A stretch of DNA of 64,000 nt from Andalucia godoyi And28 (taxonomy: Eukaryota; Protista; Jakobida). The notes beneath the pieces are model-generated. The model was not told the DNA's origin and ran no database searches. It saw nothing but the letters and a program-made list of their open reading frames with translations. Position numbers and translations under genes: made by a program. Positions 1 through 64,000 of the stretch are shown one piece after another. Every line of letters begins with the position of its first letter. Position 1 is the first letter of the stretch. The stretch is taken from NCBI GenBank assembly GCA_009859145.1, contig VRVR01000021.1:257507-321506 (forward strand). The letters are read 5' to 3'.

Positions 1-35
1 GACTGGCACACCTGAATTCTCCGTTGCCCGCCGCT

Positions 36-360
36 GGCCAGAAAACATGAATCACGACTGGTCATCGGGCAGGATCATCGAAATCAACATATCCCTCAAT
101 CGATTCAACATTCAAAAATGAACGTTGGAGGAAACAGAATGTAATCGGCGAACGACATCGCGCCTGACGACGCTTTTACCTTTGCTCCTTCTTGTTCTCT
201 GACTTGAAAGCGCATTCCGAACGCGCAATCGATCACATCTTCGTGATTTAAAATATCTTGCTCAGCAAGAACAGAAGATAGTAGAAAGAAAAGAAAAGTG
301 GACTTGACTGCGGTAAGGAAATCGTACTGTTTGACGTTCAATGTTGACACAGAAAGCTGT
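36..360 (+). repeat. Dispersed repeat family, diverged copy C
   Basis: gccagaaaacatgaatcacgactggtcatcgg (36-68) resembles gccaaaaacatgaaatcattattgatcatcgg (60344-60375). gacttgactgcggtaaggaaatcgtactgtttgacgttcaatgttgacacagaaagctgt (301-360) matches 12181-12245. The middle is only weakly similar. Confidence 0.6.
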
Positions 361-561
361 CAGCTGTACGACACCATCCATCCAGTCGACTGTCTAAATG
401 TAAATAATGCAAAGATATGTTCCGTCTTATCACGTGACGCGCGACCCAAACGAAGGTATGGTTGTCTTTTTGTGTGTGTTGGTTTGAACAGTCTCGTGTC
501 AAGCAGCATATTTGCATCGTCATCTTCCAAATGCCTGCATACAGGTAAGAAGCTTGCAGTT

Positions 562-1551
562 ATGGAAACCGAGTCTCTTTTGCAACAACAGTCCTCTTCA
601 CCTGCTCCTGGGTCGCCGCCGCAGCGTCGTGCAATGTCCGGGCGGTCGCAAGAGAGTGGGCCAGTGCGGATTCCACGGGCACTTGGTGCTTCACAGCTGG
701 ACTCGCTCATTCTGCAAGCGGATGTTGAGAGCATGCTTCGGATGCAGTGGAAACGCATATTTGCGCTTGCAAGCCCCGTCTTTCGAGATGATTTCCAAGC
801 AGATCTCGAGGCTCTCTTTTCTCTGTTTTTGTTTCGGTATACATTGTGGACTAACTACCAGACGTATTCAGACAAGCTGCTCGATATTTCGTACCGCATT
901 GCAAACAAGGAAAAGATGACGCTTGCGAATCCGTCTCGACTCCGTCTTTTATGCTATGCCGTTGTAACAGTCGGAATTCCGTATTGCTATCAGAAGTTCG
1001 TTTCACTGCAGTTCACGAATGCAAAGATCATTGAGCGCGCCCATCTTCTTCTGGAGATTCTGAACCGATATCTGTTTTTGTGGACTGGCGAGTTCCGTAC
1101 CGTTGCCGACCGTGTCTGCCAAATGCGACTCTTGCCTGTACGCACTGCAACCCCGCGCATCCCTTACTACGACTTCCTGCATCGCCAGCTTGTCTGGAAA
1201 ACATTTTCCGAGTTTGCGTTGTTTGTCTATCCGCTAATTAAGTCCCGCATCTGCAGAGTACGAACCATGCTGCTGCGAACCGTGTTTCGGACGCTTCGAT
1301 CGCCGAAACATGACCGTGGCCAACGACTGTCTTCACAGGATACCCTGGCGCCCACCACTGGTGCGTCGACCATTCCGCGACAGTGCCATGCGTGTGAAGC
1401 AAGTCCCACAAAGTTTCCGTGTGCAGCTTCTTGTGGCCACGTCTTTTGCTACATGTGCATTGCAGGCTCTGTCGAGGCAAATCCGGACGCTGCGTGCCCT
1501 GTGTGCTATGCGCAGTGCTCGCCTATTCGCCTGTTGTTTCCCGCTCCTTGA
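562..1551 (+). CDS. PEX2: Peroxisomal RING-finger peroxin PEX2
   Basis: Pex2/Pex12 N-terminal signature (SQLDSLILQADVESML...ADLEALFSLFLFRYT...TYSDKLLDISY) and C-terminal RING (CHAC...CGHVFCYMC...CPVC). Start placed at ATG 562; the upstream part of track ORF 298 overlaps the repeat. Confidence 0.85.
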   Translation: METESLLQQQSSSPAPGSPPQRRAMSGRSQESGPVRIPRALGASQLDSLILQADVESMLRMQWKRIFALASPVFRDDFQADLEALFSLFLFRYTLWTNYQTYSDKLLDISYRIANKEKMTLANPSRLRLLCYAVVTVGIPYCYQKFVSLQFTNAKIIERAHLLLEILNRYLFLWTGEFRTVADRVCQMRLLPVRTATPRIPYYDFLHRQLVWKTFSEFALFVYPLIKSRICRVRTMLLRTVFRTLRSPKHDRGQRLSSQDTLAPTTGASTIPRQCHACEASPTKFPCAASCGHVFCYMCIAGSVEANPDAACPVCYAQCSPIRLLFPAP

Positions 1552-1568
1552 CGCCGCCCCCGTCGTCG

Positions 1569-1792
1569 CAACCACGAGTTTCTTGGTTCTCGGTGTCTTC
1601 GGGCATGGCCGGTTTTGAGTTTGTTGGGAAGATCCCTCTTTGGAGCCATGAGATGTTTTGTCTTTGTCTTTGACGAGGTGGTTGCTGCTTGAAGGTTTGA
1701 TTATGAAAAAATCAAACATGTTGTTAAGCTGCCAGCCGTGTTCTTGGGCAGCATATCGGATGCTTGTTCGAGACCTGTCGACTGCGGAATGG
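1569..1792 (+). repeat. Dispersed repeat family, partial copy D
   Basis: tttcttggttctcgg...catggccggttttgagtttgttgggaagatccctctttggagccatgagatgttttgtc...gcttgaaggtttgat (1579-1701) is clearly homologous to 11996-12111 and 60536-60655. A degenerate gac..gactgcggaatgg occurs at 1772-1792. Confidence 0.85.
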
Positions 1793-1866
1793 CTGCACAA
1801 CCAAACACGAAACTTTTAGAAAAGCGCCAACATAAACAAATCAAATCCAACATGCCAATCTTCATG

Positions 1867-1907
1867 GTAGTAGTAGACGTAGTAGTAGACGTAGTAGTAG
1901 ACGTAGT
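1867..1907 (+). repeat. 12-bp tandem repeat (GTAGTAGTAGAC) x3.4
   Basis: Read directly from the sequence, about 50 bp upstream of ATG 1955. Confidence 0.95.
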
Positions 1908-1954
1908 GACTCTGTGGGATAGATCAGTCAGAGCGGATAAGGACCAAAGAGACG

Positions 1955-4900
1955 ATGGATGCGTCAACGGTCGACGAACATCAAGAAGAAGATGCAGCAA
2001 TTGGGATTTACAAAACATACGTTGCTAAACACGGATTATTTCGGGTTTTCCGCTCCACGTTTCAAGAATTCAACCGCATTGTTGCGCTTGTTCTTCCTGA
2101 AAACCCATACAGTGTCATTCTTGGAATCCTTTCGTCACAAGAAGTCGGAAATTTAGTATCGAATGCCTCTGCGCCACAGCCTGCTGCGCTAGGAGATATG
2201 AAAATCGATGTCGTTCTGTTGAATGGTAAGACTCTTCCGTATCCGCTATGCAGAATGCCCAGTGAAAAGAACCCGATCACAGGGCTTCGCCACTTGTTGG
2301 GGCACGTGCATCCATTGTACATCCACGCTCTACGATGCATCATCGCGGCGTTTCAAATTCCCGACATAGAAGAGTGCGCCATGACATCACCGGCGACGGC
2401 ATCCGCAACGGCAACTGCTGCAAGTGGAGCGAAGACGTCGGAATCATCGAGGATGCACGTGGAGTCTGCAACGGCCGTTGTGATCCCGACAGTGTTGTTT
2501 CCAAACATCATCAAGAACCTTGCGTGCCCTTTGTGTGTCCGAGAGCACGTACTGATTACGTGCACGGGAATGGAACACGGTTCGCAGGTGCTCGCGAGAC
2601 TTGTGTACTCGCAAGTCCGTGCGATCATGGGAAACAACCCCATGCGATGTTCTCTCCAGCGGGCTGTCCTCCAGTTTCCCCATCTTCTGGACGCCGAGGA
2701 CCAGGAAATCCCAATGGATGTGCTCGCCGCAGCCCCGCAACAAAAGGATGAATCGGTCCGAAGGCTAACGGATATCCTCGGCGGTGTTCTTGAAAAGTGC
2801 CCCGACATCAAATTCGAATTCTTCCTTGACACGGCAACAGTTTCTCCGCAGCAAGACTTGCGCTTCCCGTCTGCAGAGTTTTCGAGGTTCACGGACCATC
2901 GGCTCGTGTTGGTTTGCAAGACGTTGTCGGTTTCCCTCAAAATGCAGTCGGACAGCCGAGTTGTCTCCATCAGTCACTTCACTGGCTTTCCAATGCGACT
3001 GTTATTGGAGGGAGTGTTTCTGGACACGGACTCGGCTGCTCGCTACATCTCGTGGTTCGATCTGGGCTCTCAGCCAATGGAAAAGAGCATTTTGCGCATG
3101 AAGGTGTCCTATGCGACATCGTTCAAGAAAACAAACACTGTCGGAAAGTCGTTTTCTGCTGCCGTGGATGCCCTGCTCCCATATCTTTTGCTACAATTGA
3201 CAGATTCGGATGCCGATGGACCAATCCTTGATGAGCTTCAAAGCCTCCTTGGATCACAGTTTGTTGAAACTTGTCAGCAGGTCCAGGGTTCTTGCTGCGC
3301 ACTCTTGGCAAATGAATCGCTGTGGGGTACTTGCATGCCGTCACAAATCGTTCGGTCGTTGCGATTGCTTGTCAAGTCCATCGCCCTCTCGGATGCCCTC
3401 TGTCAAGCTCCGTTTCTTGAGGCCTGCATTCGCGTGGTTGAGAAGGTTGACGGGCAAAAAATGGCGAACAAGACACCGGCTGTGAATATGTTGAAGCGTC
3501 TCGACGATCTTGTGCTCGCCTTACTCAATTCATCGCTGTTCCTGCTGTTCAACGCAAAGCATTTGCATGTTGGTTTGTGGGTCGAGAATCAGTTCCAAAT
3601 GAAACAGTTTTTCCATTATCCAAGTCTTGCCGAGACGAAAGACACGGACCAAGTGCTTTCGACGTATGTTCCTTATGAAGTCCGACGGTTTCAACGGTTT
3701 CTGCTGGTGCCAGACGGCGTGGTTACTGAATCTGTACTTGCTCAGTACTACGTCGATTCGCAATTGGATTCTTTCCTGCAGGATTGCTTCCAGGCCTGCT
3801 TTCGATCAGATCCATTGACGCCGTATCCGTTGATGTTGATTGTCGATTTAGCGAAACAGCGGTACATGTCCTATCGCTTGTCTCTCTTCCTGGAGGCTGT
3901 GGAATCGAACAGGAGCCTGAGTATTTCCTTCTCGTCTGACCCGCAAGATGTGGTTTCGGCAAGCACGACGTCGTCGTTATCAAACGGGGTTGTTTCCTTT
4001 TACGGTTCCAAGATCGCATTGGCGATGTTTGCAGCAATTGAGCAGCCAGTGTTTCGCGAACTGGCGTTTCAAATCTTGTCTGTCGTCGTGGAGAAATCTG
4101 TCCCGCCTTTTGGGTTTGAAGGGCCCACGTTGGCCATTATGGGAGGCTCGTACAAGGTCGATTCTTGCATGGCACTGCGACTCCCGTGTGTCAATGTGGA
4201 CGGAAGCTCAATGACAAGCAGCTGCTGCAGCTTCGTGGTGGAAGAACTGTACATCGTTGAGGGCCCTGACACGCACGACGGATTGCTGTACGCTATTGAA
4301 GTGTTTCTTACACGAATTGTAGACGCTCTGAATCGCGTTGGAACTGCCACGATTGATGCTCAGCAAACGGCGCAGTTTTATCCGCTATTTGTTTCCATCG
4401 GTGCACAAGCCAGAGTTCCGGTGTACGAACTGCTCTCTGATTTAAATGGTGCGATGCAGAAAATTTCAACGCACCTGTGGGCCGGTGATGCCTCTGATGT
4501 GTGCGTTGAGGGCGCTGTTGGGTACCCGTCAGATTTACGGGGCTCTCTTGTACGTGGTCCGGTTTGCATTCGATGGGCAAAGTATGTGAAATTTGCATTC
4601 CGATCAAGCAGCACTCGAGTGCGACGTGATTTTTCCAGGTTTGGCGTCGACCGATTGGACAGTTGCCTGTTCTTTTCAAAGTCCGACTGCTCGACGTTTG
4701 AAAAGATCTGTCCTCGTCCTCCCATGCCGTCAGCCATCCAGCATGCTTCCCTTCTTGAACTTGCATCACAGGATCTGATAGCAGTTTGGCGTCGCAGTTT
4801 TGAGGAGGGGCAGTGCTACGCTTTCATGTCCTTGTCAAGCCTGGTGTGGCTGCAGTCTGTGAAAGGTGCTCTGTCGTTCCCGGAACCGTCCAATCTCAAG

Positions 4901-5404
4901 CATTGGCTGAAAGAGAACCACCATCGTCTTCAGAATGGCATCAATTTGGACCAGGACCGGGCCCGCGAGGAAACAGAAACAGAAATGTCCTTTGGGAAAT
5001 CCATCTTTTACGACACCTCGCGCTTGTCGTTCTGTATTTCCAATTGGACGACAGCATGCGCTCCGTTCCTGAGCTTCCTGGAAATGCTCGAAACCGCATT
5101 ACCGCTGCCCGATTTTCTAGAGGCCTCTTGCACTGCGCAATTTTTCGACTTGAAATCAAGATCCCGTGTGCTGCTGGAAAATCGACAATGGTACAACTGC
5201 TTCTTCTATGAAGACTTGATCGCGGCACATCGCGTGTTTTCCAGCATGGATCCCTCTATGTTTTTCAGTGATTCCATGGCAACCTTCCGGCGTCAGTTTG
5301 CCTCGTATATACGACTCTCTGTACAAAATGCGGCCACCACCGTTTTCCGTCAGCTGTCGAAATCAGAAGCGCAAGCTCGGCAGCTTCTGTCGCTGGTTGA
5401 ATAG
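1955..5404 (+). CDS. 1149-aa protein with an N-terminal RIIa/Dpy-30-like docking motif and a probable degenerate enolase fold (ENO4-like)
   Basis: Long ATG-TAG ORF. N-terminal YVAKHGLFRVF...LPENPYSVILGIL fits the D/D motif pattern. Segments AMFAAIEQPVFRELA, GPTLAIMGGS and VVEELYIV follow the order of enolase motifs. Existence is well supported; the function call is tentative. Confidence 0.5.
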   Translation: MDASTVDEHQEEDAAIGIYKTYVAKHGLFRVFRSTFQEFNRIVALVLPENPYSVILGILSSQEVGNLVSNASAPQPAALGDMKIDVVLLNGKTLPYPLCRMPSEKNPITGLRHLLGHVHPLYIHALRCIIAAFQIPDIEECAMTSPATASATATAASGAKTSESSRMHVESATAVVIPTVLFPNIIKNLACPLCVREHVLITCTGMEHGSQVLARLVYSQVRAIMGNNPMRCSLQRAVLQFPHLLDAEDQEIPMDVLAAAPQQKDESVRRLTDILGGVLEKCPDIKFEFFLDTATVSPQQDLRFPSAEFSRFTDHRLVLVCKTLSVSLKMQSDSRVVSISHFTGFPMRLLLEGVFLDTDSAARYISWFDLGSQPMEKSILRMKVSYATSFKKTNTVGKSFSAAVDALLPYLLLQLTDSDADGPILDELQSLLGSQFVETCQQVQGSCCALLANESLWGTCMPSQIVRSLRLLVKSIALSDALCQAPFLEACIRVVEKVDGQKMANKTPAVNMLKRLDDLVLALLNSSLFLLFNAKHLHVGLWVENQFQMKQFFHYPSLAETKDTDQVLSTYVPYEVRRFQRFLLVPDGVVTESVLAQYYVDSQLDSFLQDCFQACFRSDPLTPYPLMLIVDLAKQRYMSYRLSLFLEAVESNRSLSISFSSDPQDVVSASTTSSLSNGVVSFYGSKIALAMFAAIEQPVFRELAFQILSVVVEKSVPPFGFEGPTLAIMGGSYKVDSCMALRLPCVNVDGSSMTSSCCSFVVEELYIVEGPDTHDGLLYAIEVFLTRIVDALNRVGTATIDAQQTAQFYPLFVSIGAQARVPVYELLSDLNGAMQKISTHLWAGDASDVCVEGAVGYPSDLRGSLVRGPVCIRWAKYVKFAFRSSSTRVRRDFSRFGVDRLDSCLFFSKSDCSTFEKICPRPPMPSAIQHASLLELASQDLIAVWRRSFEEGQCYAFMSLSSLVWLQSVKGALSFPEPSNLKHWLKENHHRLQNGINLDQDRAREETETEMSFGKSIFYDTSRLSFCISNWTTACAPFLSFLEMLETALPLPDFLEASCTAQFFDLKSRSRVLLENRQWYNCFFYEDLIAAHRVFSSMDPSMFFSDSMATFRRQFASYIRLSVQNAATTVFRQLSKSEAQARQLLSLVE

Positions 5405-5491
5405 CAAGTGCTGCTTTCATCCTTCTTTAATCAAAAAAGGAAAAGAAAGAAGATGGAAAAAAATTAGCGATAAAATCTCCCCCCGCAGGCT

Positions 5492-7519
5492 TCACACACG
5501 ATTGTCTGCGCAAGAGACTGGGCTGGCCGACACCGAAACTGCATCCAATGGCTCCAATTGCCTGACGGTGTGCCGTATGGTCTGTTTCTCGACGAGGTTT
5601 CGATAGATTCCGTGGGCATTTTGCATCAGACTGTCATGAGTTCCTTCTTCAGCGATCATGCCCTTATCAAGCACAATCACGCGGTCAGCCATTTGCACGG
5701 TCGACAGTCGGTGAGCTACCATGATGACTGTTCTGCCCTTTGTGACTTGCGACATGGCTTCTTGGAAAGCATGCTCAGCCTCTGCATCCAACGAGGATGT
5801 TGCCTCGTCAAGCAGAATGACGTCTGGATTTCGCAAGATGAGACGCGCAATGGCGATGCGCTGTTTCTGACCGCCACTGAGCTGCACTCCTCGGGGACCG
5901 ACAACCGTATTGTATTGATCCGGTAGGGATATGACAAAATCATGAAGTTGCGCAATCTTGGCGGCTTGCACAACGGCCTCTTCTACTTGTCCTGAAGCGG
6001 CGGAAGACGACAAGGCACAGCGAATATTGTCTGCGATTGTTCCACTGAGAATTGTTGAATCTTGACTGACAATCCCGATTCGAGACCGGATGGTCTTTTC
6101 TTCGATGGTGGCAATATTTCGTCCATCAAGAAGGATGCAGCCTGAAGAAGGGTTGTACAGACGCAATAGCAAATGTAAAATTGTGGATTTTCCTCCGCCG
6201 GAAGCCCCCACCAACGCAACCACTTCGCCCTTTCGGATCTCGAGCGACACGTCTTGCAGAACAGGAACATTGGGCCTCGAAGGATACGCAAACCGCACGC
6301 TCAACATTTCGATTTGTGGCGCTGCTCGATCCTCAGAGGTGCTGGACCGCGGAGAAGAAAGCCGGGCGGCGGCGGTGGTGGTGGTGGTGGAGGGACCTTC
6401 CAGCAAAAAATTTCCAGCCTCCGCATCGCAGGCTGCAGACCTGACGCGGGGCTCCTTGTCTTGCTGCCGCGCGTTCTGCGTCTGCGAATCGAGCACAATA
6501 TCCATCATGTCCTCGGCTCCTCCAACATTCCGCATGAAGTCTCCGGCTTGGTGGGACAATGCACCCAAAGCGTGCGCGATCAGCACAGCGTACAACACAA
6601 ACGACGTCAAGTCTCCCACAGACAAGTTTCCGTCTCTCAACAGTTTGGCGCCGTACCAAAAGACGAGAACTATCGACATGTAGGACAGCCACTCTGCGCC
6701 GCCCTGGAACGTTCCCACTGCCACTGCCATCTTTTTCCCCCACAAATAAGACACCCCAGTGGCCACATCACACCGGTCCTGTGCAAGCTTTTCTAAACTA
6801 AACGCTTTCAGAAACCGAACGTTTGAAAGGCTCTCTTCGGCGTAAAAGTTTGCCGAGGCGACGCTGGACTGGTAGGATCTGGATAACTTGCGAACAACCA
6901 TGGAGTACACGATGCCTGCAAGTGCCAGCACCGGAAACACCGAGCTCATCACGAGTGCGAGTGTCCAACTAATGTAGAGCAAAATGCAGATTCCTCCAAC
7001 AGCCTGGATAGCAAAGCGGACTGCCATTGGCAAGTGCAGCGATGTTGCAGCTCTGAGCAACGCGGTGTCGACGGAAACCATCGAAGAAAGCCCGCCGGCG
7101 TTCGGATGCGTGTCAAAGTACGACACAGGCTTACTCAGGAATGACGATATGAGAAGTGACCGCACATGTGCCGTCGTCCGCTCTCCTGCGTACGCGAAGA
7201 GGAACCCTCGCACAGCCGTGCAGACAGCTCCGACTGACAGCACAATGGCCAGAATTCCAGCTCGCGCTCCAAGCTCGCTTTCTGATTTCGCATCGATGAG
7301 AATCCCGACACTCAAGGGCACATACAGATTCACTGCGACGGACAGCAGGAGTGCGAAAAGCCCCATCAGCAGAAGATGCCACTCAGGTCTGCAAAGGAGC
7401 ATGCATCGCTTGAAAAGGGAAAACGACGACTTCACTCGAGATTTGATGGCAGGATCCGAGCCAGTGTCGGCCGATGCAGAAGACGATGGCAGACTGCGCG
7501 GATAATATAGTGCGCGCAT
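5492..7519 (-). CDS. Half-size ABC transporter, subfamily B (ABCB10/MDL1/TAP-like)
   Basis: Six-TM ABC membrane domain followed by an NBD with Walker A GASGGGKST, Q-loop VSQD, signature LSGGQKQR, Walker B ILLDEATS and H-loop VAHRLST. Confidence 0.92.
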   Translation of the reverse strand: MRALYYPRSLPSSSASADTGSDPAIKSRVKSSFSLFKRCMLLCRPEWHLLLMGLFALLLSVAVNLYVPLSVGILIDAKSESELGARAGILAIVLSVGAVCTAVRGFLFAYAGERTTAHVRSLLISSFLSKPVSYFDTHPNAGGLSSMVSVDTALLRAATSLHLPMAVRFAIQAVGGICILLYISWTLALVMSSVFPVLALAGIVYSMVVRKLSRSYQSSVASANFYAEESLSNVRFLKAFSLEKLAQDRCDVATGVSYLWGKKMAVAVGTFQGGAEWLSYMSIVLVFWYGAKLLRDGNLSVGDLTSFVLYAVLIAHALGALSHQAGDFMRNVGGAEDMMDIVLDSQTQNARQQDKEPRVRSAACDAEAGNFLLEGPSTTTTTAAARLSSPRSSTSEDRAAPQIEMLSVRFAYPSRPNVPVLQDVSLEIRKGEVVALVGASGGGKSTILHLLLRLYNPSSGCILLDGRNIATIEEKTIRSRIGIVSQDSTILSGTIADNIRCALSSSAASGQVEEAVVQAAKIAQLHDFVISLPDQYNTVVGPRGVQLSGGQKQRIAIARLILRNPDVILLDEATSSLDAEAEHAFQEAMSQVTKGRTVIMVAHRLSTVQMADRVIVLDKGMIAEEGTHDSLMQNAHGIYRNLVEKQTIRHTVRQLEPLDAVSVSASPVSCADNRV

Positions 7520-7618
7520 TGTCCAACCTATCCCGGATGACGATTTTTAAATTCCAAAAAAAATTATATATATAAAAACAACGACGAACAATTCACAAAA
7601 GCCAAAAACAAACCTCCA

Positions 7619-7649
7619 ATATATATATATATATATAGTGTGTGTGTGT
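7619..7649. repeat. (AT)n(GT)n microsatellite
   Basis: atatatatatatatatatagtgtgtgtgtgt. Confidence 0.9.
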
Positions 7650-7817
7650 ATGTTATTAATTTTTTTATAAATCGATTACTAAACAATTAGAACAAAAAAA
7701 ATAGAGGTGGCGCCACCTGCGAGCTTTTTGCAAGCTCTTTGACCTGTGAAGTTGATTGATAATTGCGCAATGCTTTTTGTTCTGCGGGAAAAGCCCTACG
7801 CAGACGGATGTTCGATA

Positions 7818-7935
7818 GGTACGGCCATACTAGAGTGAAAATACCGCATCCCGTCCGATTTGCGAAGTCAAGTGCTCTCAGGCTGGAGTAGTACTGAGGT
7901 GGGTGACCACTCGGGAATTCCCAGTGCTGTACTTT
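7818..7935 (+). rRNA. 5S rRNA
   Basis: About 118 nt: GGTACGGCCATAC...CATCCCGTCCGAT...GAAGTCAAG...TAGTACTGAGGTGGGTGACCACTCGGGAAT...GTGCTGTAC. Helix I (GTACGGC/GCTGTAC) pairs, and a T5 Pol III terminator follows at 7933-7937. Confidence 0.96.
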
Positions 7936-8067
7936 TTGCGACTTTTTTGCTCTCTCTCTTTAATCATTATCTTTTTTATATTTTGATGTTTTGAATTTTA
8001 TTTTCTGGTTTTTCCCTCCGTTTCACCAAAAAATGAAAGGAAGAGGGGGGTTTTATAAAAAAATTTC

Positions 8068-8141
8068 TGGACGAGAGGGGAATCGAACCCCTGACCTCTC
8101 GCATGCCATGCGAGCGCTGCTACCAGCTGAGCTACACGCCC
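8068..8141 (-). tRNA. tRNA-Ala(GGC)
   Basis: Reverse complement GGGCGTGTAGCTCAGCTGGTAGCAGCGCTCGCATGGCATGCGAGAGGTCAGGGGTTCGATTCCCCTCTCGTCCA folds as a cloverleaf. Anticodon stem CTCGC/GCGAG, loop AT-GGC-AT, G3:U70 and A73 Ala determinants, T7 terminator downstream. Confidence 0.93.
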
Positions 8142-8409
8142 AAGATTCGAAAACTTGCGACCAGCTTGCCTTGAGGCTGGACTGGCTGTGCCTAAATAAA
8201 TCGGACAACATCTTTGATTGGAAATTGGCATGTGATTTCCCCCGACCTTTCCGTTTCAAGAAGTCTTGAATCGATCAAGGATTCGCTGCAAAGAACGTTC
8301 TTTCATTCGAACAACACTGGATATTTTTTCTTTTTCTTAAATTCGTTGTTAGGTAGGTTTCATCATACTGCGCCAATTCCGCCGGTTGTTTACAGATCGT
8401 CAATTTTGG

Positions 8410-10653
8410 ATGACTGGTTTTTCTCGTCTGTCTGATCAAGAAGATACGGGGGATGGCTGTGCAAACAATGCAGTGTCTGTGACGGATGGACCTCGCGTAG
8501 CAGACCCGACAAGGGAGCTGCCGCGGACGTCGGAGGCAAGGAGCAAAAGACTGGTTCGCGTGTCTACTCGAATCGCCATTGCTTGCCTGTTGATTCTCGC
8601 AATTGTTGGATTGTCGTTTGCAGTGTTTGGTACTTCTGCTCAAAAGGAGGATGGGTCTTCCGTCTCAGAAGAAGACGACCGATCGACACTGTTGCCGTTG
8701 GTTGTGGAGAATGGGGCCGTTGCATCAGATTCTGCAGAGTGCTCTGCTATGGGATCACAGATTCTCCAAAAGGGTGGAAATGCTATGGACGCGGCTGTGA
8801 CAACTGCTCTGTGTCTTGGACTGCATCAACCGTTTGCGTCTGGAATTGGCGGCGGCGGATATTTGATGTATCATCCTGCTGACGCATATTCTCTTTCCAC
8901 TCAGGGTCGGGAAGATTTGCGTGAAAACAGCGTGGATCCGAAAGAAAGTGTTGTGTATGATTTCCGAGAGGTGGCTCCTGGTGCATGCACTCCAACTATG
9001 TACATTGACGAGGATCCGGTCACAAGGACTGTTCCGTCTTCCGTGGAAGGAGGCAAGGCGATTTCGGTTCCTGGGGAGCTTGCAGGATTGTACCTTGCAC
9101 ATTCCGAACATGGGAGGCTTCCGTGGTATGATCTTGTCGAGCCCGTTGCTTCTTTGGCAGTCAACGGATATCGTGTGAACAAGCTGCTTGCGATTCGGCT
9201 TCGGCAAGCAAGAGAAAAGATTATGAGGCATCCGTTGCTGGCGAATACGTATTGGAATAACGTCACAAACGATTTTGTAGAGGAAGGCTATCTTCACCGG
9301 CGTGTCGAATACGGCGAGACGCTGTTCAAGATTGCGAGGCATGGAGCGAGTGTGCTGTACGACGCAGGCGCTCCCGAGTCTGTAGCCAATACGTTGGTCG
9401 AAGACATCACTGGCAGCGATCACGCCATATTGACTGTCGATGATTTGAAGGAGTACAGCGTCGTCAAGCGAAAACCGCTGCGAGTGTGGTATCGGGGACT
9501 AGAGGTGTTGAATACTCCGCCGTCTTCTTCGGGTGGAGCTGCAATTGCGTTAGCACTGAATATTTTAGAGCGGTACTCCATGAGTGATTTGTATGGATTT
9601 TTATCAAAGGAAGACGCTAATTTTAACTCCAAGAACGTGCGGCTCGGGAAAACGCCCTCTGATGATGATTTTGGGATGAGTGAACATGTCATGGTAGAGG
9701 CATTCAAGCATGCGTTCGCCCATCGCATGCTGCTGGGGGATCCTGCTTTTGTGAACCTGAATCTCACTTTGGAGGCTGCGCAGTCAAAGGAAGTGGCGGC
9801 TTGGACCAGGAGTGTCGGAGTCCATCTCAATCAAACACTGCTGGATCCGGAGACGTACTTGGATGTCCGCGACCTTGTGCTGCAGTATCTCAAGCTGGAA
9901 GACGAATCGAAACAGCAAACTGCTGCGGATGCAGGTGGTGTGCAAATGCCCCCTACGCTTGATGGGCTACAAGTTGGGTCTGCCGAGTTTGACGAATTGT
10001 CCCGGGCCTTGCGGTTTGAGAGGCAGTCGAGACAGCGAGGAGGATACGTGACCTCTAATGCTGGCACATCTCATTTTTCCATCGTTGACAAGGACCGCAA
10101 TGCAGTTGCCATGACGACGACTGTGAATCACTCGTTCGGTTCCAAGGTAGTTTCTGCTCGTACTGGCGTTGTGCTCAACAACCAGCAGGATGATTTCTCA
10201 ACCAAGAACGAGTCAAACGCATTTGGACTGCGGCCGTCGATTGCCAACTGGGTTGCCCCGAAAAAGCGCCCGCTGTCGAGCATGTCCCCAACAATTGCTT
10301 TGAAAGATGGGAAACCGTACATTGTCGTGGGGGCCTCCGGCGGGCCGACGATCATCACGGCTGTTGTGCAGACGCTGTTGCTCATCGTGGATCGTGGCTA
10401 CAACGCAAAGGAGGCTGTTGAGTCTCGGAGATTGCATCACCAATTGTTTCCCAATATGGTAACTGTGGAGAAATGGTTCCCGAACAAGCTGCAATGGGAG
10501 CTCGCAAACCACAAACACGTGGTTTCGGACACAGGCGCCATGCTTGCAGATGGTCAGTTGTCTGGCAACGTGCAGTGCATCATTGTTCGCGAAGACGGCA
10601 AGTTGGAAGCGGCTTCGGACTCAAGAAAGCTAGGGAAACCAGCCGGATTTTAA
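8410..10653 (+). CDS. GGT: Gamma-glutamyltranspeptidase, type II membrane anchored
   Basis: Single N-terminal TM helix; GGNAMDAAVTTALCLG, SGIGGGG, DFREVAP and VPGELAGL motifs; autocatalytic Thr in GTSHFSIVD; KRPLSSMSPTI; GASGGPTI. Confidence 0.95.
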   Translation: MTGFSRLSDQEDTGDGCANNAVSVTDGPRVADPTRELPRTSEARSKRLVRVSTRIAIACLLILAIVGLSFAVFGTSAQKEDGSSVSEEDDRSTLLPLVVENGAVASDSAECSAMGSQILQKGGNAMDAAVTTALCLGLHQPFASGIGGGGYLMYHPADAYSLSTQGREDLRENSVDPKESVVYDFREVAPGACTPTMYIDEDPVTRTVPSSVEGGKAISVPGELAGLYLAHSEHGRLPWYDLVEPVASLAVNGYRVNKLLAIRLRQAREKIMRHPLLANTYWNNVTNDFVEEGYLHRRVEYGETLFKIARHGASVLYDAGAPESVANTLVEDITGSDHAILTVDDLKEYSVVKRKPLRVWYRGLEVLNTPPSSSGGAAIALALNILERYSMSDLYGFLSKEDANFNSKNVRLGKTPSDDDFGMSEHVMVEAFKHAFAHRMLLGDPAFVNLNLTLEAAQSKEVAAWTRSVGVHLNQTLLDPETYLDVRDLVLQYLKLEDESKQQTAADAGGVQMPPTLDGLQVGSAEFDELSRALRFERQSRQRGGYVTSNAGTSHFSIVDKDRNAVAMTTTVNHSFGSKVVSARTGVVLNNQQDDFSTKNESNAFGLRPSIANWVAPKKRPLSSMSPTIALKDGKPYIVVGASGGPTIITAVVQTLLLIVDRGYNAKEAVESRRLHHQLFPNMVTVEKWFPNKLQWELANHKHVVSDTGAMLADGQLSGNVQCIIVREDGKLEAASDSRKLGKPAGF

Positions 10654-10847
10654 TATTTAATTAATGAATAATTGTTATAATAAAATAAATAATAAAATAA
10701 TTTGTTGCTGTCAATCTTGTAGAAGACCATATTTCGTTCTATTTCCGTTTTGTTTTCCTTTTTGTTGCTGCTGTTAAAACTGCGTTCTGCGTGAAAAAAG
10801 CTGCTACTTCTACCTATACATATTTAGACAAACCGGTTGTATAGGTT

Positions 10848-10920
10848 GGGCGTGTAGCTCAGTTGGTAGAGTACGTCACTTGCATTGACGGGGTCTAGGG
10901 TTCGATTCCCTACTCGTCCA
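10848..10920 (+). tRNA. tRNA-Ala(TGC)
   Basis: GGGCGTGTAGCTCAGTTGGTAGAGTACGTCACTTGCATTGACGGGGTCTAGGGTTCGATTCCCTACTCGTCCA. Stem CGTCA/TGACG, loop CT-TGC-AT, G3:U70, long T-run terminator at 10926-10938. Confidence 0.95.
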
Positions 10921-11803
10921 CTTAATTTTTTTTTTTTTGCTTCTTTCCAGTCCAAAACGATTTTCCGAGGAACTCCGAGGAACGTTGCACTGATTAATCA
11001 GTCGTGCTTCTCGTGCGTTGTGTTTGGCACACATTGAGATGCGTCTGGTGTTTTCATGTCCGTAAAACCAGTACAGTTACGGGATCAATTAAAGTAAAAG
11101 TTTCTTGTTCAGCACGAAACGATGTTTGCCAATCCCACATCCCCACCGCTCTTGAAGGGTTTTCAGCTGGACTCGTTCGCTTCATCAAGCACATCCCTCC
11201 TCCCAACGAAACATACAACCACCGAACGCTCTTTCTGAGAGTGCTGCAGATGACAAGAGGCGGAGTGTATCCACGGGGGCCTAGCTGTGTCTGAGACCGT
11301 TCTCGATCGTGTCCCTGCTTTGTCGCTGACTCTTTTTTTTCCGAACACGTTCGAATCCACCGTTTGTAAAAATAAAAATAAAAAAAACCCCAATTGCCAT
11401 TGCTGGACATGCTTCCCCGATTTGGCAAATTGCACAGGGCGCATCTCCCGACGTTCAACGAGAGGCGTAGACGGCGTTCTGAGGAGCTAATTCTACCTGC
11501 TGTCTGAATTCTGCAATTAGATATGTCACAGGCGTCGTGTGTTTTTGACTGACAGACAACCGGGCTTTTTGGAAGGAAGAATTAGAGAAGTATCCGGTGA
11601 ATCTAAAACATGGACTCGCGGATGCCGCGTTGGATTTTAATGTTAAAACCGTTTCCTCTATGATTCGCGGCTGTTTCCGGCTGCAGTCGCAAGGTTGATT
11701 ACTTGACGACCATGCATCCATACTGTGAAAATCTACTGCTGTAAGCTTGTTCTTGGATATGTCACCGTAAACATCGACCTAACAAACTATGCCGATTCCT
11801 CAC

Positions 11804-12245
11804 AACATGAATCATTATTGATCATCGACTAAGCTGTCACCGAAGACAGATCCAAGCCACATGCTGTTTTGCTTGTATTTGCAGGGAGGGGGGAGGGTGG
11901 GCGAACACCAACTCTCCAATGTAGATTGCTCTGCATCAGAGGGGTCACTTCTTCTTCATCTTGCTCTCCACCTCCGACGAGAGGGAATCAACGGGTTTCT
12001 TGGTTCTCGCTATCTTCGGACCATGGCCGGTTTGAGTTTGGTGGGAAGGTCCCCCTTTGGAGCCATGAGATGTTTTGTCTCTGATGAGGAGGTGCTGCTT
12101 GAGGGTTCGATAGTAAGGAACAAGCAAACAGAAAGAAATAGAAAGAAAGAACCAAAAGCGAAAGAATGCAGAAATTCCTAGACTTGACTACGGTAAGAGA
12201 ATCGTATTTTGTTTGGGGTGTTCAACGTTGATAGACAAAAGCTGT
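11804..12245 (+). repeat. Dispersed repeat family, full copy A
   Basis: Colinear, high similarity to 60350-60830 over three blocks: aacatgaatcattattgatcatcg...gaagacagatccaagccacatg; caccaactc...gagggttcgat; gacttgactacggtaag. An A-rich spacer separates blocks 2 and 3. Confidence 0.92.
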
Positions 12246-12376
12246 TCGAAAAACCGTTTGATTAAATGAAATTGTCGAAATGGATTCCCGCATTCTGCCT
12301 ATTTCCTTCTCGTGCGTGTTTCGTCTTTGTGCTTGTTTTCTCTGCCCGCATTCTGTTAATCACAGTGCAGTCGAGA

Positions 12377-12889
12377 ATGGATCTGGCTCTTTCTGCACGC
12401 GACACACGGATTCTTGATAAGCGCCGCGATGCCATGCGTGCGAGAGTGCATCAAGCATTTTCGCTGTTTGATCGCGATGCGAATGGAACGTGTGATGTTC
12501 GAGAAGTTGGGACGATTGTACGGTCTCTTGGACTGAATCCGACGCAGCGTCAGCTTGCGTCACTACTGGAAGAGATGGAAGATGATGAGCCAACTGGGTT
12601 TATTCGATACGAAAAGTTTGAGAAGATCGTGCTGAATGTTTGTGTCGAAAGCGAGTTCAAAGGCGAACGCGTCTCGAGACCTGTGGAAGACGACATTATC
12701 CGGGCGTTTAGAGTCCTCGATCCGGAAAACACAGGATCGATCTCAGCAGACACATTCAAGGAGCTCATGGCGTCCATGGCAGAAAAACTCACCGCAGAAG
12801 AGATTGAAGAAATGACCAATGTCGCCGTCGACCCCGAGTCCGGAAACGTCTTTTACGAAGACTATGCATCTCTATTAGCCGCCGAATAA
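12377..12889 (+). CDS. EFCAB2: Dynein regulatory complex subunit 8 (EF-hand protein)
   Basis: AFSLFDRDANGTCDVREVGTIVRSLGLNPT...EEMEDDEPTGFIRYEKF...EDDIIRAFRVLD...EEIEEM..VAVDPESGNVFYEDY is typical of DRC8/EFCAB2. Start placed at ATG 12377. Confidence 0.85.
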   Translation: MDLALSARDTRILDKRRDAMRARVHQAFSLFDRDANGTCDVREVGTIVRSLGLNPTQRQLASLLEEMEDDEPTGFIRYEKFEKIVLNVCVESEFKGERVSRPVEDDIIRAFRVLDPENTGSISADTFKELMASMAEKLTAEEIEEMTNVAVDPESGNVFYEDYASLLAAE

Positions 12890-13154
12890 AAACCTCACAA
12901 AGTCCAAAATGCACACTCATGCACTGGAACATTGACGCACTAGATAGACAACGACGACGACAGCCCCCCATGTGGTACGAACGACATTGCGCTGCTGCTT
13001 CATCTACGCACAGATGGAACAAAGGGAACCAAATGGACAGACAAGAAGCAAACGGCAAAGGGGCAAAAGCAAAAATAAATTAATAATCATAATTATAATA
13101 AAAGAAAATAAAATAAAAGAGCAGTGTGCCAGTCATGGAGCCACAAAGACAATA

Positions 13155-13679
13155 TCACGCACTTGGGGGATCGCTGTTCATGTAGCGCAAGATGTCGACG
13201 GTGATGCGTTCCATTTGAGCGTCTCTGTCGAACCATTCGAGGTCCTTTGCGACGCTGGTGTCCACAGCCTGTTTAATATCCGCTGGTTGGTCCTCGGCAG
13301 CCTTCCTGTCTTTTCGAAGCAATGCATACACAGCAAGGACATGCTGTGCACCTACCGAATAGCAAACAAACACGTGTGTGGACCCTTGGATGCGCATGAC
13401 CGGTGCGTCGGTAACGCCCATCTGTGCAGAGAACTGCTGGGCAGCTTTGCGAAGCGACAGGACCACAAGACGGACTTCCGCATCACCGGAAGCAGAGGCA
13501 GCAGAAGAGGAGCCATCCAACGTGCGATCTGCGAGCACTTCGCCGGAACTCGCATTCATCAGAAACACCGCAGTCATCGACGGATACACCGTCTGCACCA
13601 TATCAAAGCATGAGTTGTAGTACTTTCTTCGTTCGTTTTCCTGGTTCTTTGCTGAGCCTTTGCTCCCGCAACACCCCAT
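13155..13679 (-). CDS. 174-aa protein with N-terminal myristoylation/palmitoylation motif and a possible roadblock/longin-like fold
   Basis: Begins MGCCGSK. The alternating helix/strand pattern (AVFLMNASSGEVLA; VMRIQGSTHVFVCYSVGAQHVLAVY) suggests a roadblock/profilin-like fold. Bounded by low-complexity intergenic DNA. Confidence 0.6.
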   Translation of the reverse strand: MGCCGSKGSAKNQENERRKYYNSCFDMVQTVYPSMTAVFLMNASSGEVLADRTLDGSSSAASASGDAEVRLVVLSLRKAAQQFSAQMGVTDAPVMRIQGSTHVFVCYSVGAQHVLAVYALLRKDRKAAEDQPADIKQAVDTSVAKDLEWFDRDAQMERITVDILRYMNSDPPSA

Positions 13680-14132
13680 CCTCTCCTATTCTAACTTTTC
13701 TCCGCCTTTTTTTTCTTCTTCAGTGTTTTCTTTGCTTTCTTCCTCTTCTCGTTTCATCTGTAATTTTTTTTAAAAAAAAATGGGAAGACATAGAATCCGT
13801 GACGTTTCCAAATTTGGTGATGTAGGATAGATGTGTGATAGCACGATAGACTCGTAAAGGCATACTCCAAAGAACTCGGAACTCAGAACCCCGCCTTCAA
13901 GCTTGTGTTTTGGAGATTTCGCTTTGTTTCTCCCAAACGTGTGCGTATTGTGTAACATTTATCATTGTTGTTATTTCTTGTCTTATCTTATTCTCCACGA
14001 ACCTCCAATAGGCGTCTCCTTTTTTTATTTTAATTTTTATTAATTAATTTTATATTTAATTTTCTTCTTCTTTGCATTCTTTCGCACCTTTTGTTACGTG
14101 TCCGTTGGCGATATTTTTTTTGTTCATCCGAA

Positions 14133-14152
14133 CTCTCTCTCACTCACTCACT

Positions 14153-14183
<31 letters not shown>

Positions 14184-14200
14184 GAAGAAGAAGCAGAAGA
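14133..14200. repeat. Compound microsatellite (CT)/(CACT)/(CA)n/(GAA)n
   Basis: Read directly from the sequence, upstream of ATG 14309. Confidence 0.9.
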
Positions 14201-14308
14201 AGAAAGATAGAGTGGAAACCAGAAAAGGGAAAACGAGTCACTAGTTCAGCACGTTTTTGGTTTGCCACGTATCGTTTAATTATTCAAAGAGGAGTTTTTG
14301 ATTGCTGA

Positions 14309-17300
14309 ATGCAGACAATTCGTCGGAAGTGGCTTTTACGACGAACGTCCGGCCGCCTTCGCGCGTTGTGGGAGGACTACCGATCGCACGGTGTTGATTC
14401 AGAGTCTGATGATGCTGTCGTGTTGTCCAAGTTCAGAGCACTTGTGGAGGGATTCCAGTCTATTTACGGCGAGTTGGTGCAGTCTCCAGGGTCGTTGACG
14501 GTGTTCCTGGAGCGAGTCGTGGTGGAAGATACAGACATTGTGGATTCTGTGCTTGAGTTTGCCGAGTCAGAGAGATTCAAGAAGGGTCTGAATAACACAG
14601 AAGTGCGCGACGAGGCCGCAGAGCTGGTCTCCAAAGGGCTGCAAGTCGTGGAAATCATGTTGCAGGATGCGAAGTTTCGATCGGTGGTTGCCGACTCGGA
14701 CGGGCTCTTGCTTCGCGTGCTATCACTCTTGGACAAAGTACACGTGCATGCTGCACAAGTTACGGCGCTGAACGTCATGATTGAGCTTGTAGTTTCCGAG
14801 ATGAATCGCGCATTCGTGTTGGAACATGATGGAATAGGCAAACTCATAAGGTTGTTTGGAGACGGAAATGAAGCCGTGAAGAAGCAGGTTCTCAAGGCAA
14901 TCAGCCATTGCATGAATGCCTCGATTTCGCAGTCCCATGTCGAACGAGAATTGTCGCGCCTGTCGACTGCAGATCCCAGTGCTGCAAACGGATTTCCATC
15001 GGCATTCAGACAAGACGCACAAAACGAGAGTTTTCATCATCCGACATCCGACGCGGGCACAGGAGACGAAGAACCTTCCAAGTCTGTCCATCTTCGCCGA
15101 ATTCAAAGAAGCGCTCATCGCAGAACTGTGAGTGACAAGGTCACCGGGCTAGTCGTGGATATGTCAAAACTGTTGGGAAGCGAACTGGTCCGGTTGTTTC
15201 CTTCCATGTCTTTTGCAGACAATCTGTCAGACGAAGCAGAGGTGGCGCAGAAGCACAATGCACACGCCATTAGCGGAATGCTGGATGGCAACCAACATGT
15301 AGAGCCAGAGGATGGTCGAGATGTTGTTCGACGGACGCTGGCAGCTGCGCGGGGCGCTCCTACCATTGGGCAAAAGGTATTTGTGTTTCCTCCGTCGTCC
15401 GATGAAATTCAAGACGAGCTGGGAAAAGTTATGGATTTGCTGAGCGCAGTCGCAAATGCGTCTCCCATATTCGGTGATGCGTTGCCCGTCGTCGACGCGA
15501 AGGATGACGTCTTGGGAATCCGAGGCGCGTTGTCGTCTCTAACAGAATTGGTGAAAAGTTCGGCGCTCTCTGTACAACTGGATCTGATTCGAACGGTTTC
15601 CCGAATCGTCCTTGGTAACAAGCGCAATCAAGACGAGATGCGTCGGATAGATGGCTATTCTTTCTTCCTTAATTTATTTGACTTTGTTCAAGAATTTTCA
15701 TCTGTGGATGCGCAGTCGTTTCTTCGAGATGCGTTCGACGTGCTCTTTGTTGTTGTCTTGGATGATCATAAGGACATGCGTGTTGGCAATCACGATGCGC
15801 TAAGGACCTTGTTTCGACTTCTCACCTCGTCAAAGGTTCCCGAAGTTCAGATGCACACTCTGCGGTGTTTGCACGACATCATGGCAGTGAATATGTGGAA
15901 CGTCTTGGATGTTAGACAGTGCGGTGGAATTGAGTGTCTAGTTGAGTTTGTGTTTTCCATCCCCTGTGCTTGCAATGGTGAAGGGGTCCAACCTAGCCGA
16001 CTGCACACTCAATTACTGGACAGTTCGCTGGAGCTCCTTGTCTACGTTGGTGTTGTGCTGCAGAAATCGGAACTTCGCGTCCTGGAATTGCTTGCAACTG
16101 CTGTGTGCACTCGCCATGCCGAGCTCCCTCCACAATGCATGTTCGCCTGCTTGCGATCGTGCGTGGCCCTGGTATCTGATGTGATGTTTCGGTTGGAATC
16201 GGTTCCAACCGTTCATGCTTGGAAGTATTTGGTTCCGCTACTAGAGTATCTGCTGGCGTCCCCCCTCCTGGATTCCCACTCTGTTCTGGTGCTGCTTGAT
16301 CTCCTTGCTTTGGCCAGCTCATCATATGATAGTGCTGTCTTGTTTGTCGACGCTGGCTTGCTTGGCCTTATCCTTCCGTTCTTGTCAAATGTCTCGTCGA
16401 CTCCGCAGAACGTGTTTGAGCGTTGTCTCTCATTGTTTTCAGTCATGACGTTTGTGTGCAGTTCGCATTCTCCTAATTCTGGTGTCGAGCCTTCGCTGCA
16501 CATCGATCTCTTGTCAAATTTCGAGGTCAAGCAGCGGCTTTCTGGGTTTGCGCTGCAGATCGTTGATGGGCTGCTGTCCGTGATCCGTGGCTGCGCCAGT
16601 AGTGGTTCTTTGGACAACGTGAAAAAGATTTTGGGTCTTGCTCGGCTCTGCTTCATCATATTTTCGGTGACATCCTTTTCTGACGCAATGCTGTATTTTT
16701 TGTATCAGCGCGGATTAGCCTCCTTGGTGGATTTGATCGAGCTCAGTCCGTCTGCGGGTTTAGATGTGCTGCTTTGTATTGGAGAAGCTGTTCGCGGATC
16801 GAATTTTGGGAAGCAGTATTTCATCGAAATCATTGGGTTGGAGAAGTTTGACAGGGTTTTGCGGCAATTGTATGCAGTACATCAATTGCAGTTTCTTCAT
16901 TGTCTGATCCTGCTCGAGCTCTTTTCCTTTGCCTCCATCATGGATGTAGTTGTGCCCCTCGCGGACGCGAGTGCTCTTGCGTTGTGGCCGAATTACTCGC
17001 CCTCATTCAGCGTAGTTCCTGCGTTCGACGGGCCCTGGGCATTTTCTCGTGATGTCAGCGATCCGACTGTTTCCCAGAAATTTTCCAGAGCCGGATCCGT
17101 AGATGCAGTTCACAACTTTGCACATCCCCATGGTTTCAAGAAGCCTGACATCAAATCCATGAAGTCTAGTTCTCTTTCTGTTGTTATGAATGAGATTTCT
17201 GATCCGCATTCGTTTCCTGCCAGCAGCGAATGGAAGCATGTTCCCACGCATTCTGCTCCTACTTCCGTGCGCCCCTCTCGAAGTTCCTTGTCTCTCGTCC

Positions 17301-20300
17301 CTGATGATGGGGGGGATGGTGGTGATTCATCATCGTTAAATGCTCATCGTGATTCAGTTTCTTCCCACTCGGGAAATATCTTTACAACGCCTGGGGGATT
17401 GTTTGAATTTCTCGAAAACATGACAAGCACATCATCCAATGCTTTCGCCTCCATGCTAGATCACAACATGCCTTACAGTTTTGGCCCTCACGATCAAGAG
17501 TCCTTTTTGTCCGGGCTGAATGTTGCCGTTGATTTGCGACGTCGTGGAAAAGCGCTTCTTTTCCGGGACCCAGATTGCGTGTCGTTTATGATGACGCAGC
17601 TTTGGACGGGTTGCTCCGATGATTCCGCGCGCGCAGATATGCTTCGTGTTGTCTTGTCTTTGCTAGATTTGCATCCTCGCAATCGACAAATGTTTGTTTC
17701 GTCTGGAGCGTTTATTTGGTTTCTCGATGCTGCGGCTTCCTGCTTCGACATCGCATGCAGGACTCTGTGCTTCCAAATTGCCTCTTGCATTGGTCGACAT
17801 TCAATGCGTGCAGGCGAGCTGGAGCATTTGCTGAAGCAAATTGAGAATACGAGTAAGTTGCAGGAAGCAAATGTTGCACTGCAAACGGCTCTGCTGTCGG
17901 TTATGGGGAGGATTTCGGAACGAGATAGTCCCAGCAGCTTCTTTTCTTTCGACGGCATCACTGCTGGCGTGTCCGCAGGATCAGTCAAGAGTATGCCAGC
18001 CTCGAAGTCTGGCATCTCTGTATCCCTGATGTTTCGCCTAGGAGTGTTTCCGCTTGTTGAAGCTATGAGCCACCACAGTCCTATTGGACCTGCGTGTTGC
18101 CATGATGCTCGGTCTGTATTGTGTTGTCTAGTCGATAGTTCGTCGATGTCAACCGTCGAAATTGGGTTGCGGCTCCTCCCGTCTCCGAGCGTTGCTGGTT
18201 CTTCGGGCACGTTGTCGGTGTCCTCTTCCACATCGTCTTTCGCGACTGGCATGCCGCATCACAGCGGTCTGACATCATCGCGTCAAAGCTTTTGCCATAT
18301 TTATTTGCGGGTAATTGGTAAGACGGGCGTTGTTGAGGAAGACTTGAATTTTGAAGCGTGCAGATTGAATTTGTACAGCGGAGAGTGGGTCAGGTTGTCG
18401 GTGTCTGTAGGGAAGGGTTCTGTTCAGGTCGACCTCTCTACCTCTCGCATTTCCAGTGCTTCGCTGTCGTCGTCTTTGCCCATGGCGTTTTATCCCAAGA
18501 ACACCTCTCGAGACCGTCCTATGCATGTTATGCTCGGCCGGCGTCCCCAAATGCTGGTTTCGGACTGGGGCTTGCCGTCCGACCTGTTTTCCGTGTCGCC
18601 GTTCCGGTACTGGAGCAGGACGACAAGAGCGCTGCGTTCGCAAGACGATTGCCGGAAAAATGCGCGTGTGCTTCATTCCTTCTGTGGACAAATCAGTGAA
18701 TTTGACATCGTTGACAAAACTTCTCAAGTATCGCTTCTGCCTAAGGAGTATCAGGACTCGTACGTTTTGCTAACTGCACTCGAATCCGAACAGTTTGATG
18801 AACAGAAAGTTCCAATTGCAATCCGATCGTCGCATGCGGTCTGGATAGTAATTGACGAAGGAAAAGCCTCTGAAATCCAAACCGAAGGTGTTGATGACAT
18901 CAATTCAGTGCTGTTGTTCACTGCTGGCGACAGCGAAGAGCCCAAAAACGTTGGATCAATAGGAGCTCCTGCGCCAGTGTCCGCGAGCACCAGCTTGACA
19001 CCGAAAAAGAAGAGCGTTTCGTCCACCTCCAGTGCCCTGAGACTTCGGCAGCGCGTTTCCATTTTAGATGGAGCGACATTTCATGCCACGCACCTGATGA
19101 CCGAATTTATCGCCGATTGTGGCGGGCTCCAGCGTCTCTTCCAGTTTCTAAAGTTACCAAGCGGGGCTCGACTGTCTTCTCTTAAGGTGTTTGCGTCGCT
19201 GATATCGCATTCCAGTGCGATGAAGGAGGAGTTTTTGAGATCTCGTGCACCGGCCGCCATTACGCATGCATTAATTTCTGCGAAGCGGATCCATGAAGAG
19301 ATTTCTGCCGAAGTCGTCGACACGATTGTTCTTATCGCGAAGAAAGCGCAGTCTCCAGATGGATGGCATATGGCGATGGATTTGCTTCCTGAGTACAACC
19401 TGGATGTCTTGCGTCACTTTTTGCGCCGGCTTCTCGATTCTTTTCTTGAGGGGAAAACGAACAATGTTCAATCGGGAACTCTCGAAAACTTCCGTCGCGG
19501 TCCTGGGTTGATGGAGTTGTTGAACTTCTGGCTTTTCAAGAGCCAGCCGGACGTATTTCCTCTGTTGAGTGTTGTGGTTTCGCAGATGCTTCGAGACACG
19601 CGACTATCGGAAGTGCAGGCATCCTGGGCATTTCTTTCTTCCATGTGCAGTGCACCAGCGACAGATGCAACGTGGGTCCCTGCCATTTGCTCATTTGCAA
19701 AAACCTTAAAAGAGCTGATCCAAGAGAATGCGCAGTTTGCGGAGGCAAGCGGTTCTATTCCCTCCGACGACTCTCCCTTCCAGCCGGTGAATATTACGGC
19801 CTCTTTGGAGGCGACGGCGGCTTCCACTTCGGCATCATCAACCTCAGCAGTGTCTGCCGCAGAAGTGTTTCCATCACCGGTTGCGCCATTCTCATCCAGC
19901 TCAGATGTCTGCAGCTTCGCTCTTGCGGCTTTGTTCGGCTTGCTGGATTCCGTTCACGAGTCGGTCCGGTATGAAGGGTTGTGCATGCTGACCGTTTTGC
20001 TGAAGCGTTCGTCACGCTGCAGGATGCATTTCTTCAAATCCAATGTTGGATATGAAAAGATCGAATCCATTTTGATACGGCATCCAGCTTCCGCCCTTAC
20101 CTTTGATGCAATGTTTGCTTTTGCCCGCGAGCAAATCGACAGTACTGCTGTCAACAACGCTGCGGCAGCCACATCCCAATTTTTGGTTCGTCAGCCGGAG
20201 GTGCTTCGCATTATCTTCATGCTTTTGCACTTTGCATGCGAAGATTCCCAGCTGCACATGAAAGTTCTCGACATTGTCGATCGTCTCGTGGAGGAAGATG

Positions 20301-21577
20301 GCAACGCCGAGCAGCTGATCGAGTATAACTGGTTCGAGCGTTGCTGGAAGACGTTTCTTCCTTTGGCATTTTCTCAGACTTCGACGTTCACAAATGATTT
20401 CCGTGTCGTTGTCGACCGAATTACGCGTCGGCTCTTGTGGTTTGACTTGTGCAGACAGCCACGGGTTTCCAAAATTACTCGCATTAAGGATATGGTGGAT
20501 GCCTCGGACGTTCAGCTTTCGTTGCTAAGATGTGTTATCGACGTTTTGTTCGAGTTTGAAGACTCGGAAGACCCTTCAAAGAAGATGCCTGCACAGCAGC
20601 CCACGTCGACTCCAAAGAAGAAAGTCGTTGGTGCAGTTAACGTTGGAACCCCGACCTCTCCAAGTTCCTCGACGCAGGGGCTCAATGTACCCGGAGAGAA
20701 GTTGCAGCACATCATTCGCAATCTTTCCGCGCTGCTGGATTCTCTTGATGCAGACATTCTTCTCACACCCCATGTCTGTCTACGCATCTTGCTTGCGATT
20801 AATCAGTTGGCGTATCGATCTTCGTTTGAAATGCGAACCCGGATGAAGAATGCCAATCTGTTTGTCATGCGTGATCATTTCACGACGCTGTGTCTCATGC
20901 TGTTGCAGCCGCGCATTATTCCGAAATCCGGTCAGGATGAATCGGTTTCCGAAAATGAATCGCTACCTGTTCGATCTCTTTCAGTTGCGGAGATCATGGA
21001 TATTTTAACGCAGTTTCCTTTCGAGTCCGTTGCTGAACAGCAGTCGTTTCGCGACACGGGACTCTTGTGTCTCTTGCGTTTGTTGTTTCGTGCCGAAGAC
21101 GTGCCTTCTTCAAGAGCGGATCTGCTGACCATGCAAAGCTTCATTTTCGACGTGGTCGTTCACGTATTTTTGCAAGTAGAAGACAATCGGAAGGTGATTG
21201 CGAAAGTTGTTGGCGACGAGACGGTGTTCTCTCGTCTGGATTCTTCGGAAGAGTTCACGGAGTGGTATGGATCATCGGAACAGGTGTCGCATAGACAGCT
21301 TGTGGAGATGAACGTTTCAAAGTCATGGGCGATAGTGGAGGACTCGTATCTGAAGAATCGTGAGAAGTTGCAGGCCAAGAGGCTGAAGAAACTGAAAGTT
21401 CGCCAGGAAGAAAAGCAGAAGAATCGGTCGCTGTCGGCGCGTAGCATAAGTGAACTCGATGCGCGCTGTGCGCTTCTGTTGTCTTCGCTTCGAGAATGGC
21501 ATGTCGCGCATGTTCAAGATATTCAAGAACGCAAGACCAAGCGTTTAGATGCCGGTCTATCCGTGTTTCCATTATAA
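14309..21577 (+). CDS. 2422-aa ARM/HEAT alpha-solenoid protein resembling the N-terminal part of BEACH-family (WDFY3/LYST/neurobeachin) proteins
   Basis: Uninterrupted ORF with ARM-like repeats (HDGIGKLIRLF, RIDGYSFFLNLF, CGGIECLVEF). ConA-like entry motif PSSFFSFDG...GISVSLMFR and exit motif ATFHATHLMTEFIADCGGLQRLF. C-terminal coiled coil. No BEACH or WD40 module seen. Confidence 0.6.
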   Translation: MQTIRRKWLLRRTSGRLRALWEDYRSHGVDSESDDAVVLSKFRALVEGFQSIYGELVQSPGSLTVFLERVVVEDTDIVDSVLEFAESERFKKGLNNTEVRDEAAELVSKGLQVVEIMLQDAKFRSVVADSDGLLLRVLSLLDKVHVHAAQVTALNVMIELVVSEMNRAFVLEHDGIGKLIRLFGDGNEAVKKQVLKAISHCMNASISQSHVERELSRLSTADPSAANGFPSAFRQDAQNESFHHPTSDAGTGDEEPSKSVHLRRIQRSAHRRTVSDKVTGLVVDMSKLLGSELVRLFPSMSFADNLSDEAEVAQKHNAHAISGMLDGNQHVEPEDGRDVVRRTLAAARGAPTIGQKVFVFPPSSDEIQDELGKVMDLLSAVANASPIFGDALPVVDAKDDVLGIRGALSSLTELVKSSALSVQLDLIRTVSRIVLGNKRNQDEMRRIDGYSFFLNLFDFVQEFSSVDAQSFLRDAFDVLFVVVLDDHKDMRVGNHDALRTLFRLLTSSKVPEVQMHTLRCLHDIMAVNMWNVLDVRQCGGIECLVEFVFSIPCACNGEGVQPSRLHTQLLDSSLELLVYVGVVLQKSELRVLELLATAVCTRHAELPPQCMFACLRSCVALVSDVMFRLESVPTVHAWKYLVPLLEYLLASPLLDSHSVLVLLDLLALASSSYDSAVLFVDAGLLGLILPFLSNVSSTPQNVFERCLSLFSVMTFVCSSHSPNSGVEPSLHIDLLSNFEVKQRLSGFALQIVDGLLSVIRGCASSGSLDNVKKILGLARLCFIIFSVTSFSDAMLYFLYQRGLASLVDLIELSPSAGLDVLLCIGEAVRGSNFGKQYFIEIIGLEKFDRVLRQLYAVHQLQFLHCLILLELFSFASIMDVVVPLADASALALWPNYSPSFSVVPAFDGPWAFSRDVSDPTVSQKFSRAGSVDAVHNFAHPHGFKKPDIKSMKSSSLSVVMNEISDPHSFPASSEWKHVPTHSAPTSVRPSRSSLSLVPDDGGDGGDSSSLNAHRDSVSSHSGNIFTTPGGLFEFLENMTSTSSNAFASMLDHNMPYSFGPHDQESFLSGLNVAVDLRRRGKALLFRDPDCVSFMMTQLWTGCSDDSARADMLRVVLSLLDLHPRNRQMFVSSGAFIWFLDAAASCFDIACRTLCFQIASCIGRHSMRAGELEHLLKQIENTSKLQEANVALQTALLSVMGRISERDSPSSFFSFDGITAGVSAGSVKSMPASKSGISVSLMFRLGVFPLVEAMSHHSPIGPACCHDARSVLCCLVDSSSMSTVEIGLRLLPSPSVAGSSGTLSVSSSTSSFATGMPHHSGLTSSRQSFCHIYLRVIGKTGVVEEDLNFEACRLNLYSGEWVRLSVSVGKGSVQVDLSTSRISSASLSSSLPMAFYPKNTSRDRPMHVMLGRRPQMLVSDWGLPSDLFSVSPFRYWSRTTRALRSQDDCRKNARVLHSFCGQISEFDIVDKTSQVSLLPKEYQDSYVLLTALESEQFDEQKVPIAIRSSHAVWIVIDEGKASEIQTEGVDDINSVLLFTAGDSEEPKNVGSIGAPAPVSASTSLTPKKKSVSSTSSALRLRQRVSILDGATFHATHLMTEFIADCGGLQRLFQFLKLPSGARLSSLKVFASLISHSSAMKEEFLRSRAPAAITHALISAKRIHEEISAEVVDTIVLIAKKAQSPDGWHMAMDLLPEYNLDVLRHFLRRLLDSFLEGKTNNVQSGTLENFRRGPGLMELLNFWLFKSQPDVFPLLSVVVSQMLRDTRLSEVQASWAFLSSMCSAPATDATWVPAICSFAKTLKELIQENAQFAEASGSIPSDDSPFQPVNITASLEATAASTSASSTSAVSAAEVFPSPVAPFSSSSDVCSFALAALFGLLDSVHESVRYEGLCMLTVLLKRSSRCRMHFFKSNVGYEKIESILIRHPASALTFDAMFAFAREQIDSTAVNNAAAATSQFLVRQPEVLRIIFMLLHFACEDSQLHMKVLDIVDRLVEEDGNAEQLIEYNWFERCWKTFLPLAFSQTSTFTNDFRVVVDRITRRLLWFDLCRQPRVSKITRIKDMVDASDVQLSLLRCVIDVLFEFEDSEDPSKKMPAQQPTSTPKKKVVGAVNVGTPTSPSSSTQGLNVPGEKLQHIIRNLSALLDSLDADILLTPHVCLRILLAINQLAYRSSFEMRTRMKNANLFVMRDHFTTLCLMLLQPRIIPKSGQDESVSENESLPVRSLSVAEIMDILTQFPFESVAEQQSFRDTGLLCLLRLLFRAEDVPSSRADLLTMQSFIFDVVVHVFLQVEDNRKVIAKVVGDETVFSRLDSSEEFTEWYGSSEQVSHRQLVEMNVSKSWAIVEDSYLKNREKLQAKRLKKLKVRQEEKQKNRSLSARSISELDARCALLLSSLREWHVAHVQDIQERKTKRLDAGLSVFPL

Positions 21578-21762
21578 TGGTTTTCCCTCTCTTCTCTTTC
21601 TGACTTATGTAATTGTTATTTTCAGTGAGGTTTTATTTTTCCCCTTCCTTTATTTTTTCCCCTTTTTGAATGTAAGTATTGTAAGATTTGGTTCAAATAA
21701 ATGGTATTTGGTTTTTTGGTTATTGTTGGAATGAATTAATGATTGAACTCTTTCTTTAGACT

Positions 21763-22938
21763 TCACAATTTTCTTGCCTTCTTCACTGCCTTTGCGTCGA
21801 CAACGGCAGGGGCCGTTCTCTTCTTTGGTCGCGCTACTTCTGTCTCCGCTATTTCTGCATCTACAGTCTTTGAAGGAGCAACCTTTGCAGGCGTGGTGGT
21901 CGTCGGCTGTGCCTGTGACGGCGACTTCGAGAAGTCAGCAGACTTCTTTGACAAGCGCTCGGCTTTCGGTGAACTGGCTGACAGAGATTTGGCTTCTGGT
22001 TTAGGAGACGAAGCCGGGGCAGTCGCATTCTTCTTTTGTTCGGCCTTTTTTGCACCAATCTTTGTGGACTGAACGAGATTAGCCTTCTCTGCATTTGCTG
22101 ATTTCAGTTCTTGCTCGGCATCCGCTTTGGTGTTCTTTTTTGCACCACCAGGCTTTTCCGCCTTCTCCGTCTTTTCCGCAGTGACTCCGTTGGATTTCTT
22201 TTCCTGCTGCACGCTGTCACTCTGCGCTGGGACCTTGAATACATAGTTCCAAACTGGGAGTGCAACGCTCTCCTTTGTTTTGATGTTCAGAGCCTGGATC
22301 GGCTGACCCACTGCTTGGGAGACCGGCTGGACGACAGCGAAGAAGTTGTCGAGCAGATGTTCAGTGTCCATCGTAGTGGACCCAAAGCAAACAGAAACGC
22401 ACGTTCCTCTTCCATATGACAACAACGTGCTGTGAAGCGTTTTTTCGATTTCTCCTCGAATGTGCTTTGTATCCACCTTGATGGCGACTGGCTGCTTCTT
22501 TGATTCATAGAACTTGCTTCCCAGAACTCGCGGTAGCGCAGTGATTACTCGCTCATCAGCAAGGAATACATCAAATGCACCAACCAGTGCCCTTCGTTCT
22601 TCAAATGTCTTGAACTTTGTTTTCAGCTTTGCAACGCCCACGACCTTCTGGACCACTTCTGACAGCCCAAACTTTTGTACGAGTTGCTTGGTTTCTTTGT
22701 GCGGATCCTTTGCAATAAGCATAACCTGTGTCTTTCCTTCCGAGAAGATGGGGTTTGGGATTGGGATTCGCAGCGGATTCACCCGCGCACGAGCAGGCAC
22801 CGTTCGGAGTGTGAACTGCATGTACAACGCCTCTCCAGCCTCGCCTTGCAGCAGATCCTTCGATGCGTTCGCAGCAATATGTTTCTTCAATGCACTTACA
22901 GCCTTGCGAACCTGGTCGCGATCCGGAGTTGGTGTCAT
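21763..22938 (-). CDS. RSL1D1: Ribosomal L1 domain-containing protein (RSL1D1/Cic1/Utp30 family)
   Basis: QVRKAVSALKKH...RIPIPNPIF..VMLIAKDP...KLKTKFKTFEERRALVGAFDVFLADERVITALPRVLGSKFYESKKQPVAI...ESVALPVW, followed by a Lys/Ala-rich tail. First true ATG is at 22938. Confidence 0.9.
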   Translation of the reverse strand: MTPTPDRDQVRKAVSALKKHIAANASKDLLQGEAGEALYMQFTLRTVPARARVNPLRIPIPNPIFSEGKTQVMLIAKDPHKETKQLVQKFGLSEVVQKVVGVAKLKTKFKTFEERRALVGAFDVFLADERVITALPRVLGSKFYESKKQPVAIKVDTKHIRGEIEKTLHSTLLSYGRGTCVSVCFGSTTMDTEHLLDNFFAVVQPVSQAVGQPIQALNIKTKESVALPVWNYVFKVPAQSDSVQQEKKSNGVTAEKTEKAEKPGGAKKNTKADAEQELKSANAEKANLVQSTKIGAKKAEQKKNATAPASSPKPEAKSLSASSPKAERLSKKSADFSKSPSQAQPTTTTPAKVAPSKTVDAEIAETEVARPKKRTAPAVVDAKAVKKARKL

Positions 22939-23233
22939 TCCTCCCAAAAATTAAAAAATCCTTCCACAAATCCCCCGGGACAGAACCACAACCGAGCAAA
23001 AACGCAAAGATGAAAACACAAAGATGAATTGAACAAAATCATCGAAAGAGAAGCGATGAAAACATCAAAATGCAACAACTTTTTACTTGGCTTTTCAAAA
23101 ACCGCACACCGAAGCGCGAAAGATTCGAGGATGCATCAATTGATGCAATAAAAAGCCCCTCTCCTTGTTCGCAATGCGTGGACTCACGATTCGCAGACGG
23201 GCGCGGAGAGAATAGGAGATAGATGAGAGATGA

Positions 23234-23275
23234 GAGATAGGAGATAGGAGATAGGAGATAGGAGATAGGAGATAG
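23234..23275 (+). repeat. 7-bp tandem repeat (GAGATAG) x6
   Basis: Six perfect copies ending 14 bp before the MED31 ATG. Confidence 0.95.
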
Positions 23276-23289
23276 GAGAATAGAAAAGG

Positions 23290-23673
23290 ATGGCTGGACA
23301 AGAGAGAGGAGAATGGAGTGGGTCTGATTTGCAGAGATTTCGTCAAGACGTAGAGTTCATCGAGCTGTTGGCGAATCCAGAGTATTTGCATACGCTGGCG
23401 GTTCGAAAGTACTTTGATGATGCATTGTTCTTGTCGTATCTCAGTGCACTTCGAAAGCGGTTTTCTGAGCCGTCGTTTTCTGCGTGGATCCGATTCCCAG
23501 TCGCACTGACCATGTTGCATCTGCTTCAGGACCCCCTGTTTCGAAAGGAACTGCTGGAGCCGGCATTCTTCCAGTACATTCACTCCCAAATGGTCCTTCA
23601 CTGGACCCATGCTGAGCGCACCACTCCCATCACCGACACCCCGCGAAGACCAGCGTCCAACCTCAGTGTATAG
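23290..23673 (+). CDS. MED31: Mediator subunit 31 (SOH1)
   Basis: RFRQDVEFIELLANPEYLHTLAVRKYFDDALFLSYLSAL...RFPVALTMLHLLQDPLFRKEL matches the SOH1 consensus. Confidence 0.9.
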   Translation: MAGQERGEWSGSDLQRFRQDVEFIELLANPEYLHTLAVRKYFDDALFLSYLSALRKRFSEPSFSAWIRFPVALTMLHLLQDPLFRKELLEPAFFQYIHSQMVLHWTHAERTTPITDTPRRPASNLSV

Positions 23674-23891
23674 GTTCACGAGCAGACGCTCCCACTCCCA
23701 CTCCCACTCACAATCATCTACCATTAATCATTAATTGAAAAAGTAAAAATGAAGAGATGTACATGCATATACACGCAAACACGAGATTTCTTATCTTGTG
23801 CTGGTTTACTGGTGGATGTGTTCATATTTCTTCTGGTAAAGCCTCTTCTCTCTCTCTGTGCTGATACTTTCCCCCCTTCACTGAGAGTCAC

Positions 23892-24455
23892 CTATGAGCT
23901 GCTGGAGTCCGAGTGGAAGACAGCGACTCCTCTTCGCAGCGCGACGTCCTGTGGAGTTTCGAGGAGTTTGAGAGCGTCGAAAGCGGCTTTGATGACGTTT
24001 AGCTTGTTTGTGGATCCATGGACCTTTGCCGAGATGTCTTGGATACCGGCAACCTGAGCAATTGCCGTGATGTTCCGATTTGCACGAATTCCCGAGTTGA
24101 CACGCGCAGGACGCAGCTCGACAATTGTTTCGCAGTGCTCGGCCTTGACTGCATGTGTGATGGTCTGTCGTGCCGTCGCTTGAGAAACGTCTGCAGGCTG
24201 CTCAAGGAAGATCCGTGTTCTTCTCGACTGTTCAAGAGCCTTCTGCACAGCACTCGGAACATCAAGAGCCTTTCCATATCCATACCCAACACACCCAGAA
24301 AGATTTCCAGAAACTACAAGTGCAGTGAATCCAAGAACTTTGCCGCCTTTCGTCACTTTCGTCACTCGCCGAACATCAAGAACTCGCACTTCCTCCGGCG
24401 CTCGGCCTCCTGCACGCGGAAACGCAGACGAAAACATCCGACGCAACAACAACAT
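23892..24455 (-). CDS. MRPS5: Mitochondrial ribosomal protein uS5m
   Basis: Bacterial-type S5 motifs (VRRVTKVTKGGK..FTALVVSGN..GYGYGKA; ELRPA..GIRA; AGIQDISAKVHGSTNKLNVIKA) preceded by an Arg/Ser-rich presequence, MLLLRRMFSSAFPRA. Confidence 0.9.
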   Translation of the reverse strand: MLLLRRMFSSAFPRAGGRAPEEVRVLDVRRVTKVTKGGKVLGFTALVVSGNLSGCVGYGYGKALDVPSAVQKALEQSRRTRIFLEQPADVSQATARQTITHAVKAEHCETIVELRPARVNSGIRANRNITAIAQVAGIQDISAKVHGSTNKLNVIKAAFDALKLLETPQDVALRRGVAVFHSDSSSS

Positions 24456-24836
24456 CCTTCTTCAATGTTCCCTTAAAAATGCCTGAAATCGGTCTTGTCA
24501 AAAAAATCAAAAAAATCTGCCAAATATCTAAACGCTAAGCGCATCTCCGAGCAAGAGTCCAGAAACAAGGAACGAACGAACGGAAGAGAGGAAGAGAGAC
24601 AAGAAAAAAAAAGGCGATCATGCAAGTCTCAAGTATCAAAAGTCTCAAGTCGTCGATTACCAGCCAGGTCCGTTCCTTCGGCCGGTTCACGAGTCTTTCG
24701 GATTCTGAATTTCTAAATGTCTTCTTTCTTTCCTATTGCATCTGTCTAGAGTTTCTTGATTCTTCATATCATTCCAAAGAAAAAGAAAAGAAAAAACAAC
24801 AACAACAACAATAATTATAACAACAACATTCACAGG

Positions 24837-24916
24837 GTAATTAATTGCTTCTCTTTCTCATTTTCTCATTTATTCCTTTTCGTTCTCCGCTAACATTCGC
24901 GTTTTTCTGTTTTTAG
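24837..24916 (+). other. Probable 80-nt spliceosomal intron in the 5' UTR of the giant gene
   Basis: GTAATT donor at 24837, pyrimidine-rich body, GCTAAC branch point at 24889-24894, TTTTAG acceptor at 24916. ATG is at 25021. Confidence 0.7.
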
Positions 24917-25020
24917 GGATTTTCATATTCCAGCAACAGTCATTATTTCAATATCCCCTATCATTATCACTATCATTATCATTTTAAGTTTTCGCCTCGC
25001 CTTCCTGTATATCACAAAAA

Positions 25021-28000
25021 ATGATGTTGCATCGATTTTCAAATCACAACAGATATTCTTCTCTGCTCGCCGTGCTGTTGTTTGTGCTTCTTTTGTTGCA
25101 TCATCGATCCTTGTTAGTGTCTTCGGAGAGGTGGGACGCCACCGCGGGTAAGGCCTGGGCGGCCTCCACGAACAATTGGAATCCAAAGGTAATTCCCAAT
25201 GATTTTACAAAGCCTGTGCTTTTCGGCGCGCTTCCAAACGTTGGAGAAATCATCTTGATCGACGCAAAGTATTCTGCATATTCCATGACAGCCTGGTCAA
25301 CCCCGGCTTCGCGAAAATTTTCTTGCTCCGTGGCCTTGTGCGGGGTCACCGCTGCACCAACGTTTGGGAATTTTACTATTAACGGATGGACATTTGATGG
25401 TGGCTCAGGGGCAATGACGCTTGCATTATCCGACTCGCCTGCAGCCTCCAACTTTCTTTCCTCCGGGTTTGCAGGCAGCGTGTCGATTGCTTTCAGCAAC
25501 ACGGGGTTGTTGACAATCAGCCCCACTACCACTTTGCCGACACTTTCCATCGCTTCGGGGACTCCTCTTTCACTGTACAGCATTGCAAATTCTCCGTCGG
25601 TCAATTCATTGACAATGACCAGTGCGGGAATCACCACGTTTTACGGGGCCACGCTTGTGACATCTGTCGTTCAGACGGGATTGGGGACGTTTGCAACTGT
25701 CCCAGGCAGCTTAGCGATTACTTTTCAAGATAGTTGGCAGGTTCTCGGTAGTTCCCCAGTCTTTAAATTCTCCACCTCCATGTCAATCAAGACTGCGGAT
25801 CTTTCCATTGTGGGCGACATCAACCCATCCTTTGTCTGCGACACTTTGGTCAATTGCAACATCACTGCGTCGACCATTGACTTTGTAGCTGGATCGACTG
25901 TGCAGCTGGGAGCAGGTTTCACGTTGTATCTCCAAGCGCTACCCTACACCGATCCTGCACCTCTTACTTTTACTGGCAGTGGAGTACTTTCTCTTGCAAG
26001 TACGAGTGTTGCTGTGCCAACGTGCTCGGCCAGTAATGTTCAATTTTCAGGCAGTGTATCCTGGGGCCCATGTCTTCAGGTCACCATTGGTAATTTAGAT
26101 TTGGGAACCTCTGGATTCAGTCTGTCTTGTCCACTTCAGTTGAACACGAAAGTTACGTCGTCATCTCAATCAGCATTCGTTACGGCAAGCTCCGTGTCTG
26201 TGTCTTCCGCGGCAGGATCCTTCGTCTTTGCAAATGCGGCGCCATTGACTATGAAATCCACGGTCTTTATGAATGGGCAGTCTGTGAGCGTCATGTCAGA
26301 CTTGTCCTTCCCCACCCTCTCCATCACAGCATCACAGTCTTGGTCCTGTGCATCTGCAAAGTGCATCATCACGGTGGGTACACTCTACTTGAATGGAAAT
26401 GTTTGGATCCTGGACAGCAAGACACAGTTAATCGTTAACTCAACAATTACTTCGTCATCGGGTGCCTACATTTCAGTGCCTCTCATGTTCATCGGCAATT
26501 CATCGTCGTTCTCATTTTTTGGATCAGGATCTTTGCAGTTGTCTACACTTCTATCCATTAACACTTCCACTATCAATACCCAGCCCGCGCTCCAAATTTC
26601 AACTGTGAATTCAATGGTTTTGAACTATTTTAGGTGCTCGGGCACTTCGACATGCTCGATGGAGGTGGGGAGCATGCAGGTGTATTCGGGGTCCGTGAGT
26701 TTGGATGGAGGAGCGACGCTGTATCTGAACAATTCTTTGCTGTCCTCGGGAACGTTTTCTGTGACGGGTGGCAGCAAGGTGTATCTTGGTAGCGTGCTGA
26801 ATTCTGCATTTGCGATTTCCGGAGTGAGCAAGTTGTTGCTGCAGAATCCGGAGACGATTGTGCGGACGTCTGCGCTGACGACGTCTGGGGACGTGTATGT
26901 GGATTCGCTCACCGTTTCTGGCAGCCAGTCGTGGGTGTGCAGCGGATCTGTTTCTAGCTGTCGAGTGTTTGGAGGCAGTGTCGTAGCCTCGCTGACGACG
27001 TGGAGCATAGGGTCGACGCTAGGGTTCTATGCCAACAACAGCATACAGATATTGTCTGCTTCTACGACAATCTGGGGATCATCAAACATATTTTTGGGCA
27101 ATTCAAGCGTCTCTGTGTTTGCGATATCCGGGTTGCTGTATGTTCGTGCTCAAGCGACGTTGCTGTCTCGGTCATTGTCGTTGAACAGCGATTTCCTGCC
27201 AGATGTGTTGGTGCTGCCAATGGCAGGATCCGGGTCTGGGTCTCAGATATCGTGTTCTGTTGCGGTGTGTCGGGTTGTTGCAGGGACAGTTTCGACCGTT
27301 TCGGGAACTGTTAGTTTTGCAGCGAACGTGTATTTGCAGCTGAATTCGACGCTGTTGACGACAGATGTCTCCGGGTCGTTATCGCTGTGGGCGGGGCAGC
27401 TGATTTTTGGCAACTCTTCAATGTTTTCTGTTGTGAATGTCGGGGATTTGGCGTTGAAGAGCTCCGTGATCAGCTTTCGGTCGTCGGCGTTCAGTTTTTC
27501 CGGGCGTGTGCAAGCAGACTCTGTGGAGGTGCAGCCAGCAACGCAAACGTGGAGTTGCGCAGTGGCCGGGTCTTGCGCAGTGGCAATGGGGGAATTGTTT
27601 CTTGGGTCTAGCATCCTCAGTGCAACGGGAGTGAACGAGGTGATCGTCAATTCTTCGGTGTCCTCCGTGACAGGATCGCAGATATCTGTGCAGCAGTTGA
27701 GGATTGGCAATTCCACGTCTTTCCGGTTTTCAGGAAGCGGTGTGTTGCGAGTTGTGGGGCCTGTTGCTGCAAATGTTTCGACTGTGTATTTGACCAGTGC
27801 ACCGTCGATATCGACACTTCAATCCATGGAGCTGGCAGCATTGGTGTGCTCGGGCACTTCGACATGCTCGATGGAGGTGGGGAGCATGCAGGTGTATTCG
27901 GGGTCCGTGAGTTTGGATGGAGGAGCGACGCTGTATCTGAACAATTCTTTGCTGTCCTCGGGAACGTTTTCTGTGACGGGTGGCAGCAAGGTGTATCTTG

Positions 28001-31000
28001 GTAGCGTGCTGAATTCTGCATTTGCGATTTCCGGAGTGAGCAAGTTGTTGCTGCAGAATCCGGAGACGATTGTGCGGACGTCTGCGCTGACGACGTCTGG
28101 GGACGTGTATGTGGATTCGCTCACCGTTCTGTCAGATCAGAGCTGGAATTGCGCGAGTGTTGCTAGTTGTTCTGTGAGCCTTTCGCGATTGGACTTGGGT
28201 TCTTTCTCTCTTTCTTGGGCATCTGATTTGCATGTGTTAGTGAACACTTCAATGTCTGTTGCGTCTGGCTTTTTATCATGTGGATCTCCCTTGACAATTG
28301 GAAACGTCTCAAACAACTTCTTTTTTGCTAGCACGTCTTCTCTGCGTGTTTCGGGCAGTTTGGTTGTTAGCACACAGCGTGTGGTTGCTTCCTCGTCATC
28401 ATTTCTGTTGAATGTTTCGTCCTCAGTTTTCGGCTCGCAATCATCGTCTGTGCAGAATTTGACTCTTCGCACGTCACTGCTGTCCTTTCCAGCTTTTTCG
28501 TTTTTATCTCCTTCTGTGGGTATAGTCGATGTCGTGGACGTGACAGTCTCTGATCTTGTTTTGTCCCCTTTGTGTTCTTTGTCCGTTGGGAATCTGTCGG
28601 TTCCTTCCGGAATGCTGATTCTTAATCAGGCTGCTCTTGCCGTCAACTTATCAATGCTCGTTCAAACAATCTCCGTTGTACACAAAGGATATCTTACTAC
28701 CAGTGCGTTTACAGATGTGATCAACGTTTCCAAGCTTTCTGTTTCCGATCAGTCCGTTGCTGTTCTAAAGGGGACTTTTCATCAGTCAATTCCCTACGGA
28801 TATTGCTCGAACTCTTCGTTTTTGCAGATTATGGAATTTTCGGCAGTGGGTGGTGTTTCAGCCTTTAGCACATTACGCATGGAGAGTTTGTGCAAATTGT
28901 CGATTTTTTCTGATGTGACATTCCAAAACGTGTTATCGTTCAATAGTACGACTGAGGTTTTTGCGAAAAGTACTGTCCAACTCTTGTCCGTTTTCAACAA
29001 TTCTGTCCTTTTGGGTGATTCGCAGTATACTTCTGCAGTTCTGAATTTTTCTGGTTTGAATCTCGTTGAATCAGTTGGTCTAAGCGTCGGAAATTTGAAT
29101 TTCGTGGACGAGAACTGCGATGTTTCGTTCTCTGGTGGAGTGAACGTGACGGTCTCCGCCGTTTTGTCATCATCCTCTCCAAGGGTGTCGACGTTTGGAT
29201 GGTTTTCCATCACGCTTTTACAGGACTTGCCTTTCCAGTTAGCCGTTCAACAGGATTTCTCCATACATACGAATGGCTCAATCCGTCTGTCGCAGCGTCT
29301 CGGCGGCTCCTTGTCTTACTCGAATATGTTGTTTGATGGCGTTGTGCACTGCAAAGGCCTGCAGATGATCGATGTACGAAATGCAACCTTCACTCGCGAT
29401 TCTTTTGTGAACGGGTCCCTCTCGGTTTCAAATGGATATGCTGTATTTTTCAGCGTATTTAATTATTCCGACATTTCTTTGATGGACTCAACTGCTTCCA
29501 TCGTGCACACGGAGCTTGATCGGGCTGTTCCTCTGGTTGTAAGCAACAAGTCAGTGCTGTCTTTCTCGGATGTTTCACGATTTCCAAGCCCAATGTTTTT
29601 GTCTGCATTCATTAGCAATGGTTCCACAGTTGTGTTTCCTCCGGTGTCACCGACCGTTCTGGTCGTTGATTTGACATTGTTAGCAAGCACTATGTCTTGG
29701 TATGGCGTATCCACGGCGTTTTCTGTTTTAAACACATCTGATTCTCGTATCGCAATCGGACACTCTTCCGTGAACGTGTTTTCCCTGACCGCATTAAACT
29801 CAACGTTCGTTGGATTGTCCAACCCTACTTCTTGCAGCATTCTGCTGAACAAGACACTGGATGTTGGTGCTGCCAACCGGTTGGACATGGGTTGTAACTT
29901 GACTCTTGTAGCCGGACTTACTTTGCAGGACAGTGGGTCATTCGTTCTGCATAATGCGTCTTCGCTGTTTCTGCAGCCGTACGCAACGGTGCTCCTGCGA
30001 AGAATGAATCCACTGGGATCCTTGTTTTTCTCTTCATCTGGGAATTCATTGGTTGTGATTCCGCTTTCCGCTCAAGTTGTCGTGGATGATTGTGATGGGA
30101 CACTGTCGATTCCCATTCGTTCTTCTGGTTCGTTGTCGGTTATCGGGCCATCGGTACTTTTAATTGACAATCTCTGGTGCTCTGGCCCGCTATCGACAGT
30201 GGGCGTGTCCAGCGATTCTTCGGTTGCATTTAACCAGTTATTGCTGTCGGACTTTGCAAATTTCTCCTCGTCCTCATCGTCACTCTCCGTGGGGTCGATG
30301 AACGTGTCTAGCGGGATTTTGAATTTGCATGCAGCTGCAATTTCTGTATTTTCCGTGCAAACTGCTTTGTTGAATCTGGATGGTATCGTTTCAGTCCAGT
30401 TTCTTGATTTACTGAAGGATTCAGAGTTCAACGTGTCGTCATCCAATGGTCAGCTTTCCAGTAATTGTTCCACCGGATCTTTGCAGTTTCTTATGCACTC
30501 TAAGATCCAACTGGCTTCCGGATCGCGTATCAATACTGGTTGCCTTATCTTGGTGGACCAATCATCTGTGTCATCCCGTGCGGGTTCCGTTTCCTTTCGG
30601 TTCTACGGCCCAGACGGCTACTTGGCCCTCCTGCACAACAGTTCTATGGACGTCGTCAACACCTCCATGGTTATCAGCGAGGACGGTTTGCAAGGCCTCA
30701 CGCGATTGCAGGTTGGCAGTGCAGAGTCCGTAGACGCGGACTATTCTGGTGTTTCTGTTGGAAATGGTAGTATTGTGTCTTTCGATGCCGGCGTATCACT
30801 GAGCGGTACTCTCGATGTCGGTCAATGTGAAGTGAACATACTTAGGAATTTTCGCGTTGCGAACGGCACTGTATTCCAGCACGGATTTTTGGAATCCAGT
30901 TCTACAGTTAATGTTGCAGGAGTCTTGGTTGTCAGTGGTTCCAGAGCTCAATATGTTCAGCAATCTGGGTCCATTTCCGTTTCCCCCTTGGCGTTTGTGG

Positions 31001-34000
31001 AATTTCAAGAAAAGTCACTGCTTCGGCAGGAGTCCGTTTTCTCCCTTTTGCTCGTTCATGGCTTCGGCGTGGTTCGTTTTGTCTCTTCCGCTTCTTTCCT
31101 TTCCGGTCAGGGCGTGGGTCTTTTGAATGTGACTTCCAACGGTGCTGTATTTGCAAATACGTCAACCATCGTTTTCGGAGAAGTTTTTGTAGCTGGGAAA
31201 AACGCCTCTTTAAGGATTACGGCGCCACTGGATGTTTTGCCTGCATGCACCATATACGCCACGAAGGTATCGGTTTTTGCGGACGGTGTTGCGGATTTTG
31301 GGGACTGCGCGTCGTTAATCGTGGCACAGAGCCTTTTGCTGTCCAATTCGTCTGTTTCCGTTTACGGGGCAACAGTTGCGGATTTCAATGTTTCCGGCGC
31401 TGGGACTCGGGTCTTGGTCGGGAGGTCCTTCAGAATAACTCGGAACTCGTTCGTTGCACCATTCTCTTCTCTGTCCGTTGCGTACCAGTTGTCCACATTT
31501 GCCAATATTTTCATCGGGAACTTGGGACAATGTTCTTTGTCTGTCGAAGGAGGACTTTCGTCGATGACCGTGCAATCGCATGCCCTACTGCTTACGGAGT
31601 GCTCTCTCGGGGCCAATGGGTCACTACATTTGGATGTGAGTTCTTCCGTCGTGCTATCATCAGCCTGGATTCGTATGGAATCTGGCGGTTCCATGACGAT
31701 GTCTCCGGGATCGGAGGTTGCGGCTGCCATACCGACATCAGACAGCGGCATATTCGTTTCCTCTGGGTCGTCGTCGTCGACAGTCGACAACGGCCTCCTG
31801 ACGATCAACAACGCAAGCCTCGCTGTTCCTTTTGTCATCGAAGGAAACTTCACTGTGTGTGGAAGTGGAGCGACACGTCTCCGAAAGGACGGCTCGGTTC
31901 GAGGAATCAATGGCCGATTGTTTCTGTGCCCATCTGTCGAGGTGTTCATGGACGATTCTCTCTCTATTGGAGGTGGTGCCACCTTCACGGCTGGTGCGTC
32001 AAGCGTGGTTAACGTGGGAGCACTGCATAATTTGTCAATCAGCAATTCCACAGTGTCCTTGGATTCAAACAGTCAAATCCGTCTACGCGGAGATGGACTG
32101 GTTTTTGGCAATTCTTCAATCGTGGGAAACGGAAGTGTCGTTTTGTACGGGTCTCGCTTGTCTGTGTTTGGATCAGATACAATATCTCTGTACTCGCTTG
32201 CGCTTCCTGTGGATGGATCTGTGTTTTCCGTGTCCAGTGTGCTCAGCGGGGTATCAATTTCTCAACTAAGTATTCTCACTGCTTCTGTTGCAGATATGAC
32301 GAACGTCACCGTATCTGTCTTCTTTGGAGGAGTGTCGTTGATGAACGGTGGGTCGTTGCTCCTTTCGAACGCTTCTGCCGGCACCCTGAGCGCCAGTGAT
32401 TTTGACCTGTACATATCCAAGGAGTTCCGGGTTGACAATGACATTACATTGAATGGGAATGTGTCGATCTCGGGGTTGAAGGGCTGCTTGTTGGCTGGGC
32501 ATGCAAATGTGACAGTGTCCGACGCGTTCGTTCGCATGATGTGCAACCTGTGGTTCTCCAATCGCTTGAATGTTACGAATTCGGTAGTTTCTCATGGGGG
32601 TTCGCTGAATAGTTCGTATGCAGCTGGTTCCTTCATAGCCGTTCGGTCGGTCTGGAATGCTTCCGAGGGGCATGGATGGGACGTATCTGCTTCGGTAGTC
32701 GCTGAGCAGTCTCAGCTACGTTTAGCCGCCTCTGGTACTTCCAGACTCGGGACGTCCGTGTCCTTGTCAGATTCTTCTGTGCACTTCATTGGCGGAGATG
32801 TGCTGAGTGGTCCTTGGACTATGCACTCCTCCGTCTTGTCTTCCCCATCCTGTCTATCCATGTCTTTTTCGTCGTTTGACATCATGAACTCGACGGTCTC
32901 TGTTGGTTGTCGAATGCTGTTCTCCAGCTTTTCGAATGCATCCATGTCGGAATTGACGTTCTTTTCTGGTGGCATGCTCTCGAATTCCTTGTTTCTCGAT
33001 CGATCTGTGCTGACCTCAAACGGATCGGTCTATTCCGGCGAAACGAAGATTCAGTCGTCTCGAATGGAAGTCTTCGATTGTGATTCTGTACGGGTTGCCA
33101 GTATTCAAGCACGGAATTCGACGATCTATTCCTCCTGCACGTTGAATGTGTCTTCCACGCTGGATCTGTACAGTTCCGGGGTTGGGGTTTCTTATGGAGG
33201 TCTTCTAGCTGGACCGATGAGCGGAAATTTGTCGACGCTGTCCGTTGTGGGATCTGTAGTTGCCGACGATGTTTCTCTCTTGGATGCAAATATGATTGTT
33301 TATGGCTGTCTCGCGACAACGTTCTCCAGCCTGTCCGTGCTGCGTTCTCAAATGGTGGTGAATTGTTCGGTTTCCGTCCAATCTCTCACAAGTGTGTCCC
33401 TTTCCAACTTTACCGTTGAATTCGGGAACTTTTCGAGCTCCTCTTCAACGCTTTTGTCGTCCGCTCTTTTCGTCTCTGGCGGGTCGGTACAAGGGGGCTC
33501 GGCAGTGTGGAATGTCACCACTGTTCAGGTACTTGGCTGTTCTAAAGTCCAGTACGGCACTCTGAGAATTGAGTCTACGTCAGTCAGAATCCAATGTCCG
33601 TTTGGAATTTCCAACGAGCTGTCCGCTTCTGCCTCAAACATCACCGTGCAATCTGGTGGACTGACAACTGGATCAGTAATTGGAGGTAATTCTCAACTGC
33701 TGGTGAATGGCACCGTTTTGAGCGGCATGACGACTTGGACTTCTTCGAATCTGGTGGTCCGTCATTGTTCCTTGGTGTCATTGCAAAATGCTGTTTTTTC
33801 GGATGCGTTCGTTGATGTAGATTGCTCTTTTTCAGTTTTGGATTTCATCAACGCCTCGAGATCGGTTGTGACGGTTCAGGGACTGTCTTCTGTGTTTTCC
33901 TCGGGTTCCCTTTTCTCGAATTCATCGTCATTCCATCTGCCGGAAGCCGCAGACATTCTTGATTTTGCATCCGTCCGCGATAGTTACGTGTCCGCTACAT

Positions 34001-37000
34001 CCGGGAGCTCGCTGCTTCGCGTGTCTTCTCTTTTTGCAGCAGGAACCGTCACGGTTTCAAATTCGCAGATTGTTGTTTCCAAATTCCTCAACTTTTCTAC
34101 CAGTTCGTTATTCATGGACAATTCAACGATGGATGTTGCGGGACTGCTTACCAGCAATGCACGTCTCACCATAATGGACGTTGGGACTCGAAATTCATTA
34201 TTGGTGCTGAGATCTTCTTCGAGCAGCACCTTTTCATCGTACTTTTCTGAGAGCTGTTCAGCACGGTTCTTGCTTGACGTGTATGCTGCAGGTAGTATCT
34301 CGGTGCAAAACTGCTCACTTTATTCGAACATGTCCTGCACAGTTGCCGGAAATCTTTCTCTGATGCAATCCAATTTTTCCATGGATTCTGGTGTGTTTCT
34401 TGGAAACGGATCCGTCGATCTCCGTGGACAATCGCACTCTTTGTTTTCTTTGTGCAACTTGACGTTCAATGGCTCTATTATGATATCCGATTCTTCTGGC
34501 TTCTCTGCCTTTGGTGGAGAGTTGCAGCTCTTTGGCCACACGCGTTTGAGTGCGAACTCGACGCTGTTTGTCAGCCCATCGGGTTCGGCACAGTTTGGCT
34601 CTCTTTCTGCGGAAAAACGGTCGTCTGTTTCTTTCTTGTCGGCCGCGTACCCAATTGTCGGAACAACAGACATTTCTGAGAGCTCAACACTTCAATTTTC
34701 GCAGTGCTCAAAAGTAACGTTTGCTGTCGTATATGTTTCGACTTCATCCTTGATTTCCGATTGCGATATCCTGGCGTCGGCCGCTGCCTCATTTGTGAAT
34801 GCATCCGTTTCTGCGGCTGCTTCCACCATTTCTGTGGAATCTGCCGGAGCAATGGCGCTGTCTGCAGCGGTGAAGTTCACGAATCTATTGGTCAATGCTT
34901 CTAAGCAGCTTGAATTCATGCAGAATACGTTTTTGGATCTCTGGAATTCTTCTGTAGCTCTAACTGGCACTCATGTGTCTTCGTCGCCGTCGTTCATGAC
35001 TTCGATTCGAGGTTTTGGTTTTGGAAGCGCCTTGCTCTCTTCTGCAGTATGGATGAGTAATCAATCGTCGTTGTCTTTGTCGAATGTTGAATTCGTTGTT
35101 CTGAACTCGACTTTGCAGCTGTCCGAGGTTTCGCTGTCCACTGCTTCAGTCCGCGTTGCGGAGTCCTCCTCGTTGATTTTCACGAACATTTCCGTTGTCC
35201 AGTCTACGTTGAACTTGTCCACTTCGTCTTCCGCTTCGGTCCTTCGTGCGTCATTGTTGTCATCGTTGGTTGATGTCGCAAGTCCTGGGTCGCTGTCGGT
35301 TTCTTCAATGCTAGTGCTGTCGAATTCGTCGTGTGCGATCACGGGGCGATTGTCTCTGAACTCTGCCTCAGCTCAGGTTCTTACAGACTCTTCGCTGATC
35401 ATTAAGTTTTCTGCGTTGCAAGATCTGTCGCTGGATGTCTTGGAGGTGACTCGTAGCACTTTGTCCATGTCTGGTGTCCTATCTTTGCAGCAGCGTCTTG
35501 TCAGTCTGCATTCTTCGCCAGCATTCTCTGTTTCGGCGGAATCGATTGCGACCAGCGGTCTTTCCCTGTACAACAGCACCGCTTCGGTGGCTTCGAGTTT
35601 GTTGTCTGCTGAGAACTTGAACGTCTCATTTTCGCAATTCTCATCAACGGGACAGACAAACTGCACTGGCGTCTATCTGCAGGCGAGCAATTACTCATCT
35701 ATGGGGGGAGCTGTGTTTGGGAATGCCTTGTTCTCTACTACGGGCTCGGTGATGATTGTTGACACCGCCGTTACAGTAGCAAACTCCTCAACTGTGGTTT
35801 CACCAATGGATCTGCGGTTGCTGAATTCTTCGCTCACCTCTGCGGGAAGCTGGAAGTTTGATTCGGACGCAAACATCACGTGCCTCGATACCGCTTCCTC
35901 AATCAAGTATTCAGGCATCACAGAAGGTGTTTCCAAGCGTGTTTCGATCCGGTGCACATCGACAGTGTCTGGTGCATTCTCCCTCTTCTCAAATTCGTCT
36001 CTTTATTTCACCCATCTCATTGTTACAGGCAAATTGTCCCTGTATAACTCATCATTCGTTGTTGCATCTGTTTTGACGGGCTCCGGCGAGATTGATTTCT
36101 ATCGATCATCGGCACTTATGGAATCGACGGCCTCCGTCGTGTTTGCGGGGTCTGTTTTTGAAAGGGATTCTTCGACGTTAGTGTTTGCCAATGGGTCCTC
36201 GGTAGTATCGCCACTCGGGCGCTTCTATCTGTCCGATGGCTCAACTGCAGTGCAAAATGCAACATCATCCGTATTTTTTGGGACAATATCATCACGAGAT
36301 GACGGTTCCATCTTTCGATTCCGCGGTTCCGTTTTGCTCACAGTTAGCTCGGTCATTGCACGGGACGGCGGTGTCGTCATTATTGAATCGTGTAGACAGT
36401 ATTCGTTTGGAGAGGTGGACACGAATGGTAATGGATTGATCGCCTTGTGTGGAGGTAGTTCCAGCGCAACGCTGGCAGTTGACAATGGAGTTTTTGAATT
36501 CTGCGATCCTCTGATCCTAAAGAACAATGCGTCTTTTTTGATTGGAAACGGTGGTAATGGATCAGTCATAATCAGGCCCACCCCTAGTTGCCCATCAGCG
36601 TCCATCGTCATCGAGAAAGGAGCGCAGCTTCTTCTGCAAGCACAGGAAGTTTTGTTGTTTGTTGATGTTTTCATTAACGGATACATGCAGGCGTCTTCGG
36701 GAAACAACACATTTGTCAATTCGTTCTTCTCCAATGATTCTTCTTCGACGTTGTGCACGTCGTCTTCTCTGATGACGTTCAGTGGTCCGTCGACCATTTC
36801 CGGTGTCACCAACTTCATGAGTCCATTTGTGAACTTTGGATTTAGCCGCTCTTTGTTCCGAGGAAACTTGACAGTCACCGGTTGCTTGAAAATGCAGAGA
36901 GAAAATGCGGAATTTTCCGAGCACTATTCTTCAGCAGTTGTGTCCTGTATAATCGTCAATGACTCTACCCTGTTGTTGAATCACACTTCGTTTTCTGTTC

Positions 37001-40000
37001 AAAGCAGCTTTGTTTCTCGAGGATCATCAATAACTATTGTTTGGTCTAATTTTTCTGTCCCGACAATCGTGAGTTTGCAATCCTCTAGCGGGTTTTCTTT
37101 CAATGATTCGAATATTCTGGTGCCGATCAACTCGTCGTGGACTGTGGATGCATCTCGCGTTTCTCTTCGTTCAACATACGTTGAACAACATGGCTACATT
37201 CTCATTTCTGGCAATTCCAGTGATGTGTCACTTTTCAATTCCACCATCGGATCATCCATATCGGAATTCGACATGTCCACCTGTTCGTTTTCGTCACAGT
37301 TCACGAAAATCTCGATCTCACGAGTGCAGTTGTTCAATAGCAGAGCGTCGTTTGCATTGTCTCCTGTCTTTGCCGAGATCTTGCAATTTTCGGGCAACTC
37401 TATAATGTCGTCTGACAGTGTCGTGGAAATGCGAGAAGCGTGGATTGCAGATGGCACGTTGTTAGGAACAGGAGCAGACGCTGTCTTCCGTGTATCGAGC
37501 TCTTTAGATTTACAAATGCGTCTTCCGGTTTACTTGATAAGCGCAGTGTTGGAAGTTGCAGGCAGCGGGCTTGTTTCCGGTTCGAGCACCTTGTATTTTG
37601 CAGGCGAGTCGTCATTGAACATCAAAGGAAATCTTACCGTTGCGTCGTCCGTTTCGTTCTTATCGTCGAGCGCGCAAGCCATATCTTCCATGCTCGTAGA
37701 GAAGACTGCATTCCTCGTTGTTGCGAATTCCAGCTTCATTTGCGAAGTACCAGTCTTTGTCACTGGTCAGATGTCTGTGAACCAGAACGTTTCTGTTGTG
37801 TTGCGTGATCTGTCCTTATTCGGCTCCGTATCTGTTGTTGGCGATCCGTATGTGCCCACTTCTATGGTTCTTACAGGAGCATTTGCCGGCGACGGAAGAA
37901 TTGGGCTGCTCAATTCGTATTTCACCCTTTCAAATGCGTCAAAAGTTAATTTTCCGGGTTCTCTCTTTGCGGCGAGCTCTTTCTTGTTTGCGCAGTCTTC
38001 GAATGTAACGTTCTTTGGGAACATGTCTCTTCGGTATGGCTCCAAGCTGGATTACCGAAATGTGTCTCTTGGGACAATTTCTCTTTTTTCGTTGTTTGAC
38101 AACAGCTCCGCTGTGTTTTTGGACTCGGCCGTCCGTGACGTCGATTTTCTGTCTGTGATTTTGGCGGGAAATGCAACGATGACCCTCAACTACCGCAATC
38201 CTTCCGTATCGCGGATATCGCTTCACGACTATGCATCGTTGTTTGTGTCGGCATCCGATGTGCATATGAACGACGTATCTTTATCAAATCATTCTCTGGT
38301 GGACATGTCACAGGTCGCAAATTCCAGTATCCAATCGTTGTACATGACGCATGCACCAAGTTTCATTGAATCTACACACAGTAGTATTTACAATTCCATA
38401 TTCATGGGAGGTGTGTTTTCTTGCAATGGATCGGCGAGGTTCGAGAATTCGTCCGTATTTGATGTCGCCGAGCGCTTCGAGCTTCGCAGTTGCGTGGTGG
38501 ATGCATTTCACAGTTCGGTGTTCCGGAAAGGAGTTGTGGTCTTGTCAGATTCGGCACTGCTCCGATTTTTCGACAGCGCAGTCTTTCTGCAAGGTGGAAT
38601 TGCGGCAACAAACGATGCGTCGCATGTGATCTTTGCTGCTGGAGCATCTGCGATTGTTTTAGACTCGTCATTCTATCTGTTCGATTGTAATGTGCAAGTT
38701 CTTGGAAATTTGTCCGTCGTTCACTCTGTCGCAAACTTTTCTGCTGCACTCAATGTTTCAGGATATCTTCAAATCTCATCCGATTCGGACGTCGCGAGCG
38801 TCAGCAGCGTGTACACTGAAGTCGGTAGTGTCGTGTCGATGATGAATTCGTCTTTGCAAATTGTTCGCGATAGTCGACTACAAGGACGTTTGGCAATTTC
38901 AGGTTCGCTTTTGCATTTTGGACCGACATCGCGTTCGTATGGATCTGGAATTCTGGAGATCTCCGAGAAGTCTTTCTTCAATGTTTCTGGATTTCTCTCC
39001 ATGCCGAATGCGACGTTCCTTGTTTTGAACAAATCTGATGTTCGGCTGCAGCAGACGTCTGTTGTTGCAGAGCAATTCGGGTCGTCGATGACGCTGCATA
39101 ATTCAGCAATGGAGGTGCATTCTCACGCTCCAGTACGATTCAGTTCGCTTGGATTGTATGCTGCATCATCGGCAGTTTTTAGTAGTCTCTATGACATTAC
39201 AGGATTTTTCCTTGAGACGGGTGGTCAGTCGACGATCCAAACGTTTGACACGCTGTCGTTCTCTGTTTTGTCTGTGCTGTCTGGCTCCGTTTCGTGTGAA
39301 AACAACTCCATGGTTACTATTCAAAATGCCTCGTTGTCTGGGGAATCTGTAGGCCGGTTTCACAATTGTCCGATTGTAGTGAATGACTTTTCAGTTCCAT
39401 CCGCCATTGCGGACCTGGGATTTGAAAATTCTTCTATTGAGATCACCCACCAACTCCGAGTTAGTAACAGCAGCTTTTTCTTGCATTGTGACACTCTGTC
39501 ACTCGTCAGTCTCACCAGCTCTTGGATAATTCATGAAGCGTCGTCTGTCATTTGGAATTGCTCGGTGAAGTCAGCAATTGGCAGTCACGGGTCCATGCTT
39601 TCCAGCCAGGTTTCGTTGTATGGTTCGTATGTTTTCAATGGCACCATTGTCATTGACAGTGGATCCGAGGTGCTTGTGTCATCTCGTGTCGATGCCAACA
39701 AGAATGTGTCGGTGTTCAATTCCAGATTTGTTTTGAACACAACTGCTTCGCTTTCCATGTTTGACCAGTCCATGACTGTCATGAATTCGTCTGTGGTCCT
39801 TCTTCCGGGGTCTTCCTTGTTTTCGGATGGGAGAATTGGTTTTGAGGATTCAACATTTAAGGCTGCTGGTCTAATGGATGTGTCGACGTGTTCGTTCGAG
39901 TTTGTGTTGTCTTCCGCTAACCTTACGTCCTCTGCTTCTGCAGCACTGTTAATGGGACGTTCGTTTTCGATTTGGAATTCAACTCTGTATTCGTCTATGC

Positions 40001-43000
40001 CGAAGCTGGATTTTGTGACGTTCTCGGCTGTGGGGCCTCTCTCGGCTTTGACCATGGTGTCGTCTCATGTTTCCGCCGTCCAATGCTTACTGGAAGATAT
40101 TGGAATGTGGACCATTGCAAGCAGCGATGTGGCTCTGACGAATGTGACATTGACTTCTCCAGGCGGTATCGTCTCGGTTCGTAACTCCTCTATTGTTGTT
40201 CGGAATATGCTGTTTGCTGGTGCTGTTGTCCAATGCGACAATGCTCGCGTGATCTATGGACAGTTTGTGGTTTCGGGTATCCATTCAAAATTCTCTACAT
40301 GCCGGGTTTCCGTCGAGAATTCGACGGATTTTTTGACATCTTCTCTGCTCACGTTGGACAACTCGACGCTGTGGACACACGGTCTTACCAGGATTCTACC
40401 GGATGTTCGAATCGCGGGCGGACGCAGCTCCCTGATTCTTAGCGATTTTGGAGTGTTCCAAGGCCCTGGTGTGGTTGTGGATGTAGATGTTTTCGCTTTG
40501 AACGTTTCAGATGTCAACGTGCTTCATTCCGTTTCTGTTTTCGGACGAGTCGAACTTCATGGTCGCATTTTCATGAATGACTCTTCGAGCCTGCTTTTAC
40601 ACGGTGGAGGGTCCGTTTTGGGTACCATTGCTGCCGCGCAAAATAGTTCGTTGAATGTTTCTGATTGTCGATTGCCACTTTTGTTTGACGTTGACAGCAG
40701 AGTTCTTGGACTTCCTTACTTGATATCCGTCAATTGCTCTCTGGAGTCGAAGGGATACGTGGATGTTGACCGGCTTCAGTCCTTGGCTTCCATTATCAAT
40801 ATCCGCAGCACTTCGACGTTTATTTCCAATGTTTCATCCCTTACCTCGTCGTTTCTTGGCGATTATGGCACTCTCCGAATGAATCAAATCACGGGTCTGC
40901 ACGATCGGAGTAACTTTGTGGTAGGCTTGGGCGGCGTTTTACGCCTTCCATTCAATTTCTCGGTTTCTACGTCGTCCGTGTTTGTTGCTGTTTACGATTC
41001 TACCCTGCTCTCCCAAAGTCACACATCCGTTGTCTGCATCGGTGCAAACATGTCAATTCTTGCACATCAGGAACTCGCAATTGAGCATCTCAACGTTGTT
41101 AGTTCGCATTTTGTTATTGGGTCTAACACATCATTAACTGCTGCTGCTGTTTCTGTTTCCTCTCAGTCAAATGTTTCGATTTCGGGAAGTATCAAGATTA
41201 CAGACTCATTTTCGTTCTTTTCCGGACGTATCTACGGGACTGGATTTTTCCGTTTGTATGGTGCGTCTCGGCTGCTGTCGGAAGGGTCAAAGATCTTCTC
41301 TGCAACGGTTGTCACAGTATTCGGAAACATGACGTTCGGTGCTGCCGAGGATCTGTATCTCTCCGGTGGATCTTCTCTGACGATTGCCATGTCTGGCTGG
41401 CTTTTGTATCCGACTGGTGTTTCTGTCCGACCTGGGGACACCCTTTCTGGAACTCTGACCATTCAAGGCGGCCTACGAGGCATGGGGGATAATTCTTCAA
41501 TTGCCTTTGAAGTTCCCGTGGATACCGCTAGGAATGCATCGTTTTTGATATCCTATTCGTCTGTCACATTTGATGAGGCTGTCGTAATTGCAAATAGCGT
41601 GAACCAATCTTCTGGGCAGCTCATTTTCAACGGTGGTGGGTCCTTCGTTGTTGTTGCGTCGGACGAGAGGCCGTTTGTGGCCTCCAGTGGTTTGCTACGA
41701 TTTGCGGGGTCCGATTCATCGTACGTCGTTAGTTATGGATATGACGTGTATTCCTATGGCGTTCTCGAGTTCGATGCTTTTCAGTTCACGACGACAGGAA
41801 ATCTTTTTACGTATTCCACTGTGTCTGCGTACAGTGGTACTATCAATTTTGGAGATTTTCGAAGTTTAGATTTGTCAACGATTGTCCTTTCGCAGGAATT
41901 GAACTTTGTTGGCGGCCAGACAAAGATTGTTGGTGAAATTCAATTGTTTGGATCTCTGGTCGTAGGAAGCGACAACGTTGTTGCATCCATGGAGTTTGTT
42001 GCTGGTGGTCAACTTCTGCGAAATGAGTTGTCCATTCTTGTGCGTCGGTTGGGCACACTTTCGTTTAATTCAGACTCGGAAGGTTCCATTGTGAACGTTA
42101 AATCAGTGAAAGTTCAAGGCACCTTGAACTTCAACTCTGGTCAGAATGTTCAGATTTCTGACTTGTATTTAGCCGGCGGTGTCGTTGTTGCAGATCGTGA
42201 CATGCTTGTCCGAAATTCTTTTATCTGGGAAGACGGGACGCTGTTGGGTTCCGGGCAGACGAAAAACTTTGGAATCTTGAATTTCACAACAGACGGCTTC
42301 AAGTTCTTCGACACTCGTACCATTTTGAACTTCAACTACACGGAAATCACCGGAAACCCGCTGTTTCGTTTTCGTCGTGGTGCCCAGTTCATAAACAACG
42401 GCACGTTGAATATCCGTTCTGGATTCATCTTGCAGGCCGGCACGACGGATGATGCATCCCATGTCGTCAACGGGAAATCCGGAGTGATGTTCGTCAATCC
42501 AGGGCCTGGAGGGATTTTTGACTGCCAGAGTCTTGTGGTCAACGACGGCACAATCCGCATAGGAGCTGGTGTTTTCCAGCTCAGTCAAGGAGGATTTTTG
42601 CGACAAGATGCGGGAACTCTTGCGCTCAACGGAGGACTTCTTCGTGTTGTCTCTGACTCATTCGTGTTTGGAGTGCAGATTAACGGTGGTTCCATTCAGA
42701 GTCCTGGCACAATTGAAGCCAACGTTCTTAATGCATACGGACTTCTGGACCTGTCTTCAACTGTGAACATTGTAGGTGTCTACGAACAAGACTTGGACGC
42801 CGACATGAAAGTGACGATCAACGATCGCCAGTTGTTTGGATTCTTGAATGTTTCTGCTTCTGTCTGGCTTCGAGGATCTTTGATTGCAAATGTTTTCAAT
42901 GATTCGTTTGTGCAGGAGAATCGTGACATGACATTTGTTTTCATGCGATACGCAAGAATCGGGCAGGACGTGGAGCCCCTTATGAATGATTTCCGACGAA

Positions 43001-46000
43001 TTCTTGGCTGCAACGGATTTTTGCGAGCAGATAAGTTTGCCACGTCGTATTCCGTGACGATCATTCAGTACACGGAAATCGGTCAGTTGTACGTCTCTTC
43101 TGCTCAGACTGCCAGCGATGCCTCCTGCTGTGGAAGTTTCGAAATTCCGTGCAAGTCAATTAGTTTTGCTCTCGAGACTGTTCTGGACGGAAAGACTATT
43201 GTTCTGATGCCTGGCGTGTTTCGCGTGGGCTCGCCGAACACAAACGTCCAGATCACTGCTCCAAACAAGGCATTCAGTATTGTTGCGTTTTCACCCCAAG
43301 CCACAGTTCTCGATTGTGAGTCCCATGGTCCGTTTATGATTTTTTCACATCAGAGTGTATCTGCACTGTCCGGTTTCATCATTCGCAATTGCTCATCTGA
43401 CCAGGGAGGAGCATTGAGAGTCATTAGCGGTGCGTATCCCATGATTTCCAATATGATTTTCGATTCTAACCGCTCTCCTTCAGGTGGAGCCATTTTTGTC
43501 GAGGATGCGACACCAATGATCAGCAATTCTACATTCATCTCTAACTCTGCTGACAACGGTGGTGCGATTTTCATTTCTGGCGCGGCCTCTCGTGTTTCCA
43601 TTTTTGATGCGTATATGTCGGAGAACATGGCTGATGTTTCTGGTGGCCACGTGTCTGTGCAAAATAGTGGTGCTCTTGAGATGCAGCGCAGTGTGCTTTC
43701 CAAAGGCTATTCTGTGACGAGTGGTGGTTGTTTCTCATGTGAATCGGCGAGTAATTGTTCTTTTTCGGAAACCTCATTTATAATGTGTTCATCATTCGAT
43801 GGGGGAGCTGGATCCGTTGTGTTGGCTTCTGCAAACCTCTCGGCTTGCCATTTCATTTCCAATCAAGCTCTGGGCACTGTTCTTTCTGATGGTGCACCGA
43901 CAGTGGGAGGGGGTGCTATGAGCTTGTCGGAGGCGTCGTTCGTTTGCTCTTCCACTGTCTTCAGCAAGAACAATGCTACGTATGGAGGCTGTTTGTTTTT
44001 GCTGAAGCTATCCGGATCGACTTCATTAATCCGGTCCTCCGTTTTTTTGGATAACATTGGAACGTATGGTGGTGCTATTTACGTGTATGAATCTGCAATC
44101 AACATTGCTGGTTCTCAGTGTTCGAACAACACGGCGTTGAACTCTGGTGGCTGTGTTTCTGCTTCTCTGAGCACGGTAGTGGTTCGTTTATCGGAATTTC
44201 TTTCCAATCGTGCTTCTGGGCTCGGCGGAGCAGTTTACGTATTTCGCTTGGACGTTGGAGGGTTTTCTATTTTCGACTCGCAGCTTTCCAAGAATTTTGG
44301 TACTTTAGGTGGTGCCCTCGCCGCGGACACGTCACCCGTTGTGCTTCATAACTGCATACTTGATGACAATGAATCCGTCGAGTTTGGTGCAGGATTGTAC
44401 TTGAAGTCTTCGCAGGTGGACACTACGTTGTGCTCTTTACGACGAAACAAATGTCAGAGCAGTGGTGGTGGAATTTACGTGGAATCCGGATCGACGCTGG
44501 CGGTCAATGCGTCGTCGTTTGAAGCGAATCAGGCAAGTGTGTATGGGGCTGGATTCTACGTTTCCGCCTCTTCGATTACTTTGCAGTCTTCTGTGTTTTT
44601 GAACCAAGTTAGCCGGTTTGGCGGTGCAGGCTATGCGGTGTCTGCAGATACGTCGGTTTCGAACTGTTCATTTGCGAACATGACCGCATCTTCTCAAGGC
44701 GGGTCGCTGTTTGTCATTGCTTCAACCGTTAAGATTGTGGACTCCTCGTTCTCAACGAGCAGTTCCCAAGAATCTGGTGGTGGCATCCATGCAATCTCTT
44801 GCACGTTCACGGTTACCTCCTCGGTGTTTTCCACATGTTCTTCTGGAACGGGAGGAGCTGTGTTTGTGGATTCTTCGGAGTGCGTTTTCAACTTGACTAC
44901 ACTGAGCGCGAACCAGGCGACGGATGGTGGCGGCCTGTTCTCTGTTCTGTCTTCTGTTTCGATGGCACAAGTCACGCTTCAGCGTAATGCAGTGTCGAAC
45001 AGAGGCGGTGGAGTGTATTGCCTGTCTTCCAAAATATTTGACTTGTCTTCTTCATTCTTCGCTGGCAACAACGCGACGTCGTCTGGAGGAGCAGCGTATG
45101 TGGAAAAATGCCCCGCGACTCTCAAAGATTCCGTTTTGGACGGCTCTTCCTCTCCCGTTGGCTCCGGGCTGCATCTCGTGTTTGGTTCGACTGCAAAGGT
45201 GACGCGTTCCACTTTCGTCGGAAACCAAGGTGACACTGGAGGTGGAATTTATTGTGATGCTTGTTCAGACTTGGTAGTTCTCAACAGCTCGTTTATTCGC
45301 AATTCTGTGAAGAAGTTCGGTGCCGGCATTGCGGATATCCGTGGCGTCTCGGTTCTGACGATTCAAGGGACGCGGTTTCATGAAAATGCAGCTGCAACTC
45401 GCGGTGGCGGCCTCTATCTCTCTGACGTCTCTGCTCTTGTGAATGACACGGAGTTTACTACACAGTCTGCAGGAGAAGGAGGAGGATTGTTCTTTACTCT
45501 AAGTTCTTCTTCTGTCGGACAATTGTGGTTGACGAAGTCCACGTTCCAGAATAACACCGCTTCGTTCGGGTGCGGCGGAGGCTTTTGCTGGGATGTATTG
45601 GAGCCGTTCTACGACAACTTCACCAAGCAGTCCATGATCGGAAATACTGGTGTGTACGGACCGAACATCGGTTCTGCGCCCAAGAAACTGTCCACTGCGA
45701 TGAATGTCTCTCAACCTCAGCGCTCGGGAGAACAGTTCACAGAGGTGCTGAACGTGGATGTTTTGGACTTCTACGACCAAGTTGTCGCGATCGACAATGG
45801 TACCGTGGTATCCGTCGAGCCAGCGACACTTTCGACTATCATCTCCGGCGCACGTACGGCTGCGACGGTGAACGGACGTGCTACATTTAGCGGCATTGGT
45901 GTGGTTGCGAAGCCGGGTTCTTCTGTGAATATCAAATTCGTACAAACTGTGCTCGATGCCGACTCGACATCCGTGTCCGTGAGTCCGTGCAATGCCGGAG

Positions 46001-49000
46001 AGACGGAATTAGAATCGTTGTGCCGCAGCTGTGCTTCTGGATTCTATAATCTGAATGCGGATTTGTATTGTGTGCCGTGTCCATCCGAGGGTACACTGTG
46101 CCCTGGTGGAAATGTAACAAAATCAATAGCGGATTGGTGGTTATGGAGGTATCCGAATAGAGTGGTACCCTATCGGTGCCCCGACAAATATTGTCTGGCT
46201 GATAACATTTGTGGAGCAAATCGCATTCAATCGGAGGACAATGTGCTCTGCTCTCGGTGTATTAAGGATCACATTAACTGGGGTCAGGACTGTGTTGAAT
46301 GCACGGAGGTGAATGGTGGTCTTGTGTTCGCAGCTATCGTCGTCTGTTGGGCGTACATCATTGTTCTCCTTGTTGTGGGCCAGTCCGACTCAGGAATGTT
46401 CAAAATATTCATGTATTTTGCGCAAACGCTTCAACTGATCATTCCCACCACGGTTCGAAATGGGTTTGTGGACTTGCTCGGGCTTGCGAATCTGCGGGTG
46501 CAAGAATCTGCGGGTGGTGCGTGCTTGGCGCCTCTGGATTTCTTCGGGAAATCGTTGTTTAACGTCTTGATCCCGCTGTTTTTGCTGTTCCTACTGGTGC
46601 TGACGTGGCTTTTGAACGCGATTTGGACTGCAGTAGAGCAGCGTGTCAAGAGAGCTGCCAAGTTTCTTAGCATGGTGGTGTACTATCGATCGGTATCTGC
46701 AGCATCGAGTTACATTTGGAAAGAGAAAATGGAATACGAGAGAACCATGACAGAGGAAAAGCGTCTTGAAATGGTGCGAACAGCTGCTGTCAATCGAAGC
46801 AAACGACTTGCGCTGTATGTTTATACTTTTGCATTCTTGTTGTTGTTTTCATATTCCACTATTAGTTTGACTGTGTTGGAGTTTGTGAACTGCCGGCAAG
46901 TCGAGGACCTAACATTGGTGACATCGCAACCGGAGGTCTCATGCGATTCGGATAGCTATCGTGCGTGGCTGACGGTGTACGTTGTTCTCTTGGCTGTAAT
47001 TGTCGTTGGTGCCCCGTTTCTGTTGCTAGGATTCTTGCTGTGGTCCTGGAGAAAGCAGAAATTGGCGGAAGAATCTTTCAAGATGCATTTCGGAGTCCTT
47101 TATTCGTCGTATCGACTGAAGTTTTTCTGGTACGAGAGTGTGTTCATGATTCGTCGGACAATTATTACTTCATTTTTCGTTTTGTTTTATGATGAGCCGC
47201 CGACCCGATCATTCACCTTGGCTTGTGTATGTATCGTCTTTTTAGCAGTGCATGTCGCCATGAGGCCGTTCTTGTACATCAGGGACAATATTGCAGAGAC
47301 GGCTTCTCTCCTTGCGATTGCTGTTATCGCGGGTCTTGCCTCCTCGGAATGGTTGACTGCCGCCCCTTCTTCAGCGACTGTCGTCTTCATCATATTTGTT
47401 TGTCTTCCATTTGTTGTCTGGGGCGCTCTAGGGTTGTATATTGTCTTCGCAGTGGTTCACGTCGTCGTCCGCAAACGCCAAGGCCGGCCCCTTCCGGCAG
47501 ACTATTATGCACCTCGTCTGCAAGGAGCGTCGAAGAATGTGAAATATGTGTATCTATCAGGAAATGCAACCAGAGCAAAGGGCATTCCATTTGTGATTGC
47601 AGAGGGTGCGTCGGAAGATGGGTCAGCCGACGCGAGTAAGCCTGCAGACAAGTTGGACCAGGGATTTGCATTTAGAGGTCTTGGTGCTGATGAGATGCAA
47701 GAGTACTCCAACCCTGTCTACCGTTCGAAGGCGGTGATGTACTCTGATGATGAGACCTCCAATAACTTTGATCCTCGATCGATGCTACCCCAGTATTCCA
47801 AACGTCGGTTTGGCTTGTACGCGAATCCGCTTTTCGGCAGAACAGTCTACGTGGACAACGATCAGCCTGGAATTGTCTATCAGGGAGGCACGTTGTCTCC
47901 TACCCTGCGTCCGTTTGTGCCGCAGTCGAATTCTGCTTCTCGTCACCCAGGACCGCCGGTGCCGCAATTTTCAAGGCAGTCTGCGCAGAATGCTTCAAAG
48001 ACTGCTCAGCCTGCGCTGAGGACTACACAGGAGCCTTTGTTAATTCGAAATTCGACTCAGTCTGCGCATGGCTGGTTCCTGAATCCGCTGCCGCTTGCGA
48101 AGAATGCCGTGGTGGTAGTGGAGAATTCAACGCCCTACGGCGAGAGTGCCGGGGAGCCTCATGTGATTTTGCATGGCCCTACGCTATTGCCTGATGTGAC
48201 CTCGGAGCCCAAGTTTGCCTTGCCTCCCACCGTTGCGAGCAGTTCGCCGCAGAGCCCTCCAATTCCTGCCATCATCGGAGGTACATCTTTTGGAGCGGGT
48301 ACGCAGAAAGCCGCATTCTACCGCAATGCTGCGCATGGTAAGGATATTGACGTTGATGCCTCTGCAGACGTTGTGTATTCTAACAACTCTTCAACCCCGC
48401 CATCCTCAAATGCTGCCTCCTCTTTGCTTTCTTCAACTCCTCCTTTACTGACTTCTTCCCTTACTTCCCCTTCTTCTTCCCCTCCTGTTTCTTCTTCTTT
48501 GCTTCATCCATCGAATGTCAATGGCTCATCTTCGTCCACCCGTCTGCTATCATCATCATTACCGATGCCAAATCCGGCTCGCCTTTCCCAGGTTTCCACA
48601 AGCAGCAGCACGAGCTCGGCTGAATTTGAAGCCGCTGTCCCCAAACCTCTCCCCTCCGGCCCTTCGTTTGGCCGTGGCATCGGACGTGAGAGTGTTGGAT
48701 ACTTCAAAAATGCTGCTCATGGCCAGGATCTAGACTTTCTGGAAGCGCCGCTTCCCCTTGCTCCTCCTGCCCTCATCGAACAGCCCTCGAAGAAATCGAA
48801 AAAGACTCGAAAGGACTCGTCGTCGTCGTCTTCACGTACGTTCATTGGTCCGCCGCCGTCCACTTCGGTGTTTATTGGACCTCGGCCGTCGTCCGTTGCG
48901 CGGCCCACTGAGATTCGCAAAGCAGCTCTGATGGGCAATCCTGTGTATGGAATGCCAATCGCTGAAGTGATGAGCGAGCCCTTGTATGCTACAGCACCAC

Positions 49001-49602
49001 CTCCAGCCAAAGTCCAACGCACATCAGCTTCAACAGCGGATTCGCCATCTTCGTCTGCTTCCGCTTCTTTGCCGTCATCTCGCAATGCCAGCAGTGTGGA
49101 GCCGAATGCAACGCCGGCAAGACCTTTGGATCCGCGGTCGACTGCATATGGTCCGCGTCTGGATTCATCGATCTCACCATTGACCAAGCGCCCGATTGGC
49201 TATGTCCAGAACCCGGCCCACGGAATGAGATTGACGGAAATTCGTTCTGAACCGTTGTTCAATCCCGCCCCAGTTCCTGCTCCTGCTCGTGTCCCCGTTC
49301 CTACTTCATCTGTTCCGGCGGCCAAAATGCTTCCTCAGGGCGATGGAGTGGTGCGTCCGCATGGCAAGCCTACAGCAGGCTATGTGAAGAACAACGCGCA
49401 TGGCGTTCACATCGACGATGTCGAAGTGTCTACTGTGCCGATGCCTGCAAAGCGACATGTGAAGAAGGACGATGCGTCATCTTCGGCTGATGGTTCGTTT
49501 GCAAATCCCGCTTTTGGGAAGGAGATTGATTTGGAATCGGACCGTCTAAGTGACATATCGTGGGACGATGCCGATGCTTCAGGAGATGACGCCAAGTCTT
49601 GA
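25021..49602 (+). CDS. 8193-aa cell-surface multi-pass receptor/adhesin: signal peptide, Ser/Val-rich beta-solenoid, Pmp-like repeats, Cys-rich region, about 8-9 TM helices and a disordered tail
   Basis: Single 24.6-kb ORF with a hydrophobic signal (SLLAVLLFVLLLLH). DUF1565-like LYVSS...CGSFEIPCKSISFAL near 43090; many GGAI/FxxN repeats at 43400-45600; Cys-rich segment at 45980-46310; TM block at 46320-47470 with FGVLYSSY..KFFWYE...RR. Confidence 0.9.
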   Translation: MMLHRFSNHNRYSSLLAVLLFVLLLLHHRSLLVSSERWDATAGKAWAASTNNWNPKVIPNDFTKPVLFGALPNVGEIILIDAKYSAYSMTAWSTPASRKFSCSVALCGVTAAPTFGNFTINGWTFDGGSGAMTLALSDSPAASNFLSSGFAGSVSIAFSNTGLLTISPTTTLPTLSIASGTPLSLYSIANSPSVNSLTMTSAGITTFYGATLVTSVVQTGLGTFATVPGSLAITFQDSWQVLGSSPVFKFSTSMSIKTADLSIVGDINPSFVCDTLVNCNITASTIDFVAGSTVQLGAGFTLYLQALPYTDPAPLTFTGSGVLSLASTSVAVPTCSASNVQFSGSVSWGPCLQVTIGNLDLGTSGFSLSCPLQLNTKVTSSSQSAFVTASSVSVSSAAGSFVFANAAPLTMKSTVFMNGQSVSVMSDLSFPTLSITASQSWSCASAKCIITVGTLYLNGNVWILDSKTQLIVNSTITSSSGAYISVPLMFIGNSSSFSFFGSGSLQLSTLLSINTSTINTQPALQISTVNSMVLNYFRCSGTSTCSMEVGSMQVYSGSVSLDGGATLYLNNSLLSSGTFSVTGGSKVYLGSVLNSAFAISGVSKLLLQNPETIVRTSALTTSGDVYVDSLTVSGSQSWVCSGSVSSCRVFGGSVVASLTTWSIGSTLGFYANNSIQILSASTTIWGSSNIFLGNSSVSVFAISGLLYVRAQATLLSRSLSLNSDFLPDVLVLPMAGSGSGSQISCSVAVCRVVAGTVSTVSGTVSFAANVYLQLNSTLLTTDVSGSLSLWAGQLIFGNSSMFSVVNVGDLALKSSVISFRSSAFSFSGRVQADSVEVQPATQTWSCAVAGSCAVAMGELFLGSSILSATGVNEVIVNSSVSSVTGSQISVQQLRIGNSTSFRFSGSGVLRVVGPVAANVSTVYLTSAPSISTLQSMELAALVCSGTSTCSMEVGSMQVYSGSVSLDGGATLYLNNSLLSSGTFSVTGGSKVYLGSVLNSAFAISGVSKLLLQNPETIVRTSALTTSGDVYVDSLTVLSDQSWNCASVASCSVSLSRLDLGSFSLSWASDLHVLVNTSMSVASGFLSCGSPLTIGNVSNNFFFASTSSLRVSGSLVVSTQRVVASSSSFLLNVSSSVFGSQSSSVQNLTLRTSLLSFPAFSFLSPSVGIVDVVDVTVSDLVLSPLCSLSVGNLSVPSGMLILNQAALAVNLSMLVQTISVVHKGYLTTSAFTDVINVSKLSVSDQSVAVLKGTFHQSIPYGYCSNSSFLQIMEFSAVGGVSAFSTLRMESLCKLSIFSDVTFQNVLSFNSTTEVFAKSTVQLLSVFNNSVLLGDSQYTSAVLNFSGLNLVESVGLSVGNLNFVDENCDVSFSGGVNVTVSAVLSSSSPRVSTFGWFSITLLQDLPFQLAVQQDFSIHTNGSIRLSQRLGGSLSYSNMLFDGVVHCKGLQMIDVRNATFTRDSFVNGSLSVSNGYAVFFSVFNYSDISLMDSTASIVHTELDRAVPLVVSNKSVLSFSDVSRFPSPMFLSAFISNGSTVVFPPVSPTVLVVDLTLLASTMSWYGVSTAFSVLNTSDSRIAIGHSSVNVFSLTALNSTFVGLSNPTSCSILLNKTLDVGAANRLDMGCNLTLVAGLTLQDSGSFVLHNASSLFLQPYATVLLRRMNPLGSLFFSSSGNSLVVIPLSAQVVVDDCDGTLSIPIRSSGSLSVIGPSVLLIDNLWCSGPLSTVGVSSDSSVAFNQLLLSDFANFSSSSSSLSVGSMNVSSGILNLHAAAISVFSVQTALLNLDGIVSVQFLDLLKDSEFNVSSSNGQLSSNCSTGSLQFLMHSKIQLASGSRINTGCLILVDQSSVSSRAGSVSFRFYGPDGYLALLHNSSMDVVNTSMVISEDGLQGLTRLQVGSAESVDADYSGVSVGNGSIVSFDAGVSLSGTLDVGQCEVNILRNFRVANGTVFQHGFLESSSTVNVAGVLVVSGSRAQYVQQSGSISVSPLAFVEFQEKSLLRQESVFSLLLVHGFGVVRFVSSASFLSGQGVGLLNVTSNGAVFANTSTIVFGEVFVAGKNASLRITAPLDVLPACTIYATKVSVFADGVADFGDCASLIVAQSLLLSNSSVSVYGATVADFNVSGAGTRVLVGRSFRITRNSFVAPFSSLSVAYQLSTFANIFIGNLGQCSLSVEGGLSSMTVQSHALLLTECSLGANGSLHLDVSSSVVLSSAWIRMESGGSMTMSPGSEVAAAIPTSDSGIFVSSGSSSSTVDNGLLTINNASLAVPFVIEGNFTVCGSGATRLRKDGSVRGINGRLFLCPSVEVFMDDSLSIGGGATFTAGASSVVNVGALHNLSISNSTVSLDSNSQIRLRGDGLVFGNSSIVGNGSVVLYGSRLSVFGSDTISLYSLALPVDGSVFSVSSVLSGVSISQLSILTASVADMTNVTVSVFFGGVSLMNGGSLLLSNASAGTLSASDFDLYISKEFRVDNDITLNGNVSISGLKGCLLAGHANVTVSDAFVRMMCNLWFSNRLNVTNSVVSHGGSLNSSYAAGSFIAVRSVWNASEGHGWDVSASVVAEQSQLRLAASGTSRLGTSVSLSDSSVHFIGGDVLSGPWTMHSSVLSSPSCLSMSFSSFDIMNSTVSVGCRMLFSSFSNASMSELTFFSGGMLSNSLFLDRSVLTSNGSVYSGETKIQSSRMEVFDCDSVRVASIQARNSTIYSSCTLNVSSTLDLYSSGVGVSYGGLLAGPMSGNLSTLSVVGSVVADDVSLLDANMIVYGCLATTFSSLSVLRSQMVVNCSVSVQSLTSVSLSNFTVEFGNFSSSSSTLLSSALFVSGGSVQGGSAVWNVTTVQVLGCSKVQYGTLRIESTSVRIQCPFGISNELSASASNITVQSGGLTTGSVIGGNSQLLVNGTVLSGMTTWTSSNLVVRHCSLVSLQNAVFSDAFVDVDCSFSVLDFINASRSVVTVQGLSSVFSSGSLFSNSSSFHLPEAADILDFASVRDSYVSATSGSSLLRVSSLFAAGTVTVSNSQIVVSKFLNFSTSSLFMDNSTMDVAGLLTSNARLTIMDVGTRNSLLVLRSSSSSTFSSYFSESCSARFLLDVYAAGSISVQNCSLYSNMSCTVAGNLSLMQSNFSMDSGVFLGNGSVDLRGQSHSLFSLCNLTFNGSIMISDSSGFSAFGGELQLFGHTRLSANSTLFVSPSGSAQFGSLSAEKRSSVSFLSAAYPIVGTTDISESSTLQFSQCSKVTFAVVYVSTSSLISDCDILASAAASFVNASVSAAASTISVESAGAMALSAAVKFTNLLVNASKQLEFMQNTFLDLWNSSVALTGTHVSSSPSFMTSIRGFGFGSALLSSAVWMSNQSSLSLSNVEFVVLNSTLQLSEVSLSTASVRVAESSSLIFTNISVVQSTLNLSTSSSASVLRASLLSSLVDVASPGSLSVSSMLVLSNSSCAITGRLSLNSASAQVLTDSSLIIKFSALQDLSLDVLEVTRSTLSMSGVLSLQQRLVSLHSSPAFSVSAESIATSGLSLYNSTASVASSLLSAENLNVSFSQFSSTGQTNCTGVYLQASNYSSMGGAVFGNALFSTTGSVMIVDTAVTVANSSTVVSPMDLRLLNSSLTSAGSWKFDSDANITCLDTASSIKYSGITEGVSKRVSIRCTSTVSGAFSLFSNSSLYFTHLIVTGKLSLYNSSFVVASVLTGSGEIDFYRSSALMESTASVVFAGSVFERDSSTLVFANGSSVVSPLGRFYLSDGSTAVQNATSSVFFGTISSRDDGSIFRFRGSVLLTVSSVIARDGGVVIIESCRQYSFGEVDTNGNGLIALCGGSSSATLAVDNGVFEFCDPLILKNNASFLIGNGGNGSVIIRPTPSCPSASIVIEKGAQLLLQAQEVLLFVDVFINGYMQASSGNNTFVNSFFSNDSSSTLCTSSSLMTFSGPSTISGVTNFMSPFVNFGFSRSLFRGNLTVTGCLKMQRENAEFSEHYSSAVVSCIIVNDSTLLLNHTSFSVQSSFVSRGSSITIVWSNFSVPTIVSLQSSSGFSFNDSNILVPINSSWTVDASRVSLRSTYVEQHGYILISGNSSDVSLFNSTIGSSISEFDMSTCSFSSQFTKISISRVQLFNSRASFALSPVFAEILQFSGNSIMSSDSVVEMREAWIADGTLLGTGADAVFRVSSSLDLQMRLPVYLISAVLEVAGSGLVSGSSTLYFAGESSLNIKGNLTVASSVSFLSSSAQAISSMLVEKTAFLVVANSSFICEVPVFVTGQMSVNQNVSVVLRDLSLFGSVSVVGDPYVPTSMVLTGAFAGDGRIGLLNSYFTLSNASKVNFPGSLFAASSFLFAQSSNVTFFGNMSLRYGSKLDYRNVSLGTISLFSLFDNSSAVFLDSAVRDVDFLSVILAGNATMTLNYRNPSVSRISLHDYASLFVSASDVHMNDVSLSNHSLVDMSQVANSSIQSLYMTHAPSFIESTHSSIYNSIFMGGVFSCNGSARFENSSVFDVAERFELRSCVVDAFHSSVFRKGVVVLSDSALLRFFDSAVFLQGGIAATNDASHVIFAAGASAIVLDSSFYLFDCNVQVLGNLSVVHSVANFSAALNVSGYLQISSDSDVASVSSVYTEVGSVVSMMNSSLQIVRDSRLQGRLAISGSLLHFGPTSRSYGSGILEISEKSFFNVSGFLSMPNATFLVLNKSDVRLQQTSVVAEQFGSSMTLHNSAMEVHSHAPVRFSSLGLYAASSAVFSSLYDITGFFLETGGQSTIQTFDTLSFSVLSVLSGSVSCENNSMVTIQNASLSGESVGRFHNCPIVVNDFSVPSAIADLGFENSSIEITHQLRVSNSSFFLHCDTLSLVSLTSSWIIHEASSVIWNCSVKSAIGSHGSMLSSQVSLYGSYVFNGTIVIDSGSEVLVSSRVDANKNVSVFNSRFVLNTTASLSMFDQSMTVMNSSVVLLPGSSLFSDGRIGFEDSTFKAAGLMDVSTCSFEFVLSSANLTSSASAALLMGRSFSIWNSTLYSSMPKLDFVTFSAVGPLSALTMVSSHVSAVQCLLEDIGMWTIASSDVALTNVTLTSPGGIVSVRNSSIVVRNMLFAGAVVQCDNARVIYGQFVVSGIHSKFSTCRVSVENSTDFLTSSLLTLDNSTLWTHGLTRILPDVRIAGGRSSLILSDFGVFQGPGVVVDVDVFALNVSDVNVLHSVSVFGRVELHGRIFMNDSSSLLLHGGGSVLGTIAAAQNSSLNVSDCRLPLLFDVDSRVLGLPYLISVNCSLESKGYVDVDRLQSLASIINIRSTSTFISNVSSLTSSFLGDYGTLRMNQITGLHDRSNFVVGLGGVLRLPFNFSVSTSSVFVAVYDSTLLSQSHTSVVCIGANMSILAHQELAIEHLNVVSSHFVIGSNTSLTAAAVSVSSQSNVSISGSIKITDSFSFFSGRIYGTGFFRLYGASRLLSEGSKIFSATVVTVFGNMTFGAAEDLYLSGGSSLTIAMSGWLLYPTGVSVRPGDTLSGTLTIQGGLRGMGDNSSIAFEVPVDTARNASFLISYSSVTFDEAVVIANSVNQSSGQLIFNGGGSFVVVASDERPFVASSGLLRFAGSDSSYVVSYGYDVYSYGVLEFDAFQFTTTGNLFTYSTVSAYSGTINFGDFRSLDLSTIVLSQELNFVGGQTKIVGEIQLFGSLVVGSDNVVASMEFVAGGQLLRNELSILVRRLGTLSFNSDSEGSIVNVKSVKVQGTLNFNSGQNVQISDLYLAGGVVVADRDMLVRNSFIWEDGTLLGSGQTKNFGILNFTTDGFKFFDTRTILNFNYTEITGNPLFRFRRGAQFINNGTLNIRSGFILQAGTTDDASHVVNGKSGVMFVNPGPGGIFDCQSLVVNDGTIRIGAGVFQLSQGGFLRQDAGTLALNGGLLRVVSDSFVFGVQINGGSIQSPGTIEANVLNAYGLLDLSSTVNIVGVYEQDLDADMKVTINDRQLFGFLNVSASVWLRGSLIANVFNDSFVQENRDMTFVFMRYARIGQDVEPLMNDFRRILGCNGFLRADKFATSYSVTIIQYTEIGQLYVSSAQTASDASCCGSFEIPCKSISFALETVLDGKTIVLMPGVFRVGSPNTNVQITAPNKAFSIVAFSPQATVLDCESHGPFMIFSHQSVSALSGFIIRNCSSDQGGALRVISGAYPMISNMIFDSNRSPSGGAIFVEDATPMISNSTFISNSADNGGAIFISGAASRVSIFDAYMSENMADVSGGHVSVQNSGALEMQRSVLSKGYSVTSGGCFSCESASNCSFSETSFIMCSSFDGGAGSVVLASANLSACHFISNQALGTVLSDGAPTVGGGAMSLSEASFVCSSTVFSKNNATYGGCLFLLKLSGSTSLIRSSVFLDNIGTYGGAIYVYESAINIAGSQCSNNTALNSGGCVSASLSTVVVRLSEFLSNRASGLGGAVYVFRLDVGGFSIFDSQLSKNFGTLGGALAADTSPVVLHNCILDDNESVEFGAGLYLKSSQVDTTLCSLRRNKCQSSGGGIYVESGSTLAVNASSFEANQASVYGAGFYVSASSITLQSSVFLNQVSRFGGAGYAVSADTSVSNCSFANMTASSQGGSLFVIASTVKIVDSSFSTSSSQESGGGIHAISCTFTVTSSVFSTCSSGTGGAVFVDSSECVFNLTTLSANQATDGGGLFSVLSSVSMAQVTLQRNAVSNRGGGVYCLSSKIFDLSSSFFAGNNATSSGGAAYVEKCPATLKDSVLDGSSSPVGSGLHLVFGSTAKVTRSTFVGNQGDTGGGIYCDACSDLVVLNSSFIRNSVKKFGAGIADIRGVSVLTIQGTRFHENAAATRGGGLYLSDVSALVNDTEFTTQSAGEGGGLFFTLSSSSVGQLWLTKSTFQNNTASFGCGGGFCWDVLEPFYDNFTKQSMIGNTGVYGPNIGSAPKKLSTAMNVSQPQRSGEQFTEVLNVDVLDFYDQVVAIDNGTVVSVEPATLSTIISGARTAATVNGRATFSGIGVVAKPGSSVNIKFVQTVLDADSTSVSVSPCNAGETELESLCRSCASGFYNLNADLYCVPCPSEGTLCPGGNVTKSIADWWLWRYPNRVVPYRCPDKYCLADNICGANRIQSEDNVLCSRCIKDHINWGQDCVECTEVNGGLVFAAIVVCWAYIIVLLVVGQSDSGMFKIFMYFAQTLQLIIPTTVRNGFVDLLGLANLRVQESAGGACLAPLDFFGKSLFNVLIPLFLLFLLVLTWLLNAIWTAVEQRVKRAAKFLSMVVYYRSVSAASSYIWKEKMEYERTMTEEKRLEMVRTAAVNRSKRLALYVYTFAFLLLFSYSTISLTVLEFVNCRQVEDLTLVTSQPEVSCDSDSYRAWLTVYVVLLAVIVVGAPFLLLGFLLWSWRKQKLAEESFKMHFGVLYSSYRLKFFWYESVFMIRRTIITSFFVLFYDEPPTRSFTLACVCIVFLAVHVAMRPFLYIRDNIAETASLLAIAVIAGLASSEWLTAAPSSATVVFIIFVCLPFVVWGALGLYIVFAVVHVVVRKRQGRPLPADYYAPRLQGASKNVKYVYLSGNATRAKGIPFVIAEGASEDGSADASKPADKLDQGFAFRGLGADEMQEYSNPVYRSKAVMYSDDETSNNFDPRSMLPQYSKRRFGLYANPLFGRTVYVDNDQPGIVYQGGTLSPTLRPFVPQSNSASRHPGPPVPQFSRQSAQNASKTAQPALRTTQEPLLIRNSTQSAHGWFLNPLPLAKNAVVVVENSTPYGESAGEPHVILHGPTLLPDVTSEPKFALPPTVASSSPQSPPIPAIIGGTSFGAGTQKAAFYRNAAHGKDIDVDASADVVYSNNSSTPPSSNAASSLLSSTPPLLTSSLTSPSSSPPVSSSLLHPSNVNGSSSSTRLLSSSLPMPNPARLSQVSTSSSTSSAEFEAAVPKPLPSGPSFGRGIGRESVGYFKNAAHGQDLDFLEAPLPLAPPALIEQPSKKSKKTRKDSSSSSSRTFIGPPPSTSVFIGPRPSSVARPTEIRKAALMGNPVYGMPIAEVMSEPLYATAPPPAKVQRTSASTADSPSSSASASLPSSRNASSVEPNATPARPLDPRSTAYGPRLDSSISPLTKRPIGYVQNPAHGMRLTEIRSEPLFNPAPVPAPARVPVPTSSVPAAKMLPQGDGVVRPHGKPTAGYVKNNAHGVHIDDVEVSTVPMPAKRHVKKDDASSSADGSFANPAFGKEIDLESDRLSDISWDDADASGDDAKS
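26634..26916 (+). repeat. 283-bp intragenic duplication, copy 1
   Basis: Compared line by line: identical to 27846-28128 (offset 1212 bp, in frame). Confidence 0.95.
27846..28128 (+). repeat. 283-bp intragenic duplication, copy 2
   Basis: Identical to 26634-26916. Confidence 0.95.
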
Positions 49603-49922
49603 TGTGTTTGAATCATATATATACATATACATATTTAATATTTTATTTTGGTTTTGTTTTGCAATGAGGATAGTGATGGTGACGGAGACCGCCGTGCCAC
49701 CCACCGCTCTTGACCATTGACGGAAAGAAGACAGCGTGTGTGCTCGCTGAACGGGAATGTATCCTCTAAATCCCCTCGTATTTAAGAGTGGAGCGGGTGG
49801 GATGATCAGAAAAATGCCGACTGTAGTAAAACCAAATGGTAAAAGGCAGCAGAAAGTCAGTGCCCCGCAAGTTGATTTTACTTAAGGTCAGGCATCAAGT
49901 GGGTACCAACTATCTTCACGCG

Positions 49923-49963
49923 AAACCCTAGCTTAACCCTGTTCTTCCGCGATTTCAAACCCT
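49923..49963 (+). promoter_or_regulatory. Telo-box-like motifs upstream of EFL
   Basis: AAACCCTA (49923-49930), TTAACCCT (49933-49940) and AAACCCT (49957-49963), about 200 bp before the EFL ATG and ahead of a long pyrimidine tract. Confidence 0.35.
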
Positions 49964-50145
49964 TCCTCCAATCGTCAAAAACATTGGAAAAAATTTCTCC
50001 GCTTTCGCCCTTTGGGAGTTTTCGCTCTCTTTTCTCCTTTTCGTTTCAGTCCTTTTCTCTTCCTTTTCCTTTTCCTTTTCCTTCTCCTTCTTTTCCTCTT
50101 CTTGGTTCCAATTGTGATTTTTGGTTTCCTTGTTTACCGTTCACC

Positions 50146-51534
50146 ATGTCTGCCACTCAGGATAAGAAGCACATGTCCGTCGTCATCTGCGGACACGTCG
50201 ACTCGGGAAAGTCGACGACCACGGGTCGCTTGCTGTATGAGCTCGGAGGTATCCCCGAGCGTAAGCTTGCCGAGTTGAAGAAGCGCGCCGACGAAATCGG
50301 AAAGTCGTCTTTCTACTTTGCCTTCTTCATGGACACGACCAAGGACGAGCAGGAGCGTGGTATCACCATCCACTGCCAGACCAAGGAGTTCTTCACTGAG
50401 AACTTCCACTACACCATCATTGATGCCCCGGGCCATCGTGACTTCATCAAGAACATGTTGTCTGGTGCCTCTCAGGCTGATGTTGGTATTTTGATGGTTC
50501 CCGCTGATGGTGGTTTCGGAGTCGCCGTCCAGAAGGGAGATCACAAGGCAAACGAAATCCAGGGACAGACTCGCCAGCACGCCCGTCTGCTCAACTTGTT
50601 GGGAGTCAAGCAGCTCATTGTTTGCGTCAACAAGATGGACGAGAAGCAGGCTGCCAACTACCAGGAGGCCCGCTACATCGAGGTTCGCGACGAGATGCGC
50701 AACATGTTGAAGGCCGTTGGCTGGAACAAGGACTTTGTCCAAAACAACGTCCCCGTTCTCCCCATCTCCGGTTGGGTTGGTGACAACTTGATCAAGAAGT
50801 CCGAGAACATGCCGTGGTGGAACGGTATGGACGTCAAGACCTATGACAACGCCGAGACCGTCAAGGTTGTCACTGTGTTGGATGCCCTCAACAACTTTGC
50901 CCGCGTCCCCAAGCGCTCTGAGACTGCACCTGCCCGTGCCCCGATCTCCGGAGTTTACAACATCAAGGGAGTTGGAGATGTTCTGACCTCGCGTGTCGAG
51001 CAGGGATCTTTCAAGCCTGGTGATGATGTCGTCTTCGTTCCCTCGGGATGCGCCGGACGTATCTTCTCCATCGAGATGCACCACAAGAAGGTCGATGCTG
51101 CCGTTCCGGGAGACAATGTTGGTTTCTGCGTGAAGGGTCTTCCCAAGGAGGAGAACGCCAAGCCCAAGGTCGGAGACGTTATGGTCCTCAAGTCGGACAC
51201 CTCTCTCAAGGCCGCCAAGAGATTCACCATCCAGGCTCAGGTTCTTGACCACCCGGGTGAGCTGACTGTTGGATACTGCCCGGTTGCCTGCGTTCGTACC
51301 GATCGCTCTGCCGTCCGTGTCGCCGCCATCAACTGGAAGATGGGAAAGGAGACTGGTGGACAGAAGGTCGAGAACCCCGCCAACGTCAAGGCCAACGAGG
51401 TTGCCGAGATCGTTCTCGAGCCCGTTCAGTCCCTCGTTGTCGAGCCGTACGACAAGTGCGAAGGTCTCGGACGTGTTGCCATCATGGAGGGTAACGGAGT
51501 TGTTATGCTCGGAAAGGTTACCAAGGTTGAATAA
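50146..51534 (+). CDS. EFL: Elongation factor-like GTPase (EFL), functional analogue of EF-1alpha
   Basis: GHVDSGKST, ERGITI, DAPGHRDFIKNM and NKMD GTPase motifs, plus the EFL-diagnostic segment VPADG...QKGDHKANEIQGQTRQHARLLNLLGVKQL. No EF-1alpha Lys-rich tail. Strong C/T third-position codon bias. Confidence 0.93.
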   Translation: MSATQDKKHMSVVICGHVDSGKSTTTGRLLYELGGIPERKLAELKKRADEIGKSSFYFAFFMDTTKDEQERGITIHCQTKEFFTENFHYTIIDAPGHRDFIKNMLSGASQADVGILMVPADGGFGVAVQKGDHKANEIQGQTRQHARLLNLLGVKQLIVCVNKMDEKQAANYQEARYIEVRDEMRNMLKAVGWNKDFVQNNVPVLPISGWVGDNLIKKSENMPWWNGMDVKTYDNAETVKVVTVLDALNNFARVPKRSETAPARAPISGVYNIKGVGDVLTSRVEQGSFKPGDDVVFVPSGCAGRIFSIEMHHKKVDAAVPGDNVGFCVKGLPKEENAKPKVGDVMVLKSDTSLKAAKRFTIQAQVLDHPGELTVGYCPVACVRTDRSAVRVAAINWKMGKETGGQKVENPANVKANEVAEIVLEPVQSLVVEPYDKCEGLGRVAIMEGNGVVMLGKVTKVE

Positions 51535-52386
51535 ACTCATTTCCTCGTACAGGTTTGAGTGAACACACATTGTCCTCATTCATCATGCATCATAAATTTC
51601 GTTGTCTTTCCGGTTCCTTGTTTGATTTCTTCTGCAACCCAGTCGCCAAGCGCCACGTTGTTGAGGTGGGGGGGGGGGATGTTTTTGAGAGCTATAATGA
51701 GATCTTGTGGACGCACACGTACTCGGCGAACAACAGAATTAGAGGATCACCAATGCGTCCCTTCCCAATCAAACGGATCGTGTTGTTGTTACCAGCGAAA
51801 TGACGAAGCCGGCTTCACGATGCTAGAGAGTATCAGCCCCTGCTTGATCCCCGCATTAATAAAGTACCAGCTTGCAACCATCCAAAAATGATGATCTTCG
51901 GTGCGACTGATAGTCATCTCTTCTTTTTTTTTCTGGCAGTAAAAGCAGGGCAATCATCGAAGACATCTTGTAGGACACACCGGCTGCGTTGCCACGACCC
52001 CAAAGTGGAGCGGGGCGATGCTGTGGAGCTGCGAATGCGGCCCAGTCAGAGAGGTTGAAGAAGACAGAAGTACAGCTTGACAAACATCGTCAATTAAACG
52101 TCTTGAATATCTTTTGAACACGGTGAGGACCCTGGCTGTGGATGCTGTTTGCTTTTAACTATGCTCCGGATTTGCGATGCTCCCCAACATGTCCCGAAGT
52201 ACAGTTCATCGACCGTGCATGCATCGTATGCACGCATAGACGGGGGTGGAGGAAACAGCTCAAACAAGACGAGAAAACTGCAATCATATGCTACACACGT
52301 ACAAACAACCGTGCCGAAATTTACATGACTGGTAATATTATTCAACAAAATAATAATAATAATAATGAACACACAGACGGGAGGGG

Positions 52387-54564
52387 TCAGTGGCCATGAG
52401 GAGAATTCATCGATATGGAAGCCAGAAGATCCGCCACTTCTTGTTGAGCTTGTCGATGTGCTGCACTGCTGGCAACATCATCGTCAATATATGTGCTATG
52501 TACAATGCTCATGCCGTCGGACCGCTGCTGTCTGGACGTCGACCGCGAGTCTTCCGGATCGCTAGCCAGATCTGAAGCTTGATGCATCGTATCCTCAAAC
52601 CGCCATAGTCTTTCGGAACCAGCAGTCGCGTCCGCATCCGTGTCCGCACCAGCATCCGCATCCAAGTTCCGTAGCATGCCGCTATGTCGAAGGAACGACT
52701 CGATCGACGCAAGGTCGGCCGAAAAGTCCGAATCCTGAAAGTCGACTCGGAAACCTGCGTAGGGGAGAGCAGATGGAGTGCCAGAAGGCGGAGATGAGCC
52801 GATCCTCGACTGGTATTCTCTGCGACCCACCTCTCGATCAGTGTGCACTGCATAAGAGGGAGACCGGGTCGGTGGAGACGAAGCGGAGATTCGAGAACGA
52901 GACATGGGAGAAACAGTGGCAGACAATGCATTGTAAGATGATACTGCAGTCAGCGGAGGAGACGCATACAGCTTCGGCTTGAACGGGCACTCGCGGTGCA
53001 GCCGTGACTGTTCTTCAACAAGTTTGATTTGACGATTGATCTGCCGATGTGCTCCATCTTCTGCCAGACGAATGAGGAAGTCGTCTGACTCGGACTGCTT
53101 CTTGCTCGAAGAACCACCACCACCACCACCACTGTTGCAGCTGCTTGCGTTGTGGTTGCTGGTATTGTTCACGCTCTCTGGGAGTCGTGTCGGTCGAGGA
53201 TTTGCGCTGCTAGCCAAACCTGGCCGCGACTTTCCTTCCGATTTGGACACATCTTTTCCTCGCGGTGATTCATACAATGGCTTTCGCTTCGCATAGTGAG
53301 ACGACGGATTAATCCTAGGCGAAAATGTGCATTCCACTTTCTGCACATCGAGTGCTTCCGAAGCCTGGAATCGCACAAGCCGCTGTCTTTCCGCATCTCT
53401 GTACAAGCTGTCAAACACTACTTGATTTGCAGCAGCCAGCGACCGGTCCGAAATTGCCTCGGATCTCGCAGATAGCGGCGGAGAAGATCTAAACGAAGAA
53501 AACCCGGTGACATGCGGAGCTGTATCGAAGGCATACACATGCGTTGCGGTGGACTCTGTGCCGTTTCCTAAGCTTCCCGTCGACGGGGACCCATGAATTC
53601 CTCCTCGGGACTCTGCTTGCGATTCCAGGGCGCTGATCTCCGCATACGCTTCCTTTCGCGAAAGTCGATCCAGGGCGTCGCGGTAGAGTCTCTCGGAGAC
53701 CGGCGCATCGTAGACGAGAGCTGCGGACTGCGGGTTGATTCGCGGCGTAAAGAGCGAATCGGTCACAGAAGGGTCGATTTCTCCCTTGAGCTTCCGTTCA
53801 ATGTGGTGCACAAAGTGATCATCCCAGTCTTTGACAACCGACTTGTACGACGCGGCAAGCTCGATGATCTTGCGCGACCGCTTCGACATGAACTGATTAC
53901 TCTCAGCCTTGATCTTCTGATCCTCCATCGCCACAAACTCTGCTCTTTTCTGCTCGAGTTTCTCTTCCTTCTTCCGCGCCCATGCGTTCAGCTTGTCTGC
54001 AATCCCACTCTGCGGCCTCTCCTTCTCCACCGCCGTCTTCCTGCCCTCGTCCGTCCCACCAACTCCAGCCAGCTCCTGTCTCCCACTCTCTGCATACATG
54101 TGTGTAAACGGATACGAGTCTGCATCATCGTACAAGTACTCATTATAAGACAAGAACGGCGATGTCGATCCCGAGGCCGAGTCCTGTCCCTGTCCCTGAG
54201 CGTGTCCGTACCACTCACGAGGACTCCGACTCGTGCGTTCTCTCGCATAACCACCACCATCATCCTTCCCGAGGCCGTCCTCCTCGCGGGATTCAGGATG
54301 AGGATGAGGATGAGAGTGAGAGTGAGAGTGATAATTATAAGCATGGTGCAATGGCGGAGTTCGTGCGCCGGGTCGTCGTGACAGCGAAGTGTCCGGGCGA
54401 AACGAGAGTTCCTTTGCCTGTTCCTTATCTCGCATCTCCTTTTCCCGCTCTGCAGCAATAGCACGCTTCTTGAGCTGTGACACACCCTTTGCATACAGAT
54501 AGTGACCTCGATTGGAAAACGACGAGGACGACTCGGTCACGATCAGATCATCATCATCTGCCAT
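52387..54564 (-). CDS. About 725-aa disordered/coiled-coil protein with repeated F-x-P-x-I/L-N motifs (putative microtubule-associated)
   Basis: Start placed at MADDDDLIV, downstream of a polypurine leader. Motifs LSFRPDTS, LFTPRINPQS, CTFSPRINPSS and CPFKPKLY alternate with ERLYRDA/DSLYRDA helices. Confidence 0.6.
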   Translation of the reverse strand: MADDDDLIVTESSSSFSNRGHYLYAKGVSQLKKRAIAAEREKEMRDKEQAKELSFRPDTSLSRRPGARTPPLHHAYNYHSHSHSHPHPHPESREEDGLGKDDGGGYARERTSRSPREWYGHAQGQGQDSASGSTSPFLSYNEYLYDDADSYPFTHMYAESGRQELAGVGGTDEGRKTAVEKERPQSGIADKLNAWARKKEEKLEQKRAEFVAMEDQKIKAESNQFMSKRSRKIIELAASYKSVVKDWDDHFVHHIERKLKGEIDPSVTDSLFTPRINPQSAALVYDAPVSERLYRDALDRLSRKEAYAEISALESQAESRGGIHGSPSTGSLGNGTESTATHVYAFDTAPHVTGFSSFRSSPPLSARSEAISDRSLAAANQVVFDSLYRDAERQRLVRFQASEALDVQKVECTFSPRINPSSHYAKRKPLYESPRGKDVSKSEGKSRPGLASSANPRPTRLPESVNNTSNHNASSCNSGGGGGGSSSKKQSESDDFLIRLAEDGAHRQINRQIKLVEEQSRLHRECPFKPKLYASPPLTAVSSYNALSATVSPMSRSRISASSPPTRSPSYAVHTDREVGRREYQSRIGSSPPSGTPSALPYAGFRVDFQDSDFSADLASIESFLRHSGMLRNLDADAGADTDADATAGSERLWRFEDTMHQASDLASDPEDSRSTSRQQRSDGMSIVHSTYIDDDVASSAAHRQAQQEVADLLASISMNSPHGH

Positions 54565-55020
54565 TTTCTTCTTTCTTCTTCTTCTTCTTCTTCTCTTTTT
54601 TTGACTATTCTTGTCGCGCCTTGATTCTTCTGCTCCTTTTCCTCTTGCTTTAGCGCACGGTGATCGGATGGTGTGCTGAATGAAGAAAACAAGAGCAGTA
54701 TGATTTCGTTTTTTTAGTTGCACAGAGTTCGTTGAATTGGAAAATCTGGATAAACGTTGCATTGGGGAAGACTGGACCGTTGAATAATGACACGTCATTG
54801 TCATGCATACGCAAGTATGAATAAACAGACACGGTCAATACTGGCCGACGATAGCACGTTTGCTTCACAGGGACTTCGTGCTTACGCACGCTCGGCCAAA
54901 ATTCAGCCGGTGACATAGGCTCTGCATTTTCGACGCTCTTTAACGCAGCATCCATAGCCATCTATTCTATCATTCGTTGGTTTCACTCTTTTTGGTTTCA
55001 CTCTTTTTATTCAAATATGG

Positions 55021-55334
55021 GCGTGGGCGCGCTGGGATGACGCATTCGCCTACGCTGCGCCTACGCCGCTCGATATGGGGCCTCCTAGGTCCGCAGACCT
55101 CCTAAGAGACCACGTGTCACTACGCCTGCTGCTAGGGCCGTCAGCATCAAAATGCACCCTTCTCAGGAACAACGTGTCACGCTGAGAAAGTGGCTCACCG
55201 ATTGATCGAGATTGGAACGGAGCGTGGAGCGCGGAACATTTATCTGAAGAACGCCGTGAGACGTGTTGGGGCCGATCCCCTTCCCGGCAACGGGATGCAT
55301 GATTGACTATGCATGTCTATTCGTAGATATGCAT
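55021..55334 (+). ncRNA. Candidate structured non-coding RNA (unidentified)
   Basis: Four hairpins within 315 bp of intergenic DNA: GCGTGGGCG/CGCCTACGC; TTCTCAG/CTGAGAA; TCCCG-GCAA-CGGGA; and ATGCATGTCTA-TTCG-TAGATATGCAT. No family motif recognised. Confidence 0.3.
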
Positions 55335-55502
55335 GTTCAGTGTATAATATCGGAGTGGCGTTCACATCAATTGATGCTTAGCTTTCTACTCCCGCAATTC
55401 CGTCCCATTTCCGTTGTGTCGTGATATACTGAATGATACGTAAATTGTGCTTGGTTCTTCTGTCTTATTTATATATTGGTGTATACATTCTGGTGAAATG
55501 AG

Positions 55503-56333
55503 ATGAGTCAGGATAAGCCGACGTTTGCGCCAAAGATATCGTTTGCGCTGTCTGGATCGAAACAACGAGAGTCTTTGGCACCGCGTCGGACCGCGACCTT
55601 GGAAGCCGATGACGATCGCGATGGCGACACAGGATCAGGAACATGGTGTGCAAAGAGGCCGCTCAAGCGCGAGACCGTAGGGATATCGGATCAATGCATT
55701 GTCATGGAGCCGGATGCGAAACGGATTGCTTCACACCGTTCTTCACCTGCCGTAATCCAATGTCCCTCCACTACAGCCGACAATCAGCGACTACCGCCAC
55801 CGCCACCGCCACCGCCACCGCCACCGCCACCGCCACCGTCTTTGCTTCGGCTGCGGAGAGTGCGTCCGGTGGAGGTGGAATGCGACGCGTCTGCATCGAC
55901 CGTTGGAGATTCTAAGGGATCCATGTACGACCATGTTCCGGTGTCGGAGTTTGCGGCGCGCGTCTTAACAGGTCTTGGGTGGACCCCGGAGGCGACGGTT
56001 GAGGTGGATGCTGGCAGACTCATTGCGCTGGAGACTGCGGGCAATCGACGAAGTGACCATGCGGGACTCGGCATCTCATCAAGCGAAGTCCCTTTTACGG
56101 CTGGTTCGTTCGTCCTTGTCCGCAACTCGCGTGTCGTCCAGCAAATGCCAGTCGTTGTCGCGAGAACCAAGACTGTGTTTGCAGAAGCACTTCTGGTCCA
56201 ATACTCGGCGGCAAAAGAAGAAAAAATCAAGAAGAACGACTGCACTCTCATCGATCTCTCCACCGCCTCTTCAGCCGTCGTAGCTGCTGTCCATACTCTG
56301 CGGGCTTCGCTGCCTCCGCTGCCGCTGCCGTAG
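55503..56333 (+). CDS. Spp2/MOS2/GPKOW-like G-patch splicing factor
   Basis: YDHVPVSEFAARVLTGLGW...RRSDHAGLG matches the Spp2/MOS2-type G-patch. KOW-like FTAGSFVLV follows; a poly-Pro tract is present. Confidence 0.7.
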   Translation: MSQDKPTFAPKISFALSGSKQRESLAPRRTATLEADDDRDGDTGSGTWCAKRPLKRETVGISDQCIVMEPDAKRIASHRSSPAVIQCPSTTADNQRLPPPPPPPPPPPPPPPSLLRLRRVRPVEVECDASASTVGDSKGSMYDHVPVSEFAARVLTGLGWTPEATVEVDAGRLIALETAGNRRSDHAGLGISSSEVPFTAGSFVLVRNSRVVQQMPVVVARTKTVFAEALLVQYSAAKEEKIKKNDCTLIDLSTASSAVVAAVHTLRASLPPLPLP

Positions 56334-56558
56334 TGGGACTCCTTTCTTTTTCGCGTTTACGCAGCAAACGTTCCGAGTATTTTTCCTGTTCTGTTCTGTT
56401 TCATCTGTCATTCTTTCCTTTCGTTCTTTCCTTTCCTCCCCTTTCTGTTTCATCGCTTCTTGTTTTTGTTTTGTATTTGTGGTTTTGTGTAATTCAGCGA
56501 AAGACCACGCCCACACAGTCACCGAGGAGGACCACATTGACAAGAGAAAAAGGAGAAA

Positions 56559-58286
56559 ATGGTGTCAGCGAAGAAAAAGTCGATTCCGAGACCGACGGGA
56601 ACAGCGCCGTATTATATGACTCGTAATGAAGCGCTGCGAAAGTTGCAAGTTTCTCTCAAAGACTTTCGGCGGCTGTGCATTTTGAAAGGAGTGTTTCCGC
56701 GTGATCCGCCCAAGAAGAAGAGTGGAAAAGACAAGGTTTACTATGCAGTGAAGGATATTACGTATCTCGCACACGAGCCGATTCTTGCAAAGTTCCGAGA
56801 TCTAAAGGCGTGGATGAAGAAGTACCGTCGAGCTGTTGGACGAAAAGAGGAGAACATCGCTGATCGCTTGACGGAGAACAAGCCCATGTATACGCTCGAC
56901 CATTTGATTCGGGAAAGATACCCGACTTTTGAATCTGCGCTCGCAGATTTAGATGATGCACTCAGCTTGGTCCATTTGTTTGCGCGGCTTCCTTCGACTG
57001 CATCGATTGATCGAGAAAAACATGTTGTCCCGTGCGAGCAACTTGTTGCGCACTGGCAATTCATCACAACTCGTATGCGGGCGCTGCAAAAGTGTTTTGT
57101 TGCTGTGAAGGGTGTGTATTATCAAGCACACGTTCGAGGACAGGCAATCACATACATTGTCCCTCACGAGACAGCGCAGCAAAATACTGCAGAAGGGCTC
57201 GTAGACTACAAGATTCTGCTTACGTTTTTGGAGTTTTACACTGTATTGACGAAGTTTGTCCTTTTCCGTTTGTTCAAGGATCAGGGTTTGCAGTATCCCC
57301 CCGTCGCCGATCTCGAGCAAGGCACCTCCTTCTCGCATTTGCAGGTCGTGGAAAGACAGGATTCCACGGTGCATGCAGGTGCTGCTGAAGACGAGGATGG
57401 TGCAGTTGGTGCTAATGGTGTGGCCCAGGCCGCATCCGTCGGTCTCGGTACAGACGGAAGAAAATCTGTCTTTGAAGGGCTTCGTGTGGCATTCGGCCGC
57501 GAATGTCCGTGTCAGATGATGGAGCTCCTGATTCGAGGCGCTGGCGGAATCGTTGATGAAAAGGGTGCAACGCATGTTGTTGTTGACCGTCCTGCTCTCA
57601 ATATTTCGGTCTTCCCGCAGTTGTCCAAGCGTTTCAATGGCTCTGTTGCAGAGATGTCCAAGGCTGTCGAAATTGTCCAGCCACAGTGGATTGTCGATTC
57701 TTTCAACTGGAATTTCCGACTTCCGGTTTCCGAGTTCGCCCTCGGAAAGCCACTCCCGCCGCACCTCTCCCCGTTTGTGGATTACGAAAAGGAAGGATAC
57801 GTTCCTGAGCGCTACAAGGAACTTTTGAGAATCACTCAAGGAGCATCTGCGGCATCTGCAATGGATTTGCCGTCAAATGAAGAAAATGCACGTCGCACGA
57901 AGCCAGCTAAAGTTCCGAGAATGGCGGTTGCAGCCAAGGATGGGGCGGCCTCACGCAAGCGCGGACGCGAGGATGACTCGGTTGGTGTCGAGGATGAAGT
58001 CGTTGTTGACGCTGACTCGAGTGATGACGAAGACGTGCAGGGTTCGATCGTCGACTCGTCGGATGACGAGATTGACGAGGACGAGGATCTTGAAATCGAG
58101 GGAGAGCTCAAGGATGCGCTGCCGGATGCACGTCAGCTCAAGGCGGAGGAGCGCGAACGCAGAAAGTTGATGCTTCCGAGAAAGAAGCAGAAGCTGTACA
58201 ATGCCATGCAGATGAGCCAAGAAAAGAAGCGCCGCAATGTCGAGAAGCTTGTCAAGAAGGCCAAAATTGCGAAGAGTGCCAAGTAG
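56559..58286 (+). CDS. PES1: Pescadillo homolog (Nop7)
   Basis: YMTRNEALRKLQVSLKDFRRLCILKGVFPRDP...YTLDHLIRERYPTFESALADLDDAL; BRCT with VQPQWIVDSFN; LPPHLSPFVD; acidic tail. Confidence 0.97.
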   Translation: MVSAKKKSIPRPTGTAPYYMTRNEALRKLQVSLKDFRRLCILKGVFPRDPPKKKSGKDKVYYAVKDITYLAHEPILAKFRDLKAWMKKYRRAVGRKEENIADRLTENKPMYTLDHLIRERYPTFESALADLDDALSLVHLFARLPSTASIDREKHVVPCEQLVAHWQFITTRMRALQKCFVAVKGVYYQAHVRGQAITYIVPHETAQQNTAEGLVDYKILLTFLEFYTVLTKFVLFRLFKDQGLQYPPVADLEQGTSFSHLQVVERQDSTVHAGAAEDEDGAVGANGVAQAASVGLGTDGRKSVFEGLRVAFGRECPCQMMELLIRGAGGIVDEKGATHVVVDRPALNISVFPQLSKRFNGSVAEMSKAVEIVQPQWIVDSFNWNFRLPVSEFALGKPLPPHLSPFVDYEKEGYVPERYKELLRITQGASAASAMDLPSNEENARRTKPAKVPRMAVAAKDGAASRKRGREDDSVGVEDEVVVDADSSDDEDVQGSIVDSSDDEIDEDEDLEIEGELKDALPDARQLKAEERERRKLMLPRKKQKLYNAMQMSQEKKRRNVEKLVKKAKIAKSAK

Positions 58287-58590
58287 ATGGTTCAGGAATA
58301 TGCGTGTGTGTTGGGAGGCGGTTTGTTCTTTCCTTGTTTTTAATAGCGGATCAAAGCTAGCTGTGTAGTGCTGTACAATTATCGTCATATAATACAATAG
58401 GTGAACAATTCAAATGAAAAATGGGTAACCATAAAGCCAACCCCCCCCCCCCCCCCCCCAAAAAAAAAAAGAAAGAAAGAAAAAACATAATAAAAAATAA
58501 GAGGGATGATGTCGTCGGTGTCGGAGAGGAAAGGGAGGAAGGAAGGGAGCAAGACAACCCTGGAAACAAAATCGTTCACCAGGCCTGGTC

Positions 58591-60036
58591 TTATTCGACG
58601 ACCAAGCTGGAGCCTGTCCACGCGATCTTCCGAAAGCCGTTCAGCGAGAATACATTCATTTCGGAGAACATGGGGGCACAGTGCATCGTGCGGAGCCAAG
58701 TGCAGAACATGCCAAGAAGAACTGCTGGGATTTCACCTTTGAGAACCATGTGGAGCTTGTTGTCGGATTTCAACAGCGGACAAAATGACACTGGGGAGTT
58801 TGTGGAATGGAGAAACAGGTCCGATGAGCGGACGCACAACGCTGGGATTGTTGGAGTGACCGCGGCGTTCATTGACAGCGGAGTCAAGGGTTTTGATGCA
58901 GGTGTCGATGCTGAGACCAGCAGCTGCACGATCTTTGGGAGGGTCTCGAGTACCGAAGAAGACCCTCGGACGACGAAGGACACCTGTTGTCCGTCCTTTG
59001 GACTGATCGAAACCGAGTTCGACATTCTCTCGAGATGAAAATCACTGGGAAGTGAATTGGCGACGGAAACGGGACAGCAAGACCAAACGAGAACCAGGTC
59101 ATGTCCGACAAGATGTTTCTGAACCCAAGCTGGAGACGCCATGCCGTCAGCAAACGTCTCGGACGCACAGCCTCCTTCCAGATCGAGCGGCGCGAACGAA
59201 TCAATCAGCGATTGTGAAAAGACTCCAACCGAGCCCATCGTAGCATGCTCCCAGACTGCGAAGAAGACGGACGCTTCGGAAGAATGCTCACTGTCCACGA
59301 CTCCAAACAAATCACGCACGTTCTCGACAATGCATTTGCTGGCTGTTTCGACTTTTTGAATGTCCAGGTCATCGCAAACAAAGTGAGAGAGCAGGCGCGC
59401 AGCATCTCGTTTGCTGGATGGAAGTGCACAGATTGCCGATCCAAGGCGCTTGCCGATACTCGATTCCAAACCGGAGACGATCGCCTGCAGATCGGGCAGT
59501 TCCAAATTTGCACTTGGAATGGTGAACCGCACCTCGTTTTTGCATGTTTTTACGCAAAACGGCGGAGGCAAATCCGAGGGGCCGGCGACCGAAGACTGCG
59601 ATAGTGTCTGGGAACCGCTGGTCGTATTCTGACTCTGCGAAGCCTGCAAGACGTATCCACGGGAAGTCCGCGACGCGAAGTTTGTTGGGGTGGTTCTGGA
59701 CTTCTTTGGCCGAGGACCGGAGAGCCCAGCCTCGTCTTTCGAGTGCCTTGGCGAAGCAGGGAAGTCCTGCGACATGCAGTCATCGATTGTCGAACACCGC
59801 GAATTGCTGGCTGGAGGAATGTTCTCATTCCACGGATTCATCGATGCCGAGTTTGTAACTGGAGTGGACAACGACGACGACGAAGAAGAAGAAAAGGCTA
59901 TGGTCGATGTACTTAGAGATAGGGTCGAGGGAACTCTTCGAAACGGCTCAAACGACGGAGTCCGAGCAGGTCGCCTGATTGCAGGAGTGAGCAGATCCGA
60001 CAGCGAGGAAAACGAACGTCCTAGATCAGCAGCCAT
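58591..60036 (-). CDS. About 481-aa protein, possibly DONSON-like
   Basis: Start placed at MAADLG because the upstream part of the track ORF is a pyrimidine tract/15-bp repeat ending in an AG. A disordered N-terminus is followed by segments (LPPPFCVKT..VRFT; PALCVRSSDLF...HMVLKGEIPAVLL..FC) loosely like DONSON. The identity call is weak. Confidence 0.4.
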   Translation of the reverse strand: MAADLGRSFSSLSDLLTPAIRRPARTPSFEPFRRVPSTLSLSTSTIAFSSSSSSSLSTPVTNSASMNPWNENIPPASNSRCSTIDDCMSQDFPASPRHSKDEAGLSGPRPKKSRTTPTNFASRTSRGYVLQASQSQNTTSGSQTLSQSSVAGPSDLPPPFCVKTCKNEVRFTIPSANLELPDLQAIVSGLESSIGKRLGSAICALPSSKRDAARLLSHFVCDDLDIQKVETASKCIVENVRDLFGVVDSEHSSEASVFFAVWEHATMGSVGVFSQSLIDSFAPLDLEGGCASETFADGMASPAWVQKHLVGHDLVLVWSCCPVSVANSLPSDFHLERMSNSVSISPKDGQQVSFVVRGSSSVLETLPKIVQLLVSASTPASKPLTPLSMNAAVTPTIPALCVRSSDLFLHSTNSPVSFCPLLKSDNKLHMVLKGEIPAVLLGMFCTWLRTMHCAPMFSEMNVFSLNGFRKIAWTGSSLVVE

Positions 60037-60115
60037 GTTGATGAAGTCACTGAATGAATGATCGACTTGTAATAACAATAAATGAAACCAAAAACCAAAA
60101 ACCAAAAATAAAAGA

Positions 60116-60175
60116 AATGAAACAGACAGAAATGAAACAGACAGGAATGAAACAGACAGGAATGAAACAGAAAGA
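60116..60175 (+). repeat. 15-bp tandem repeat (AATGAAACAGACAGR) x4
   Basis: Read directly from the sequence; it explains the SVSFL repeats in track ORF 58591..60402. Confidence 0.9.
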
Positions 60176-60349
60176 AGGGAAAAGACGAGCATTGAAATTC
60201 GCAGACTTGAGTTCCCGCGCAGAATGGTTATGGCGGCAGTTTTGAGGATCAGAACAAACGATGGGCGCCTGAGCGGGGCATTTTCAGCAAACCAATTTGC
60301 GGCGATATTTTCCATTTTTGTGCTTTCTTTCTGAACTCCGCTCGCCAAA

Positions 60350-60830
60350 AACATGAAATCATTATTGATCATCGGAGAAGCTGCAACCGAAGACAGATCC
60401 AAGCCACATGTGTTTTGTTTTTTTATTTATTTATTTGAGGGGCCGAGCACCAACTCTTCAATGCAAATTGCTCTGCATCAATGGGGGTCATCGCTTCTTC
60501 TTACTCTCCGCCTCCAACGAGACAGAATCAACGGGTTCCTTGGTTCTCGGTATCTTCGGACCATGGCCGGTTTGAGTTTGGTGGGAAGGTCCCCCTTTGG
60601 AGCCATGAGATGTTTTCACCTTTGTCTTTGACGAGGTGTTGCTTGAGGGTTCGATTAAAAAATGTAAAAAAAACAAAAAAAAAAAAGAAAATAATAGAGA
60701 GAAGAAGAAAAGTGAAGAGCGAAAGAGATACCGGACTTGACTACGGTAAGAAAAATCGCAACCCAAAGGGTTAGATCAGCAAAACTTTCCGGTATGATGC
60801 TGTTTGTTGGATGTTCATCGACAAAACAGT
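60350..60830 (+). repeat. Dispersed repeat family, full copy B
   Basis: Colinear with 11804-12245. Shares a near-identical core, tcttcggaccatggccggtttgagtttggtgggaaggtccccctttggagccatgagatgtttt, and gacttgactacggtaag. Confidence 0.92.
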
Positions 60831-60936
60831 CCACCGTTAGCCATTTTATCATCCGCTATTTCTTCTCGCAGCAGCTTTCTTCTTGTCCTTCTCTCTTTCA
60901 CTTACCTTCTCTGTGACATGGCGCTGTGTCGATATC

Positions 60937-63900
60937 ATGTACAGTGGTGGTAGTGGTGGTGGTGGCGGGAGTTCGTACGGCGGATATGCTGCGAGTCCAA
61001 GCCAGACGCACAAGTTGCATGTGTACCGCACTTCGTTTGGGACGTCTGCGCAGCTGCAAATCCCGCTGCGGGACAAGTTTCTTCGCCCACACTCATCGTC
61101 GTATATAACAGGATTTTGCATTGTTTCGCACTCGCCTGCGTTTCATGTCTCGGACTATGCACTGGCTCCAATTTGCCATCCTGAGGCCCTCGAGTATCCG
61201 TGCAGTGTTACGGTGGATCCATGCCTGGTTGAAGGCGTGCTGCCGCAAACGACATTTAGACGGTGTCCATGGATTCGGGCGCATGTTGATGATGCAGAGC
61301 TGGAATCCGTGGTGTTGACGCGAGACGAGGTTCAAGTGCTGGTCGATTTTCACAATGCGTGGTTTGTCAAGCTGTTGAGCTGTTCAACTGGTGCTCACCG
61401 ACTCGTGTCCCAGCACCCGTTGTTCATGAGTGTCGAGTCCGCAAGCCCGTTTATCGGGAAGCCAGTTGTGTGCCCTCTTGTAGACGGCAAGCTGAATGTT
61501 CCTGCAATGGCTGTTTTGCTGGGAAAAGGAACGGAAGTCTCCATCAGCAGAGTGGCCCGCGCATTCCATCCTTCGCAGACCGTCCAGTCTCTCAGTTCAC
61601 AAGATGCATTTTCCGCCAATGACGTCGATGAGCTGGCATCGATGCACAGAATTCTCTCCCAGCAAGAATGGACTGCGTTTGAGTCTGTAGTCCGGAGTTG
61701 CGTGCTGGTTCCCGGCCGCGACACTCGGAGCGTTTACATTTGCAAGCGGTTCCCGGACCGCGAGCACGTTTCTCTATCCATTGGTACCACTGTTGTTACT
61801 CCCACTCCCACGTTGTCTTCTACGTCTATGTCTACGTCCTCCATCACGAAGACGCCCGTCTCGACTCTCAATGCGACACAAAGTCGGGAGTTCCATGACC
61901 ACATGGATCGCGTGTACGTCATACCGTTTCCAGTGGAGTTGTTCAAGTTCTCACGGGCACTAGCGAGCATTCTTTCCAGATGCACCAGAAGCATCCATCA
62001 TTTTGAAGCCATTCAGAAGCAGGCGCTGTCTCCTTTCAGGATCCGCTTCCGGGATTCCAATCGGTACCTTCTTCGAAGAGCGTTCACCCACAAATCCTTT
62101 ATATCCCCGTCGGATCGGCTCCTGAGTGCCGATCCGATGCCTGGCCATCAGTTGGAAAGAGATTATGAGCAGCTGGAGTTTCTGGGCGATGCTCTTCTGC
62201 AGCTGGTGCTCTCGGATCGCGTGGCAAGACTGTATCAGTACCTGACGTCTGTGAAGCGCGAGCGCATTTCGGATTCATTCTTTTATCGCTGGTTCAAGTT
62301 TTATGCTCGAAATTCAACCATTGAAAAGGCCATGATCACCAAGTTCGGCTGGAACCCGTCGACGCTGCTGACGATCCGAGGAAATCACGACGACAGCCGA
62401 GCCGTAATTTCGGATTGTTTCGAGGCGTTTCTAGCGGCCGTTTTTCTTGATTCTGGCCTTGCAATGGATCGGGTTGTGTACATTGTGGATAACGCACTTT
62501 TGTTTTCGATGGATTGTGACATTGTGACCGACGACCGTTTCCGCCTCGATTCGACGGTGTGGCGATCTGCACTGGCCGACAATCGACAGAGTTCCATGAA
62601 TGTGTCTATTGCTTCTTCAAAGATGCACAGCTATTTAGGGAGTTCGTCTGTTACTGTGGACTCTCTTCGCCCTTTCCTTGGAGAGACTCTAATGAACAGA
62701 CTTTCCCCAACCGATGCAGAATCTCTGCGTCCGCTGCTGGTGGAGTGTCTGGCGTTTAACTTGCCTTGCTACCCGCACGAGAAGCGAACAAATGACTGTC
62801 TGAATGATGTGCGCCGAGCTGTTCTCGATCCCGGGGATCCTGTGGTCCCTGCATCCTTCCTGCGATTCCGACTTGTTGGACAGTCGCTCTTGCGCCTCTC
62901 GACTGTGCTGTGGCTATTTCTTGGGGCCTTCCGCGGACCGATACAGGCATTTGCGAATTCCGGCGGAAGCTGGGCGGACGACGAATCGCAGGTGTCGGAG
63001 AAGACATATATTGCGAATCGCATGTATTTTTACTCTCACGAGCTTCGCGCAAAGCTGAATGCGGCACTGACGGAGCATCGGATGTGGGATCATGTCACCA
63101 GAACAGAGGATTCATACGCGCTGTTCGGAAAAGAGTGGAAGCAAAAGTTTCCTGCGGCTTCCTCGCGAAACTTATCACACCTCAGTGGTTCGCAGTACGA
63201 AGCGTTGTATTTCTGCATCCTGGCGGTTTGGGGCGGATTTTTTATGCACTATGATGGGGTATCCGACGTTGCAAATCCAGTTCTCTCGTTCTCTTCGGCG
63301 ACGAAGCAGCCAGCATGTTCTGTCTGCAACATGCCCCATTCCAATTTGTTCGCCTGTTTCATGTGCAAGTTCTTCTTCAGTCAGCGCCAGGGTTGGGCCA
63401 TGGCCCTCGATTACAGCGAGTCTGCGTCAAAGCATGCCACCCACATTCTCACCCAGCGATTCCTTCCCCTGGGAACCATTCGTGGCACCACCACGAATCC
63501 CGTGTCCCGTCCGAGTTCCTATGGGTTTCGCCAGAACTCCGAGCATTCTTCTTTCAAAAGCCAGGTTTGGATTGACGGTCATGAAATCGCATCTGCAGAG
63601 GATGTGCATCCACTGCAGTGTGAGCGTCTGGCAGTCCAGCGAGGCTATGCAATCTTGACATTTCTGCGAAGGCTCGCGTATCGAGAATATGGTCGTTCCT
63701 CCACGCGAGAGAGCACGGGGCTCTCCGCGAATCCGCATGACGTCCATGACGTTCCGTTGTTCGATTCTGAAGAGGGCGGATCATCGGAGGATGAGGGGGC
63801 CGAGGATGCGTATGCTCGCGTGATGAAACATGGCCAGTTTGAGTTTGATGAAACGAGAGAAGAGGGCTTTTATGCAAACACTGCTGTGGTCGGACCAATT

Positions 63901-64000
63901 TGGAAGATCTGGAAGCAGCATCGAGACGTTTCGAATGCGCAAGCACGTTTTCGATTTTCTCGTCGCCAAACTCGTCGTGTGATTGAAAATCTTGAAACAG
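60937..64000 (+). CDS. Dicer/Drosha-like ribonuclease III, 3'-truncated by the window (at least 1021 aa); absent from the supplied ORF track
   Basis: Manual translation of frame 1 shows no stop from 60841 to 64000. RNase III motifs LLRRAFTHKS (62068), YEQLEFLGDALL (62164) and ISDCFEAFLAAVFLDSG (62407). Second degenerate domain at 62730-63240, CxxC...CxxC at 63316, dsRBD-like segment at about 63550-63660. Confidence 0.9.
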   Translation, partial: MYSGGSGGGGGSSYGGYAASPSQTHKLHVYRTSFGTSAQLQIPLRDKFLRPHSSSYITGFCIVSHSPAFHVSDYALAPICHPEALEYPCSVTVDPCLVEGVLPQTTFRRCPWIRAHVDDAELESVVLTRDEVQVLVDFHNAWFVKLLSCSTGAHRLVSQHPLFMSVESASPFIGKPVVCPLVDGKLNVPAMAVLLGKGTEVSISRVARAFHPSQTVQSLSSQDAFSANDVDELASMHRILSQQEWTAFESVVRSCVLVPGRDTRSVYICKRFPDREHVSLSIGTTVVTPTPTLSSTSMSTSSITKTPVSTLNATQSREFHDHMDRVYVIPFPVELFKFSRALASILSRCTRSIHHFEAIQKQALSPFRIRFRDSNRYLLRRAFTHKSFISPSDRLLSADPMPGHQLERDYEQLEFLGDALLQLVLSDRVARLYQYLTSVKRERISDSFFYRWFKFYARNSTIEKAMITKFGWNPSTLLTIRGNHDDSRAVISDCFEAFLAAVFLDSGLAMDRVVYIVDNALLFSMDCDIVTDDRFRLDSTVWRSALADNRQSSMNVSIASSKMHSYLGSSSVTVDSLRPFLGETLMNRLSPTDAESLRPLLVECLAFNLPCYPHEKRTNDCLNDVRRAVLDPGDPVVPASFLRFRLVGQSLLRLSTVLWLFLGAFRGPIQAFANSGGSWADDESQVSEKTYIANRMYFYSHELRAKLNAALTEHRMWDHVTRTEDSYALFGKEWKQKFPAASSRNLSHLSGSQYEALYFCILAVWGGFFMHYDGVSDVANPVLSFSSATKQPACSVCNMPHSNLFACFMCKFFFSQRQGWAMALDYSESASKHATHILTQRFLPLGTIRGTTTNPVSRPSSYGFRQNSEHSSFKSQVWIDGHEIASAEDVHPLQCERLAVQRGYAILTFLRRLAYREYGRSSTRESTGLSANPHDVHDVPLFDSEEGGSSEDEGAEDAYARVMKHGQFEFDETREEGFYANTAVVGPIWKIWKQHRDVSNAQARFRFSRRQTRRVIENLET

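Follow-up and report, generated by a model that had tools for sequence, protein, structure and literature searches.

The analyzed window, a stretch of 64,000 nt from contig VRVR01000021.1 of the jakobid Andalucia godoyi And28, ends within a long protein-coding gene. Frame +1 is free of stop codons from 60841 to 64000, and its first ATG is located at 60937. The part of the coding sequence that lies in the window (60937..64000, + strand) encodes aa 1-1021 of a complete product of 1122 aa, designated P0001, and about 306 nt beyond position 64000 encode the final 101 aa. In the preliminary description, the gene had been called hidden and its completion had been left for later. The frame is indeed open from 60841 to the end of the window, but the gene is missing from the ORF list of the window only because the ORF runs past the window end, and the full product is now available. 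The final 101 aa contain no RNase III motif, so that the further intact RNase III domain that had been considered possible downstream of the window is absent. An exact look-up of P0001, aimed at lengthening the contig, returned no record, and the precomputed Pfam record of the protein names just PF00636 and PF14622. P0001 can be aligned from end to end with a metagenomic protein, P0002 (BLASTP, E 5e-75; phmmer, E 3.7e-58). The gene is real and complete.

Other features of the window include pyrimidine-rich tracts upstream of ATGs, long ORFs that lack introns, and a gene strand that alternates every few kilobases. A uS5 gene in the window encodes a mitoribosomal protein of the bacterial type, and an Rfam scan revealed 5S rRNA and tRNAs, but nothing else. 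The pyrimidine-rich tracts and the intron-less ORFs had suggested an identity with trypanosomatid DCL1/DCL2, which was tentatively set aside in view of the frequent strand switches and the lack of any trypanosomatid-like homologue among the phmmer matches.

P0002 (JGI 3300042934, SRR35185192) is the sole full-length homologue of P0001, with about 30% identity and a collinear organization throughout. The family thus has two members, and all statements on conservation made here refer to these two sequences. Besides P0002, the best phmmer neighbours with a full architecture were proteins of the PAZ-IIIa-IIIb-dsRBD type (P0003, P0016, P0022, and others), and the remaining neighbours were single-domain RNase III proteins. 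The whole-protein hhalign comparison with the PAZ-IIIa-IIIb-dsRBD proteins was collinear across aa 124-971 (probability 98.8%, E 1e-16). Word-index searches with the full protein, with a two-sequence profile, and with a trimmed profile recovered the query itself and one fungal Dicer (E 0.007), and missed P0002. Low-complexity words probably swamped the first two of these searches; the profile without low complexity did no better, and P0002 may be unreachable via the word index. A scan of metagenome loci for the conserved RNase III motifs yielded 65 loci, each of which matched a single RNase III domain only (aa ~325-564), and no new family members.

The first nuclease domain, domain a (RNase IIIa, aa 377-520, 62065..62496, + strand), was recognized by Pfam with scores above the curated cut-offs (PF14622, 40.5 bits; PF00636, 35.1 bits), by matches to the PDB entries 1o0w and 1jfz, by hhalign (probability 99.6-99.7%), and in the alignment-guided AF2 model, in which it has a pLDDT of 80-93. 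The Aquifex and Thermotoga enzymes, for which bacterial RNase III structures have been solved, can be aligned with it. The motif EQLEFLGD (aa 411-418, 62167-62190) carries E411, E414, and D418, and the motif SDCFE (aa 492-496, 62410-62424) carries D493 and E496. With the Aquifex residues E40, D44, D107, and E110 as the reference for RNase III membership, the superfamily signature, ExLEFLGD plus the four acids, is present in full: E414, D418, D493, and E496 are found in P0001 and are invariant in P0002, exactly as had been claimed for this domain. Domain a is a bona fide canonical RNase III domain and is predicted to be catalytically competent.

The situation is different in the following region, domain b (degenerate RNase IIIb-like domain, aa 593-775, 62713..63261, + strand), which was delineated by MAFFT, hhalign with shuffles, AF2, and Foldseek. 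It consists of an N-terminal motif, LLVECLAFNLPCYP, a signature helix, FLRFRLVGQSLL, a second helix that contains SQYEAL, a 7-residue insertion, and then AVWGGFFM. In the signature helix (aa 641-652, 62857-62892), R645 stands in place of the Glu and Q649 in place of the Asp, and in SQYEAL (aa 752-757, 63190-63207) S752 replaces the second Asp, while E755 is retained. These are the substitutions that had been noted before, and arithmetic as well as the alignment of P0001 with P0002 confirmed the motif coordinates given at that time for both domains. Because no acidic residue at all occurs in aa 636-665, the choice of alignment register has no bearing on this loss, and in any register domain b of P0001 retains at most one of the four acids. 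The corresponding residues of P0002 are R, E, A, and E. The dead pattern is thus common to P0001 and its sole ortholog, and the loss is therefore ancient and maintained. Most likely, as far as can be judged from the two sequences, domain b is a conserved inactive copy, a pseudo-IIIb.

Upstream of domain a, a connector-helix-like segment (aa 325-376, 61909..62064, + strand; 38% identity to P0002) was identified by phmmer, alignment, and AF2. It contains VIPFPVELFKFS, a degenerate counterpart of the Dicer-like L[IV]PE(L/F)C motif; the phmmer match to P0003 begins before the nuclease domain, at aa 339, and AF2 renders the connector as one long helix (model residues 9-43). Further upstream, the N-terminal region (aa 25-324, 61009..61908, + strand) has neither an assigned fold nor a Pfam match, is 23.5% identical to P0002, and occupies the place of the platform/PAZ module in minimal Dicers. 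The N-terminus of P0001 is of low complexity. A platform/PAZ module had been suggested by eye from motifs of protist Dicer-like proteins, but neither hhalign nor Pfam confirmed it: PAZ was absent in Pfam searches at E<=1 and at E<=10, and an hhalign comparison with the N-terminal parts of protist Dicer-likes that bear PAZ recovered the connector helix only. The absence of PAZ from P0001 is not proven by these searches, because PAZ escapes sequence detection in some Dicers (PMC10328071). Pfam matches to a helicase or to Dicer_dimer (DUF283) were also absent, and merely about 320 aa precede the connector helix, so that P0001 is not a canonical Dicer as defined by a RIG-I-like helicase plus DUF283.

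Two further elements follow domain b. The first is a Cys/His cluster, C794-x2-C797-x3-H801-x8-C810 (63316..63366, + strand), which precedes the dsRBD-like region. P0001 and P0002 share all four of its ligands, and the sequence pattern (CCHC) makes a zinc knuckle possible; a weak zf-UBP match (aa 794-834) remained below the threshold, with 17.1 bits versus a cut-off of 22.7. The second element is a dsRBD-like region with a predicted beta-beta-beta-alpha topology (aa 862-919, 63520..63693, + strand). In hhalign, it coincided with the dsRBD present in the reference alignments (E 0.005-0.009), and in the AF2 model it comprises strands (model residues 538-565) and a helix (568-595), with a pLDDT of 58-77. 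The Pfam search for Ribonuclease_3, PAZ, and dsrm that had been proposed earlier thus recovered RNase III in domain a, but neither PAZ nor, even at E<=10, dsrm.

A single-sequence AlphaFold prediction of aa 322-828 was uninformative (pLDDT 35). In contrast to it stands the alignment-guided AF2 model, with a pTM of 0.69 and a pLDDT of 74-89 for the two core helices of domain b. The other rows of the alignment from which this model was built are canonical tandem enzymes, and therefore the fold of domain b is partly imposed and the test is partly circular. With this model, the top PDB matches in Foldseek were Drosha and Dicer/DCL4, and they spanned both nuclease domains. The best match was Drosha 5b16_A (E 7e-7, 585 columns), further Drosha entries were 6lxd and 6v5b, and the TM-scores to Drosha and Dicer were modest (0.36-0.44).

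Bacterial RNase III, Rnt1, and budding-yeast Dcr1, the class 1 enzymes, homodimerise via their single nuclease domain. P0001 might behave likewise, in which case it would homodimerise via domain a and make ordinary double-strand cuts, and the second region, RNase III-derived or not, would serve as an accessory domain for RNA binding or as a scaffold, located away from the dimer face of IIIa. Such an enzyme would fit with a domain a that is by itself a complete catalytic domain, with homodimeric bacterial enzymes as the best solved sequence matches, with a dsRBD-like fold downstream, as in class 1, and with a domain b too degenerate for Pfam. However, P0001 probably has a second RNase III-like domain, and all characterised chains with two RNase III domains use an intramolecular dimer, according to established knowledge and PMC10328071. 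In addition, the AF2 model matches Drosha and Dicer over both domains. Furthermore, domain b ranks second in conservation among the regions compared between P0001 and P0002, with 34% identity, compared to 23-25% in the flanks, and its identity is highest in the core helices, reaching 46% on the second helix. By this comparison of two sequences, domain b is under constraint, most of all in its core helices. Altogether, a class 1-like mode of action appears unlikely.

The designation of the second region as an RNase III-like domain had been based on visual motifs, and it would be wrong if the region were a lineage-specific helical domain unrelated to RNase III. The likeness of xRLxG and xxEAL to RNase III motifs would then be coincidental, and P0001 would possess just one RNase III domain plus long extensions. 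The general searches were indeed blind to domain b: it was matched neither by Pfam, even at E<=10, nor in a profile search across the whole set of PDB sequences, a BLASTP comparison of domains a and b gave no hit, and the hhalign scores of domain b segments used as single sequences were inside the range of real-protein decoys. The partial circularity of the AF2 evidence also fits such a domain. Against it, the targeted profile test exceeded chance. The two-ortholog profile aligned to the RNase IIIb alignment with a score of 23.5 (hhalign, E 0.006) and was placed exactly on the signature helix; the signature segment alone reached an E of 9.5e-4, and hhalign did not pick up the RNase III motif expected at the N-terminal end of domain b. 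The score was reached by none of the 60 column shuffles and by one of the 202 block shuffles (empirical p ~0.005), whereas other or reversed regions of the same alignment scored only 9-16. The signature helix and the second catalytic helix of domain b coincided with the RNase IIIb motifs found in protist Dicer-like proteins and with the bacterial motifs. Two separate motifs match homologous positions in the correct order in two independent reference alignments. Unsupervised MAFFT yielded the same correspondence, with A606 and G648 in columns that are invariant across 17 sequences, and the motif spacing and the place between IIIa and the dsRBD-like fold fit a tandem architecture. Taken together, these results argue that domain b probably has the fold and identity of an RNase III domain, and a coincidental likeness is improbable. 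A non-enzymatic relic or pseudogene product, for which only the degeneration of the second domain and the low complexity of the N-terminus would speak, is extremely unlikely in view of 1122 uninterrupted codons, a homologue with about 30% identity that is collinear throughout, and the invariance of all catalytic residues of domain a.

The tandem arrangement of an intact and a degenerate nuclease domain invites comparison with several known systems. The structural archetype of the minimal, helicase-less protist Dicer-likes is Giardia Dicer, with the order PAZ, RNase IIIa, RNase IIIb, dsRBD. Proteins of this type, here represented by P0003, P0016, P0022, P0025, and P0035, are among the best neighbours of domain a plus connector, and, besides P0002, no other neighbours have a full architecture that is comparable. 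P0001 shares with them the order of the modules, i.e., connector helix, IIIa, IIIb-like domain, and dsRBD-like region, and its profile is collinear with theirs over the full length. Unlike them, it has no detectable PAZ, its domain b lacks three of the four catalytic acids and is invisible to Pfam, it carries an inserted CCHC motif and a long tail at the C-terminus, and the identity outside of domain a is negligible. Structurally, the partly alignment-guided model is matched best by Drosha, over the two nuclease domains as well as the dsRBD. Drosha, too, has a core of tandem RNase III domains and no end ruler that depends on PAZ. However, the identity to Drosha is 14-16% and the TM-score is about 0.4, and Drosha is a metazoan, DGCR8-dependent enzyme with two active sites.

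Proteins that combine competent and dead RNase III domains, or that have kept dead domains only, are also known. In the trypanosome KREN/KREPB proteins, a single RNase III domain is surrounded by accessory motifs of the zinc-finger and RNA-binding kinds. In P0001, Pfam detected none of these accessory motifs and no zinc finger N-terminal to domain a, and no sequence relationship was seen outside of the RNase III domain. According to PMC9508840, the editing endonucleases of trypanosomes require a pair of RNase III proteins, just one of which is catalytic, and KREN1-3/KREPB form an RNase III dimer with one competent domain. The resemblance claimed for P0001 is a functional analogy only, and, unlike in P0001, the live and the dead domain of KREN/KREPB reside on separate polypeptides in a mitochondrial complex. 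An intramolecular dimer that pairs a live with a dead domain is found in the human DICER1 RNase IIIb hotspot mutants, in which cleavage of the 5p arm is abolished, as described in PMC6695490 and PMC12632780. Those mutations are somatic and pathogenic and affect an otherwise canonical Dicer, whereas the loss in P0001 is natural, ancient, and conserved in P0002. Non-catalytic RNase III-like proteins are exemplified by the mitoribosomal mL44 and by maize RNC1, which has two dead domains. Both have kept degenerate RNase III domains as RNA-binding or scaffold modules and have no live domain, whereas domain a of P0001 is intact. The Pfam model of mL44 (PF22935) misses P0001, yet it matches canonical Dicer-likes.

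P0001 is thus best described as a putative, highly divergent, helicase-less tandem RNase III of the Dicer/Drosha type, composed of a connector helix, an intact IIIa, a degenerate IIIb, a CCHC motif, and a dsRBD-like fold. The name Dicer/Drosha-like, which had been proposed at the outset, agrees with this best reading, a live IIIa next to a dead IIIb-like domain, but it rests on the collinearity with the minimal protist Dicer-likes and on the alignment-guided model, and PAZ, helicase, and dsrm matches do not contribute to it. We consider it fairly probable that P0001 is a minimal enzyme of this kind with a live IIIa, a pseudo-IIIb, and one active site.

The defining trait of Dicer and Drosha is a pair of active sites whose joint action gives a staggered double-strand cut. 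In P0001, the two nuclease domains are not both catalytic as a cut of one strand by each would require, with R645, Q649, and S752 in domain b and only E755 kept. Domain b would most likely pair with IIIa in the same chain, as in Dicer and Drosha. At least three of the four metal-binding carboxylates are gone from it (Glu to Arg645, Asp to Gln649, Asp to Ser752), and therefore the processing centre would have one active site instead of two. Of Dicer's RNase III domains, each cuts one strand (PMC10328071). By analogy, P0001 is predicted to nick one strand of a duplex or hairpin, namely the strand that faces IIIa, and a full double-strand cut would take a second protein or a second binding event. 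A partner requirement or a non-canonical small-RNA pathway, as envisaged in the preliminary description, may follow from the same analogy. More tentatively, P0001 could be a Dicer-like, strand-specific nickase of dsRNA or hairpins with a single active site, kept in an almost unsampled eukaryotic lineage and acting in a pathway for small RNAs or RNA processing whose second cut falls to another nuclease or does not occur at all, while the conserved Arg645 would hold the uncut strand; we regard this extended scenario as possible rather than likely.

To our knowledge, no natural tandem enzyme with a single live site has been characterised, save for the mutants seen in disease and for the trypanosome editing nucleases, which consist of two proteins. 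If the proposed reading is true, P0001 would be a natural experiment on the action of a one-sided Dicer core, as well as a compact candidate for a strand-specific dsRNA nickase. Pfam detects one nuclease domain and nothing else in P0001, which illustrates that very divergent Dicer-like genes can escape annotation, and such missed genes matter when protists are surveyed for whether RNAi is present or absent.

Translation of frame +1 revealed no stop codon from 60841 to the window end, with the first ATG at 60937. As the preliminary description had pointed out, the ORF track missed this gene, because the listing leaves out ORFs that extend past the end of the source sequence. The complete product, the putatively Dicer/Drosha-like protein P0001 (1122 aa), was recovered by homology search. 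Only 101 residues lie beyond 64000. An RNase III motif is absent from them, and PF00636 and PF14622 are the only entries in the precomputed Pfam record of P0001; the possibility, named in the description, of another intact RNase III domain downstream therefore does not apply. The four strings that the description had quoted were located at the positions it gave (aa 411-418, 492-496, 641-652, and 752-757), and its sequence observation is confirmed.

The single Pfam RNase III domain of P0001 spans aa 377-509, with scores above the curated cut-offs for both PF14622 (40.5 bits) and PF00636 (35.1 bits). In the PDB sequence search, this domain a aligns to the Thermotoga and Aquifex RNases III. Its proposed full set of catalytic acids is indeed present: E411, E414, D418, D493, and E496 are all found in P0001 and are invariant in the pair alignment with its ortholog P0002. 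Judged by these residues, domain a looks catalytically competent.

For the second region (domain b, aa ~593-775), unbiased and targeted tests gave different answers. The unbiased tests yielded no Pfam match, even at E<=10, and nothing relevant when the profile was compared with the whole set of PDB sequences; domains a and b did not match each other by BLASTP. In contrast, a targeted comparison of domain b alone with an RNase IIIb-only alignment placed the match precisely at the signature helix, with a score of 23.5 (E 0.006). This score was reached by none of 60 column shuffles and by one of 202 block-of-6 shuffles, and other and reversed regions of the P0001/P0002 pair alignment scored 9-16. 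The segment aa 633-690 matches the signature motif of the IIIb reference (E 9.5e-4) and of the bacterial reference (E 0.056), and in both references aa 743-790 matches the second catalytic helix (E 0.04-0.07). The segment tests did not detect the N-terminal RNase III motif, and the two segments as single sequences were unexceptional compared with 116 real-protein decoys. A two-sequence profile was collinear with nine Dicer-like proteins over aa 124-971 (probability 98.8%, E 1e-16), a result dominated by domain a. Unsupervised MAFFT alignment pairs LLVECLAF with LLxQAxTH, FLRFRLVGQSLLRLSTVLWLF of domain b with YERLEFLGDCVLKFVVGTWLF, and SQYEAL with SDVFEA; A606 and G648 are invariant columns across the 17 aligned sequences. 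Thus, the unbiased tests do not identify domain b as RNase III, whereas the targeted tests indicate that it probably is; we consider it likely to be a degenerate RNase III domain.

The four catalytic positions of domain b are occupied by R645, Q649, S752, and E755 in P0001, in agreement with the losses originally read from the sequence (Glu to Arg, Asp to Gln, Asp to Ser, last Glu kept), and by R, E, A, and E in P0002. That P0001 retains at most one of the four carboxylates is independent of the alignment register, because there is no acidic residue in aa 636-665 and E755 is the only one in aa 745-772. Both proteins carry a 7-residue insertion between the EAL of the second helix and the hGxhhh motif. 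The identity between P0001 and P0002 is 43% in domain a, 38% in the connector, and 34% in domain b, compared with 23-29% in all other regions, indicating that selection maintains the dead domain.

Elsewhere in the protein, P0001 and P0002 share every residue of a Cys/His cluster (C794-x2-C797-x3-H801-x8-C810), which gives a sub-threshold zf-UBP match in Pfam, and sequence support for a dsRBD-like region is weak (E 0.005-0.009). PAZ, platform, DUF283, and helicase domains were not detectable in Pfam searches to E<=10 or by profile comparison of the N-terminus; some Dicers carry PAZ domains that escape sequence detection (PMC10328071).

In an exhaustive phmmer search of 1.84 billion cluster representatives, P0002 (1088 aa, E 3.7e-58) was the sole homologue over the full length; it is encoded on a JGI metagenome contig of 7 kb and in a Logan assembly and aligns end to end with about 24-30% identity. 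The remaining 38 matches cover only aa ~370-520. No further member came from three word-index searches or from a metagenome scan, so that in the data available the family consists of two proteins. The best multi-domain neighbours besides P0002 are helicase-less Dicer-like proteins (P0003, P0016, P0022, P0025, P0035, P0021, and P0015). On both contigs that carry P0002, the gene downstream of and convergent to it encodes a TPH (trichohyalin-plectin-homology) protein (L001 3891-5408 and L002 4286-5836, both minus strand), a family typical of flagellated eukaryotes. The P0002 contigs share no synteny with the window, which stops inside the Dicer-like gene. In the representative library, P0008 (594 aa) is another natural tandem RNase III, made of two RNase III-dsRBD units, in which the second nuclease domain has likewise degenerated, with ERLKFLGSS and KETCSAF replacing ERLEFLGD and ADxFEAL; thus, the pairing of a live and a dead domain would have arisen more than once.

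The window itself is that of an intron-poor eukaryote, with about 50% GC, genes on both strands, and frequent strand switches, which make a trypanosomatid origin unlikely. Identified genes encode Pex2/12, an ABC transporter, gamma-glutamyltranspeptidase, an EF-hand protein, an eEF1A-family GTPase, a G-patch protein, and pescadillo. The uS5 gene (23892-24455, minus strand), with best PDB matches to bacterial, plant-mitochondrial, and chloroplast uS5, is presumably mitoribosomal; it lies near a 394-aa L1-family (uL1) gene (21763-22947, minus strand; Pfam Ribosomal_L1 only), on the strand opposite to the neighbours. A solitary 5S rRNA gene (7817-7935, plus strand) adjoins a tRNA-Ala gene (8067-8142, minus strand) with the anticodon GGC according to ARAGORN, which is unusual in eukaryotic nuclear genomes; a second tRNA-Ala (UGC; 10848-10921, plus strand) lies 2.7 kb away. 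The 5S rRNA and tRNA-Ala genes lie on either side of the gamma-glutamyltranspeptidase gene, at positions where coding changes strand. Neither half of a single plus-strand ORF of 8193 codons (25021-49602) matches a Pfam domain, and the AT skew of its coding strand is strongly negative (about -0.2 to -0.3). Directly upstream of the Dicer-like gene are two overlapping candidate ORFs on opposite strands (58421-59038, plus; 58591-60402, minus), neither with a Pfam match. A dispersed intergenic element of ~125 nt occurs in three plus-strand copies (1577-1700, 11994-12112, and 60534-60660; ~84% column identity), one of which precedes the Dicer-like ATG by ~280 nt. No Rfam family matches the element, and its predicted consensus fold is weak (-22 kcal/mol, one compensatory pair); a small mobile element, an unknown ncRNA, and a conserved regulatory or UTR element are all conceivable.

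The AlphaFold prediction from the single sequence was uninformative (pLDDT 35). A model of aa 325-930, guided by a 17-row alignment, reached a pTM of 0.69 and a mean pLDDT of 67, with pLDDT values of 80-93 for domain a, 74-89 for the signature helix and 82-86 for the second catalytic helix of domain b, and 58-77 for a beta-beta-beta-alpha unit at aa 862-919. Its top Foldseek match in the PDB was Drosha (5b16_A, E 7e-7, 585 aligned columns, TM 0.42), followed by other Drosha entries, plant DCL4, and mammalian Dicer. The model indicates compatibility with a tandem fold, not independent proof, because the remaining alignment rows are canonical tandem enzymes. In the main rival explanation, P0001 would form a class-1-like IIIa/IIIa homodimer and domain b would be an accessory module. 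The initial interpretation has partial support: the tandem architecture of one live and one dead domain is probable from sequence and model, and the accompanying proposal of one-strand nicking is a prediction by analogy. In Dicer-type enzymes, the two RNase III domains dimerize within one molecule, with one strand cut by each (PMC10328071). Human DICER1 that has lost IIIb chemistry no longer cleaves the 5p arm (PMC6695490, PMC12632780), and trypanosome editing endonucleases need a pair of RNase III proteins of which just one is competent for catalysis (PMC9508840). By analogy, a tandem P0001 would have a pseudo-dimeric processing centre with a single active site, that of IIIa, and would cut only one strand, while the backbone of the uncut strand may be contacted by the conserved Arg that replaces the former Glu. 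P0001 and P0002 would then represent a family, of two known members, of tandem RNases III whose second domain is naturally dead.
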